NCBI GenBank assembly: GCA_964404395.1
Contig: CAYOKA010000003.1
Coordinates: forward strand, 1 to 42,579
DNA: 42,579 bases
Reading direction: 5' to 3'
Source: an uncultured Oscillospiraceae bacterium
GTDB lineage: Bacteria > Bacillota > Clostridia > Acetivibrionales > DTU013
Position numbers and translations under genes: made by a program. Under the pieces are notes generated by a model that was not told the DNA's origin, did no database searches, and saw only the letters and a list, made by a program, of their open reading frames with translations. Below are positions 1 to 42,579 of the stretch, piece after piece; the stretch's first letter is position 1; each line of letters starts with the position of its first letter.

Positions 1-70
1 GGGTGACATTTTGTCGCGATAATTATAGAGTGACATTATCACAAGATAAACACACATTTTAATAAGGACA

Positions 71-99
71 TTGACAAACCAATGATCTTAATTTATAAT
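71..99 (+). promoter_or_regulatory. sigma-A type promoter of the his operon
   Basis: TTGACA (71-76), a 17-nt spacer, then TATAAT (94-99). Both hexamers match consensus perfectly. It lies about 95 nt upstream of the hisZ ATG. Confidence 0.6.
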
Positions 100-196
100 T
101 ATTTCAATTCACCAATTTATAAGTTTAGCATGATAAAGCGGTAGAGTGGAGAACGAGCATGCAAGATGATAGAATGTAATCAATGAGGTGAAAAAA

Positions 197-1453
197 ATGT
201 CCAACTGGAAAATCTATACGGCAGATGGGGTGCAAGATATCCTGTTTGAGGACTGTTATCTGAAAAGAGGGCTGGAGCAGAAGTTCAGGTCATTGTTCAC
301 TAGCTGTGGCTTTCGCGAGGTAGAGTCCCCAACAATGGAGTTTTATGATGTTTTTGCGTCTGACGAAGCCGCTATGCCTCAGGAAAATATGTATAAGTTT
401 TTTGACCAGCAGGGCAGGATACTTGTCTTGCGACCGGACATTACAATTCCGGTGGCCAGAATTACTGCGACTAAGTATAGGGAGGCTAGATATCCTCTTA
501 GAGTTTCATATGTGGGAAATGTGTTCAGGTATGATGATTATGGCGGAGGAAAGCAAAATGAGTTTACTCAGGCCGGGATAGAGGTACTGGGCATCAATAC
601 GCCTGAATCCGATGCAGAAGTGATAGCCGTTGCTATACAGGCACTTAAGGCCGCCGGGCTGGAAAGCTTCCAGGTGGATATAGGGCAGGTGGAGTTTTTT
701 AATGGACTGATGGAGGAAACCGGTCTGGCTGAAGAGGATGTAACTAAGGTTCGTACATTAATTGACCGCAAGGATTATGTGGGCTTGGAGGAATTCCTGA
801 AAAGAAGTGAAATCAATGGTGACCTAAAGAAATTGATATCAGATTTGCCCGGATATTTCGGATCAGCCGATGTAATTGAAAAGGTTAAGTCCCAGCTCCT
901 GAATAAAAGATCCAGAGATGCCCTTGAGAATATTCGCCAGGTATTGAAAATACTCTACGACTACGGCTTTGGGAAATATGTTTCTGTGGATCTGGGAATG
1001 CTGCGGGGATTATCTTACGATACCGGAATTATTTTCAGGGGCTTTACTTACGGTGCAGGCTTTCCGATACTCACGGGCGGAAGATACGACAGGCTGGTGG
1101 GAGAGTTCGGCATGAATTGCCCCGCCACCGGGTTTTCACTGGGGGTCAATATGATTATGATGGCCCTTCAAAGGCAGAAAATCGAGATAGAAAAGCCGGG
1201 GATCGACAGTTTCATATGCTATAGGGATACAGGCAGAAGGACTGCATTTGAACTGTGTGCTGAGCTAAGAAAGCAAGGCATTGTCGTGGAGATGGATATA
1301 GCAAACAGCAGCATTGAAGAGGCTAAAGACTATGCTCTTGATAGAAATATCGGAGGAGTTATCAGCATTATTGATGAGGATACGGTAGAAATACATTATA
1401 TACAGTCGGGCGAAGTTGCCAGTGTTAAAATCAGTGAATTATTGAAGAGGTGA
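197..1453 (+). CDS. hisZ: ATP phosphoribosyltransferase regulatory subunit HisZ (HisRS paralogue)
   Basis: ORF 188-1453. It has a class-II aaRS-like core ([35 protein letters not shown]) and sits immediately upstream of a short-form hisG, which requires HisZ. ATG 197 lies 8 nt after GAGG (185-188). GTG 188 is the longest possible start. Confidence 0.85.
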
Positions 1454-2091
1454 GTGGATTGAGATATCTGACCATAGCACTATCCAAGGGAAGATTGGCG
1501 GAATTGTCCATAGAAATGCTGGAGAAGATCGGAATAGATTGTTCGGAATATCGTGATGAATCCCGTAAGCTGATTTTTTCTGATGAGAAAAGCAGGATAA
1601 GGTTTTTCCTTGTAAAGCCTGCGGACGTGCCTACATATGTGGAATACGGTGCGGCCGATATGGGAGTGGTGGGAAAGGATACACTGCTCGAAGAGGGGCG
1701 AAATTTGCATGAGGTTCTCAATCTCGGGTTCGCAGCCTGCCGAATGGTAGTTGCCGGACCTGCGGAATTGGCCGGTAAGCTTGATAGCCTGAACAACAAG
1801 AGAGTCGGAACAAAATATCCCCGTATCGCCAGGGAATATTTTGAACATAATCGACGGGAGTCCATAGAGGTGATCAGGTTAAGCGGATCGGTGGAGCTTG
1901 CCCCGCTGGTAGGGCTTTCGGAGGTTATTGTGGATTTGGTGGAAAGCGGACGTACATTAAAGGATAATGGACTTGTGGTGCTGGATACCATTGCTGATAT
2001 CAGCGCCAGACTTGTGGTGAACAGGGTCAGTATGAAAATGGAAAGCGAAAGAGTTAACGCAATCATAGATGGGCTTAGAAGGCAGCTGTGA
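1450..2091 (+). CDS. hisG: ATP phosphoribosyltransferase, short form (HisG)
   Basis: 213-aa ORF with [10 protein letters not shown] at the N-terminus and GKDTLLE, typical of HisG-S. It overlaps the hisZ stop codon (GTGA at 1450-1453). TTG 1459 is an alternative start. Confidence 0.9.
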
Positions 2092-2201
2092 GGGAGAAAA
2101 TTTACTTATGACGGAAACGGTGAATGATCACAGGCTGTTTAGTGAAGGAAGGCTTAAAAAGGAAGTTGGAAAAAGAAGGTCCAAAAGGAAGGTCGAATTC
2201 C

Positions 2202-3506
2202 ATGATAAAAATGATTGATATGCGTAAGGATAAGGATTCCGAATTGTTTGACAGGCTAGTCAGCCGGGACAGGGTTGGTAAGGAGGATGCGGTCAAGGTT
2301 GTTGAGGAGATTCTTTCAACTGTCAGAAGCGGTGGAGATGAGGCCTTGCTGGATTATACCGAAAAGTTTGACAAGGTTAAGCTGGACCCTGAATCCATGA
2401 AGGTTTCCGAGCAGGAAATGAAAGAAGCCTACGAGCTTTTGGATCCAGGGATGCTTGAGGTGATTAGAAAATCCAAGGCGAATATTGAGGCCTTTCATGA
2501 GAAGCAAAAGGAGAACTCCTGGTTTTCAACAGAAGATGACGGTGTTTTACTGGGGCAGCTGTACAGGCCTCTTGAGATAGTGGGCATATATGTTCCCGGA
2601 GGGACAGCGGTACTGACATCCTCTGTGTTAATGAATGGACTGCCGGCGAAGGTAGCGGGTGTTGAGAGAATCATCATGGCTACGCCTCCCGGAAAAGATG
2701 GAAGAATAGATCCGGGTGTGTTGATAGCGGCTCAGGAGGCAGGCGTAACTGAGATTTTCAAAATGGGTGGTGCCCAGGCTGTTGCGGCAATGGTTTTTGG
2801 CACGCAGACGGTACCAAGGGTGGATAAGATCTTCGGCCCTGGAAACATCTATGTATCAACGGCAAAAAGGCTTGTTTATGGGTATTGTGACATTGATATG
2901 TTCGCGGGACCAAGTGAAATAACGGTTGTGGCCGATGATTCCGCTAACCCGGCATATGTGGCTGCCGATTTGCTTTCGCAGGCAGAGCATGACGTGCTTT
3001 CGGCCTCTATATTGGTTACGCCTTCAGAGAAGCTGGCGGCCGCGGTTATTAGCGAAATAGAAGAACAGGCGGCAAGGCTGACTAGAAAAAGCATTCTGGA
3101 CAGATCTCTCGCCGATTATGGTGCGGCTGTTATTGTTAACGACCTTGATGAGGCCATGGATATAGTAAACCGGATTGCTCCTGAGCATTTGGAGCTATGC
3201 ATTGAGGAGCCCTTTAGTTGGCTTTCATATATAAGGAATGCCGGAGCCATTTTCCTGGGGCACTGGTCACCGGAGCCGCTGGGTGATTATTTTGCAGGGC
3301 CCAACCATGTTCTGCCGACAGGTGGTACGGCGCGATTCTTCTCCCCTTTGAATGTGTCCGACTATATGAAGAAATCCAGTGTTATTTCATACACAAGACA
3401 GGCGCTGGAGAAAGCCGGCGAGGATGTTGTGCGATTTGCGGAGTATGAGAGCCTGGACGGACATGCAAATGCGATAAAGGTTCGCTTTGGGGAAAAGGCG
3501 GACTGA
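2202..3506 (+). CDS. hisD: histidinol dehydrogenase
   Basis: ORF 2124-3506 with HisD signatures (GGAQAVAAM, LLSQAEHD, APEHLEL, GDYFAGPNHVLPT). ATG 2202 follows AAGGAAGG with a 9-nt spacing. The 26 upstream in-frame codons look like read-through rather than coding sequence. Confidence 0.9.
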   Translation: MIKMIDMRKDKDSELFDRLVSRDRVGKEDAVKVVEEILSTVRSGGDEALLDYTEKFDKVKLDPESMKVSEQEMKEAYELLDPGMLEVIRKSKANIEAFHEKQKENSWFSTEDDGVLLGQLYRPLEIVGIYVPGGTAVLTSSVLMNGLPAKVAGVERIIMATPPGKDGRIDPGVLIAAQEAGVTEIFKMGGAQAVAAMVFGTQTVPRVDKIFGPGNIYVSTAKRLVYGYCDIDMFAGPSEITVVADDSANPAYVAADLLSQAEHDVLSASILVTPSEKLAAAVISEIEEQAARLTRKSILDRSLADYGAAVIVNDLDEAMDIVNRIAPEHLELCIEEPFSWLSYIRNAGAIFLGHWSPEPLGDYFAGPNHVLPTGGTARFFSPLNVSDYMKKSSVISYTRQALEKAGEDVVRFAEYESLDGHANAIKVRFGEKAD

Positions 3507-3588
3507 ATAGACCCGATAACCGAAAGTGGAATGTAAAAGGGAACAGGAAGCGGAAGAAGGTAAATGGAGAGAGAAGGAGATAGTTTTC

Positions 3589-4650
3589 ATGAACAAATAC
3601 TGGAGCGCCCTGGCACAGAGACTGGAGCCTTATGTTCCGGGCGAACAGCCGAGGGATAAAAAATATATCAAGCTCAATACCAATGAAAACCCCTACGGCC
3701 CGTCGCCAAGAGTGCTGGAAGCGATTAGAGGGGCGGTGGATGACAGCCTTAGGCTTTACCCCGATCCGACCTGTGACATGCTTATCAGCGCCGCAGCAGA
3801 GAACTATGGTGTAGGCAGGGATCAGATATTTGCCGGCAATGGCTCCGATGAGGTGCTTGCATTTTCCTTTATGGCCTTCTTTAGTCCCGGGAAGACGATT
3901 GTCTTTCCCAATATTACATACTCCTTCTATCCGGTGTATGCATCGATTTTCAAGCTTGACTATGTTACCACCCCGCTGGACAGTGAATTTAACATACCCT
4001 CCGATCGGCTCATGCACAGCAGCGGAGGTATTATCCTTGCAAATCCCAACGCGCCCACAGGTAAAGCACTGCCCCTCACGGCTATCCGTGATGTGCTGAT
4101 AGGCAATCCGGATACCGTTGTAATTGTTGATGAGGCATATATCGATTATGGCGGAGAGTCGGCAATAGGCTTGATTAACGAATATCCCAATCTGCTGGTG
4201 ATACAGACCTTTTCCAAGTCCCGTGCGCTGGCCGGAATGAGGATTGGCCTTGCATTTGGCGACAAAGAGTTGATTTGTGCACTCGATAGTGTGAAGAATT
4301 CCTTCAATTCCTACACGCTGGACAGGCTGGCCATCGTTGCCGGGACAGCGGCATTAAAGGATGGGGAATATTACAGGCAAACCACAGAAAAAGTCATCAA
4401 GACTCGTGAGGAATTTACGGCTGAGCTTCGCCGAAGGGATTTCATCGTGACGGATTCATCAGCTAACTTTGTGTTTGCTGCACATAAGAATGTGCACGGG
4501 GAAAAGATATTTACCGGGCTGCGGGAACGCGGCATATTAGTACGGCATTTCAAGAAGCCCTTGATAGACAACAATCTGCGAATAAGCATCGGTACAGATG
4601 AAGAAATGTCAGCGGTATTAGCCGCATTAGATAGCATTTTAGGTGAATAG
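3589..4650 (+). CDS. hisC: histidinol-phosphate aminotransferase
   Basis: ORF 3526-4650 with LNTNENPYGPSP and the PLP-lysine motif TFSKSRALAGMRIG. ATG 3589 is preceded by AAGGAGA. Confidence 0.9.
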   Translation: MNKYWSALAQRLEPYVPGEQPRDKKYIKLNTNENPYGPSPRVLEAIRGAVDDSLRLYPDPTCDMLISAAAENYGVGRDQIFAGNGSDEVLAFSFMAFFSPGKTIVFPNITYSFYPVYASIFKLDYVTTPLDSEFNIPSDRLMHSSGGIILANPNAPTGKALPLTAIRDVLIGNPDTVVIVDEAYIDYGGESAIGLINEYPNLLVIQTFSKSRALAGMRIGLAFGDKELICALDSVKNSFNSYTLDRLAIVAGTAALKDGEYYRQTTEKVIKTREEFTAELRRRDFIVTDSSANFVFAAHKNVHGEKIFTGLRERGILVRHFKKPLIDNNLRISIGTDEEMSAVLAALDSILGE

Positions 4651-4726
4651 CAAGCATTGCGGGGTAAGTAGCCCTGTCGCTTACCGATAGAAGAAGAACT
4701 GAATAGCCGGAAAATTTTATATAGTG

Positions 4727-4756
4727 TGGATTTGTAGTACACACATTTGTTATAAT
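4727..4756 (+). promoter_or_regulatory. possible internal promoter ahead of hisB
   Basis: Perfect TATAAT (4751-4756) with an extended -10 TG (4748-4749), and a weak -35 TGGATT (4727-4732) at 18-nt spacing. It lies in the 172-nt hisC-hisB gap. Confidence 0.35.
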
Positions 4757-4822
4757 TACGGATGGTAATAAGTACTAATGATAAATGCAATTAAGGCCAC
4801 CAATAATACACGGAGGTGCAAT

Positions 4823-5410
4823 ATGTCCAGAAGTGCTGAATTGAGCAGAAAAACGGCTGAAACCGACATTATGGTAAAGTTGGATATTGACGGGGAGGGA
4901 AACTCTCTTATCGACTCGGGCATCGGGTTCATGGATCACATGCTGACGCTTTTTTCAAAGCATGGATTGTTGGATCTGGTAATAAAAGCCCGGGGAGACC
5001 TTGAGGTGGATGCTCATCATACTGTTGAGGATATAGGCATAGTACTGGGACAGGCTATAAAGCAAGCCTTGGATGATAAAAAGTCCATAAAAAGATATGG
5101 GACCTCCCATGTGCCGATGGATGAAGCCCTGGCTATGGTTTCTCTAGATCTTGGGGGACGCCCTTATTTGGTATTCAATGTTGAGTACACTAATGAGCGT
5201 GTTGGTGATATGGAGACGGAGCTGGTGGAGGAGTTTTTCAGGGCAGTATCAGTGAATTCGGGCATGAGTGTACATATTAATGTAGTGTACGGAAGCAATA
5301 ATCACCACATTGTTGAGGCGGTGTTCAAGGCATTTGGCAGAGCGCTTGATGAGGCGACCCGAGGCGATCAGCGTATTAAGGGAGTTATGTCTACCAAGGG
5401 CGTTCTTTAG
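4823..5410 (+). CDS. hisB: imidazoleglycerol-phosphate dehydratase
   Basis: ORF 4778-5410 with the IGPD histidine motifs (DAHHTVEDIGIVLG, NNHHIVEAVFKAFGRAL). ATG 4823 lies 6 nt after GGAGG. Confidence 0.9.
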   Translation: MSRSAELSRKTAETDIMVKLDIDGEGNSLIDSGIGFMDHMLTLFSKHGLLDLVIKARGDLEVDAHHTVEDIGIVLGQAIKQALDDKKSIKRYGTSHVPMDEALAMVSLDLGGRPYLVFNVEYTNERVGDMETELVEEFFRAVSVNSGMSVHINVVYGSNNHHIVEAVFKAFGRALDEATRGDQRIKGVMSTKGVL

Positions 5411-5496
5411 GCATACGAAAGAATAACCGGAAATCGGTTGCCATAAATTATTACAGTTCAGGCCTAAGGCTTGAACAGCAAACAGGAGTGAATGAA

Positions 5497-6210
5497 ATGA
5501 TTATTTACCCCGCAATTGATGTGAAAGGCGGTAGATGTGTCAGGTTAAGTCAGGGTAAGTTTACTGATGAAACGGTGTACTCCAATCACCCTGTAGAGGT
5601 GGCGAAAAAGTTCGATCGGCTGGGAGCGGAGTACTTGCATGTAGTTGATTTGGATGGTGCCAGGCTGGGTGAGCCTCAGAACATTGCTGATATAAGTGAA
5701 ATGGCTGTAACGGTGGGGATTCCGATCCAACTGGGCGGCGGTATACGTACGATTGAAGCAATGGAGATTATCCTGTGTAAGGGGATAGAAAGAGTTATTT
5801 TGGGAACCTCTGCCGTGAATAATCAGGAGCTGGTCAAAAAGGCTGTTCAAAGCTTTGGCAAGAACCTGGCCATTGCCATAGATGCCCGGGATGGGATGGT
5901 CGCCACCGAAGGCTGGGCAAAAACGAGTTCATTTGCGGCACTGGACTTTGCAAAGAAAATGGAGAATATAGGCACAAAGGTAATAATCTACACGGATATT
6001 TCCCGGGACGGAATGCTAAACGGCCCCAACCTCAAAGCCATGGAGGAGATGGTAGAGGCTGTTGACATTGAGGTAATAGCTTCCGGTGGTATCACAAGCC
6101 TGCAGGATATTAAGAATTTGAAGGAGATTGGAGTTTCCGGTGCTATTGTCGGTAAGGCAATTTATACAGGTGATATTGACCTTCAGGAGGCGATAGCTGC
6201 AGCCAGGTAA
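5497..6210 (+). CDS. hisA: 1-(5-phosphoribosyl)-5-[(5-phosphoribosylamino)methylideneamino]imidazole-4-carboxamide isomerase
   Basis: ORF 5488-6210. The N-terminus IIYPAIDVKGGRCVRL and the motif ASGGITSLQDI are typical of HisA. ATG 5497 lies 8 nt after AGGAG. Confidence 0.9.
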   Translation: MIIYPAIDVKGGRCVRLSQGKFTDETVYSNHPVEVAKKFDRLGAEYLHVVDLDGARLGEPQNIADISEMAVTVGIPIQLGGGIRTIEAMEIILCKGIERVILGTSAVNNQELVKKAVQSFGKNLAIAIDARDGMVATEGWAKTSSFAALDFAKKMENIGTKVIIYTDISRDGMLNGPNLKAMEEMVEAVDIEVIASGGITSLQDIKNLKEIGVSGAIVGKAIYTGDIDLQEAIAAAR

Positions 6211-6274
6211 ACCATGCACAAGCAGCTTAATCCCCGGGAAAGGGCACTGATAAAAGGAGTAAAGAGGTAGATGT

Positions 6275-7036
6275 ATGAATATAAAACGAATTATTCCCTG
6301 CCTGGATGTTCGCGCAGGGCGTATAGTCAAGGGCGTAAACTTTGTCAATTTCACAGATGCCGGTGATCCGGTTGAAATTGCAGCTTTTTACGATAAAGCG
6401 GGTGCGGATGAGTTGGTGCTTCTTGACATTACGGCGACCACCGATGGGCGCAATATCATGATTGATGTGGTAAAGAGTGTGGCGCAGCGGGTGTCAATAC
6501 CCTTTGCCGTCGGTGGAGGAATAAGAACCTGCGATGATTTTTGTGAAATACTGAAAGCCGGTGCAGATAAGGTTTCGGTGAACTCCGCTGCAATAAAAAG
6601 GCCGGAGCTGATATCTGAGGCGGCTCAGAGGTTTGGGAGCGGGCGTGTAGTGGCTGCCATAGACGCAAAAAAGCGGATTGATGGAAGCGGTTGGGATGTT
6701 TATATCAATGGTGGGAATACCAATACAGGAAGAGATGTTGTTGAATGGGCGGCGCATACAGAAAAGCTGGGTGCAGGTGAAATTCTTCTGACAAGCATGG
6801 ATTGTGACGGTACAAAAAACGGCTATGATATAGAATTAACTAAGGCCGTGGTTGAAAGTGTAAAGATACCGGTTGTTGCTTCGGGAGGGGCCGGTACAAT
6901 GGAGCATTTCTATGATGCTCTGACCGTCGGGAAGGCTGATGCGGTTCTTGCGGCTTCACTTTTCCACTTCCGACAGGTTGAGATATGTGACCTAAAGGCT
7001 TATTTAAAAGAAAAAGGGATTGAAGTGAGGAGATGA
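6275..7036 (+). CDS. hisF: imidazole glycerol phosphate synthase, cyclase subunit
   Basis: 253 aa with [34 protein letters not shown] and ASGGAG, which are classic HisF motifs. Confidence 0.92.
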
Positions 7037-7037
7037 G

Positions 7038-7787
7038 ATGGCTAATATTCTTGAAATGGTAAAATACAATGCGGATGGCTTGATACCTGCTGTTGCTCAG
7101 GATATCAGAACCGATGAAGTGCTGATGCTGGCATATATGGACGAGGAAGCCCTTAAAATGACGATAGAAACAGGGAAAGTCCATTACTTTAGCAGGAGCA
7201 GACAGAAGCTTTGGCTAAAGGGAGAGACCTCCGGGCACTTTCAGAAGGTAAGATCTATCAGTGTTGACTGCGACAGCGATACGCTGTTGCTCAAGGTAGA
7301 ACAGACAGGTGCAGCCTGCCATACAGGGCACAGATCATGCTTTTTCACCAGGCTGGAGCCTGACGAGTTGAAAGCCGGTGCCACTATTGGCGGCACAGAG
7401 GGCAGCGACACAATAGAAACGTCCCCCTGTGTCACTGAAAAGCTGATGGAGGAAGCGGCAAAGTACCCGGCGGCGGAAAATGCAGAGACTAAATCGGAAC
7501 AAATCGTCGGCGCCGAAGTGATTGGAGAAGTGTTTGATGTCATTTCGGATAGGAAGGCGCATCCCAAGGAAGGCTCCTATACAAATTATCTATTTACAAA
7601 GGGCTTGGATAAGATTCTGAAGAAAATTGGAGAAGAAGCCTGCGAGGTAGTGGTAGCTTCGAAAAATGGAGCCAGAGAAGAGATTAGCTCCGAAATCGCC
7701 GATTTAATGTATCATATCATGGTTCTTTTAGCCGAAAGGGGCATGTCCCTCGATGATATTTACGCTGAATTAAGTAGCAGAAAGTAA
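7038..7787 (+). CDS. hisI: bifunctional phosphoribosyl-AMP cyclohydrolase / phosphoribosyl-ATP pyrophosphatase
   Basis: The N-terminal half has the HisI motif ([19 protein letters not shown]). The C-terminal half is HisE-like ([35 protein letters not shown]). The two halves are joined by an unusually long linker. Confidence 0.9.
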
Positions 7788-7877
7788 GGTTTGCCGAAAA
7801 TCAATGAGATTCCATAAAATAGCTGGATAAATGGAGCTAATCCGCCTAAAACAGCACAATTTGGCAAAAACGCATAT

Positions 7878-7907
7878 TTGATTACAAATTGGATAATATA
7901 TTATATT
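7878..7907 (+). promoter_or_regulatory. probable groESL promoter
   Basis: TTGATT (7878-7883), an 18-nt spacer, then TATATT (7902-7907). This would put the transcription start just upstream of the CIRCE element, which is the usual arrangement. Confidence 0.45.
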
Positions 7908-7917
7908 ATTAATGTGA

Positions 7918-8263
<346 letters not shown>

Positions 8264-8314
8264 GTCTGCCATGGCTATTATGATTTTATTACGATCTAAT
8301 ATGAATGCAAATAA

Positions 8315-9961
<1,647 letters not shown>

Positions 9962-10008
9962 GAGTAATTAAGTAAAGTAGATTTAGCTATATAAAGGACT
10001 TACATTTA

Positions 10009-10041
10009 AAACGGCATAGTTGCGGTAAGCGACTATGCCGT
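10009..10041 (+). terminator. hairpin after groEL (possible terminator)
   Basis: AACGGCATAGT (10009-10019) pairs with ACTATGCCGTT (10031-10041), giving an 11-bp perfect stem. The downstream U-tract is poor. Confidence 0.45.
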
Positions 10042-10278
10042 TCGCATTAGTATGGCGACCTAAGAGAATAGTTCAGGCCGCCGGCAATAAACAATGCCGG
10101 TGGTCCGGACTGCTAAGGGTTATATCTGAAAAAGAATGGGAAATCAACACCGCAGAAGGCAAATCCTTTTGCGGCGTTGCTGGTTACATATTTGGTCGCG
10201 GCGGTTTTGACAGTTATTGCATCACTGTTTTATAGACATTATTGGTAGTGCATAGTTGATTTTATGCTTGCAGCATTA

Positions 10279-10307
10279 TTGTTTATCCCATACAAGTATG
10301 GTAAAAT
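10279..10307 (+). promoter_or_regulatory. promoter for the 10384 membrane-protein gene
   Basis: TTGTTT (10279-10284), a 17-nt spacer, then TAAAAT (10302-10307), preceded by an extended -10 TG (TGgTAAAAT). Confidence 0.5.
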
Positions 10308-10383
10308 CTATTTTACAGACTTTAGCGGTTTTTTGTATTGATAATAGACATTCCGAAGATTTAAATATTAGGAGGACTAAATA

Positions 10384-10914
10384 ATGGATAACTACATGGA
10401 AAAACTGGTGGCAAAAAAGAGAACTGCAGTTGATGCTTTAATTACGGCAGGGATTGTACTGTTAGCTATGGTGTTGATTGTGCTCATACTGTCGATACAG
10501 GTGATCCAGCAGCTGGGCATTGGCTTAATATTAGTAGTATTGATTATCTATCTGGGCTACAGATTTATTACTTCTAGAAATGTGGAATATGAATATATTG
10601 TTACTAATGGAGATTTGGATATCGATAAAATTATTTCCAGACGCAAGAGAAAGAGGATTTTCAGCGCAAACTGCAAGGAATTTGATATAGTTTCCCCTGT
10701 GAAGAGCAATAGCTTCAGTCAGTCCGTACAGGCAATAAAAAGCAGAATCGATGCATCAGGATCCATTGATTCACCGGATGCTTATTTTATCACACTAAAT
10801 TACAATGGCGAAAAGACAGTTGTAATATTTGAGCCTAGTGAAAGAATGCTGAAAAATTTCAAGTTTTATATCCCCAGAAAGGTGTTTTTGTCAGATGATC
10901 ATAAGGGGATATGA
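10384..10914 (+). CDS. hypothetical small membrane protein (two predicted TM helices)
   Basis: 176-aa ORF preceded by AGGAGG. It has two hydrophobic helices (ITAGIVLLAMVLIVLILS, LGIGLILVVLIIYLGY) followed by a soluble tail. I recognise no catalytic motif. Confidence 0.6.
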   Translation: MDNYMEKLVAKKRTAVDALITAGIVLLAMVLIVLILSIQVIQQLGIGLILVVLIIYLGYRFITSRNVEYEYIVTNGDLDIDKIISRRKRKRIFSANCKEFDIVSPVKSNSFSQSVQAIKSRIDASGSIDSPDAYFITLNYNGEKTVVIFEPSERMLKNFKFYIPRKVFLSDDHKGI

Positions 10915-10954
10915 TGCTGGCATAGTTCAAATATAGTTTCGTTGAGGTGATATT

Positions 10955-11617
10955 ATGCCTTTTACAGTAGAAATTGGATTGCGGCTGTTGCTTTCTGTAG
11001 CACTTGGGGGATTGATTGGCTATGAGAGAGAGCATACAAAAAGACCGGCGGGGTTTAGAACCCACATTCTTGTGTGTGTGGGGGCGGCTCTTGTTATGGT
11101 GACATCCGAGTTTGTATTCAGCAAATATACCGGCTTGGCAAGCATCGATCCTACAAGGCTGGGGGCTCAGGTTATCAGTGGTATAGGATTTCTTGGTGCC
11201 GGTACAATTATCCGTGATGGAGTCACTGTACGTGGACTCACAACAGCAGCGAGCCTGTGGGCTGTTTCCTGCGTCGGTCTTGCTGTGGGAGCGGGCTTTT
11301 ATAGCGGAGCTGTCATAGCTACCATTTTTGTTTATTTGATACTTATCGGTCTCAAGGGGACAGAAAGCCGTTTTACGAGAAAAAACAGGCATAGGACATT
11401 TATCGTGGAATCAGATGGCGCTTCCGGCCTGGTAGGCGCGGTATGCGGTTTACTGGAGCAAAATAAAATTGATTTGAAAAATGTGCAGTTATATAAAAGC
11501 CAGGAAGGCGGGCAGAGGATTAAGTTGCTGGTGAAAATGCCGGGAAGTACAGTCGATATGCAAATACTCAGCGATATTCAAGCGTTGGATGGAGTGCAGA
11601 AGATTTACGAGGAGTAA
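10955..11617 (+). CDS. MgtC/SapB family membrane protein
   Basis: Carries LGGLIGYEREHTKRPAGFRTHILVCVGAAL and GAQVISGIGFLGAGTI, the MgtC-family signature, plus a soluble C-terminal domain. Confidence 0.85.
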   Translation: MPFTVEIGLRLLLSVALGGLIGYEREHTKRPAGFRTHILVCVGAALVMVTSEFVFSKYTGLASIDPTRLGAQVISGIGFLGAGTIIRDGVTVRGLTTAASLWAVSCVGLAVGAGFYSGAVIATIFVYLILIGLKGTESRFTRKNRHRTFIVESDGASGLVGAVCGLLEQNKIDLKNVQLYKSQEGGQRIKLLVKMPGSTVDMQILSDIQALDGVQKIYEE

Positions 11618-11660
11618 AGGGTGGTACTTCGATATATAAAGCAAATAAACAATAGGATGG

Positions 11661-11690
11661 GCGGTATGGTCTAAACCATGCCGCTTTTGA
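11661..11690 (+). terminator. rho-independent terminator between the MgtC-family gene and the P-type ATPase gene
   Basis: GCGGTATGGT (11661-11670) pairs with ACCATGCCGC (11675-11684), giving 10 bp including one G-U pair. The loop is CTAA and the stem is followed by TTTTG. Confidence 0.65.
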
Positions 11691-11722
11691 ATAAAAATAG
11701 GGCATAGACCTACGATAAAGGG

Positions 11723-14404
11723 GTGTCCTATTTGAGAAGACAGATTACTTCGGCAGAAGAGGTGCATAACAGCCTGCATAGTGGGGCCCACAGTGGCCTT
11801 AGTGAGAAGGAAGCAAAAAAGAAACTACTTGAACATGGCCCAAACCTCTTGGCTGAAAAAAGGAAAATATCTCCTGTAAAGCTGCTGTTAAACCAGTTTA
11901 CTGATATTATGGTCATAATACTGATGGTTGCAACGGCAATTTCTGCGTTTATGGGTGAAATGACAGAAGCGATTACAATTATTGCGATTGTAGTGCTTAA
12001 CGCCATTCTGGGTTTTGTTCAGGAATTTCGGACGGAAAAAACGATGGAAGCGCTTAAAAGACTGACTGCTCCTGCCGCTAAGGTTATGCGCAGTGGTAGG
12101 CAGGTTAGCATCCCTGCGAAACAGATCGTTCCGGGAGATGTGATTGTACTTGAGGCAGGAGATCGTATAGCAGCTGACGGGGTTGTGCTGGAAAGCACGA
12201 ATATTCAGGTGGATGAGTCTCTTCTTACGGGCGAGTCGGTGCCTGTTGAGAAGTATATAGCATCTGAAAGAATTGAGCAGGGTCACGAGGATAATAAAAA
12301 TAAGGTCTTTATGGGAACCAGTGTAACAAGAGGCAGGGCAAGAGCGCTGGTAACAGCAACGGGAATGAACACCGAAATGGGCAGCATTGCAGGAATGATA
12401 CAAGATATCCAGGAAGAACAGACTCCCCTCCAGAAGAGGCTGTCAAAGCTTGGGAAGATCATTGCAGCAGGATGCTTGATTATATGTGCAATTGTGGCTG
12501 CTGCAGGGATTCTGAGGGGCGAGGAGGTATTTTCAATGCTGCTTTCGGGAATAAGCCTTGCCGTAGCAGCAGTACCTGAGGGACTTCCTGCGCTCGTCAC
12601 AATCTCGTTGGCACTTGGTGTTCAACGTATGCTCAAAAGAAATGTACTTATAAGGAGGCTTCCTGCTGTTGAAACGTTGGGATGTGCAAGTGTAGTTTGC
12701 TCCGACAAGACAGGGACGCTGACACAGAATAAAATGACAGTTAGGAGGATATTTTCCGGGAACAGGTTTGTAGAACTGAAGGATAACGACAGATCCGGTC
12801 ATTTCTTTTTTTCGGGAGGCAGGTCAATTAAACCGCTCAAAGACAGTGTGCTGAGGCTTACACTGGAAATTGCGTCAGTATGCAATAATGCCGGTCTTAT
12901 AAGTGAAAAGCTCAAGCGCAATGAGCAAAAATGGAATTATACCGGGGATCCAACGGAGGGCGCACTGATGGCAGCCTCGGCAAGAGCCGGTCTGACTCCT
13001 GATGTGCTTGCGTCCATGTATTATAGAATAGATGAAATCCCCTTTGACTCAGATAGAAAATGCATGTCTGTAGTGTGCAGCAACAAAAAAAACGCAACCT
13101 TTGTATTTACAAAGGGCGCACCTGATATGCTTTTAAACAAATGTACTGCCGTTTATCAATCAAAGGGCATCACGGTTCTTTCACGGGAATTGAGGACAAA
13201 GATAATAAAAACTAATGATGCAATGGCGCAGCAAGCTTTGAGAGTGATTGCCGTTGCGTATAAGGAGCTTGATTCACTTGCCTATGATAGGGATGGACTG
13301 GAGTCGGGGCTAATATTTGTCGGCCTTATGGGGATGCTTGATCCGCCGCGGCCGGAGACGGCGGAGGCCGTTCTCAGGTGCAGATTGGCGGGCATTAGAC
13401 CTGTAATGATTACGGGGGATCATAGGCTGACGGCAGTTGCTATTGCAAAGGAGCTGGATATATACACAGAAGGGGACAAGGTGCTTACAGGTATCCAGTT
13501 GGATCAAATGGATGAAAAAGGTCTCGAAGAGATAGCACCGGATGTGAGCGTATATGCCAGAGTGTCACCAAAGCACAAGCTGATGATTGTAAAAGCTTTA
13601 AAGCGAGCAGGCAACATTGTTGCCATGACAGGTGATGGTGTTAATGATGCTCCGGCGGTCAAGGAAGCCGATATTGGAATCGCAATGGGACGGTCGGGTA
13701 CCGATGTGACAAGAGAAGCCTCATCAATGGTGCTTCTAGATGACAATTTTGCTACCATTATTGCTGCAATTGAGGAAGGAAGAGTCATCTACAATAATAT
13801 CCGTAAGTTTATCCGATATATGCTGGCATGTAATCTGGGAGAGGTATTGACAATGTTCCTTGGCATGCTTGCAGGGCTTCCGGTCCCGCTACTTCCCATA
13901 CAGATCCTCTGGATTAATCTGGTGACAGATGGCTTGCCTGCCGTGGCACTGGGCTTTGATCCTCCCGAAAAGGATGTAATGAAAAGACCGCCGAGGAAAC
14001 CCGACGAAAACATTTTTTCTCAAGGGCTTGCCGGAACAATCCTGTTTCGTGGTATTCTTATCGGCATTACAACACTGGCCGTATACGTAAGCATACTCTA
14101 TTTCACTGCCGATATCAGCGCAGCCAGAACAAGTGCATTTGTAACTTTGGTGCTAACACAGCTGATTCATGTATTTGAGTGTAAATCTGAGAGGAGAAGT
14201 ATTTTCAGGATTCCTCTCCTAAACAATATCTATCTTGTGTTGGCAGTGATTTGTTCGCTGCTAATGACCCTGGGAGTAGTATACATTCCTGCTCTGCAGA
14301 ATATTTTCAGAACCGTCCCGCTTGGCGTGAACGAATGGCTCATCACAGCAGGCCTGTCATGTCTCGGCCCAGTTTTAGCCAGCTTTAAAGGAACAAAAAA
14401 CTAA
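11723..14404 (+). CDS. cation-transporting P-type ATPase, type IIA (Ca2+-ATPase-like)
   Basis: 893 aa with TGES (LLTGESVPVEK), the phospho-aspartate motif CSDKTGTLT, MITGDH and the hinge TGDGVNDAPAVKEADIGIAMG. Its C-terminal TM block resembles SERCA/PMCA-type pumps such as YloB. Ion specificity is inferred only. TTG 11732 is an alternative start after AAGGGG. Confidence 0.85.
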   Translation: MSYLRRQITSAEEVHNSLHSGAHSGLSEKEAKKKLLEHGPNLLAEKRKISPVKLLLNQFTDIMVIILMVATAISAFMGEMTEAITIIAIVVLNAILGFVQEFRTEKTMEALKRLTAPAAKVMRSGRQVSIPAKQIVPGDVIVLEAGDRIAADGVVLESTNIQVDESLLTGESVPVEKYIASERIEQGHEDNKNKVFMGTSVTRGRARALVTATGMNTEMGSIAGMIQDIQEEQTPLQKRLSKLGKIIAAGCLIICAIVAAAGILRGEEVFSMLLSGISLAVAAVPEGLPALVTISLALGVQRMLKRNVLIRRLPAVETLGCASVVCSDKTGTLTQNKMTVRRIFSGNRFVELKDNDRSGHFFFSGGRSIKPLKDSVLRLTLEIASVCNNAGLISEKLKRNEQKWNYTGDPTEGALMAASARAGLTPDVLASMYYRIDEIPFDSDRKCMSVVCSNKKNATFVFTKGAPDMLLNKCTAVYQSKGITVLSRELRTKIIKTNDAMAQQALRVIAVAYKELDSLAYDRDGLESGLIFVGLMGMLDPPRPETAEAVLRCRLAGIRPVMITGDHRLTAVAIAKELDIYTEGDKVLTGIQLDQMDEKGLEEIAPDVSVYARVSPKHKLMIVKALKRAGNIVAMTGDGVNDAPAVKEADIGIAMGRSGTDVTREASSMVLLDDNFATIIAAIEEGRVIYNNIRKFIRYMLACNLGEVLTMFLGMLAGLPVPLLPIQILWINLVTDGLPAVALGFDPPEKDVMKRPPRKPDENIFSQGLAGTILFRGILIGITTLAVYVSILYFTADISAARTSAFVTLVLTQLIHVFECKSERRSIFRIPLLNNIYLVLAVICSLLMTLGVVYIPALQNIFRTVPLGVNEWLITAGLSCLGPVLASFKGTKN

Positions 14405-14525
14405 AGGCACTTAGCCGCCACGAATAGTAACTTTTGTAATATTGAGTTATTGTTTGAATATTATGCTGGTATGCGGCAATAATACTTATAAATAGAATGA
14501 TTTTGGAGAAATATTCTCAAAAACG

Positions 14526-14553
14526 TTTACAAAATTAATGAAGGTGGTATAAT
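14526..14553 (+). promoter_or_regulatory. promoter of the ATPase/RloB-like cassette
   Basis: TTTACA (14526-14531), a 16-nt spacer, then TATAAT (14548-14553) with an extended -10 TG (14545-14546). The -10 hexamer overlaps the longest-ORF ATG (14552), which argues that the real start is ATG 14585. Confidence 0.55.
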
Positions 14554-14584
14554 GATAGTGGATAATGACTTAGTGGGGTGTACC

Positions 14585-15814
14585 ATGTTATTACAGTTTA
14601 GATTTAAAAATTATAAATCCTTTGCCGATGAAGCAGTACTGGATTTAACTGCTACAAGTATTAGAGAGCATGTTAATAGCTTAATTGAAAAAAACGGAAA
14701 TAAAGTGTTGCCTGTTGCTGCAATTTTTGGTGCAAATGCAAGCGGAAAATCCAACATTTTTTCTGCTTTTTATAGTATGGCAAAAGATGTGCTGTCATCA
14801 TATAAAAAAGATGAAAGTCATTTTATGATTACACCCTATATATTTAGCAAAACCACTGAAAAGGAACCTACTGAATATGAGGTTAGCATTAATATTGATG
14901 ATAAAGAGTATAGATACGGTTTTGTAAGAAATCAATCACAAGTATTTGATGAATGGCTATATACAAAGAAATTTTCTAAAGGTACAAAATCAAAGGAAAA
15001 AATGATTTTTTACAGAAGTAAAAAAGTTACGGTTGGTAAATTAAATCAAGCCGAGAAAAGAGAGTTGGATTATCTTGGTAGCATGATAGATGATAATGAG
15101 TTATTAATGACTGCTATCGGTCGTAGAGAAAAAAGCGAATACAGAAATGTTTACGAATGGTTTTTATTAACATGCTTGAAACAGGATTTTTCTGATGATT
15201 CTGATGAAAAGTTGAGCACAAAATTAATAGCAGAATTTCTATATAAAAGGGAGAAAAATAAAAAGGATGTTGAGGAATTTCTCCGTAAATTTGATAGTTC
15301 AATCATCCGCTTGGAAATTTTACCCGAGAAGGATGCAGACTTAAATGAAAAATATGTTGTGTATAGCTATCATTACGATGATAATGGAACTGAAATTGAA
15401 TTACCTTTCGAGAGTGAATCCAGTGGAACGAAAAAATTGTTTGCATTAGCGGCACTGTTGTTTATTTCTCTTTATAATGGTTTGGTGCTTTGGGTTGATG
15501 AGTTAGATGGAAAATTGCACCCTTTAATTCTTCGCTATATCATAGCATTATACAGCGATAGGCAGGTAAATACGGGCAACGGGCAATTAATTTTTTCCTC
15601 ACACAATTTGGTTTGTCTGAATTCTTCGGACTTACGCCGGGATGAAATCTGGTTTGTTGAAAAAGTTAATCAAGTTTCAACCTTGTATTCTTTGTATGAT
15701 TTTAAGGAAGATGAAGTATCAATTAGATCCGATTTAAGTTTCGGTAAGCATTATTTATCAGGACGATTCGGAGCCATACCATTTCAGGATGAGGAAGATG
15801 CCAATGGGGGATGA
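14585..15814 (+). CDS. AAA_21/ABC-type ATPase (AbiLi / RloA / OLD-N-terminal-like)
   Basis: ORF 14552-15814. N-terminus MLLQFRFKNYKSF, Walker A GANASGKS, signature-like ESSGTKKLFALA, Walker B LWVDELDGKLHP, H-loop FSSHN and a terminal RRDEIWFVEK. This motif set is the one seen in SMC/ABC-like AAA_21 ATPases of OLD-family and abortive-infection systems. GGGG (14574-14577) lies 7 nt before ATG 14585. Confidence 0.8.
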   Translation: MLLQFRFKNYKSFADEAVLDLTATSIREHVNSLIEKNGNKVLPVAAIFGANASGKSNIFSAFYSMAKDVLSSYKKDESHFMITPYIFSKTTEKEPTEYEVSINIDDKEYRYGFVRNQSQVFDEWLYTKKFSKGTKSKEKMIFYRSKKVTVGKLNQAEKRELDYLGSMIDDNELLMTAIGRREKSEYRNVYEWFLLTCLKQDFSDDSDEKLSTKLIAEFLYKREKNKKDVEEFLRKFDSSIIRLEILPEKDADLNEKYVVYSYHYDDNGTEIELPFESESSGTKKLFALAALLFISLYNGLVLWVDELDGKLHPLILRYIIALYSDRQVNTGNGQLIFSSHNLVCLNSSDLRRDEIWFVEKVNQVSTLYSLYDFKEDEVSIRSDLSFGKHYLSGRFGAIPFQDEEDANGG

Positions 15815-16475
15815 TTTATTTAAAAAGAGAGGTAAGGAGCGGCGAAAAAGAGAATCTAAGGAACTGAGAACAAGATCTGAAGCATGGCTTATTGTATGCG
15901 AGGGTAAAGAGACTGAGCCAAATTACTTTAAGAGTTTGTTTAACTATGTTAACTTAAAATCTGATAGAAAAATAAATTATGTCATTAAAGGCGAGGGAAG
16001 AAACACCGAGTCACTGGTATCTTCAGTTGATGACTATTTTTCTTTTGTTGATGATTTAAAACAGAAAAAGAAAATTCCATATGGTAAGGTTTTTGTCGTT
16101 TTTGATATGGATTCCTTTGGAAAGGGACAATTCAATAATGCAATATTCACAGCATCGCGCAGTGGTTATATTCCAATTTGGTCTAACGAATGTTTTGAGC
16201 TATGGTTTTTGCTACATTTCAATTTATTGGAAAGTAACATAACAAGAGAAGAATATTTTTCAAAGCTTAGTGAAATATTTGGGACTAAGTATAAAAAGTC
16301 AGATGACCATTTTGCATTGTTGAATACTGAGGTAAACCTTAAAAATGCAATGCGAAATGCAAAGCAATTATATTGCAAAACAGAGAATATTAAGTCATGT
16401 GCTAATAGAGCCCCTTCTACTACCGTGTTTCAAATGGTAGAAGAAATTGAAGATTATATTGGAAGGAGACTTTGA
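15804..16475 (+). CDS. RloB-like protein (AbiLii-like, putative Toprim-fold effector)
   Basis: ORF 15789-16475 with WLIVCEGKETEPNYF, the acidic motif VFVVFDMD, and IPIWSNECFELWFLLHF, which are RloB-family hallmarks. ATG 15804 lies 8 nt after GAGGA and overlaps the ATPase stop (15812-15814), implying translational coupling. Confidence 0.75.
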   Translation: MGDDLFKKRGKERRKRESKELRTRSEAWLIVCEGKETEPNYFKSLFNYVNLKSDRKINYVIKGEGRNTESLVSSVDDYFSFVDDLKQKKKIPYGKVFVVFDMDSFGKGQFNNAIFTASRSGYIPIWSNECFELWFLLHFNLLESNITREEYFSKLSEIFGTKYKKSDDHFALLNTEVNLKNAMRNAKQLYCKTENIKSCANRAPSTTVFQMVEEIEDYIGRRL

Positions 16476-16502
16476 TAAATATTCTTTTAAAGGTGGCAAG
16501 CT

Positions 16503-16732
16503 GGGTGGACATGGCTGCAAATAGATGCATCATGTGGAGAAATAGCTGCAGGCTGTCTGTACTGTTGAAACTCGAATGCGGTATTAGGATCCACATCCTG
16601 CGGCACGATGCCGCAGGCGCTGGACTTAAGCCACGGACGGCGGTTGTCCTGCGCCCGCAATAGAGTGAGACAGGACACTACCAGCCTGCCTATGACGTAA
16701 CCCGATGCATAACTTTGCAGCCATACTCACCC
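16503..16732 (+). ncRNA. candidate structured RNA (unclassified) 3' of the RloB-like gene
   Basis: GC-rich segment whose 5' and 3' ends form a 22-bp interrupted closing helix: 16503-16507/16728-16732, 16511-16520/16715-16724 and 16525-16531/16704-16710. Internal helices are 16548-16555/16682-16689, a 9-bp hairpin at 16597-16617, and 16618-16625/16646-16653. Both strands read open but neither translation looks like a protein. No terminator separates it from the upstream stop codon. Strand is inferred from operon context. Confidence 0.45.
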
Positions 16733-16754
16733 ATGCCCCTCACTTGAACAGGAA

Positions 16755-16785
16755 AAAAGATTGCTACGCAATCTTTTCACCTTTT
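16755..16785. terminator. bidirectional rho-independent terminator
   Basis: AAAAGATTGC (16755-16764) pairs with GCAATCTTTT (16768-16777), giving a 10-bp perfect stem with a 3-nt loop. It is flanked by an A-run upstream and CACCTTTT downstream. It is the first terminator after the cassette. Confidence 0.65.
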
Positions 16786-16938
16786 GTCTAAAGCATGACT
16801 AACTCATTTTCATTTTTATCTAACTTCTTTGCGCAAAATTTAGTACAGAATATCAGCGAATTACCAAATCTCTAAAAAACAAAAAATAATGTGTTGGTTT
16901 CCATGCTTCATTTTTGCCGTGGGCTTTTCAAATAGTGC

Positions 16939-16967
16939 TTGAAATGCCAAACAAAAAACTATATAAT
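16939..16967 (+). promoter_or_regulatory. promoter, probably of the ABC-transporter operon
   Basis: TTGAAA (16939-16944), a 17-nt spacer, then TATAAT (16962-16967). It is followed immediately by a hairpin (AAAGCCC 16972-16978 pairing with GGGCTTT 16995-17001) and a T-run. Confidence 0.5.
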
Positions 16968-17122
16968 AGGTAAAGCCCGAAAAGTCTCGATTTGGGGCTT
17001 TTTGGTTGCAATGGATTATGAAAGCATTTTTTTACAAATTGTTCACAATTTATTAAAAAGTATATTTCATAATTGTTGTAGCGTTATATGTCGGACTGAC
17101 ATAAATAGCAGGAGGGGAAAAA

Positions 17123-18070
17123 ATGATAGAGATACAGAATTTGACCAAACGATATGGTCAGATAACAGCTGTAAATAATCTTAATTTTACTGTGAAAAAA
17201 GGCGAAGTCCTTGGATTCCTCGGCCCCAACGGAGCGGGCAAAACCACTACGATGAATATCATAACCGGCTATGTTCCGTCCAGTGAAGGTACGGTAAGTG
17301 TAAACGGATATGACATCATGGAATCACCTAAGGAAGTAAAAAAGCTTACAGGTTATCTTCCCGAGCAACCACCGGTATACATGGACATGACGGTTAAGGA
17401 TTACCTGAACTTTGTTGCCGATCTGAAACTGGTAGATAAGAAACTAAAGAAGAGTCAGTTAAGTGACATCATGGAACTTGTTAAAATAGGCGATCATAGG
17501 GACAGGCTTATTATGAATCTTTCAAAGGGGTATAAGCAGAGAGTAGGTCTTGCACAAGCCCTTGTGGGGAACCCGCAGGTTCTTGTATTGGATGAGCCTA
17601 CAGTGGGTCTGGATCCAAAGCAAATCATAGAAATCCGCAAGCTCATCAAAGCTCTTGGCAAGGAGCATACTATTATTCTCAGCTCCCATATCCTTCCTGA
17701 GGTCAGCGCCGTTTGTGAGCGGGTAGTTATTATCAACAAAGGCGAGATAGCGGCAATCGACACTCCTGAAAATCTTTCCAAGGGATACAGTGGCGCCACG
17801 AAATTCCAGGTGACCGTTGTCGGATCGAAGAACTCTGTAGAAAATGCAATCAGAGAGATTTATGGAGTTAAGTATGTAGAGGCAGGAGCAGAAAAAGAGA
17901 GGGACGCCTTTAGCTATATCGTAGAATCAGATAAAGAGATTGATGTCAGGAAGCCTCTATTCTATGCAATGGCCAAGCTGGGCTATCCCATACTTGAATT
18001 GAAGGGTCTTAACTTGAGCCTTGAGGATATATTCCTGCAAATTGTTACCCGGGAAAAGGAGGTTGATTGA
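17123..18070 (+). CDS. ABC transporter ATP-binding protein (ABC-2 / GldA-like)
   Basis: Walker A GPNGAGKTT, signature LSKGYKQRV, Walker B VLVLDEPTVGLD and H-loop SSHIL. Preceded by AGGAGGGG. Confidence 0.92.
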   Translation: MIEIQNLTKRYGQITAVNNLNFTVKKGEVLGFLGPNGAGKTTTMNIITGYVPSSEGTVSVNGYDIMESPKEVKKLTGYLPEQPPVYMDMTVKDYLNFVADLKLVDKKLKKSQLSDIMELVKIGDHRDRLIMNLSKGYKQRVGLAQALVGNPQVLVLDEPTVGLDPKQIIEIRKLIKALGKEHTIILSSHILPEVSAVCERVVIINKGEIAAIDTPENLSKGYSGATKFQVTVVGSKNSVENAIREIYGVKYVEAGAEKERDAFSYIVESDKEIDVRKPLFYAMAKLGYPILELKGLNLSLEDIFLQIVTREKEVD

Positions 18071-18073
18071 CCT

Positions 18074-18787
18074 ATGTCAGCGATATTCTGGAAAGAAATC
18101 AAATCCTATTTTTATTCACCGATCGCATATGTACTAATTGGCTTGTTAACAATCATTTCCTCATTATTGTTCTATGTGATTAACTTAACCCAGGGGTATG
18201 GCGATACAAATTGGATTTTTTCATTTTGGATTTACCTGATTGTAATGATGATATTTATTTCCGTAATTACAATGAGAAGTCTTGCGGATGAGAGGAAAAA
18301 CGGAACCGAGGTGCTGCTGATTTCTTCACCGCAAAGCATAACATCAATAGTTGTTGGCAAATACTTGGCAGCATTCAGCGTATTTTTGTGCATGGTATGT
18401 TTAACACTAATATATCCGATTGTAGTAAGTGCATTTGGTGGATTCGTTACAACGGTCACGCTTAGCGGATACATTGGTTATATATTACTGGGTGGGGCAT
18501 TTGTAGCAATAGGCATATTTGCTTCTTCCCTTACTCAAAATCAAATCATTTCTGTCATCATCAGCTTCGTCAGCATGCTGCTGATGTGGTTGATGGGCTC
18601 ACTAGCTACATCGTTTGGCGGAACAGTTTCGAAGATCCTCGCTGCAATATCACTCACATCAAGGTATGAGGATTTTAGCAAGGGGATAATTAGTTTAGGT
18701 TCTGTAGTATACTATCTGAGTTTCATTGTAGTATTTTTGTTCCTTACAATAAGGGTAATAGAAAAAAGACGCTGGAGTCAGGGGTGA
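18074..18787 (+). CDS. ABC-2 type permease (GldF-like)
   Basis: 237 aa with about 6 hydrophobic helices. It starts 4 nt after the ATPase gene stop. Confidence 0.8.
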   Translation: MSAIFWKEIKSYFYSPIAYVLIGLLTIISSLLFYVINLTQGYGDTNWIFSFWIYLIVMMIFISVITMRSLADERKNGTEVLLISSPQSITSIVVGKYLAAFSVFLCMVCLTLIYPIVVSAFGGFVTTVTLSGYIGYILLGGAFVAIGIFASSLTQNQIISVIISFVSMLLMWLMGSLATSFGGTVSKILAAISLTSRYEDFSKGIISLGSVVYYLSFIVVFLFLTIRVIEKRRWSQG

Positions 18788-18792
18788 TATAG

Positions 18793-20250
18793 ATGGAAAA
18801 GAAGAACGGATTAAAAAGGTTTTTTAATAAAAGGAGTCTCAAATACGGTTCAAATTCTGCCATCCTGATTGTGGCCGTTATAGCAATCGCTGTAATGGTG
18901 AACTTGCTTGCGGGATCGCTCAATTTGAAGCTGGACTTGACTCCTAACAAGTTGTTTTCTCTTTCGGATGTAACAAAAACCGAGTTGGACGAGCTGGAAC
19001 AGGATGTTGAGATAATAGGGCTATTCGATGACGGTAAGATTTCAGGTGATAATCAGTACAAACAGGTTACTGATTTGTTGGACCTTTATCAGAAGAATCC
19101 CCACATCAAGGTGAAGTATATAGACCCTGACAGGGATCCTACCATTATAAATGAGCTTGATCCGGATGGTGCGATGGAGCTTAGGAGTACTAACTTTGTG
19201 GTACGCAGTGTTATCAATGGCAATGAAAAGAAAAAGAAACTGGAATACTATGATCTGTTTGCGGTCCAATTCGATCAGAATACTTGGCAATCCTATATAA
19301 CCGGATCCAATGCCGAGCAGGGCTTTACCGGGGCAATCAAATATGTGACATCCGAGATAACGCCGGTCGTGTATTTTACTGAAGGCCACGGCGAAATAGA
19401 CATGAATACTGAGTATGGGAATGTTATGGATTATCTGGAGAAGAATAATTTCCTTGTAAAGAAGCTTAATCTCATTGCAACAGAGAAAATTCCGGAGGAT
19501 GCGGAAATGGTTATTGTAGCCTCTCCGGACAAGGATATTACATTGAATGAAAGGGATGTGCTTGACGAATATCTCTTTAATGGCGGGAACGCAATATTTA
19601 TGTTTGATTACCTTGCAAATGATCCTTCTTTTGATCAGTTCAATGATTTGTTTGCTAAGTTTAACCTTGCCGTAAACTACGATAAGGTGAAGGAAACAGA
19701 CGAAAGAAATCATATACCCAACGATCCTAATACTATTGTTTTAAATGTAAGCAGCAACAGCATTATTCCGCAGGGTTTTATTACACTGTTGAATAACTCC
19801 AGAAGTATTAGTATCTTGAAAAACGAGAAGGAATATATCAAAACTACTTCTCTTATGAGAACCAGTGAGAATGCTATAGGAGAGATGGTCGACAAGTCCA
19901 GGGGAGACGATCTGCAGGGTCCCCTTGATATAGCTGCGGCTGTAGAATATCAAGGCGGGATGTCTCCAAGCAAGATTATTGTTATGGGCAATGCCTCATT
20001 TATCAGTGATAGCGCTAATAAAACCTATGGGAACTACTACAACAATAGTATGCTTTTCTTCCTACAGTCGATGAACTGGATGATTGACAAGCAGGATGAG
20101 ATTATAGTGCCCACAAAGAATTATGAAAACAACATATTCACGATAACGCAACAGCAGACAAAAATCATGGGCGGAGCTCTTATGGTTTTATTCCCGCTTC
20201 TGATACTCGGCACAGGTCTGGTAGTATTTTTAAGGAGGCGTCATCTATGA
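18793..20250 (+). CDS. GldG-like ABC-transport auxiliary protein
   Basis: 485 aa with N- and C-terminal TM helices flanking a large extracytoplasmic domain. It occupies the position after an ABC-2 permease that GldG-family proteins usually occupy. The family call is from recall and is not verified. Confidence 0.6.
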   Translation: MEKKNGLKRFFNKRSLKYGSNSAILIVAVIAIAVMVNLLAGSLNLKLDLTPNKLFSLSDVTKTELDELEQDVEIIGLFDDGKISGDNQYKQVTDLLDLYQKNPHIKVKYIDPDRDPTIINELDPDGAMELRSTNFVVRSVINGNEKKKKLEYYDLFAVQFDQNTWQSYITGSNAEQGFTGAIKYVTSEITPVVYFTEGHGEIDMNTEYGNVMDYLEKNNFLVKKLNLIATEKIPEDAEMVIVASPDKDITLNERDVLDEYLFNGGNAIFMFDYLANDPSFDQFNDLFAKFNLAVNYDKVKETDERNHIPNDPNTIVLNVSSNSIIPQGFITLLNNSRSISILKNEKEYIKTTSLMRTSENAIGEMVDKSRGDDLQGPLDIAAAVEYQGGMSPSKIIVMGNASFISDSANKTYGNYYNNSMLFFLQSMNWMIDKQDEIIVPTKNYENNIFTITQQQTKIMGGALMVLFPLLILGTGLVVFLRRRHL

Positions 20251-21647
20251 AATTGTACAGGAATGCAATTATTCTTATTGTAATAGTTGCGCTTCTTGTT
20301 GGAGTGTATTTTGTGATGGACAGGCTAAAGCCAAAGGATAGTCAGACGGAAGACCCCCGTGATGATTTGATAAGGATCACTGATTATACTTCGGATGAGA
20401 TTGAATCAGTAAAGCTTGAGAATCCTGACGGCACCTTTATCATCAAAAAAAAGGATACGGAGTGGGTATTATCTTCGCCCAAGGATATTAAATACGATTC
20501 AGCAATTCTGAGCAGTATCGTAATAAACGCATCTTCGATTGTCGCAGATAAGCTGATAGAAGAGAATGCTCAGGATTTGGCGAAATATGGCTTTGATAAT
20601 GCTGTGACTGTTACTATTGAGGGCAAGGAAAATAATGATACGGTATTGAAGGTCGGCGACAAGACTCCCACTGCCAGTGGATATTATATAAAGCCGGCCG
20701 ACAAGGGTGATGTCTACGTCGTTAGCTCCTATACCGGGAATTATCTTGTTACCGACAGGAACGGGATGAGATCCAAACAGCTGCTTGACTTTACCTACGA
20801 AGAGATGACCTCGCTGTCATTGGATAGAAAGGGCGAAAATGTATTTGTTTCAGAAATGGATATCGAAACCAGGGACTGGTCTATGGTCAGACCAATTAAT
20901 GGAAGCGCGAATCCATCGGCTCTGATGCCTATGCTAGATGCACTGGCCAATTCAGCTGTTATAAGCTTTGTGGAGGATAAGCCCACAGACCTTGCACAGT
21001 ATGGGCTGGTTAACCCTTCCTATGTGTTTGAATTTGCAACTGAATCCCATGGTACATTTAAGCTGAGCATGGGGGATGAAAAGGTGAAGGGCTCGGAGAT
21101 ATATGCCCAGCTGGATAGCAGCGATGAAGTTTTTACTATGGACATATCAAGCTTTACCTTCCTCGATAAGCCGCTGAAGGAAATTGTTGATGTATTCGCT
21201 TACATTGTCAACATCGATCAGGTGAAAAAGATTGATTTGACCATGGACGGAAAAACCACCAATATGACTCTGGATGTTTACAAGGATGCGGAGGGGAAAA
21301 CCGATAACGAAAAGGACAAGTTTACTGTAAACGGAATGGATGCGACCGGTAAAGATGAAGATGATAACCAGCCCTTCAGAAAGTTCTATCAAGCTCTCAT
21401 TGGCATAAGCCTGGATGAAATTGATGTAGAGGGCAAACCGACAGCGAATGCTGAAATAACGATTAATTACACCTTGAAGGATGGCTCGATGAAGGTTGAG
21501 TTTATTCCCAAGGACGAGAACTACTACTATGTATCCAGAAACGACGAATATGCAGGAATTCTGGTGAAAAAGAACAAGGGTGATTTCGGCGTGCGCGGCA
21601 TGAGAGAAGCCTACGATAAGATGATGGGTTTTATCAAATGCTCTTAA
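20247..21647 (+). CDS. DUF4340-like membrane-anchored protein
   Basis: 466 aa with a single N-terminal TM helix (IILIVIVALLVGVYFV). Its start overlaps the upstream stop (ATGA at 20247-20250). This is the usual fourth member of GldA/F/G-like clusters. The family call is from recall. Confidence 0.55.
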   Translation: MKLYRNAIILIVIVALLVGVYFVMDRLKPKDSQTEDPRDDLIRITDYTSDEIESVKLENPDGTFIIKKKDTEWVLSSPKDIKYDSAILSSIVINASSIVADKLIEENAQDLAKYGFDNAVTVTIEGKENNDTVLKVGDKTPTASGYYIKPADKGDVYVVSSYTGNYLVTDRNGMRSKQLLDFTYEEMTSLSLDRKGENVFVSEMDIETRDWSMVRPINGSANPSALMPMLDALANSAVISFVEDKPTDLAQYGLVNPSYVFEFATESHGTFKLSMGDEKVKGSEIYAQLDSSDEVFTMDISSFTFLDKPLKEIVDVFAYIVNIDQVKKIDLTMDGKTTNMTLDVYKDAEGKTDNEKDKFTVNGMDATGKDEDDNQPFRKFYQALIGISLDEIDVEGKPTANAEITINYTLKDGSMKVEFIPKDENYYYVSRNDEYAGILVKKNKGDFGVRGMREAYDKMMGFIKCS

Positions 21648-21924
21648 GACCTTCGCCTCTATAGGCGGGGGATAAACAGATTCACACTTCAGTGGTGGGT
21701 TCAATCCCCCTCTGAAGGAGCATTTGATAAAATGCTCGCGGCGCGATACACACAAAACGCATAAAGAAGGCGCTAAAGCGCCCGCGTTTAGGCGTACAAT
21801 TCGCGCAAGCGCTCATTGAAAGCCGGTAATTGATATTTGCAGCTACCCAAATGGCATAGCTGAGTAATTTTAAGAATGGCTTCCACATAGAATGATATTG
21901 TTCAATTCTATGTGGGAGCTTTTT

Positions 21925-22980
21925 ATGTCCGAAGAACTCAAAAATATTGTAAGGGTTGCTTGTGTATACGCAACAAGTATTATTGGAGCCGGCTTTGCCT
22001 CCGGGCAGGAGATAATGCAGTTCTTTTCCTCCTATAGGACGGGAGGCTTTTATGGCATAATGCTTGCGGGCATTGTATTTGCCGTGTTGGGTAGTGTCGT
22101 GCTGAGAAAGATCCGTGCAGAGCGGATTAGAAGCTATGAGGAGTTTCTTTTCCCCACATTCGGCTGGCGAGCGGGAGTGGTTATCAATATATCTGTGACT
22201 GTGTTCATGTTATGCATGTTTTGCATCATGCTGGCAGGCTCAGGCAATGTGCTTTCTGACTGGTTAGGGATACCATATGTATATGCAGCGCTTATTATGG
22301 GTTTGATCTGCCTGGTGCTTATCATGACAAATATCAGGGGAATCGTAACTCTGAGTACTTTTGTAACGCCAATTCTTGTTGGTGGAGTTATTATGGCAGG
22401 CATTGCTGTCTTTTTCTACAACGAAACACAAGTATTTTTGGTTTCAGAATACCTCAGCTACATTTCAAGGAACTGGTTTGTATCGTCCCTTCTGTATGTT
22501 AGCTACAACAGTATCCCGGCAATTGTAATGATGTGTGGCCTGCTGCCTTATCTAAAAACCCAAAGGACAGCAATGGCAGGTGGGCTTGCGGGTGGAATGA
22601 TTCTATGCCTTACTGCCTTCATTATCCATGCAGCTATATGTATGCTTTACCCGGCAGCGATGGATAAGGAACTTCCCATGCTGGCGATTTTAAGCAGCTT
22701 TAGCAGCTCGGCAGGAAACCTGTATAGTATCGTTCTATGGCTTGCCATGTTGGTTTCAGCAATAACTGCGGGCTTTTGCTTTGCTGACCGAATTAGTTCA
22801 TCACTGAAGATTAAGAGAAGAATTGCTGTCTTGTTAACATGCCTGGTTGCAGTACCCTTATCTACATTTGGGTTTTCCATGCTAATATCCGTTATTTACC
22901 CAGTATTCGGTTATCTTGGCCTGTATATGATTATTGTGGTGCTGGCACAGAGAATAGCAGAGCTGTGCCGTCGACGATAA
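21925..22980 (+). CDS. polytopic membrane protein, YkvI-like putative transporter
   Basis: ORF 21892-22980 with about 10-11 TM helices and an N-terminus ACVYATSIIGAGFASGQEIMQFF. ATG 21925 lies 6 nt after GGGAG. Confidence 0.6.
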   Translation: MSEELKNIVRVACVYATSIIGAGFASGQEIMQFFSSYRTGGFYGIMLAGIVFAVLGSVVLRKIRAERIRSYEEFLFPTFGWRAGVVINISVTVFMLCMFCIMLAGSGNVLSDWLGIPYVYAALIMGLICLVLIMTNIRGIVTLSTFVTPILVGGVIMAGIAVFFYNETQVFLVSEYLSYISRNWFVSSLLYVSYNSIPAIVMMCGLLPYLKTQRTAMAGGLAGGMILCLTAFIIHAAICMLYPAAMDKELPMLAILSSFSSSAGNLYSIVLWLAMLVSAITAGFCFADRISSSLKIKRRIAVLLTCLVAVPLSTFGFSMLISVIYPVFGYLGLYMIIVVLAQRIAELCRRR

Positions 22981-23058
22981 CCGGCACATAGCACGCCGAC
23001 AAAAGACACATCAGCTTATATAGCAGGAAATAGATTTCTATGATAAAATAATATCCGC

Positions 23059-24288
23059 ATGGAACATTTACCAAAGAGTTTTGCAATGCACACCAAAGAG
23101 GAAACAGGGGTGAACCTTTTGAAGACACAGCCGGAGCGGGAAAAGGCGCGGTCTGGAGGGTCAAAGGCCGGTATGATTACAGCATTGCTGCTGTTTCTGT
23201 CTGTTATTGCTGTGGCTTTTTTTTCATATCAGAGAAGCCTTAACCCGGATGCAGATCTGAAAAGCATTATACAGAAAATTCGAGCTTCAGCGACTGACGT
23301 TGTCAAGGAGGCACAGCTTTTACATACTTACGAATTTGATGCAAACGAAAAACCGATATTTGTTGTGTATAAAAATTACATCGTAAAATGTGGCAGCAGC
23401 GGCATCTGGTTTTTGGACAAGACCGGGGAGGTTATCCGGTCGGAAGGCCTGATATACAGCAATCCAATTATAAAGACCAGCGGATCGCAGCTCATGGTTG
23501 CGGATAGAAATACAGGAGAAATCTCTGTTCTGGATGAAAAAACTATCCGCTGGCGTGAAAAGCTTGACACCCCGATTTTGAATGCTGATATAAACGAGAA
23601 TGGGTATGTGACAGTTATTACCAGTGCAAAAAGAGACAACAACATGATAAGAGTTTTTGAATCACATGGGGTGGAATTATTCCAGAAGGTTATAGCCAAT
23701 GACTTCGCGGTTTCAGCCAATGTTTCTCCATCGGGCAATATGCTCACACTATCTGCAATAAACACAGGTGCTGTCGGAGTATTTTCCATTTACAAACTTT
23801 ATGATATGAGGGGCAATGATTTGACGAATCTTTCTTTTGACGAATCGGCTGAATTGCTCCCCATTTTCTGGTATAATAGCAACAATAGTATATTTGCAGT
23901 AGGCGACAGAGCCGTGGCTTCGATTGACCCATCGGGCAAGTTAATATGGGAGAAGCAGTTTAGGAGCTTGATAGGTGCTGAACCTGTGGGAGGTGGGAAA
24001 CTTGCCCTGGTTGAACAGAGCAGTGACGGAACTATGCTGAGGGTATATTCGTCGGAAGGGGAAGAGGAGCTGGCAATCGGCATACTGCAGGGTAAGCTGG
24101 AAGGGATGAATGCTAAGAGAGGTATTATTTCTGTACACACATCCGATTCAGTTTACTTTTACAATAATAAAGGCAAGAATATCAGCAAATATAAAGCAGA
24201 TTCACAAATCAAGCAGGTATGCTTCTTTGACAAACGTCAGGCCGCTGTGGTTACTGACCGTCAAGTGGCTGTGATTAACATATATTAA
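23059..24288 (+). CDS. hypothetical membrane-anchored protein with repeated beta-propeller-like (PQQ-like) segments
   Basis: 409-aa ORF with one TM helix (MITALLLFLSVIAVAFF). It then shows recurring segments such as GIWFLDKTGEVI, ADRNTGEISVLDEKTIRW and IDPSGKLIWEKQF. The start codon is uncertain. Confidence 0.5.
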   Translation: MEHLPKSFAMHTKEETGVNLLKTQPEREKARSGGSKAGMITALLLFLSVIAVAFFSYQRSLNPDADLKSIIQKIRASATDVVKEAQLLHTYEFDANEKPIFVVYKNYIVKCGSSGIWFLDKTGEVIRSEGLIYSNPIIKTSGSQLMVADRNTGEISVLDEKTIRWREKLDTPILNADINENGYVTVITSAKRDNNMIRVFESHGVELFQKVIANDFAVSANVSPSGNMLTLSAINTGAVGVFSIYKLYDMRGNDLTNLSFDESAELLPIFWYNSNNSIFAVGDRAVASIDPSGKLIWEKQFRSLIGAEPVGGGKLALVEQSSDGTMLRVYSSEGEEELAIGILQGKLEGMNAKRGIISVHTSDSVYFYNNKGKNISKYKADSQIKQVCFFDKRQAAVVTDRQVAVINIY

Positions 24289-24334
24289 TATGAGTGAGTT
24301 GAGACCGGTGTTTAGCCGGTAGTTGGGAGGTTAT

Positions 24335-25045
24335 ATGAACTGGAGTGACTTTGTTGTTGTAGGAGTGATTGCCCTATTTGCTATTATCGGTTTCTCCAAG
24401 GGCTTCATCATGTCGGTTTATAAATTGCTGGCTTTTGTTGTGTGTATTTTTCTATCTGTTAAATTTGCGCCGTTATTTGCTGTTATGCTTGAGAATACAG
24501 CCGTTTTTGACACAATAAAAAATATTATAGTTAAGAACCTTCCGCATATAAGCCAGGAAGCCTTTGCTTCTTCGGCTGCAGCTCCGGCAGGCACGGAGGG
24601 TGCGCAAGCAATGCTGGGAGCACTGGCTCTTCCCTTATTCATAAAAGGGTCCTTGCTTGAGAACATGCCCTCATCAACCGAATTGATTAATTTGGATGTG
24701 ATTTACAATGCAATAGGTGAAGAGCTGACAAAGATGATTATATCCGTGCTGGCTCTTATCGTATTATATATTGTTTTAAGAATAATTACCGGATTTCTCG
24801 GGCTCCTTCTAAAAGGGGTGTCGCAACTGCCTGTATTTAAGCAAGTAAATAAGCTTGGAGGATTTATACTGGGAGCTCTTCAAGGATTTTTGGCCATTTA
24901 CATAATATGTGCCCTATTAGTTATGTTCCATTCGAATCCGGGATTTGCTTCTGTGTTCGACAGTATAGGGACTTCCCTTTTCGCAAAAAGCTTTTATGAG
25001 AATAATTTTATTATAAGCATGCTGTTTCCAACCAGTGTTGTATAA
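24335..25045 (+). CDS. cvpA: CvpA family membrane protein
   Basis: The N-terminus MNWSDFVVVGVIALFAIIGFSKGFIMSVYKLLAFVV is typical of CvpA (colicin V production) family proteins. ATG 24335 follows GGGAGG (24325-24330). Confidence 0.7.
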   Translation: MNWSDFVVVGVIALFAIIGFSKGFIMSVYKLLAFVVCIFLSVKFAPLFAVMLENTAVFDTIKNIIVKNLPHISQEAFASSAAAPAGTEGAQAMLGALALPLFIKGSLLENMPSSTELINLDVIYNAIGEELTKMIISVLALIVLYIVLRIITGFLGLLLKGVSQLPVFKQVNKLGGFILGALQGFLAIYIICALLVMFHSNPGFASVFDSIGTSLFAKSFYENNFIISMLFPTSVV

Positions 25046-25158
25046 GGAAGCAGGCGTGGAGCCATAATAGTCGGCAATAGGCGACAATAGGAAGGTTCAT
25101 GTATTTTGCGCCGGTACTGTTCGAAAAGTAATGCTTCTAACCTTTTTTTATTAATTCA

Positions 25159-25188
25159 TGGACATTATACTAAAAAACATAGTAAAAT
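25159..25188 (+). promoter_or_regulatory. ilvD promoter
   Basis: TGGACA (25159-25164), an 18-nt spacer, then TAAAAT (25183-25188). Confidence 0.45.
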
Positions 25189-25206
25189 GGTTCTATTATC
25201 AAAGGC

Positions 25207-25225
25207 TTTTGCGATAATCGCAAAA
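25207..25225. promoter_or_regulatory. 19-bp perfect palindrome in the ilvD leader (candidate operator)
   Basis: TTTTGCGAT-A-ATCGCAAAA has 9-bp perfect arms. It lies about 20-40 nt downstream of the predicted transcription start. Confidence 0.4.
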
Positions 25226-25244
25226 TGCACTATCAGCTAAGTCT

Positions 25245-25275
25245 GCCGGGGAGCAAGAAACCCGGCTGTTTTCTT
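25245..25275 (+). terminator. leader terminator / attenuator upstream of ilvD
   Basis: GCCGGG (25245-25250) pairs with CCCGGC (25261-25266) and is followed by TGTTTTCTT. It lies about 35 nt before the ilvD start. Confidence 0.4.
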
Positions 25276-25309
25276 AATACCCATTTGGGAAGAAAGGTAG
25301 GCAAGTGCA

Positions 25310-26968
25310 ATGAAAAGTGACACTGTAAAAAAAGGTATTGAAAGAGCTCCTCACAGAGCACTTTTTAAGGCTATGGGATATACAGATGAGGAGATAAAAA
25401 GGCCACTTATCGGAGTGGTTAATTCGAAGAACGAGATAGTACCGGGACATGTACACCTTGATAATATTGCAGATTCAGTCAAGGCGGGGATAAGAATGGC
25501 AGGAGGTACACCGGTGGAATTCGGAGCCATTGGTATTTGCGATGGCATAGCAATGGGCCATGAGGGTATGAAATACTCGCTGGCTTCCAGAGAGCTAATT
25601 GCTGATTCCTGCGAGGCTATGGGGCGTGCCCACAGCTTTGACGGCATGGTTTTTATCCCCAACTGCGACAAGATAGTTCCCGGAATGCTAATGGCTGCCG
25701 CCAGAGTGAACGTGCCTTCGATAGTAATCAGCGGAGGGCCTATGCTTTCGCTGAAACGTAAGGGAAAGCAGTTGGACCTAAACAGCGTTTTTGAGGCTGT
25801 TGGAGCTTATAAAGCGGGAATGATGACTCAGGAGGATGTCGCGGAATATGAGGATCATGCATGTCCCGGTTGTGGATCGTGTTCGGGCATGTTCACGGCA
25901 AATTCCATGAATTGTCTCACAGAGGTACTGGGAATGGGGCTTCCCGGCAATGGTACTATTCCTGCGGTGTATGCAGAAAGAATAAGACTGGCCAAGCAGG
26001 CCGGAATGAAAGTCATGGAACTGGTGGATAAGGACATAAGGCCTTCGGACATACTTACGCAAGAGGCCTTTGAAAATGCATTAACTGTGGATATGGCGCT
26101 GGGTTGTTCGACTAATTCGGTTTTACATCTACCTGCGATTGCTCACGAATTAGGGATTGCCATTGACCTGGATATTATTAATCAGATTAGCGGCAGAGTA
26201 CCAAACCTTTGTAAGCTTGCTCCGGCAGGTGACCATCATGTGCAGAATCTTTATGCTGCAGGCGGGGTCCAGGCTGTAATGAAGGAACTTTCAACAAAGG
26301 GCTTTTTGTATCTCGAGCTTATGACCGTCACAGGTAAAACTGTGGCAGAAAATATTCGCAAGGCTGAGGTTGCGGACAGAAATGTTATTAGAAGCATCGA
26401 GAACCCCTACAGCTCTACTGGTGGCATAGCAGTCCTCAGAGGCAACATTGCTCCTGATGGAGCGGTTGTTAAGCGCTCTGCTGTTGCTGAGGAGATGCTT
26501 GTGCACAGAGGGCCTGCCAGAGTGTTCGATTCTGAAGAGACTGCAATAGAAGCAATTTATGATGGGGACATTGAAAAGGGTGACGTAATCATAATCCGCT
26601 ATGAAGGTCCAAAGGGCGGCCCGGGGATGAGGGAAATGCTGGGTCCGACGTCGGCAATAGCCGGTATGGGACTGGACAGGGATGTTGCGCTGATAACGGA
26701 TGGTAGGTTTTCAGGTGCATCCAGGGGAGCAAGTATAGGACATGTTTCGCCTGAGGCCATGGAGGGCGGCATGATTGCGGCAGTGCAGGAGGGCGACATT
26801 ATAGATATAAATATTCCCAAGGGCACTCTGAATGCAGATGTGGCTGAGGAGGAGCTTAAAAGCAGAATGGCCTCGTGGAAGGCTCCCCGGGCCAGGAACA
26901 CAACGGGTTATCTGGGTAGGTATACAAGGCTGGTAACGTCAGCTAGTACAGGAGCGGTGCTGAAGTAG
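25310..26968 (+). CDS. ilvD: dihydroxy-acid dehydratase
   Basis: 552 aa with [28 protein letters not shown] and [21 protein letters not shown] (Fe-S cluster ligands). The C-terminus is typical of IlvD. Confidence 0.95.
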
Positions 26969-27032
26969 AAATAGCGGCGCCCTTTTGCCGATTTTTGGCG
27001 GACAAAACCGACTATATGAATGGGGGTTTAAA

Positions 27033-28700
27033 ATGAAATTGACAGGAGCACAGATACTGATAGAGTGCTTAAAGGAACAAGGGATTGACACCGTCTTCGG
27101 ATTTCCCGGAGGTGCTGTTCTCAATATATATGATGCCTTATATAAGGCTCAAAATGAAATCAGGCATATTCTTACATCCCATGAACAGGGCGCATCCCAT
27201 GCGGCAGATGGATATTCTCGTGCTACTGGGAAAACAGGAGTATGCATAGCCACCTCTGGCCCCGGTGCAACCAACCTGGTTACAGGTATCGCAACAGCTT
27301 ATATGGACTCCGTACCAATGGTGGCTATTACAGGGCAGGTGCCTACTGCTCTTTTAGGGAAGGACTCTTTTCAAGAGGTTGACATCACAGGAATAACGAT
27401 GCCTGTGACTAAACATAATTATATTGTAAAGGACATAGAGAAATTAGCGGATATTGTCCGCGATGCGTTCAGGATAGCCGCAAGCGGGCGTCCCGGGCCG
27501 GTGTTGATCGACATTTGCAAGGATGTGACTGCAGCGGTTGCTGAATATGAGCCTAATAAGGCGGAGCCAATTGAATATATTCCCATTGGCGTAACAGATG
27601 CTGAGCTGGACGAGGCGGCAGAAGTAATTAATTGTGCGAAGCGGCCGATAATCATGGCTGGCGGTGGAGTCTCAATAGCGGGGGCAGATGCGCAAATGCT
27701 TGCCTTGGCGCAGAAAGCAAAGATACCCGTTATGACCACACTGATGGGGCTGGGGTCATTCCCCGGAACTCATGAGCTCTATACGGGCCTTGTGGGTATG
27801 CATGGCTCCAAAACATCAAATTTGGCGGCTTCTGAAGCAGATTTGTTCTTCGCTATTGGTGCAAGATTCAGTGACAGGGTGGTTAGCAACGTTAAGAAAT
27901 TCGCTCCGAATGCGAAAATTATGCACATTGACATAGATCCTGCCGAGATTGGTAAGAATGTCAAGGTGCATTACCCCTTGATTGGAAATATGAAGGAAAT
28001 ACTGAGCGAGCTTACAGATAGAATCGAGGATTGTGGAAAGACTGCCTGGAATGCTAAAATAGATAAATGGAAGGCGCAATATCCTTTGAAATATGATAAT
28101 GGCGGCTCTCTGAAACCTCACTATATTATCGAAAGGCTTTATGAACTGACGGGTGGAGATGCGCTGATTACCACCGAGGTAGGGCAAAACCAGATTTGGG
28201 CGGCACAGTTTTACAAGTATACAAAGCCAAGGCAGTTTTTATCCTCCGGTGGTTTGGGCACAATGGGCTATGGCCTTGGCGCCTGCATAGGAGCGCAGAT
28301 TGGCAGGCCGGAGAAGAAAGTGATTAATGTAGCAGGAGACGGGAGCTTCAGGATGAATTGTACTGAGCTTGCGACTGCGGTGGAGTATAAGCTGCCCATT
28401 ATCGTTGCCATACTGAACAACCATGTGTTGGGAATGGTCAGACAATGGCAGACACTGTTCTACGATAAAAGATATTCCAGTACGACGATTGACAGAGCTA
28501 CCGATTTTGTGGCGCTGGCCGAAGCCTTTGGAGCGATTGGAATCTCTGTAAAATCCACCGATCAGGTGGATGAGGCACTAAAAAAGGCCTTGGCATCAAC
28601 TGACAGACCCGTGTTGATTAATTTCGAAATTGACAGGGATGATATGGTTTTTCCTATCGTTCCGCCCGGTGCCCCCATCGAAGAACTTATTGATGAATAG
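27033..28700 (+). CDS. ilvB: acetolactate synthase (acetohydroxy-acid synthase) large subunit
   Basis: ORF 26985-28700 with MKLTGAQILIECLKEQGIDTVFGFPGGAVL and the ThDP motif GLGTMGYGLGACIGAQ...GDGSFRMN. ATG 27033 follows GGGGG. Confidence 0.9.
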   Translation: MKLTGAQILIECLKEQGIDTVFGFPGGAVLNIYDALYKAQNEIRHILTSHEQGASHAADGYSRATGKTGVCIATSGPGATNLVTGIATAYMDSVPMVAITGQVPTALLGKDSFQEVDITGITMPVTKHNYIVKDIEKLADIVRDAFRIAASGRPGPVLIDICKDVTAAVAEYEPNKAEPIEYIPIGVTDAELDEAAEVINCAKRPIIMAGGGVSIAGADAQMLALAQKAKIPVMTTLMGLGSFPGTHELYTGLVGMHGSKTSNLAASEADLFFAIGARFSDRVVSNVKKFAPNAKIMHIDIDPAEIGKNVKVHYPLIGNMKEILSELTDRIEDCGKTAWNAKIDKWKAQYPLKYDNGGSLKPHYIIERLYELTGGDALITTEVGQNQIWAAQFYKYTKPRQFLSSGGLGTMGYGLGACIGAQIGRPEKKVINVAGDGSFRMNCTELATAVEYKLPIIVAILNNHVLGMVRQWQTLFYDKRYSSTTIDRATDFVALAEAFGAIGISVKSTDQVDEALKKALASTDRPVLINFEIDRDDMVFPIVPPGAPIEELIDE

Positions 28701-28897
28701 GTGTGGTGGGGAGGCATGGTTGCAGAATTCAGAGGGATAGGCAAATACCGGTAGCAGATTCCGTCGCAAAACAGGCTGTTAGAATCGTGGTTCGCTGAAA
28801 TGCGGTGCCTACCCATTTTATCTGCGATGCCGTCAATAGGTGTTTAAAAAGCTTCGCTATGTACTCGTTGAAAAAAGTAAAAATGTACAAGACATGC

Positions 28898-28926
28898 TTG
28901 ACACGCTTATATAATTATTATATTAT
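28898..28926 (+). promoter_or_regulatory. promoter of the GntR-transketolase cluster
   Basis: TTGACA (28898-28903), a 17-nt spacer, then TATTAT (28921-28926). Confidence 0.55.
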
Positions 28927-28937
28927 TATGATATAAG

Positions 28938-28962
28938 CTGTATGATGTATTACATCATACAG
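28938..28962. promoter_or_regulatory. 25-bp perfect palindrome, probable GntR-family operator
   Basis: CTGTATGATGTA-T-TACATCATACAG has 12-bp perfect arms. It contains the GT...AC core typical of GntR/FadR operators and lies between the -10 hexamer and the regulator's RBS. Confidence 0.6.
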
Positions 28963-28975
28963 GGCGAGGTATAAA

Positions 28976-29686
28976 ATGGCGATTACAGCGATTGAGAAGA
29001 AAAGTGTAAGTGATGAAGTCTTTGGACAGATGAAGAATAATATTGTGTCGGGTGAATGGGCTCCCGGGACGAGGATACCCGGTGAGCTTGAGCTTGCGGA
29101 GCTTTTTCAGGTGAGCAGAGTTTCCGTCAGAGACGCAATACACCGCCTTGTGGGAATGGGTGTTTTAGCAATAAGAAGGGGCGAGGGGACCTTTGTTTCC
29201 GAAATTCTACCCAGTGACTACTTTGATACGTTACTTCCCATATTAATGATTGAGAGACCAAATGTAATCGAGATGCTTGAATTCAGAAACATAATCGAGG
29301 TCGAAAGTGCCAGGCTGGTAGCTATAAGAGCTGACGAGAAAGATATTGAACGGATGGCAGGTATTATAGAGAAAATGGAGAACAGCCGGGGTGATAAGGA
29401 GTTATTTTCAGCTAATGATTTAAATTTCCATTATTCTATGGCAATTGCTACTCATAATAGCGTTATTATTAAAGTGAATGCTATACTATCCGACATGTTG
29501 AAGAAATCCATGGAAGAAATTGTTGGCTTAACAGGTTATGAGGGCGGCATATATTATCATAAAAAAATTCTTGATGCGGTTAGAAATAAGGATAGCGAAT
29601 TATCTGCCTCTCTTATGAAGGAACACATCGATACTACCATGGTAAAAATGAAAAAAGGTAGTAAAGGACAAAAGCCAATTAAGTAA
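28976..29686 (+). CDS. GntR family transcriptional regulator (FadR/FCD subfamily)
   Basis: N-terminal winged HTH (GTRIPGELELAELFQVSRVSVRDAIHRL) followed by a helical FCD-like C-terminal domain. Confidence 0.88.
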   Translation: MAITAIEKKSVSDEVFGQMKNNIVSGEWAPGTRIPGELELAELFQVSRVSVRDAIHRLVGMGVLAIRRGEGTFVSEILPSDYFDTLLPILMIERPNVIEMLEFRNIIEVESARLVAIRADEKDIERMAGIIEKMENSRGDKELFSANDLNFHYSMAIATHNSVIIKVNAILSDMLKKSMEEIVGLTGYEGGIYYHKKILDAVRNKDSELSASLMKEHIDTTMVKMKKGSKGQKPIK

Positions 29687-29722
29687 TAATTTTGACCACT
29701 ATTCATTGAAAGGGTTGATTTT

Positions 29723-30538
29723 ATGAACAGTTCCATCGAAGAGCTAAGGGAAAGGGCAAGGGAACTCCGATTAAACATCGTAAAAATGGTAGGCCCGGAT
29801 AAGACAGGTCATTTTGGAGGCTCATGCTCTATTGCCGATGTTGTCGCCGTGCTTTACTTTGACAAAATGAAGCACGATCCAAAGAACCCTCATTGGGAGA
29901 ACAGGGACAGGCTTGTTTTCAGTAAAGGTCATGCGGCTATAGTGCAGTATGCGGCACTGGGGATGTGCGGCTATTTTCCGGAAGAGGAGTTGACCGGTTT
30001 GAAGAGACTTGGTTCAATGCTTCAGGGGCATCCGGATATGAGAAAGACTAAGGGTATTGAGGCAAATACCGGTTCCTTGGGACAAGGTTTGTCGATTTCA
30101 TGTGGTATTGCGGCAGGAGCCCGGCTGGATAAAAAAGCCTACAGAGTATATTGCATAATAGGCGATGGCGAAATAAACGAAGGCCAAATCTGGGAAGCAG
30201 CCATGTCAGCATCTAATTTTAAGCTCGATAACCTGACTGTAATTTTGGATCGTAACAGGTTGCAAGCTACAGGAGCGATAGTTGATCGCTTCGACACAAA
30301 TCCTCTGAAAGAAAAGTGGGAAGCATTCAACTGGAGTGTTATTGAAATTGACGGACATGATATCGAACAAATAGCAGATGCACTGGATGAGGCAGAAAAG
30401 GTCAAAGGAAAACCTACCATTATCATAGCAAATACGATAAAGGGAAAGGGAATAAAAATCGCAGAAAACAATGCTTCGTTTCATAATGGTTCTATGACGC
30501 AGGAACAATATCAGCAGGCTTGCAAGTGCTTAATGTAA
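29723..30538 (+). CDS. transketolase, N-terminal (ThDP pyrophosphate-binding) subunit
   Basis: 271 aa with GHFGGSCSIADV, FSKGHA and IIGDGEINEGQIWEA. Confidence 0.9.
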   Translation: MNSSIEELRERARELRLNIVKMVGPDKTGHFGGSCSIADVVAVLYFDKMKHDPKNPHWENRDRLVFSKGHAAIVQYAALGMCGYFPEEELTGLKRLGSMLQGHPDMRKTKGIEANTGSLGQGLSISCGIAAGARLDKKAYRVYCIIGDGEINEGQIWEAAMSASNFKLDNLTVILDRNRLQATGAIVDRFDTNPLKEKWEAFNWSVIEIDGHDIEQIADALDEAEKVKGKPTIIIANTIKGKGIKIAENNASFHNGSMTQEQYQQACKCLM

Positions 30539-30551
30539 AGGAGCTGTGGAT

Positions 30552-31523
30552 ATGGCAATGGATAATACAGGGAACAATAATAAACTAAAGGTGAAGCTCA
30601 GCAATCAGAGAAAGGTATACGGAGAAACCCTGATTGAACTGGGTAAGGAAAACAAGGATATAGTTGTACTGGAGGCCGATTTGGGTAAGTCGACCATGAC
30701 ACATGCGTTCCAGCAGGTTTTTCCCGAGCGATATTTTGAAATGGGTATAGCCGAAGCAAATATGATTTCATTTGCAGCAGGGCTTTCACTGACAGGGAAA
30801 ATACCGTTTGCAAACAGTTTTGCGGTTTTTGCGTCAGGACGTGCCTATGATCAGATACGTCAAAGTATTGCCACAGCAAAGCTGAATGTAAAGATTGTAG
30901 GATCCAGCGCTGGTTTGTCCGACTTTGGTGATGGAGCAACCCATCAGTCTGTGGAGGACATCACAATCATGAGAGCTATCCCGAATATGACGGTAATTGC
31001 ACCATGCGATGCTATTGAAACTAAAAAGGTTATAAGGGCGATTGCGGAATATGACGGACCGGTATATGTAAGGACTATAAGAAGCGATATACCTGAAGTT
31101 TTCCCGGAAGATCAGGAGTTTAAAATCGGAAAGCCCAATGTAATAAAGGAAGGTAAGGATATTACGATATTCGCGATCGGCATCATGGTCTCAATGGCCC
31201 TGAAAGCAGCTGAGACTCTTGAAAAGGAAGGCGTTTCAGTAAGGGTAGTCAATGCAAGCACGCTCAAGCCAATAGATGAAAAGGCAATAATTGATTTGAC
31301 TGTCGGCATGAAGGGTGTGGTGACGGCTGAAGAGCATAGTTGTATCGGTGGACTGGCAAGCACCATCACATACATTTTACGCGGGGGAGCAGTTCCCATA
31401 GAGGCCGTAGCAATACAGGACGAATTTGGGCAGTCGGCATATAGCCATGATGAATTACTGGTGCATTATGGTCTCACAGATAATGAGATTGTCAAAAAAG
31501 TCAGGAAAATATTAAACAGATAG
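30552..31523 (+). CDS. transketolase, C-terminal (pyrimidine-binding) subunit
   Basis: ORF 30546-31523 with FEMGIAEANMISFAAGL and DGATHQSVEDI. ATG 30552 lies 8 nt after AAGGAG. Confidence 0.9.
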   Translation: MAMDNTGNNNKLKVKLSNQRKVYGETLIELGKENKDIVVLEADLGKSTMTHAFQQVFPERYFEMGIAEANMISFAAGLSLTGKIPFANSFAVFASGRAYDQIRQSIATAKLNVKIVGSSAGLSDFGDGATHQSVEDITIMRAIPNMTVIAPCDAIETKKVIRAIAEYDGPVYVRTIRSDIPEVFPEDQEFKIGKPNVIKEGKDITIFAIGIMVSMALKAAETLEKEGVSVRVVNASTLKPIDEKAIIDLTVGMKGVVTAEEHSCIGGLASTITYILRGGAVPIEAVAIQDEFGQSAYSHDELLVHYGLTDNEIVKKVRKILNR

Positions 31524-31535
31524 GTGTGAACCATT

Positions 31536-32585
31536 ATGGAAATGATGAAAGCGGTAGTCAAATATGAAAACGTTGCCGGTGCAACGGAAATCCGCCAGGT
31601 GCCTGTCCCGGAAATCGGACCTGATGATGTACTGGTAAGAACCGCTTATATAGGAGTTTGCGGTACAGATCCGCAAATGCATAAGAATCAGACATCTATA
31701 AAATTGCAGGTGCCCTTGATATTTGGGCATGAGTTTGCAGGCACAATAGAGAAAACAGGAAGTAATGTGAAGAATTATAAGCCGGGTGACAGGGTGACGG
31801 CTGAAACACACTTTGACTATTGTGGGGAATGTGAATTATGTCGCACCAATAATTACCATATCTGCAAAGAGCGCAGAGGCTATGGGTTCCAGGCCGACGG
31901 CGCATTTGCGAAGTTTGTTAAGGTGCCTTCAAGGATACTTCATAGAGTGCCCGATAGTGTATCGCTTAAAGAGGCGTCGTTAATCGAGCCGCTGTGTGTT
32001 GCATATAAGGCTGTTGTATCCAATAGTAATGTAAAACCCGGAGACACTGTGGTCGTTATAGGTCCCGGACCGATTGGGATGTTGTGCATCAAGATGGCTC
32101 AGCTTTGCGGTGCCAGTGAAATAATTGCAGTAGGCATTGACGGGGATGAGAATCGTTTGCATATGGCGCTTGAATATGGCGCTACCATGGCTTATAATTC
32201 AAATAAGGATGATGTATCTGTAGCCGTAAAATCGCTGGGCGATGGCTATGGTCCTGATCTTGTTATTGACACCGCAGGTACAGCAGCTACGTTGGCGTTA
32301 TCGATGGACATTGTGCGCCCGGCCGGTCAGATAACGAAAATAGGTTGGGGACCTGCTCCGGTAGGGATTTCACTGGATCCCATCATTGCAAAATCGATTA
32401 CACTCAAGGGTCACTTCAGTCATACATGGGATGTCTGGGAAAAATGCCTGGTGCTGCTTTCAAAAGGGCAGGTCGATCTAAAGCCTCTTATTACGCATGA
32501 AATGCCCATTGATCAGTGGGAAAAGAGCTTTAAGCTTGTTGAAACAAAAGAGGCGATGAAGGTAGTGCTAACACCGATAGATTAA
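31536..32585 (+). CDS. zinc-dependent medium-chain dehydrogenase (sorbitol/threonine dehydrogenase-like)
   Basis: Catalytic Zn site (CGTD, GHEFAGTIE), structural Zn site CGECELC...C, and the NAD fold GPGPIG. Confidence 0.85.
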   Translation: MEMMKAVVKYENVAGATEIRQVPVPEIGPDDVLVRTAYIGVCGTDPQMHKNQTSIKLQVPLIFGHEFAGTIEKTGSNVKNYKPGDRVTAETHFDYCGECELCRTNNYHICKERRGYGFQADGAFAKFVKVPSRILHRVPDSVSLKEASLIEPLCVAYKAVVSNSNVKPGDTVVVIGPGPIGMLCIKMAQLCGASEIIAVGIDGDENRLHMALEYGATMAYNSNKDDVSVAVKSLGDGYGPDLVIDTAGTAATLALSMDIVRPAGQITKIGWGPAPVGISLDPIIAKSITLKGHFSHTWDVWEKCLVLLSKGQVDLKPLITHEMPIDQWEKSFKLVETKEAMKVVLTPID

Positions 32586-32643
32586 TTTTTTAGTTGATTA
32601 ATAGGAGCTTTAATATAATAAAATAAGAATTGGTGGGAATTGT

Positions 32644-33534
32644 ATGTTGAGAAAAATAGGTTTTATAGGTTTGGGAATTATGGGGAAACCCATGGCTAAA
32701 AATCTGCTAAAGGCAGGATACCCGTTGATCGTATATGATATTGTAAAAGAGGCGGTAGATGAATTGGTGGCAGCAGGAGCAGAGCAGGGATGCTCGCCGA
32801 AGGATATAGCACAAAATACTGATCTCATCATTACAATGCTGCCGAATTCACCCCAGGTGAAGGATGTTGTACTGGGCAAAAACGGAATAATTGAGGGTGT
32901 CGAGTCTGGTACTATTGTTATTGATATGAGCTCGATAGCTCCTCTGGCTTCACAGGAAATTGCCGGGAAGCTGAAGGAAGCAGGAGCAGTAATGCTGGAC
33001 GCACCGGTCAGCGGGGGCGAACCGAAAGCTATCGATGGCACACTTTCTATTATGGTTGGAGGTCCCGAGGATACTTTTAAAGAAGTAGAGGATATTCTGA
33101 AGATTATGGGCAGTTCCGTCGTTTTGATGGGGGAAGTTGGAAGCGGTAACGTTACCAAGCTTGCCAACCAAATTATTGTTGCATTGAATATCGCTGCGAT
33201 GTCGGAGGCTATGGTGCTGGCAACAAAGGCAGGCGTTAATCCGGAAAAGGTCTATCAGGCCATTAGAGGGGGCCTTGCCGGGAGTACTGTTCTGGATGCA
33301 AAGGCACCTATGGTGCTTGATAGAAACTTTAAACCGGGCTTCCGCATAGAGCTGCATATAAAGGATCTCATGAATGCAATGGATACCGCACATGGCGTTG
33401 ATGTGCCCGTACCGTTGACAAGCCAAGTACTGGAGATAATGCAGGCGCTGAAGGTGGACGGTAAGGCAGGAAATGACCATGGTGGGATAATCCGGTTCTA
33501 TGAGAAGCTGGCCGGAATAGAAGTAAAAGAATAA
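32644..33534 (+). CDS. garR: 2-hydroxy-3-oxopropionate (tartronate semialdehyde) reductase-like beta-hydroxyacid dehydrogenase
   Basis: IGFIGLGIMGKPMAKNLLKAGY, MLPNSPQVKDV, DAPVSGGEPKAIDGTLSIMVGG, GNVTKLANQIIVALNIAAMSEA and RNFKPGFRIELHIKDL run nearly colinear with E. coli GarR as I recall it. Confidence 0.85.
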   Translation: MLRKIGFIGLGIMGKPMAKNLLKAGYPLIVYDIVKEAVDELVAAGAEQGCSPKDIAQNTDLIITMLPNSPQVKDVVLGKNGIIEGVESGTIVIDMSSIAPLASQEIAGKLKEAGAVMLDAPVSGGEPKAIDGTLSIMVGGPEDTFKEVEDILKIMGSSVVLMGEVGSGNVTKLANQIIVALNIAAMSEAMVLATKAGVNPEKVYQAIRGGLAGSTVLDAKAPMVLDRNFKPGFRIELHIKDLMNAMDTAHGVDVPVPLTSQVLEIMQALKVDGKAGNDHGGIIRFYEKLAGIEVKE

Positions 33535-33568
33535 AGAGCGTTTTCAAATCAGAAATCGCCGATAATTC

Positions 33569-33597
33569 TTGACATTGAGAATATTATGTGATAAATT
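33569..33597 (+). promoter_or_regulatory. promoter upstream of rpmG-secE-nusG
   Basis: TTGACA (33569-33574), a 17-nt spacer, then TAAATT (33592-33597). Confidence 0.45.
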
Positions 33598-33709
33598 GTT
33601 TATTGCTCCGTCGTGGAGGCCTTTTTTTTGTTATCAATTAATAGAGCTGAGAAATAGGGGAAACTAATAGGCTGAGCACCCTAAAAAGCATGGGCTGGAG
33701 GTGTCGTAA

Positions 33710-33859
33710 ATGAGAGTTAAGATTATAATGGCATGTGCGGATTGCAAGCAAAGAAATTATCATACCAAGAAGAACAGGAAAAATGATCCTGACAGGATTG
33801 AAATGAAAAAGTACTGTAGGTTCTGCAATAAACATACGGTACACAAGGAAACAAAATAA
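33710..33859 (+). CDS. rpmG: 50S ribosomal protein L33
   Basis: This 49-codon ORF is absent from the ORF track because it is too short. It reads [49 protein letters not shown], with a CxxC...CxxC zinc ribbon. GGAGGTG lies upstream. Confidence 0.9.
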
Positions 33860-33879
33860 AGTAGCGGAGGTGCACAAGG

Positions 33880-34104
33880 ATGGCTGAGAATGCACGAACA
33901 TCCAAACTGGCCGGTTATAAAAATAAAATTGTCAAGTTTTTTAAAGATATCAGGACTGAATTAAAGAAGGTTATCTGGCCTTCAAGAAAGCAGCTGATTA
34001 ACAGCACGATATCAGTGTTACTTATTTGTTTGCTTCTGGGCGCAGTGGTTTGGGTATCTGACGTTGCTTTTGGACAGTTAGTTGCATGGACTCTGAGGAA
34101 ATAA
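33880..34104 (+). CDS. secE: preprotein translocase subunit SecE
   Basis: 74 aa with FFKDIRTELKKVIWPSRKQL followed by a single TM helix. It occupies the conserved position between rpmG and nusG. Confidence 0.9.
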   Translation: MAENARTSKLAGYKNKIVKFFKDIRTELKKVIWPSRKQLINSTISVLLICLLLGAVVWVSDVAFGQLVAWTLRK

Positions 34105-34125
34105 TGAAGGAGGACATAAAACCTA

Positions 34126-34659
34126 ATGGTTGAAAATAATATGCTTGAAATAGCAAAATGGTATGTGGTACATACTTATTCGGGCTATGAAAACAAGGTT
34201 AAGGCTAACTTGGAGAAGATTGTTGAAAATAGAAGTATGCAGGAGCACATTCTGGATATTGTTGTTCCGATGGAAGAACAGATTGAAATCAAAGATGGTA
34301 AGAAAAAAGCCACCTTACGGAAGGTATTTCCCGGATATGTTCTGGTCAAAATGGTCATGACAGATGAATCCTGGTATGTTGTCAGAAATACCAGAGGTGT
34401 AACCGGGTTTGTCGGTCCGGGATCAAAGCCTGTACCGCTGACAGACGAAGAAGTCAGAACAATGGGTGTTGAAGAGTTTGCACCTATGCTTGATTATGAA
34501 GTGAATGACAATGTAAGAGTTATTAGCGGCCCTCTTGAAAACTTTATTGGTATTGTTGAGGATATCAATATGGAGAAGAAGAAGGTAAGGGTTGCGGTTT
34601 CCATGTTTGGCAGAGAAACACCCGTTGAACTGGAGCTTACACAGATACAGAAGCTATGA
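34126..34659 (+). CDS. nusG: transcription termination/antitermination factor NusG
   Basis: KWYVVHTYSGYENKV, FPGYVLVKM and a C-terminal KOW domain (VRVISGPLENFIGIVEDI). Confidence 0.95.
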   Translation: MVENNMLEIAKWYVVHTYSGYENKVKANLEKIVENRSMQEHILDIVVPMEEQIEIKDGKKKATLRKVFPGYVLVKMVMTDESWYVVRNTRGVTGFVGPGSKPVPLTDEEVRTMGVEEFAPMLDYEVNDNVRVISGPLENFIGIVEDINMEKKKVRVAVSMFGRETPVELELTQIQKL

Positions 34660-34760
34660 TTTGATAGGCAGAAGGCCGAAAGGCCCCTTTCTATAAAGTG
34701 CAGTAAAGCAAGAATTTTGGTATTACGGTTTTAAAAAGAATTGGGAGGTGGATGAAAGCC

Positions 34761-35186
34761 ATGGCAAAGAAAATTACTGGTTATATAAAGCTTCAGATTC
34801 CTGCGGGGAAGGCAACTCCGGCTCCACCGGTTGGACCAGCTTTAGGACAGCATGCTATAAACATCATGGGATTTTGCAAGGAGTTTAATGAGAGGACTGC
34901 TAAAGATGCGGGATTAATCATTCCTGTCGTTATCACCGTTTACGGTGACAGATCTTTTTCCTTTATAACAAAGACTCCTCCGGCAGCAGTACTTCTGAAG
35001 AAGGCGTGCAAAATTGAAAGCGGTTCAGGTAGACCGAACAGTGAGAAGGTTGCAAAGATCAAGATGGAAGAGGTAAGAAAAATTGCCGAGATGAAAATGA
35101 CTGACCTAAATGCGGCAAATATTGATTCTGCAGCCAGAATAATCGCCGGCACAGCCAGAAGTATGGGTATTACGGTAGAGGAGTAA
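34761..35186 (+). CDS. rplK: 50S ribosomal protein L11
   Basis: ORF 34752-35186. ATG 34761 gives [40 protein letters not shown] lies upstream. Confidence 0.95.
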
Positions 35187-35286
35187 ACGAAGATTGAGCA
35201 AGGAGTGGGAGGGAACCTGATTCCCGAAAAATTTACCACACAAGCGAATTTCGCATTGTGAAATCGCCACGAAGGAGAGGATAGTA

Positions 35287-35982
35287 ATGAAGAGAGGAAA
35301 GAAATATCTCGAGAGCGCAAAGCTCATTGACAAGACTACATTATATGATCCGGCACAGGCTCTGGAGCTTGCTAAACAGACTGCAAAAGCAAAGTTTGAT
35401 GAGACTGTTGAAGCACACATCAGACTCGGCGTCGATTCGAGACATGCAGAGCAGCAGGTCAGAGGCGCGGTTGTTCTTCCCCATGGTACCGGCAAAACAG
35501 TAAGAGTTCTTGTGTTTGCAAAGGGAGACATGGCAAAGGAAGCAGAGCAGAACGGAGCAGATTTTGTTGGAGCGGAAGATCTCGTTGCAAAGATTCAAAA
35601 TGAGAACTGGTTTGATTTTGATGTGGTTGTAGCTACTCCGGATATGATGGGTGTAGTAGGCAGACTCGGTAAGGTACTTGGACCAAAAGGGCTTATGCCG
35701 AACCCGAAGGCCGGTACAGTCACCGCCGATGTTGCAAAGGCTATCGCAGATATAAAAGCCGGTAAGATAGAGTATAGGCTGGATAAGGCAAACATTATAC
35801 ATTGCCCCATAGGGAAGGCATCCTTTGATTTAGAAAAGCTTGGTGACAACTTCCGCACACTTATGAGTGCCATTGTGAAGGCTAAGCCTGTTGCAGCGAA
35901 GGGGCAATACCTTAAAAGCGTAGTTGTTACAACAACAATGGGACCCGGTATAAAAGTAAATCCGGCAAAGGTAATGGATTAG
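35287..35982 (+). CDS. rplA: 50S ribosomal protein L1
   Basis: 231 aa with [24 protein letters not shown] and [16 protein letters not shown]. Confidence 0.95.
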
Positions 35983-36059
35983 TTTTCAATTACCCTTTAC
36001 AAGCTGTGAATAATACTGTAATATAGATTTTGGCTGTTTTGCACAGTCACAATTGAATA

Positions 36060-36190
36060 TATCATATACCGCAGACAGCAGGTGCCTAAGGCATAACAGG
36101 CGAAAGCCGGCCCGCCGAGGTTGAATCGATTTATATAGAATCGTAACCCTTGTTGTCTGTAGCATGCAGAAGCAAGGGTTTTTTATGATA
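36060..36190 (+). promoter_or_regulatory. ribosomal protein L10 leader (autoregulatory RNA with attenuator)
   Basis: ACCGCAGACAGCAGGTGCCTAAGGCATAACAGGCGAAAGCCGGCCCGCCGAGG resembles the L10(L12)4-binding mimic found in Firmicutes rplJ leaders. It is followed by a terminator: AACCCTTG (36145-36152) pairs with CAAGGGTT (36173-36180), then TTTTT. It lies directly upstream of rplJ. Confidence 0.7.
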
Positions 36191-36214
36191 TACAAAACGA
36201 GGGAGGTGGAAAAT

Positions 36215-36757
36215 TTGCCCAAGGAAAGCACTATAAAACAAAAACAAGAAGTTATTAATGTTATCAGCAGTAAGATGAAAGCTGCAAAGGCTATTGCTTT
36301 TGCTGATTACAGAGGCTTGACTGTTGAACAGGACACTCAACTGCGAAGTGAGCTTAGGAAAGCCGGTGTTGAATACAAAGTTGTTAAGAACACACTGACA
36401 AGATTTGCAGCAAGGGAGAGTGGACTTGAAGAACTTGACACATATTTTAACGGCCCCACAGCCATGGCATCAAGTGAGACTGATCCTGTTGCGCCGGCAA
36501 AAATATTGTGTGAGTTTGCCAAGAAAAATAATAAGCTGGAGCTCAAGGTAGGGGTAGTAGAAGGTAAGATTATTGATGTAAACGGCATGAAGGCTTTAGC
36601 CGAGCTGCCGTCAAGGGAAGTGCTTCTTGCCAGAGTGCTTGGTGGTCTTAATGCACCGATATCCGGGCTGGTCAATGTTCTCAATGGGAACATCAGAGGT
36701 TTGGTAGTCGCACTCAATGCGATAGCAGAACAGAAAGCAAATGCAGCGAAAGCTTAG
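36215..36757 (+). CDS. rplJ: 50S ribosomal protein L10
   Basis: ORF 36164-36757. The long form would begin inside the leader terminator. TTG 36215 follows GGGAGGTGG and gives (M)[13 protein letters not shown], typical of L10. Confidence 0.9.
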
Positions 36758-36810
36758 CATATTGGTATTGTTAATTGAAATTTAACTAAAAAATTAGGAG
36801 GTATTTTAAA

Positions 36811-37194
36811 ATGGCTAGTGATAAAGTTTTGAAGCTGATTGATGAAGTAAAGGAATTGACGGTATTGGAGCTTGCGGATCTTGTTAAGGCTCTCGAAGAG
36901 GAGTTTGGCGTATCAGCAGCAGCCCCCGTGGCAGTGGCGGCAGCACCTGCAGCAGGCGCAGCAGCACCGGTAGAAGAAGAAAAGACTGAATTTGATGTAG
37001 TCCTCAAAGAGGTAGGAGCAGAGAAGATCAAGGTTATTAAGGTAGTAAGAGAAATCACCTCTCTTGGACTGAAAGAAGCCAAGGATCTTGTTGACGGAGC
37101 TCCTAAGACCGTTAAAGAGAACATCAGCAAGGATGAGGCAACTGCTATCGAAACAAAATTCAAGGAAGTTGGCGCTACAGTAGAGATCAAATAG
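36811..37194 (+). CDS. rplL: 50S ribosomal protein L7/L12
   Basis: 127 aa with an Ala/Pro hinge [18 protein letters not shown] and a C-terminal [26 protein letters not shown]. Confidence 0.97.
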
Positions 37195-37210
37195 TTAAAC
37201 CACAGATATA

Positions 37211-37254
37211 AAAGCAAAGGCAGAGGACCGTGTCGGTCATCTGCCTTTGCTTTT
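37211..37254 (+). terminator. rho-independent terminator after rplL
   Basis: AAAGCAAAGGCAGA (37211-37224) pairs with TCTGCCTTTGCTTT (37240-37253), giving a 14-bp stem that ends in a T-run. Confidence 0.8.
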
Positions 37255-37321
37255 GCGCAAAATGCAAAAAAAATACCTAAAAATCTTCAAAAATTACGGA
37301 AAAAACAGCACAAAAATTACG

Positions 37322-37350
37322 TTGACAAGTTGACAACGGTATGTTAGAAT
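37322..37350 (+). promoter_or_regulatory. rpoBC promoter
   Basis: TTGACA (37322-37327), a 17-nt spacer, then TAGAAT (37345-37350). A second overlapping TTGACA (37330-37335) is spaced 17 nt from TAAACT. Confidence 0.55.
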
Positions 37351-37718
37351 TATAAACTGCGTTATAATTGAAATGTAACACTTTTTCCATCTAAAAAGGA
37401 TTGATTTGCTTTACAAAACGATTATAGCACAGGAGAATAAATTAGACAAGAATTGTTAATAATTAATTATTGGTTGTTTAGGCAATTTTATGGTAAGATT
37501 GCTAGCATGGATTAGCCCCAAAAGCTTTTAATAATACTACTAAAAGCTTTAATATACACCGGTGTTTCGGACGTGTTTTATACTGATACAGCCGGTGATC
37601 CGGTTGGATTGCATGAAAGCAAGCCTTTCAAGTAAGGTTTTTAAGATGCAGGCATCGTAAAAGACCTGGAAAGTGATGTTCGATTTACAACAAATCATAA
37701 TTTATGAGGTGATTTTTA

Positions 37719-40700
37719 ATGGTACATCCCGTACAACTGGGCCGAAATACAAGGATGAGTTTTTCCAGAATCAATGAGGTTCTGGAGATGCCCAATCTGA
37801 TTGAGGTACAGAAGAACTCTTACAGATGGTTTCTGGAAGAGGGGCTTCGAGAGGTATTTAGGGACGTGTCGCCGATTCAGGATTATACCGGCAACCTGAT
37901 ACTGGAGTTTCCGGACTATAAGCTCGAGGATGATAACCCAAAGTACAGTGTTGAGGAATGCAAGGAAAGAGATACTACATACTCGGCACCTCTTAAGGTT
38001 AAAGTTCGTCTGATTAATAAGGAAACCGGCGAGGTGAAGGAACAAGAAATCTTTATGGGTGATTTTCCTTTGATGACTGAGAATGGAACCTTTGTCATTA
38101 ATGGTGCCGAAAGAGTTGTTGTCAGTCAACTTGTTAGATCGCCCGGTATTTATTTCTCAAAGAAGCTGGACAAAACCGGAAAGAATCTCTATTCCGCTAC
38201 GGTAATCCCAAACCGCGGCGCATGGCTGGAATATGAGACCGATTCGAATGATGTGATGTATGTCAGAATTGACAGAACCAGAAAGTTACCTATTACTGTT
38301 GTGCTTCGTGCGCTTGGTTACGGAACTGATCTGGCTATTACAGAATTGCTCGGTGAGAGCGATAGAATCCTGGCCACGATTCAAAAAGACAGTGCCAAGA
38401 CTACTGACGAGGGTTTGATTGAGATATACAAAAGGCTCAGGCCGGGTGAACCGCCGACGGTTGAAAGCGCGACCACTCTTTTGAACAACTTATTCTTTGA
38501 CCCGAAGAGATATGATCTTGCAAAGTTCGGGAGATTTAAGTTTAATAAAAAGCTATCTCTTGCGTCAAGAATCATGGGACACAAGGCGGTAGAAAAAATT
38601 ATTAACCCCGAAACGGGAGAGATAATTATTGATGAAGATGTGGTAATTGACAGAGAAAAATCCAAGGAGATACAAAATGCGGGAATCAATTCCGTCTATC
38701 TTGATATTGAAGGACAAAGGGTCAGAGTTATCGGTAACGGCACAGTTGATCTTGGCGCTTTCGTTGATTTTGATACATCGGATACGGGGATTACCGAGAA
38801 GGTCTGCTTACGCACTCTGAAGGAGCTCATGGATGAGAACGAAGCGGAAGAGGACTTGAAGAAGGCTATAATAGACAATGTCGATAAATTGGTACCGAAG
38901 CATATTACAGCTGAGGATATTATTGCATCTATTAACTATCTGGTCCATGTAAATTACGAAGTAGGTTCGGATGATGATATAGATCATCTTGGAAACAGAA
39001 GACTGCGCTGTGTTGGCGAGCTTCTGCAAAACCAATTTAGAATAGGTCTGTCAAGAATGGAAAGAGTGGTTAGAGAAAGAATGACCATTCAGGATATTGA
39101 TATTGTTACACCTCAGGCTCTGATTAATATCAGACCAGTGGCAGCTTCTATTAAGGAGTTTTTTGGGAGCAGCCAGCTGTCTCAGTTTATGGATCAGACA
39201 AATCCGCTGGCGGAGCTGACCCACAAGAGAAGACTGAGCGCACTGGGGCCGGGAGGCCTTAGCAGGGAAAGGGCGGGCTTTGAGGTGCGTGACGTCCATT
39301 ATTCCCATTATGGCCGCATGTGCCCAATAGAGACGCCTGAAGGACCCAATATTGGATTGATTGGCTCCTTGAGCACTTATGCACGAATTAATGAATATGG
39401 ATTTATTGAGGCTCCCTATAGGAGAGTTGACAGAAAGAAGGGAGCGGTTTCGGATACGATTGACTATCTTACAGCGGATGAGGAGGATTTGTTTATTATA
39501 GCTCAGGCCAACGAGCTGCTGGATGAAGAAAGCAGATTTAAGGACAGGAAGATACTGTGCAGATATAAGGACGATATCCTTGAGGTGGAAAGTGACCGTG
39601 TGGATTACATGGATGTATCGCCTAAGCAGCTTGTTTCTGTTGCAACGGCCATGATTCCCTTCCTTGAGAATGACGACGCAAACCGTGCTTTGATGGGTTC
39701 AAATATGCAACGTCAGGCGGTGCCTTTGATTAAACCGCATGCTCCGCTTATAGGGACAGGTATAGAATACAAGGCGGCAAGGGATTCCGGAACAGTAGTA
39801 CTGGCACGCAATCCGGGTACGGTTGAAAAGGTTTATGCAGATGAGATAGTAGTGCGTGTAAAGGGTGGTAAAAAGGATTCCTATAAGCTTTTAAAATATA
39901 CCAGATCTAACCAGGGCACATGTATAAATCAAAGACCTTTGGTTAAGAAGGGTGATGTCCTGGAAGTAGGCGATGTGATTGCCGATGGGCCATCTACGGA
40001 TAAGGGTGAGATTGCGCTTGGGAAGAATGTACTCTTAGGGTTTATGACCTGGGAGGGCTACAATTACGAGGATGCTATCCTAATCAGTGAGAAGCTGGTG
40101 AAGGATGATGTGTTTACCTCTATTCATATTGAGGAATATGAGGCGGAGGCCAGAGATACGAAGCTGGGCCCTGAGGAAATTACCCGTGACATACCTAATG
40201 TCAGCGAAGATTCTCTTAAGGATCTTGACGATAGGGGAATTATCAGAATAGGTGCTGAGGTAAGAGCTGGAGATGTCCTTGTGGGTAAGGTTACGCCAAA
40301 GGGTGAAACAGAGTTGACAGCTGAAGAAAGGCTATTGAGAGCCATATTCGGTGAAAAGGCCAGAGAAGTGAGGGATACCTCGCTAAGGGTTCCCCATGGA
40401 GAATCCGGTATTATTGTTGATGTTAAGGTGTTTACCAGAGAGAACGGTGATGAGCTGCCGCCGGGGGTTAATCAGCTTGTCAGGTGCTATATAGCGCAGA
40501 AGAGAAAGGTATCCGTAGGAGATAAGATGGCCGGCAGACATGGTAACAAAGGTGTTATTTCCAGGGTGCTACCGGAAGAGGATATGCCTTTCCTTCCTGA
40601 TGGCACGCCCCTTGAGATTGTACTAAATCCTCTGGGTGTTCCTTCTCGTATGAATATCGGTCAGGTACTGGAGGTTCATCTTGGCTATGCGGCAAAAGCA

Positions 40701-41456
40701 TTGGGATGGCAAATTGCCACACCTGTATTTGACGGCGCCATAGAGCAGGATATCATTGATACGCTTCAGAAGGCCGGGCTGGCTGAAGACGGGAAATCTG
40801 TACTTTATGATGGCAGAACGGGAGAGGCCTTTGAAGACCGGGTAACTGTCGGATATATGTATATACTTAAGCTTGCTCATCTTGTCGACGACAAGATCCA
40901 TGCCCGTTCAACAGGCCCTTATTCACTTGTGACACAGCAGCCTCTTGGCGGTAAGGCGCAGTTTGGCGGTCAGAGATTTGGAGAGATGGAAGTGTGGGCT
41001 CTTGAAGCATACGGAGCTTCATATACACTACAGGAGATTCTCACGGTCAAGTCAGATGATGTGGTTGGTAGAGTTAAGACCTACGAATCCATCGTCAAGG
41101 GAGAGAATATTCCGGAGCCGGGAATCCCTGAATCGTTCAAGGTATTGATAAAGGAGCTTCAGAGTCTGGCTCTTGATGTTAAGGTCTTTTCTGAAGAACG
41201 TGAAGAAATCGCCATTAAGGAATCCGCAGATGACGATATGGAAGAGCTTAACGTAAATATCGAGGGACGTGAGGATGAGGTAATCGGCAATGGTTTCGAA
41301 GAAATCACGGAAGAATTGATAGACGACGGGGATATTGATGACTTTGATATCGGTGAGATCATAGCTTCTGATGGAAATATTGATGACACGCTTGGGGATG
41401 ATTTGTTCTCCGAGGATGAGAATTTTGGCGAAAACCTGGACGATGAAGATTTTTAG
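37719..41456 (+). CDS. rpoB: DNA-directed RNA polymerase subunit beta
   Basis: 1245 aa with conserved blocks throughout ([58 protein letters not shown]). GAGGTG lies upstream. Confidence 0.99.

Positions 41457-42579
<1,123 letters not shown>

Follow-up and report, generated by a model that had tools for sequence, protein, structure and literature searches.

Which kind of system is encoded by the two-gene cassette lying between transport genes of an uncultured Clostridia bacterium, and how might it work? The window, which is the whole stretch of 42,579 nucleotides that was analysed, had earlier been read from its letters alone as carrying a stand-alone ATPase gene and a RloB-like gene, together a candidate defence module. 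The features of the cassette and its close surroundings are given below.

14440..14525, plus strand: upstream conserved region, the left edge of the unit common to the window and the loci L007 and L011
14526..14553, plus strand: sigma-70-type promoter, TTTACA-16-TATAAT with an extended -10 TG (TGgTATAAT, 14545-14553), 11/12 matches
14585..15814, plus strand: gene 1, abiLi-like, a 409-aa ABC-type (Rad50/SMC-like) ATPase, putative sensor/antitoxin
15804..16475, plus strand: gene 2, abiLii-like, a 223-aa RloB-family protein, putative Toprim-like metal-dependent nuclease effector/toxin
16492..16841, minus strand: ISAs1-family IS leader fragment, not part of the system, with a structured core at about 16502-16738
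16755..16785, plus strand: terminator-like hairpin with a 10-pair stem, a loop of 3 and a T-rich tail, the first one 3' of gene 2

The longest open reading frame of gene 1 spans 14552..15814 (420 aa), and the family-conserved start MLLQF at 14585 gives 409 aa. As the -10 element overlaps the ATG at 14552, 14585 is probably the true start. Exact look-up of the 409-aa form gave no match; gene callers use forms of 418-420 aa. All the motifs which the sequence-only reading had named in the two genes were found where it placed them. In gene 1 (409-aa numbering) they are GANASGKS at residues 49-56, ESSGTKK at 278-284, VDELD at 304-308, FSSHN at 337-341 and RRDEIWFVEK at 351-360, and the key sites are the Walker A G49-S56 (K55), the signature E278-K284, the Walker B D305/E306 and H340 of the H-loop. 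Residues G49, N51, G54, K55, E278, S279, G281, D305, D308 and H340 are invariant across 61 homologues. With every one of them kept in gene 1, its ATPase motifs are intact as judged by sequence. The C-terminal peptide K388..P399 is also conserved, though disordered, and is a candidate docking element. Pfam assigned the protein to AAA_21 (3.6e-30) and AAA_15 (2.2e-8), and its best PADLOC match was AbiLi (PDLC02335; 1.9e-81, 271.7 bits), followed by AriA (3.1e-33, 114 bits). The AF2 model (pLDDT 87) gave 71 Foldseek matches in PDB at E <= 1e-3, including Rad50 3qkt (7.7e-12), PtuA 8ee4 (7e-10), OLD 6p74 (7.6e-9) and SMC heads; on this model, the gene 1 product is predicted to be an ABC ATPase with a Rad50/SMC-type head fold.

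Gene 2 in its longest form spans 15789..16475. Gene callers use the 223-aa form with its start at 15804, which occurs as an identical protein in six public metagenome (Logan) contigs, and exact look-up of the 228-aa form gave no match. Depending on the start, the overlap with gene 1 is 11 nt (15804) or 26 nt (15789), in line with the 11-26 nt proposed earlier, and the 11-nt overlap is also kept in L007 and L011. The motifs of gene 2 are CEGKETEPNYF (32-42), FDMD (100-103) and WSNECFELWFLLHF (126-139). Pfam matched RloB at 6.5e-41 with 194/195 profile positions covered, so that both predicted families, AAA_21-type ATPase and RloB, were recovered. AbiLii (PDLC02337; 3.6e-30) was the sole PADLOC match, and NCBIfam had no model for either protein. 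The invariant family residues E38, D101, D103, W126-S127-N128 and E132 are all present, with E38, D101 and D103 invariant among 56 homologues and E33 found in 55 of them; E33, E38, D101, D103 and E132 are candidate catalytic residues. The RloB family is large, with more than 10,000 cluster representatives, and the best 150 of these relatives are stand-alone proteins, 149 of 136-272 aa and one of 341 aa.

The ATPase gene precedes the RloB gene, adjacent and co-oriented, in the window, L007, L008, L009 and L011. It also lies directly upstream on the same strand in 33/33 viral-contig loci and in all cellular loci examined. The pairing of RloB with the ATPase is obligate. Because of this pairing and the Pfam and PADLOC matches of both genes, the cassette was assigned to the AbiL family, and on sequence grounds it is an intact AbiL-type two-gene module of ABC ATPase and RloB protein. 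The family is known and very widespread, and is already named by standard defence finders such as PADLOC. The AbiL assignment made earlier, with OLD, Gabija and PARIS as relatives, agrees with PADLOC and with the literature (PMC11464382, PMC13064643, PMC10440598).

AbiL of Lactococcus lactis (Deng et al. 1999, per PMC13064643) has the same two-gene operon, an ATPase followed by a RloB-type protein, and its PADLOC models AbiLi and AbiLii are the best matches of genes 1 and 2. Common to both are an ATPase predicted to be Rad50-like and a second protein predicted to be Toprim-like. AbiL is plasmid-borne in Lactococcus, whereas the window copy lies on the chromosome of an uncultured Clostridia MAG. 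A tblastn search of gene 2 against 72,556 plasmids gave matches of at most 44% identity, none from Lactococcus, and the lactococcal AbiL was not retrieved. AbiL gives phage resistance in Lactococcus, where it is listed in a table as acting after phage transcription (PMC13064643). The same domain pair is also known from another member of the Clostridia, as TOPRIM_OLD(D44 = RloB-like):AAA(D29) of Clostridium algidicarnis (NetFlax, PMC10440598). There the RloB-like protein is a validated toxin which is neutralised in E. coli by its cognate AAA ATPase, and a phage phenotype was not reported (PMC10440598).

The cassette has its own extended -10 promoter, as had been proposed, and its hexamers are identical in the aligned syntenic loci L007 and L011. 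In the alignment of the three loci, conservation begins about 85 nt upstream of the -35 hexamer, and the sequence right after the P-type ATPase stop is unrelated. A 5-bp inverted repeat, GAGAA-ATA-TTCTC (14506-14518), is situated just 5' of the -35 hexamer and could be an operator. Within about 6 kb, the cassette is flanked upstream by GroEL, DUF6106, MgtC and P-type ATPase genes and downstream by an ABC-2 transporter operon. Among these neighbours PADLOC gives only the generic ABC-ATPase similarity of the transporter ATPase, and R-M genes are absent within about 6 kb on either side, so the description of the cassette as solitary among housekeeping genes holds. No tRNA was found in the region searched, and Rfam (gathering and E-value scans) gave no match in 14350-17200. 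Direct repeats D1 (14503/16471) and D4 (AACAAAAAACTA, 14392/16950) were considered as target-site duplications and rejected; L007 and L011 keep neither of them, the right copy of D4 falls within the ancestral promoter of the ABC operon, and both are treated as chance. For annotation, the value lies in a clear AbiL assignment from an uncultured lineage of Clostridia, for which the start codons, the promoter and the borders of the cassette are defined.

The sequence-only reading had held that a conserved core locus in all relatives would speak against a defence module. The cassette is missing from 27 related Clostridia loci with the same P-type ATPase/ABC-transporter adjacency, the closest being L013 (flanking ATPase 91% identical) and L039 (87%), and its presence is limited to four loci, namely the window, L007, L011/L014 and L015. 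Six of the loci lacking the cassette have different cargo at the same site. In L019, L021 and L026 the hotspot is filled by a protein of about 290 aa with no Pfam, NCBIfam or significant PADLOC match. The cassette is thus accessory cargo in a variable chromosomal hotspot of an uncultured Clostridia bacterium. Its GC content is 0.31-0.37 against 0.42-0.52 in the flanks, and its dS is 0.5-1.3 against about 2; this synonymous divergence suggests that the cassette is younger than its flanks. The dN/dS values, 0.09-0.12 for gene 1 and 0.12-0.17 for gene 2, indicate purifying selection on both genes. AT-rich codon bias, and not recent transfer, could partly be reflected in the lower dS of the cassette. 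The biological value of the locus is modest, as a natural integrase-less defence cassette in one intergenic hotspot of a minority of related species, a site that is taken by IS remnants and different cargo in other relatives.

The RloB family takes its name from the Campylobacter rloA/rloB genes, which lie in type I R-M loci. A homologue of the window pair with 70% identity, in L008, is likewise placed beside hsdR/hsdM/hsdS, on an integrase/Prim-Pol island; the window copy differs in having no adjoining hsd genes. Such defence contexts, the presence of homologues on phage contigs and the phage resistance given by the founding AbiL (PMC13064643) all argue against a selfish type II toxin-antitoxin addiction module, devoid of an anti-phage role and kept since its loss kills the cell. 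We consider this explanation quite improbable. In its favour, RloB:AAA pairs do act as toxin-antitoxin pairs in E. coli, and when a related system with an AAA antitoxin was screened against phages in that host, it did not protect (PMC10440598). The overlap of genes 1 and 2 is an indirect sign of a toxin-antitoxin pair. In L011 the toxin gene is truncated by a nonsense mutation while its ATPase is still 90% identical, a decay pattern expected of a toxin-antitoxin pair. The frequent absence of the cassette from relatives means that its addiction is not effective at this locus.

The truncated gene of L011 also bears on a different view, according to which the cassette is an inactive relic, with its effector disabled by K102M in the FDKD motif or by other changes and the whole unit decaying. 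The middle position of DxD is K in 52/56 homologues and M in the window (FDMD). However, M is also found there in homologue P0005, and R and Q in others. All invariant residues are intact, dN/dS is 0.09-0.17 across the two genes, the promoter is conserved and the effector protein is identical in six samples, which makes decay of the window copy highly improbable.

An active anti-phage module, the reading that we prefer, may be compared with PARIS (AriA/AriB, PMC11464382), a split pair of ABC ATPase and Toprim-type effector, as the window pair is predicted to be; gene 1 also matches PADLOC AriA, and AbiL has been grouped with the ABC ATPase and Toprim systems (PMC11464382). PARIS was used as mechanistic template: its ATPase oligomer sequesters the nuclease, a trigger frees the nuclease and tRNA is cleaved (PMC11464382). 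It differs from the window pair in AriA, which at 53-55 kDa is larger than the 409-aa AbiLi, and in having DUF4435 as effector, where gene 2 is RloB only. PARIS has an Ocr-type trigger and a tRNA-Lys target, and a likeness of AbiL in either would be one of analogy. That AriB (DUF4435) and RloB belong to different families is a point against this analogy.

Taken as a whole, the cassette is probably a horizontally acquired, predicted-functional AbiL module with a PARIS-like mechanism. Both proteins would be produced from one promoter with translational coupling. AbiLi, the Rad50/SMC-like ABC ATPase, would oligomerise and keep the RloB protein AbiLii inactive, serving as antitoxin and infection sensor in one. 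AbiLi would be altered by a trigger from the phage, in conjunction with the binding or hydrolysis of ATP, and AbiLii would thereby be freed or activated. AbiLii would then cut nucleic acid by its Toprim-like acidic metal site (E33/E38, D101-x-D103, E132), the target being most probably RNA of the translation apparatus, e.g. tRNA, and this cleavage would arrest the infected cell (abortive infection). It is from PARIS that we infer how AbiLii would be held and set free, what kind of trigger would act and that RNA would be the target. What this analysis itself observed is that both genes belong to the family, keep intact motifs, occur as an obligate pair, are under purifying selection and form an accessory unit in a variable hotspot. 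According to the sequence-only reading, trigger, target and mechanism of this pairing have not been worked out; a 2026 review (PMC13064643) is in agreement, and in the literature searched, which reaches to mid-2026, there was no paper on the mechanism of AbiL. Any tractable AbiL member could help to test whether all pairs of ABC ATPase and Toprim-like protein work like PARIS. The window copy would be informative chiefly through its FDMD variant and the pseudogenised sister copy, and is otherwise not unique.

The proposed cleavage presumes a Toprim-like effector. The AF2 model of the gene 2 product (pLDDT 80) has a beta-alpha-beta-alpha-beta-alpha-beta core in which beta1 (27-32) is followed by E33 and beta3 (95-101) ends in D101-M-D103. 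Toprim is defined by a Glu after beta1 and DxD after beta3 (PMC12065111), and in the model both are found at these positions of the core. The Toprim-like character suggested earlier for gene 2 thus fits the model in its Glu and DxD, but Foldseek against PDB (350,542 chains) recovered no Toprim and nothing at E <= 1e-3, the best E being 0.015. A BFVD structure search with the same model gave another RloB protein only, and a profile search of PDB sequences gave no match. To our knowledge, no member of the RloB family has a solved structure. Because the RloB model, although reasonably confident, is without a significant PDB neighbour and the family is unsolved, AbiL could differ from PARIS in catalytic architecture, target or activation logic. 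There is, on the model, a fairly small chance that RloB effectors are not ordinary OLD/PARIS-type Toprim nucleases. If so, the cassette would be a convenient entry point to the AbiL mechanism, with its compact conserved promoter/operator and the FDMD and nonsense variants that occur naturally in sister lineages. The RloB-Toprim relationship is asserted in the literature (PMC12065111, PMC10440598, PMC13064643), and the Toprim assignment of RloB, which rests on this literature and on motif position, is putative.

Comparison by hhalign with P2 Old placed CEGkkTEPNYF of gene 2 on VEG-KTETN within the OLD-like_TOPRIM domain, a short and weak match covering the EG..TE motif only (probability 4.6%, E 0.0087); as a search with P2 Old residues 375-586 gave 5 homologues, this comparison was single-sequence only. 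Weak matches among the 56 gene 2 family members were to DUF4276 in two (0.01) and to Toprim_3 in two (0.11). Gene 2 and its 55 homologues matched Pfam RloB and never DUF4435. Gene 2 gave no Pfam match to OLD-like_TOPRIM (PF20469), to which P2 Old itself matches at 1.2e-17.

OLD and Gabija GajA combine an ABC ATPase of AAA_15/AAA_21 type with a Toprim-type nuclease, as the window pair is predicted to do. They differ in being a single fused polypeptide with OLD-like_TOPRIM, whereas the window has two ORFs, the second of them RloB, and Gabija has a UvrD-like partner, GajB, for which there is no counterpart in the window. By analogy with them, AbiLi and AbiLii may stay one ATP-regulated complex which cuts phage or host DNA, with no nuclease set free to act on RNA. 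The gene 1 model matches the ATPase part of OLD and also PtuA, which occurs in Septu and retron complexes with DNA-nuclease partners; OLD and GajA are DNA nucleases (PMC10440598), and in the alignment with P2 Old the EG..TE motif of RloB falls on its Toprim motif. This action is nevertheless rather unlikely, since in Lactococcus AbiL reportedly acts once phage transcription has taken place (PMC13064643), the split genes and toxic second component resemble PARIS and toxin-antitoxin pairs (PMC10440598, PMC11464382), and the OLD-like_TOPRIM match is missing from gene 2.

Downstream of the cassette, the GC-rich stretch 16492-16745 folds strongly (z-scores -8.5 and -9.1) and was considered as a structured RNA, a third component of the system. 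This candidate was rejected, as the syntenic cassette of L007 has no such element, the gaps that follow other AbiL loci show no structure (z -1.6 to -2.2) and copies of the element elsewhere belong to ISAs1 leaders. The copies, with 85-90% identity, are found in L084, L085 and L086. In two of these, L084 and L085, an ISAs1 transposase gene (NCBIfam transpos_ISAs1, 5.6e-118) follows the element at a distance of about 150 nt, and L086 equals L085 minus 1137 nt which hold most of the transposase gene. The leader structure has 80 conserved pairs, 5 with compensatory changes. In the window the IS fragment is truncated on its transposase-proximal side, 27 nt past the gene 2 stop. Six Logan contigs break at about 16555, and a repeat boundary there was rejected; a SNP at 16558 in the read-through contig L004 points to strain polymorphism as the likely cause. 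The hairpin at 16755-16785, described earlier as the first terminator of the cassette, is present, but it does not belong to the cassette; it is contained in the IS fragment and can be aligned with the copy in L084. The 280 nt from the gene 2 stop to the terminator, and the terminator itself, are IS fragment.

Two open reading frames on the same strand were found, both in the ORF list and in the raw sequence, within 14526-16785, and every motif quoted for them in the sequence-only reading was present in their translations. The features are as follows.

14506-14518: inverted repeat GAGAA-ATA-TTCTC with perfect 5-bp arms, 8 nt upstream of the cassette -35
14526-14553: promoter TTTACA-16-TGgTATAAT, 11/12 matches, extended TG
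14585-15814, plus strand: gene 1, ATPase, 409 aa from the family-conserved start (ORF open 14552-15814)
15804 onward, plus strand: gene 2, RloB protein, 223-aa form recorded in metagenome contigs (ORF open from 15789)
16492-16841 (core 16502-16738): putative insertion sequence (IS) leader element
16755-16785: terminator-like hairpin, inside the IS fragment
36051-36193: ribosomal protein L10 leader (Rfam RF00557, 62.9 bits), upstream of rplJ

The shorter form of gene 1 was adopted because conservation among 61 homologues starts at the ATG at 14585 (MLLQF; M1, L2 and L3 invariant or nearly so) and the -10 hexamer (14548-14553) of the best promoter overlaps the upstream ATG. Six independent metagenome contigs encode exactly the 223-aa gene 2 protein, and with this start the two genes overlap by 11 nt. 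As had been claimed, the cassette possesses its own extended -10 promoter, which is kept in two diverged syntenic loci. It is the top promoter-like site of the region, tied with that of the ABC operon (16939-16967, also 11/12), and only the cassette promoter carries the TG. The inverted repeat region is largely conserved in two other fetched loci, L007 and L011 (repeat imperfect in the former, perfect in the latter), and could be an operator for autoregulation.

The window spans an entire MAG contig (42.6 kb) whose content is housekeeping, with GroEL, MgtC, a P-type ATPase and an ABC-2 transporter operon as neighbours. The cassette was described as solitary among such genes, and no other defence gene was found within ~6 kb of it. 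It is AT-rich (GC 0.31-0.37 vs 0.42-0.52 in the flanks). The L10 leader, itself unremarkable, confirms that the window belongs to the chromosomal core.

Gene 1 matches Pfam AAA_21 (3.6e-30) and AAA_15 (2.2e-8), in agreement with its assignment as an AAA_21-type ATPase. Its top PADLOC model is AbiLi (1.9e-81); it also matches AriA, the ATPase of PARIS, as a distant second (3.1e-33). The ABC-ATPase residues are all invariant among the 61 homologues and all present in gene 1 (Walker A K55; signature E278/S279/G281; Walker B D305/E306; H340). The C-terminal peptide is also highly conserved (K388, Y390, G393-R394-F395-G396-A397, P399), and eight family-invariant residues sit in the tail 375-409. 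The AlphaFold model has a pLDDT of 87, with this tail predicted to be disordered (pLDDT 40-50). As the tail is conserved yet disordered in the model, the peptide may be an inter-subunit or partner-docking element. Foldseek with the model retrieved Rad50 and SMC heads, Septu/retron PtuA and OLD nuclease (E 8e-12 to 8e-9).

The placement of gene 2 in the RloB family was borne out by a Pfam match across essentially the whole profile (6.5e-41), and AbiLii (3.6e-30) was its only PADLOC match. Foldseek of the gene 2 model against the PDB gave nothing significant and no Toprim entry, the BFVD search returned solely another RloB protein, from a phage, and a profile search of PDB sequences gave no match. 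In hhalign against P2 Old, just CEGkkTEPNYF aligned with VEG-KTETN, at low probability; this segment of Old falls within its OLD-like_TOPRIM domain. A few RloB family members weakly graze DUF4276 and Toprim_3. Because these fold and profile comparisons were weak, gene 2 is termed Toprim-like by motif and predicted topology. At the middle position of its DxD motif, 52 of 56 homologues have K, whereas gene 2 (FDMD) and one RloB homologue, P0005, have M. With 10,741 cluster representatives (50% identity, E <= 1e-3) the family is very large, and the best 150 of these are all stand-alone, 149 being 136-272 aa and one 341 aa. That RloB has no solved structural relative is worth keeping in view.

With AbiLi and AbiLii as the top PADLOC models, the AbiL-type anti-phage reading is supported, and the cassette falls into a known type of system that is very common and has been catalogued before. 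It is very probably an AbiL-family defence or toxin-antitoxin module. Lactococcal AbiL protects against phage, acting after phage transcription (PMC13064643), and in E. coli the toxicity of an RloB-type protein from C. algidicarnis is neutralised by its own AAA ATPase (PMC10440598). In PARIS, the Toprim effector stays sequestered by a hexamer of the ATPase and is released in response to a phage protein, whereupon tRNA is cleaved (PMC11464382). The mechanism of the AbiL pairing had been regarded as not worked out; a 2026 review likewise says outright that whether pairs such as AbiL and RloAB act like PARIS is not yet known, and no later mechanistic AbiL paper was found in the literature search. 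In the proposed scheme, AbiLi would sense infection and restrain AbiLii, and released AbiLii would cut RNA, less likely DNA, at an acidic metal site. The sequester-and-release logic is given an even chance, and RNA as the target is a tentative suggestion.

To follow the site across relatives, 71 loci from species-representative genomes were fetched with the upstream P-type ATPase as probe. The cassette is missing from 27 related Clostridia MAG loci, with labels that include Oscillospiraceae, Hungateiclostridiaceae and Acetivibrionales, where the same ABC operon follows the ATPase; among them are the closest relatives, L013 (ATPase identity 91%) and L039 (87%). The gap is just 210-460 nt in 21 of them, while the other six hold different cargo.

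L019 10088-10972, L021 10013-10897, L026 10068-10937: ~290-aa protein
L022 9887-10561: rve-type transposase fragment
L058 4645-8076, and L037: VanZ/EamA/TPR genes

The ~290-aa protein, conserved in three species, had no Pfam or NCBIfam match, and its PADLOC endonuclease-like matches were insignificant. At the L026 site there is, in addition, an extended tandem-repeat stretch that includes a run of Ns. Besides the window, the only loci with the cassette at this site are L007, L011/L014 and L015, the last cut off by a contig end. Comparison with empty sites places the inserted block from the ATPase stop (14404) to ~16915, and the unit common to all three cassette-bearing lineages is ~14440-16478. 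The cassette is thus not a core locus; it is accessory, in a variable hotspot whose presence/absence polymorphism deserves note.

Purifying selection acts on both cassette genes (dN/dS 0.09-0.17), and the ATPase lies directly upstream of RloB in all 33 RloB loci in IMG/VR viral contigs. The cassette is an intact, selected, obligately paired ATPase and RloB operon with a conserved promoter. Since inter-lineage dS is 0.5-1.3 for the cassette genes, well under that of the flanking genes (~2, saturated), the cassette appears to have moved between lineages more recently than they split, with codon bias as a caveat. Of the close homologues elsewhere, one (L008) lies in an integrase/Prim-Pol island with a type I R-M system and a resolvase next to it, and another (L009) is flanked by panD and a deaminase gene. 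In L011 the RloB gene (8001-8675, GCA_023435745.1) carries a nonsense change, AAA to TAA, leaving 179 aa, and the ATPase is 90% identical to gene 1; here the toxin gene may be decaying with the antitoxin kept. Such natural variants, FDMD and nonsense, are worth keeping.

The 280 nt from the gene 2 stop to the terminator are GC-rich with exceptional folding (z -8.5 and -9.1) and gave no match in the Rfam scan. A reading of this stretch as a third system component was rejected: L007 is without it, L011 bears an unrelated structured insert at that place, and the downstream gaps of other AbiL loci are unstructured. The L011 insert (8672-8990, equal to L014 11810-12128) is GC-rich and also folds strongly (z -7.6), and it resembles neither the window element nor any other fetched locus. 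A metagenome scan found three copies of the window element, at 85-90% identity and in unrelated contexts.

L084 206-535: ~150 nt upstream of an ISAs1-family transposase gene
L085 3379-3611: likewise
L086 1124-1356: equal to L085 minus 1137 nt comprising most of the transposase gene

Because of these arrangements, the window element is identified, by sequence comparison, as a lone piece of the leader of an ISAs1-type IS, truncated 27 nt past the gene 2 stop. The hairpin reported earlier as the cassette terminator is real but lies inside this fragment. The window and L086 elements are transposase-less remnants. The element (~240 nt, z about -9) keeps 80 base pairs across the four copies, five with compensatory changes, and its DNA identity between L084 and L085 (~80-85%) is above that of the transposase genes. 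Its features suggest a structured leader, at the RNA or DNA level, that belongs to an ISAs1-type insertion sequence and has so far gone undescribed; this unannotated leader is a side finding worth keeping.
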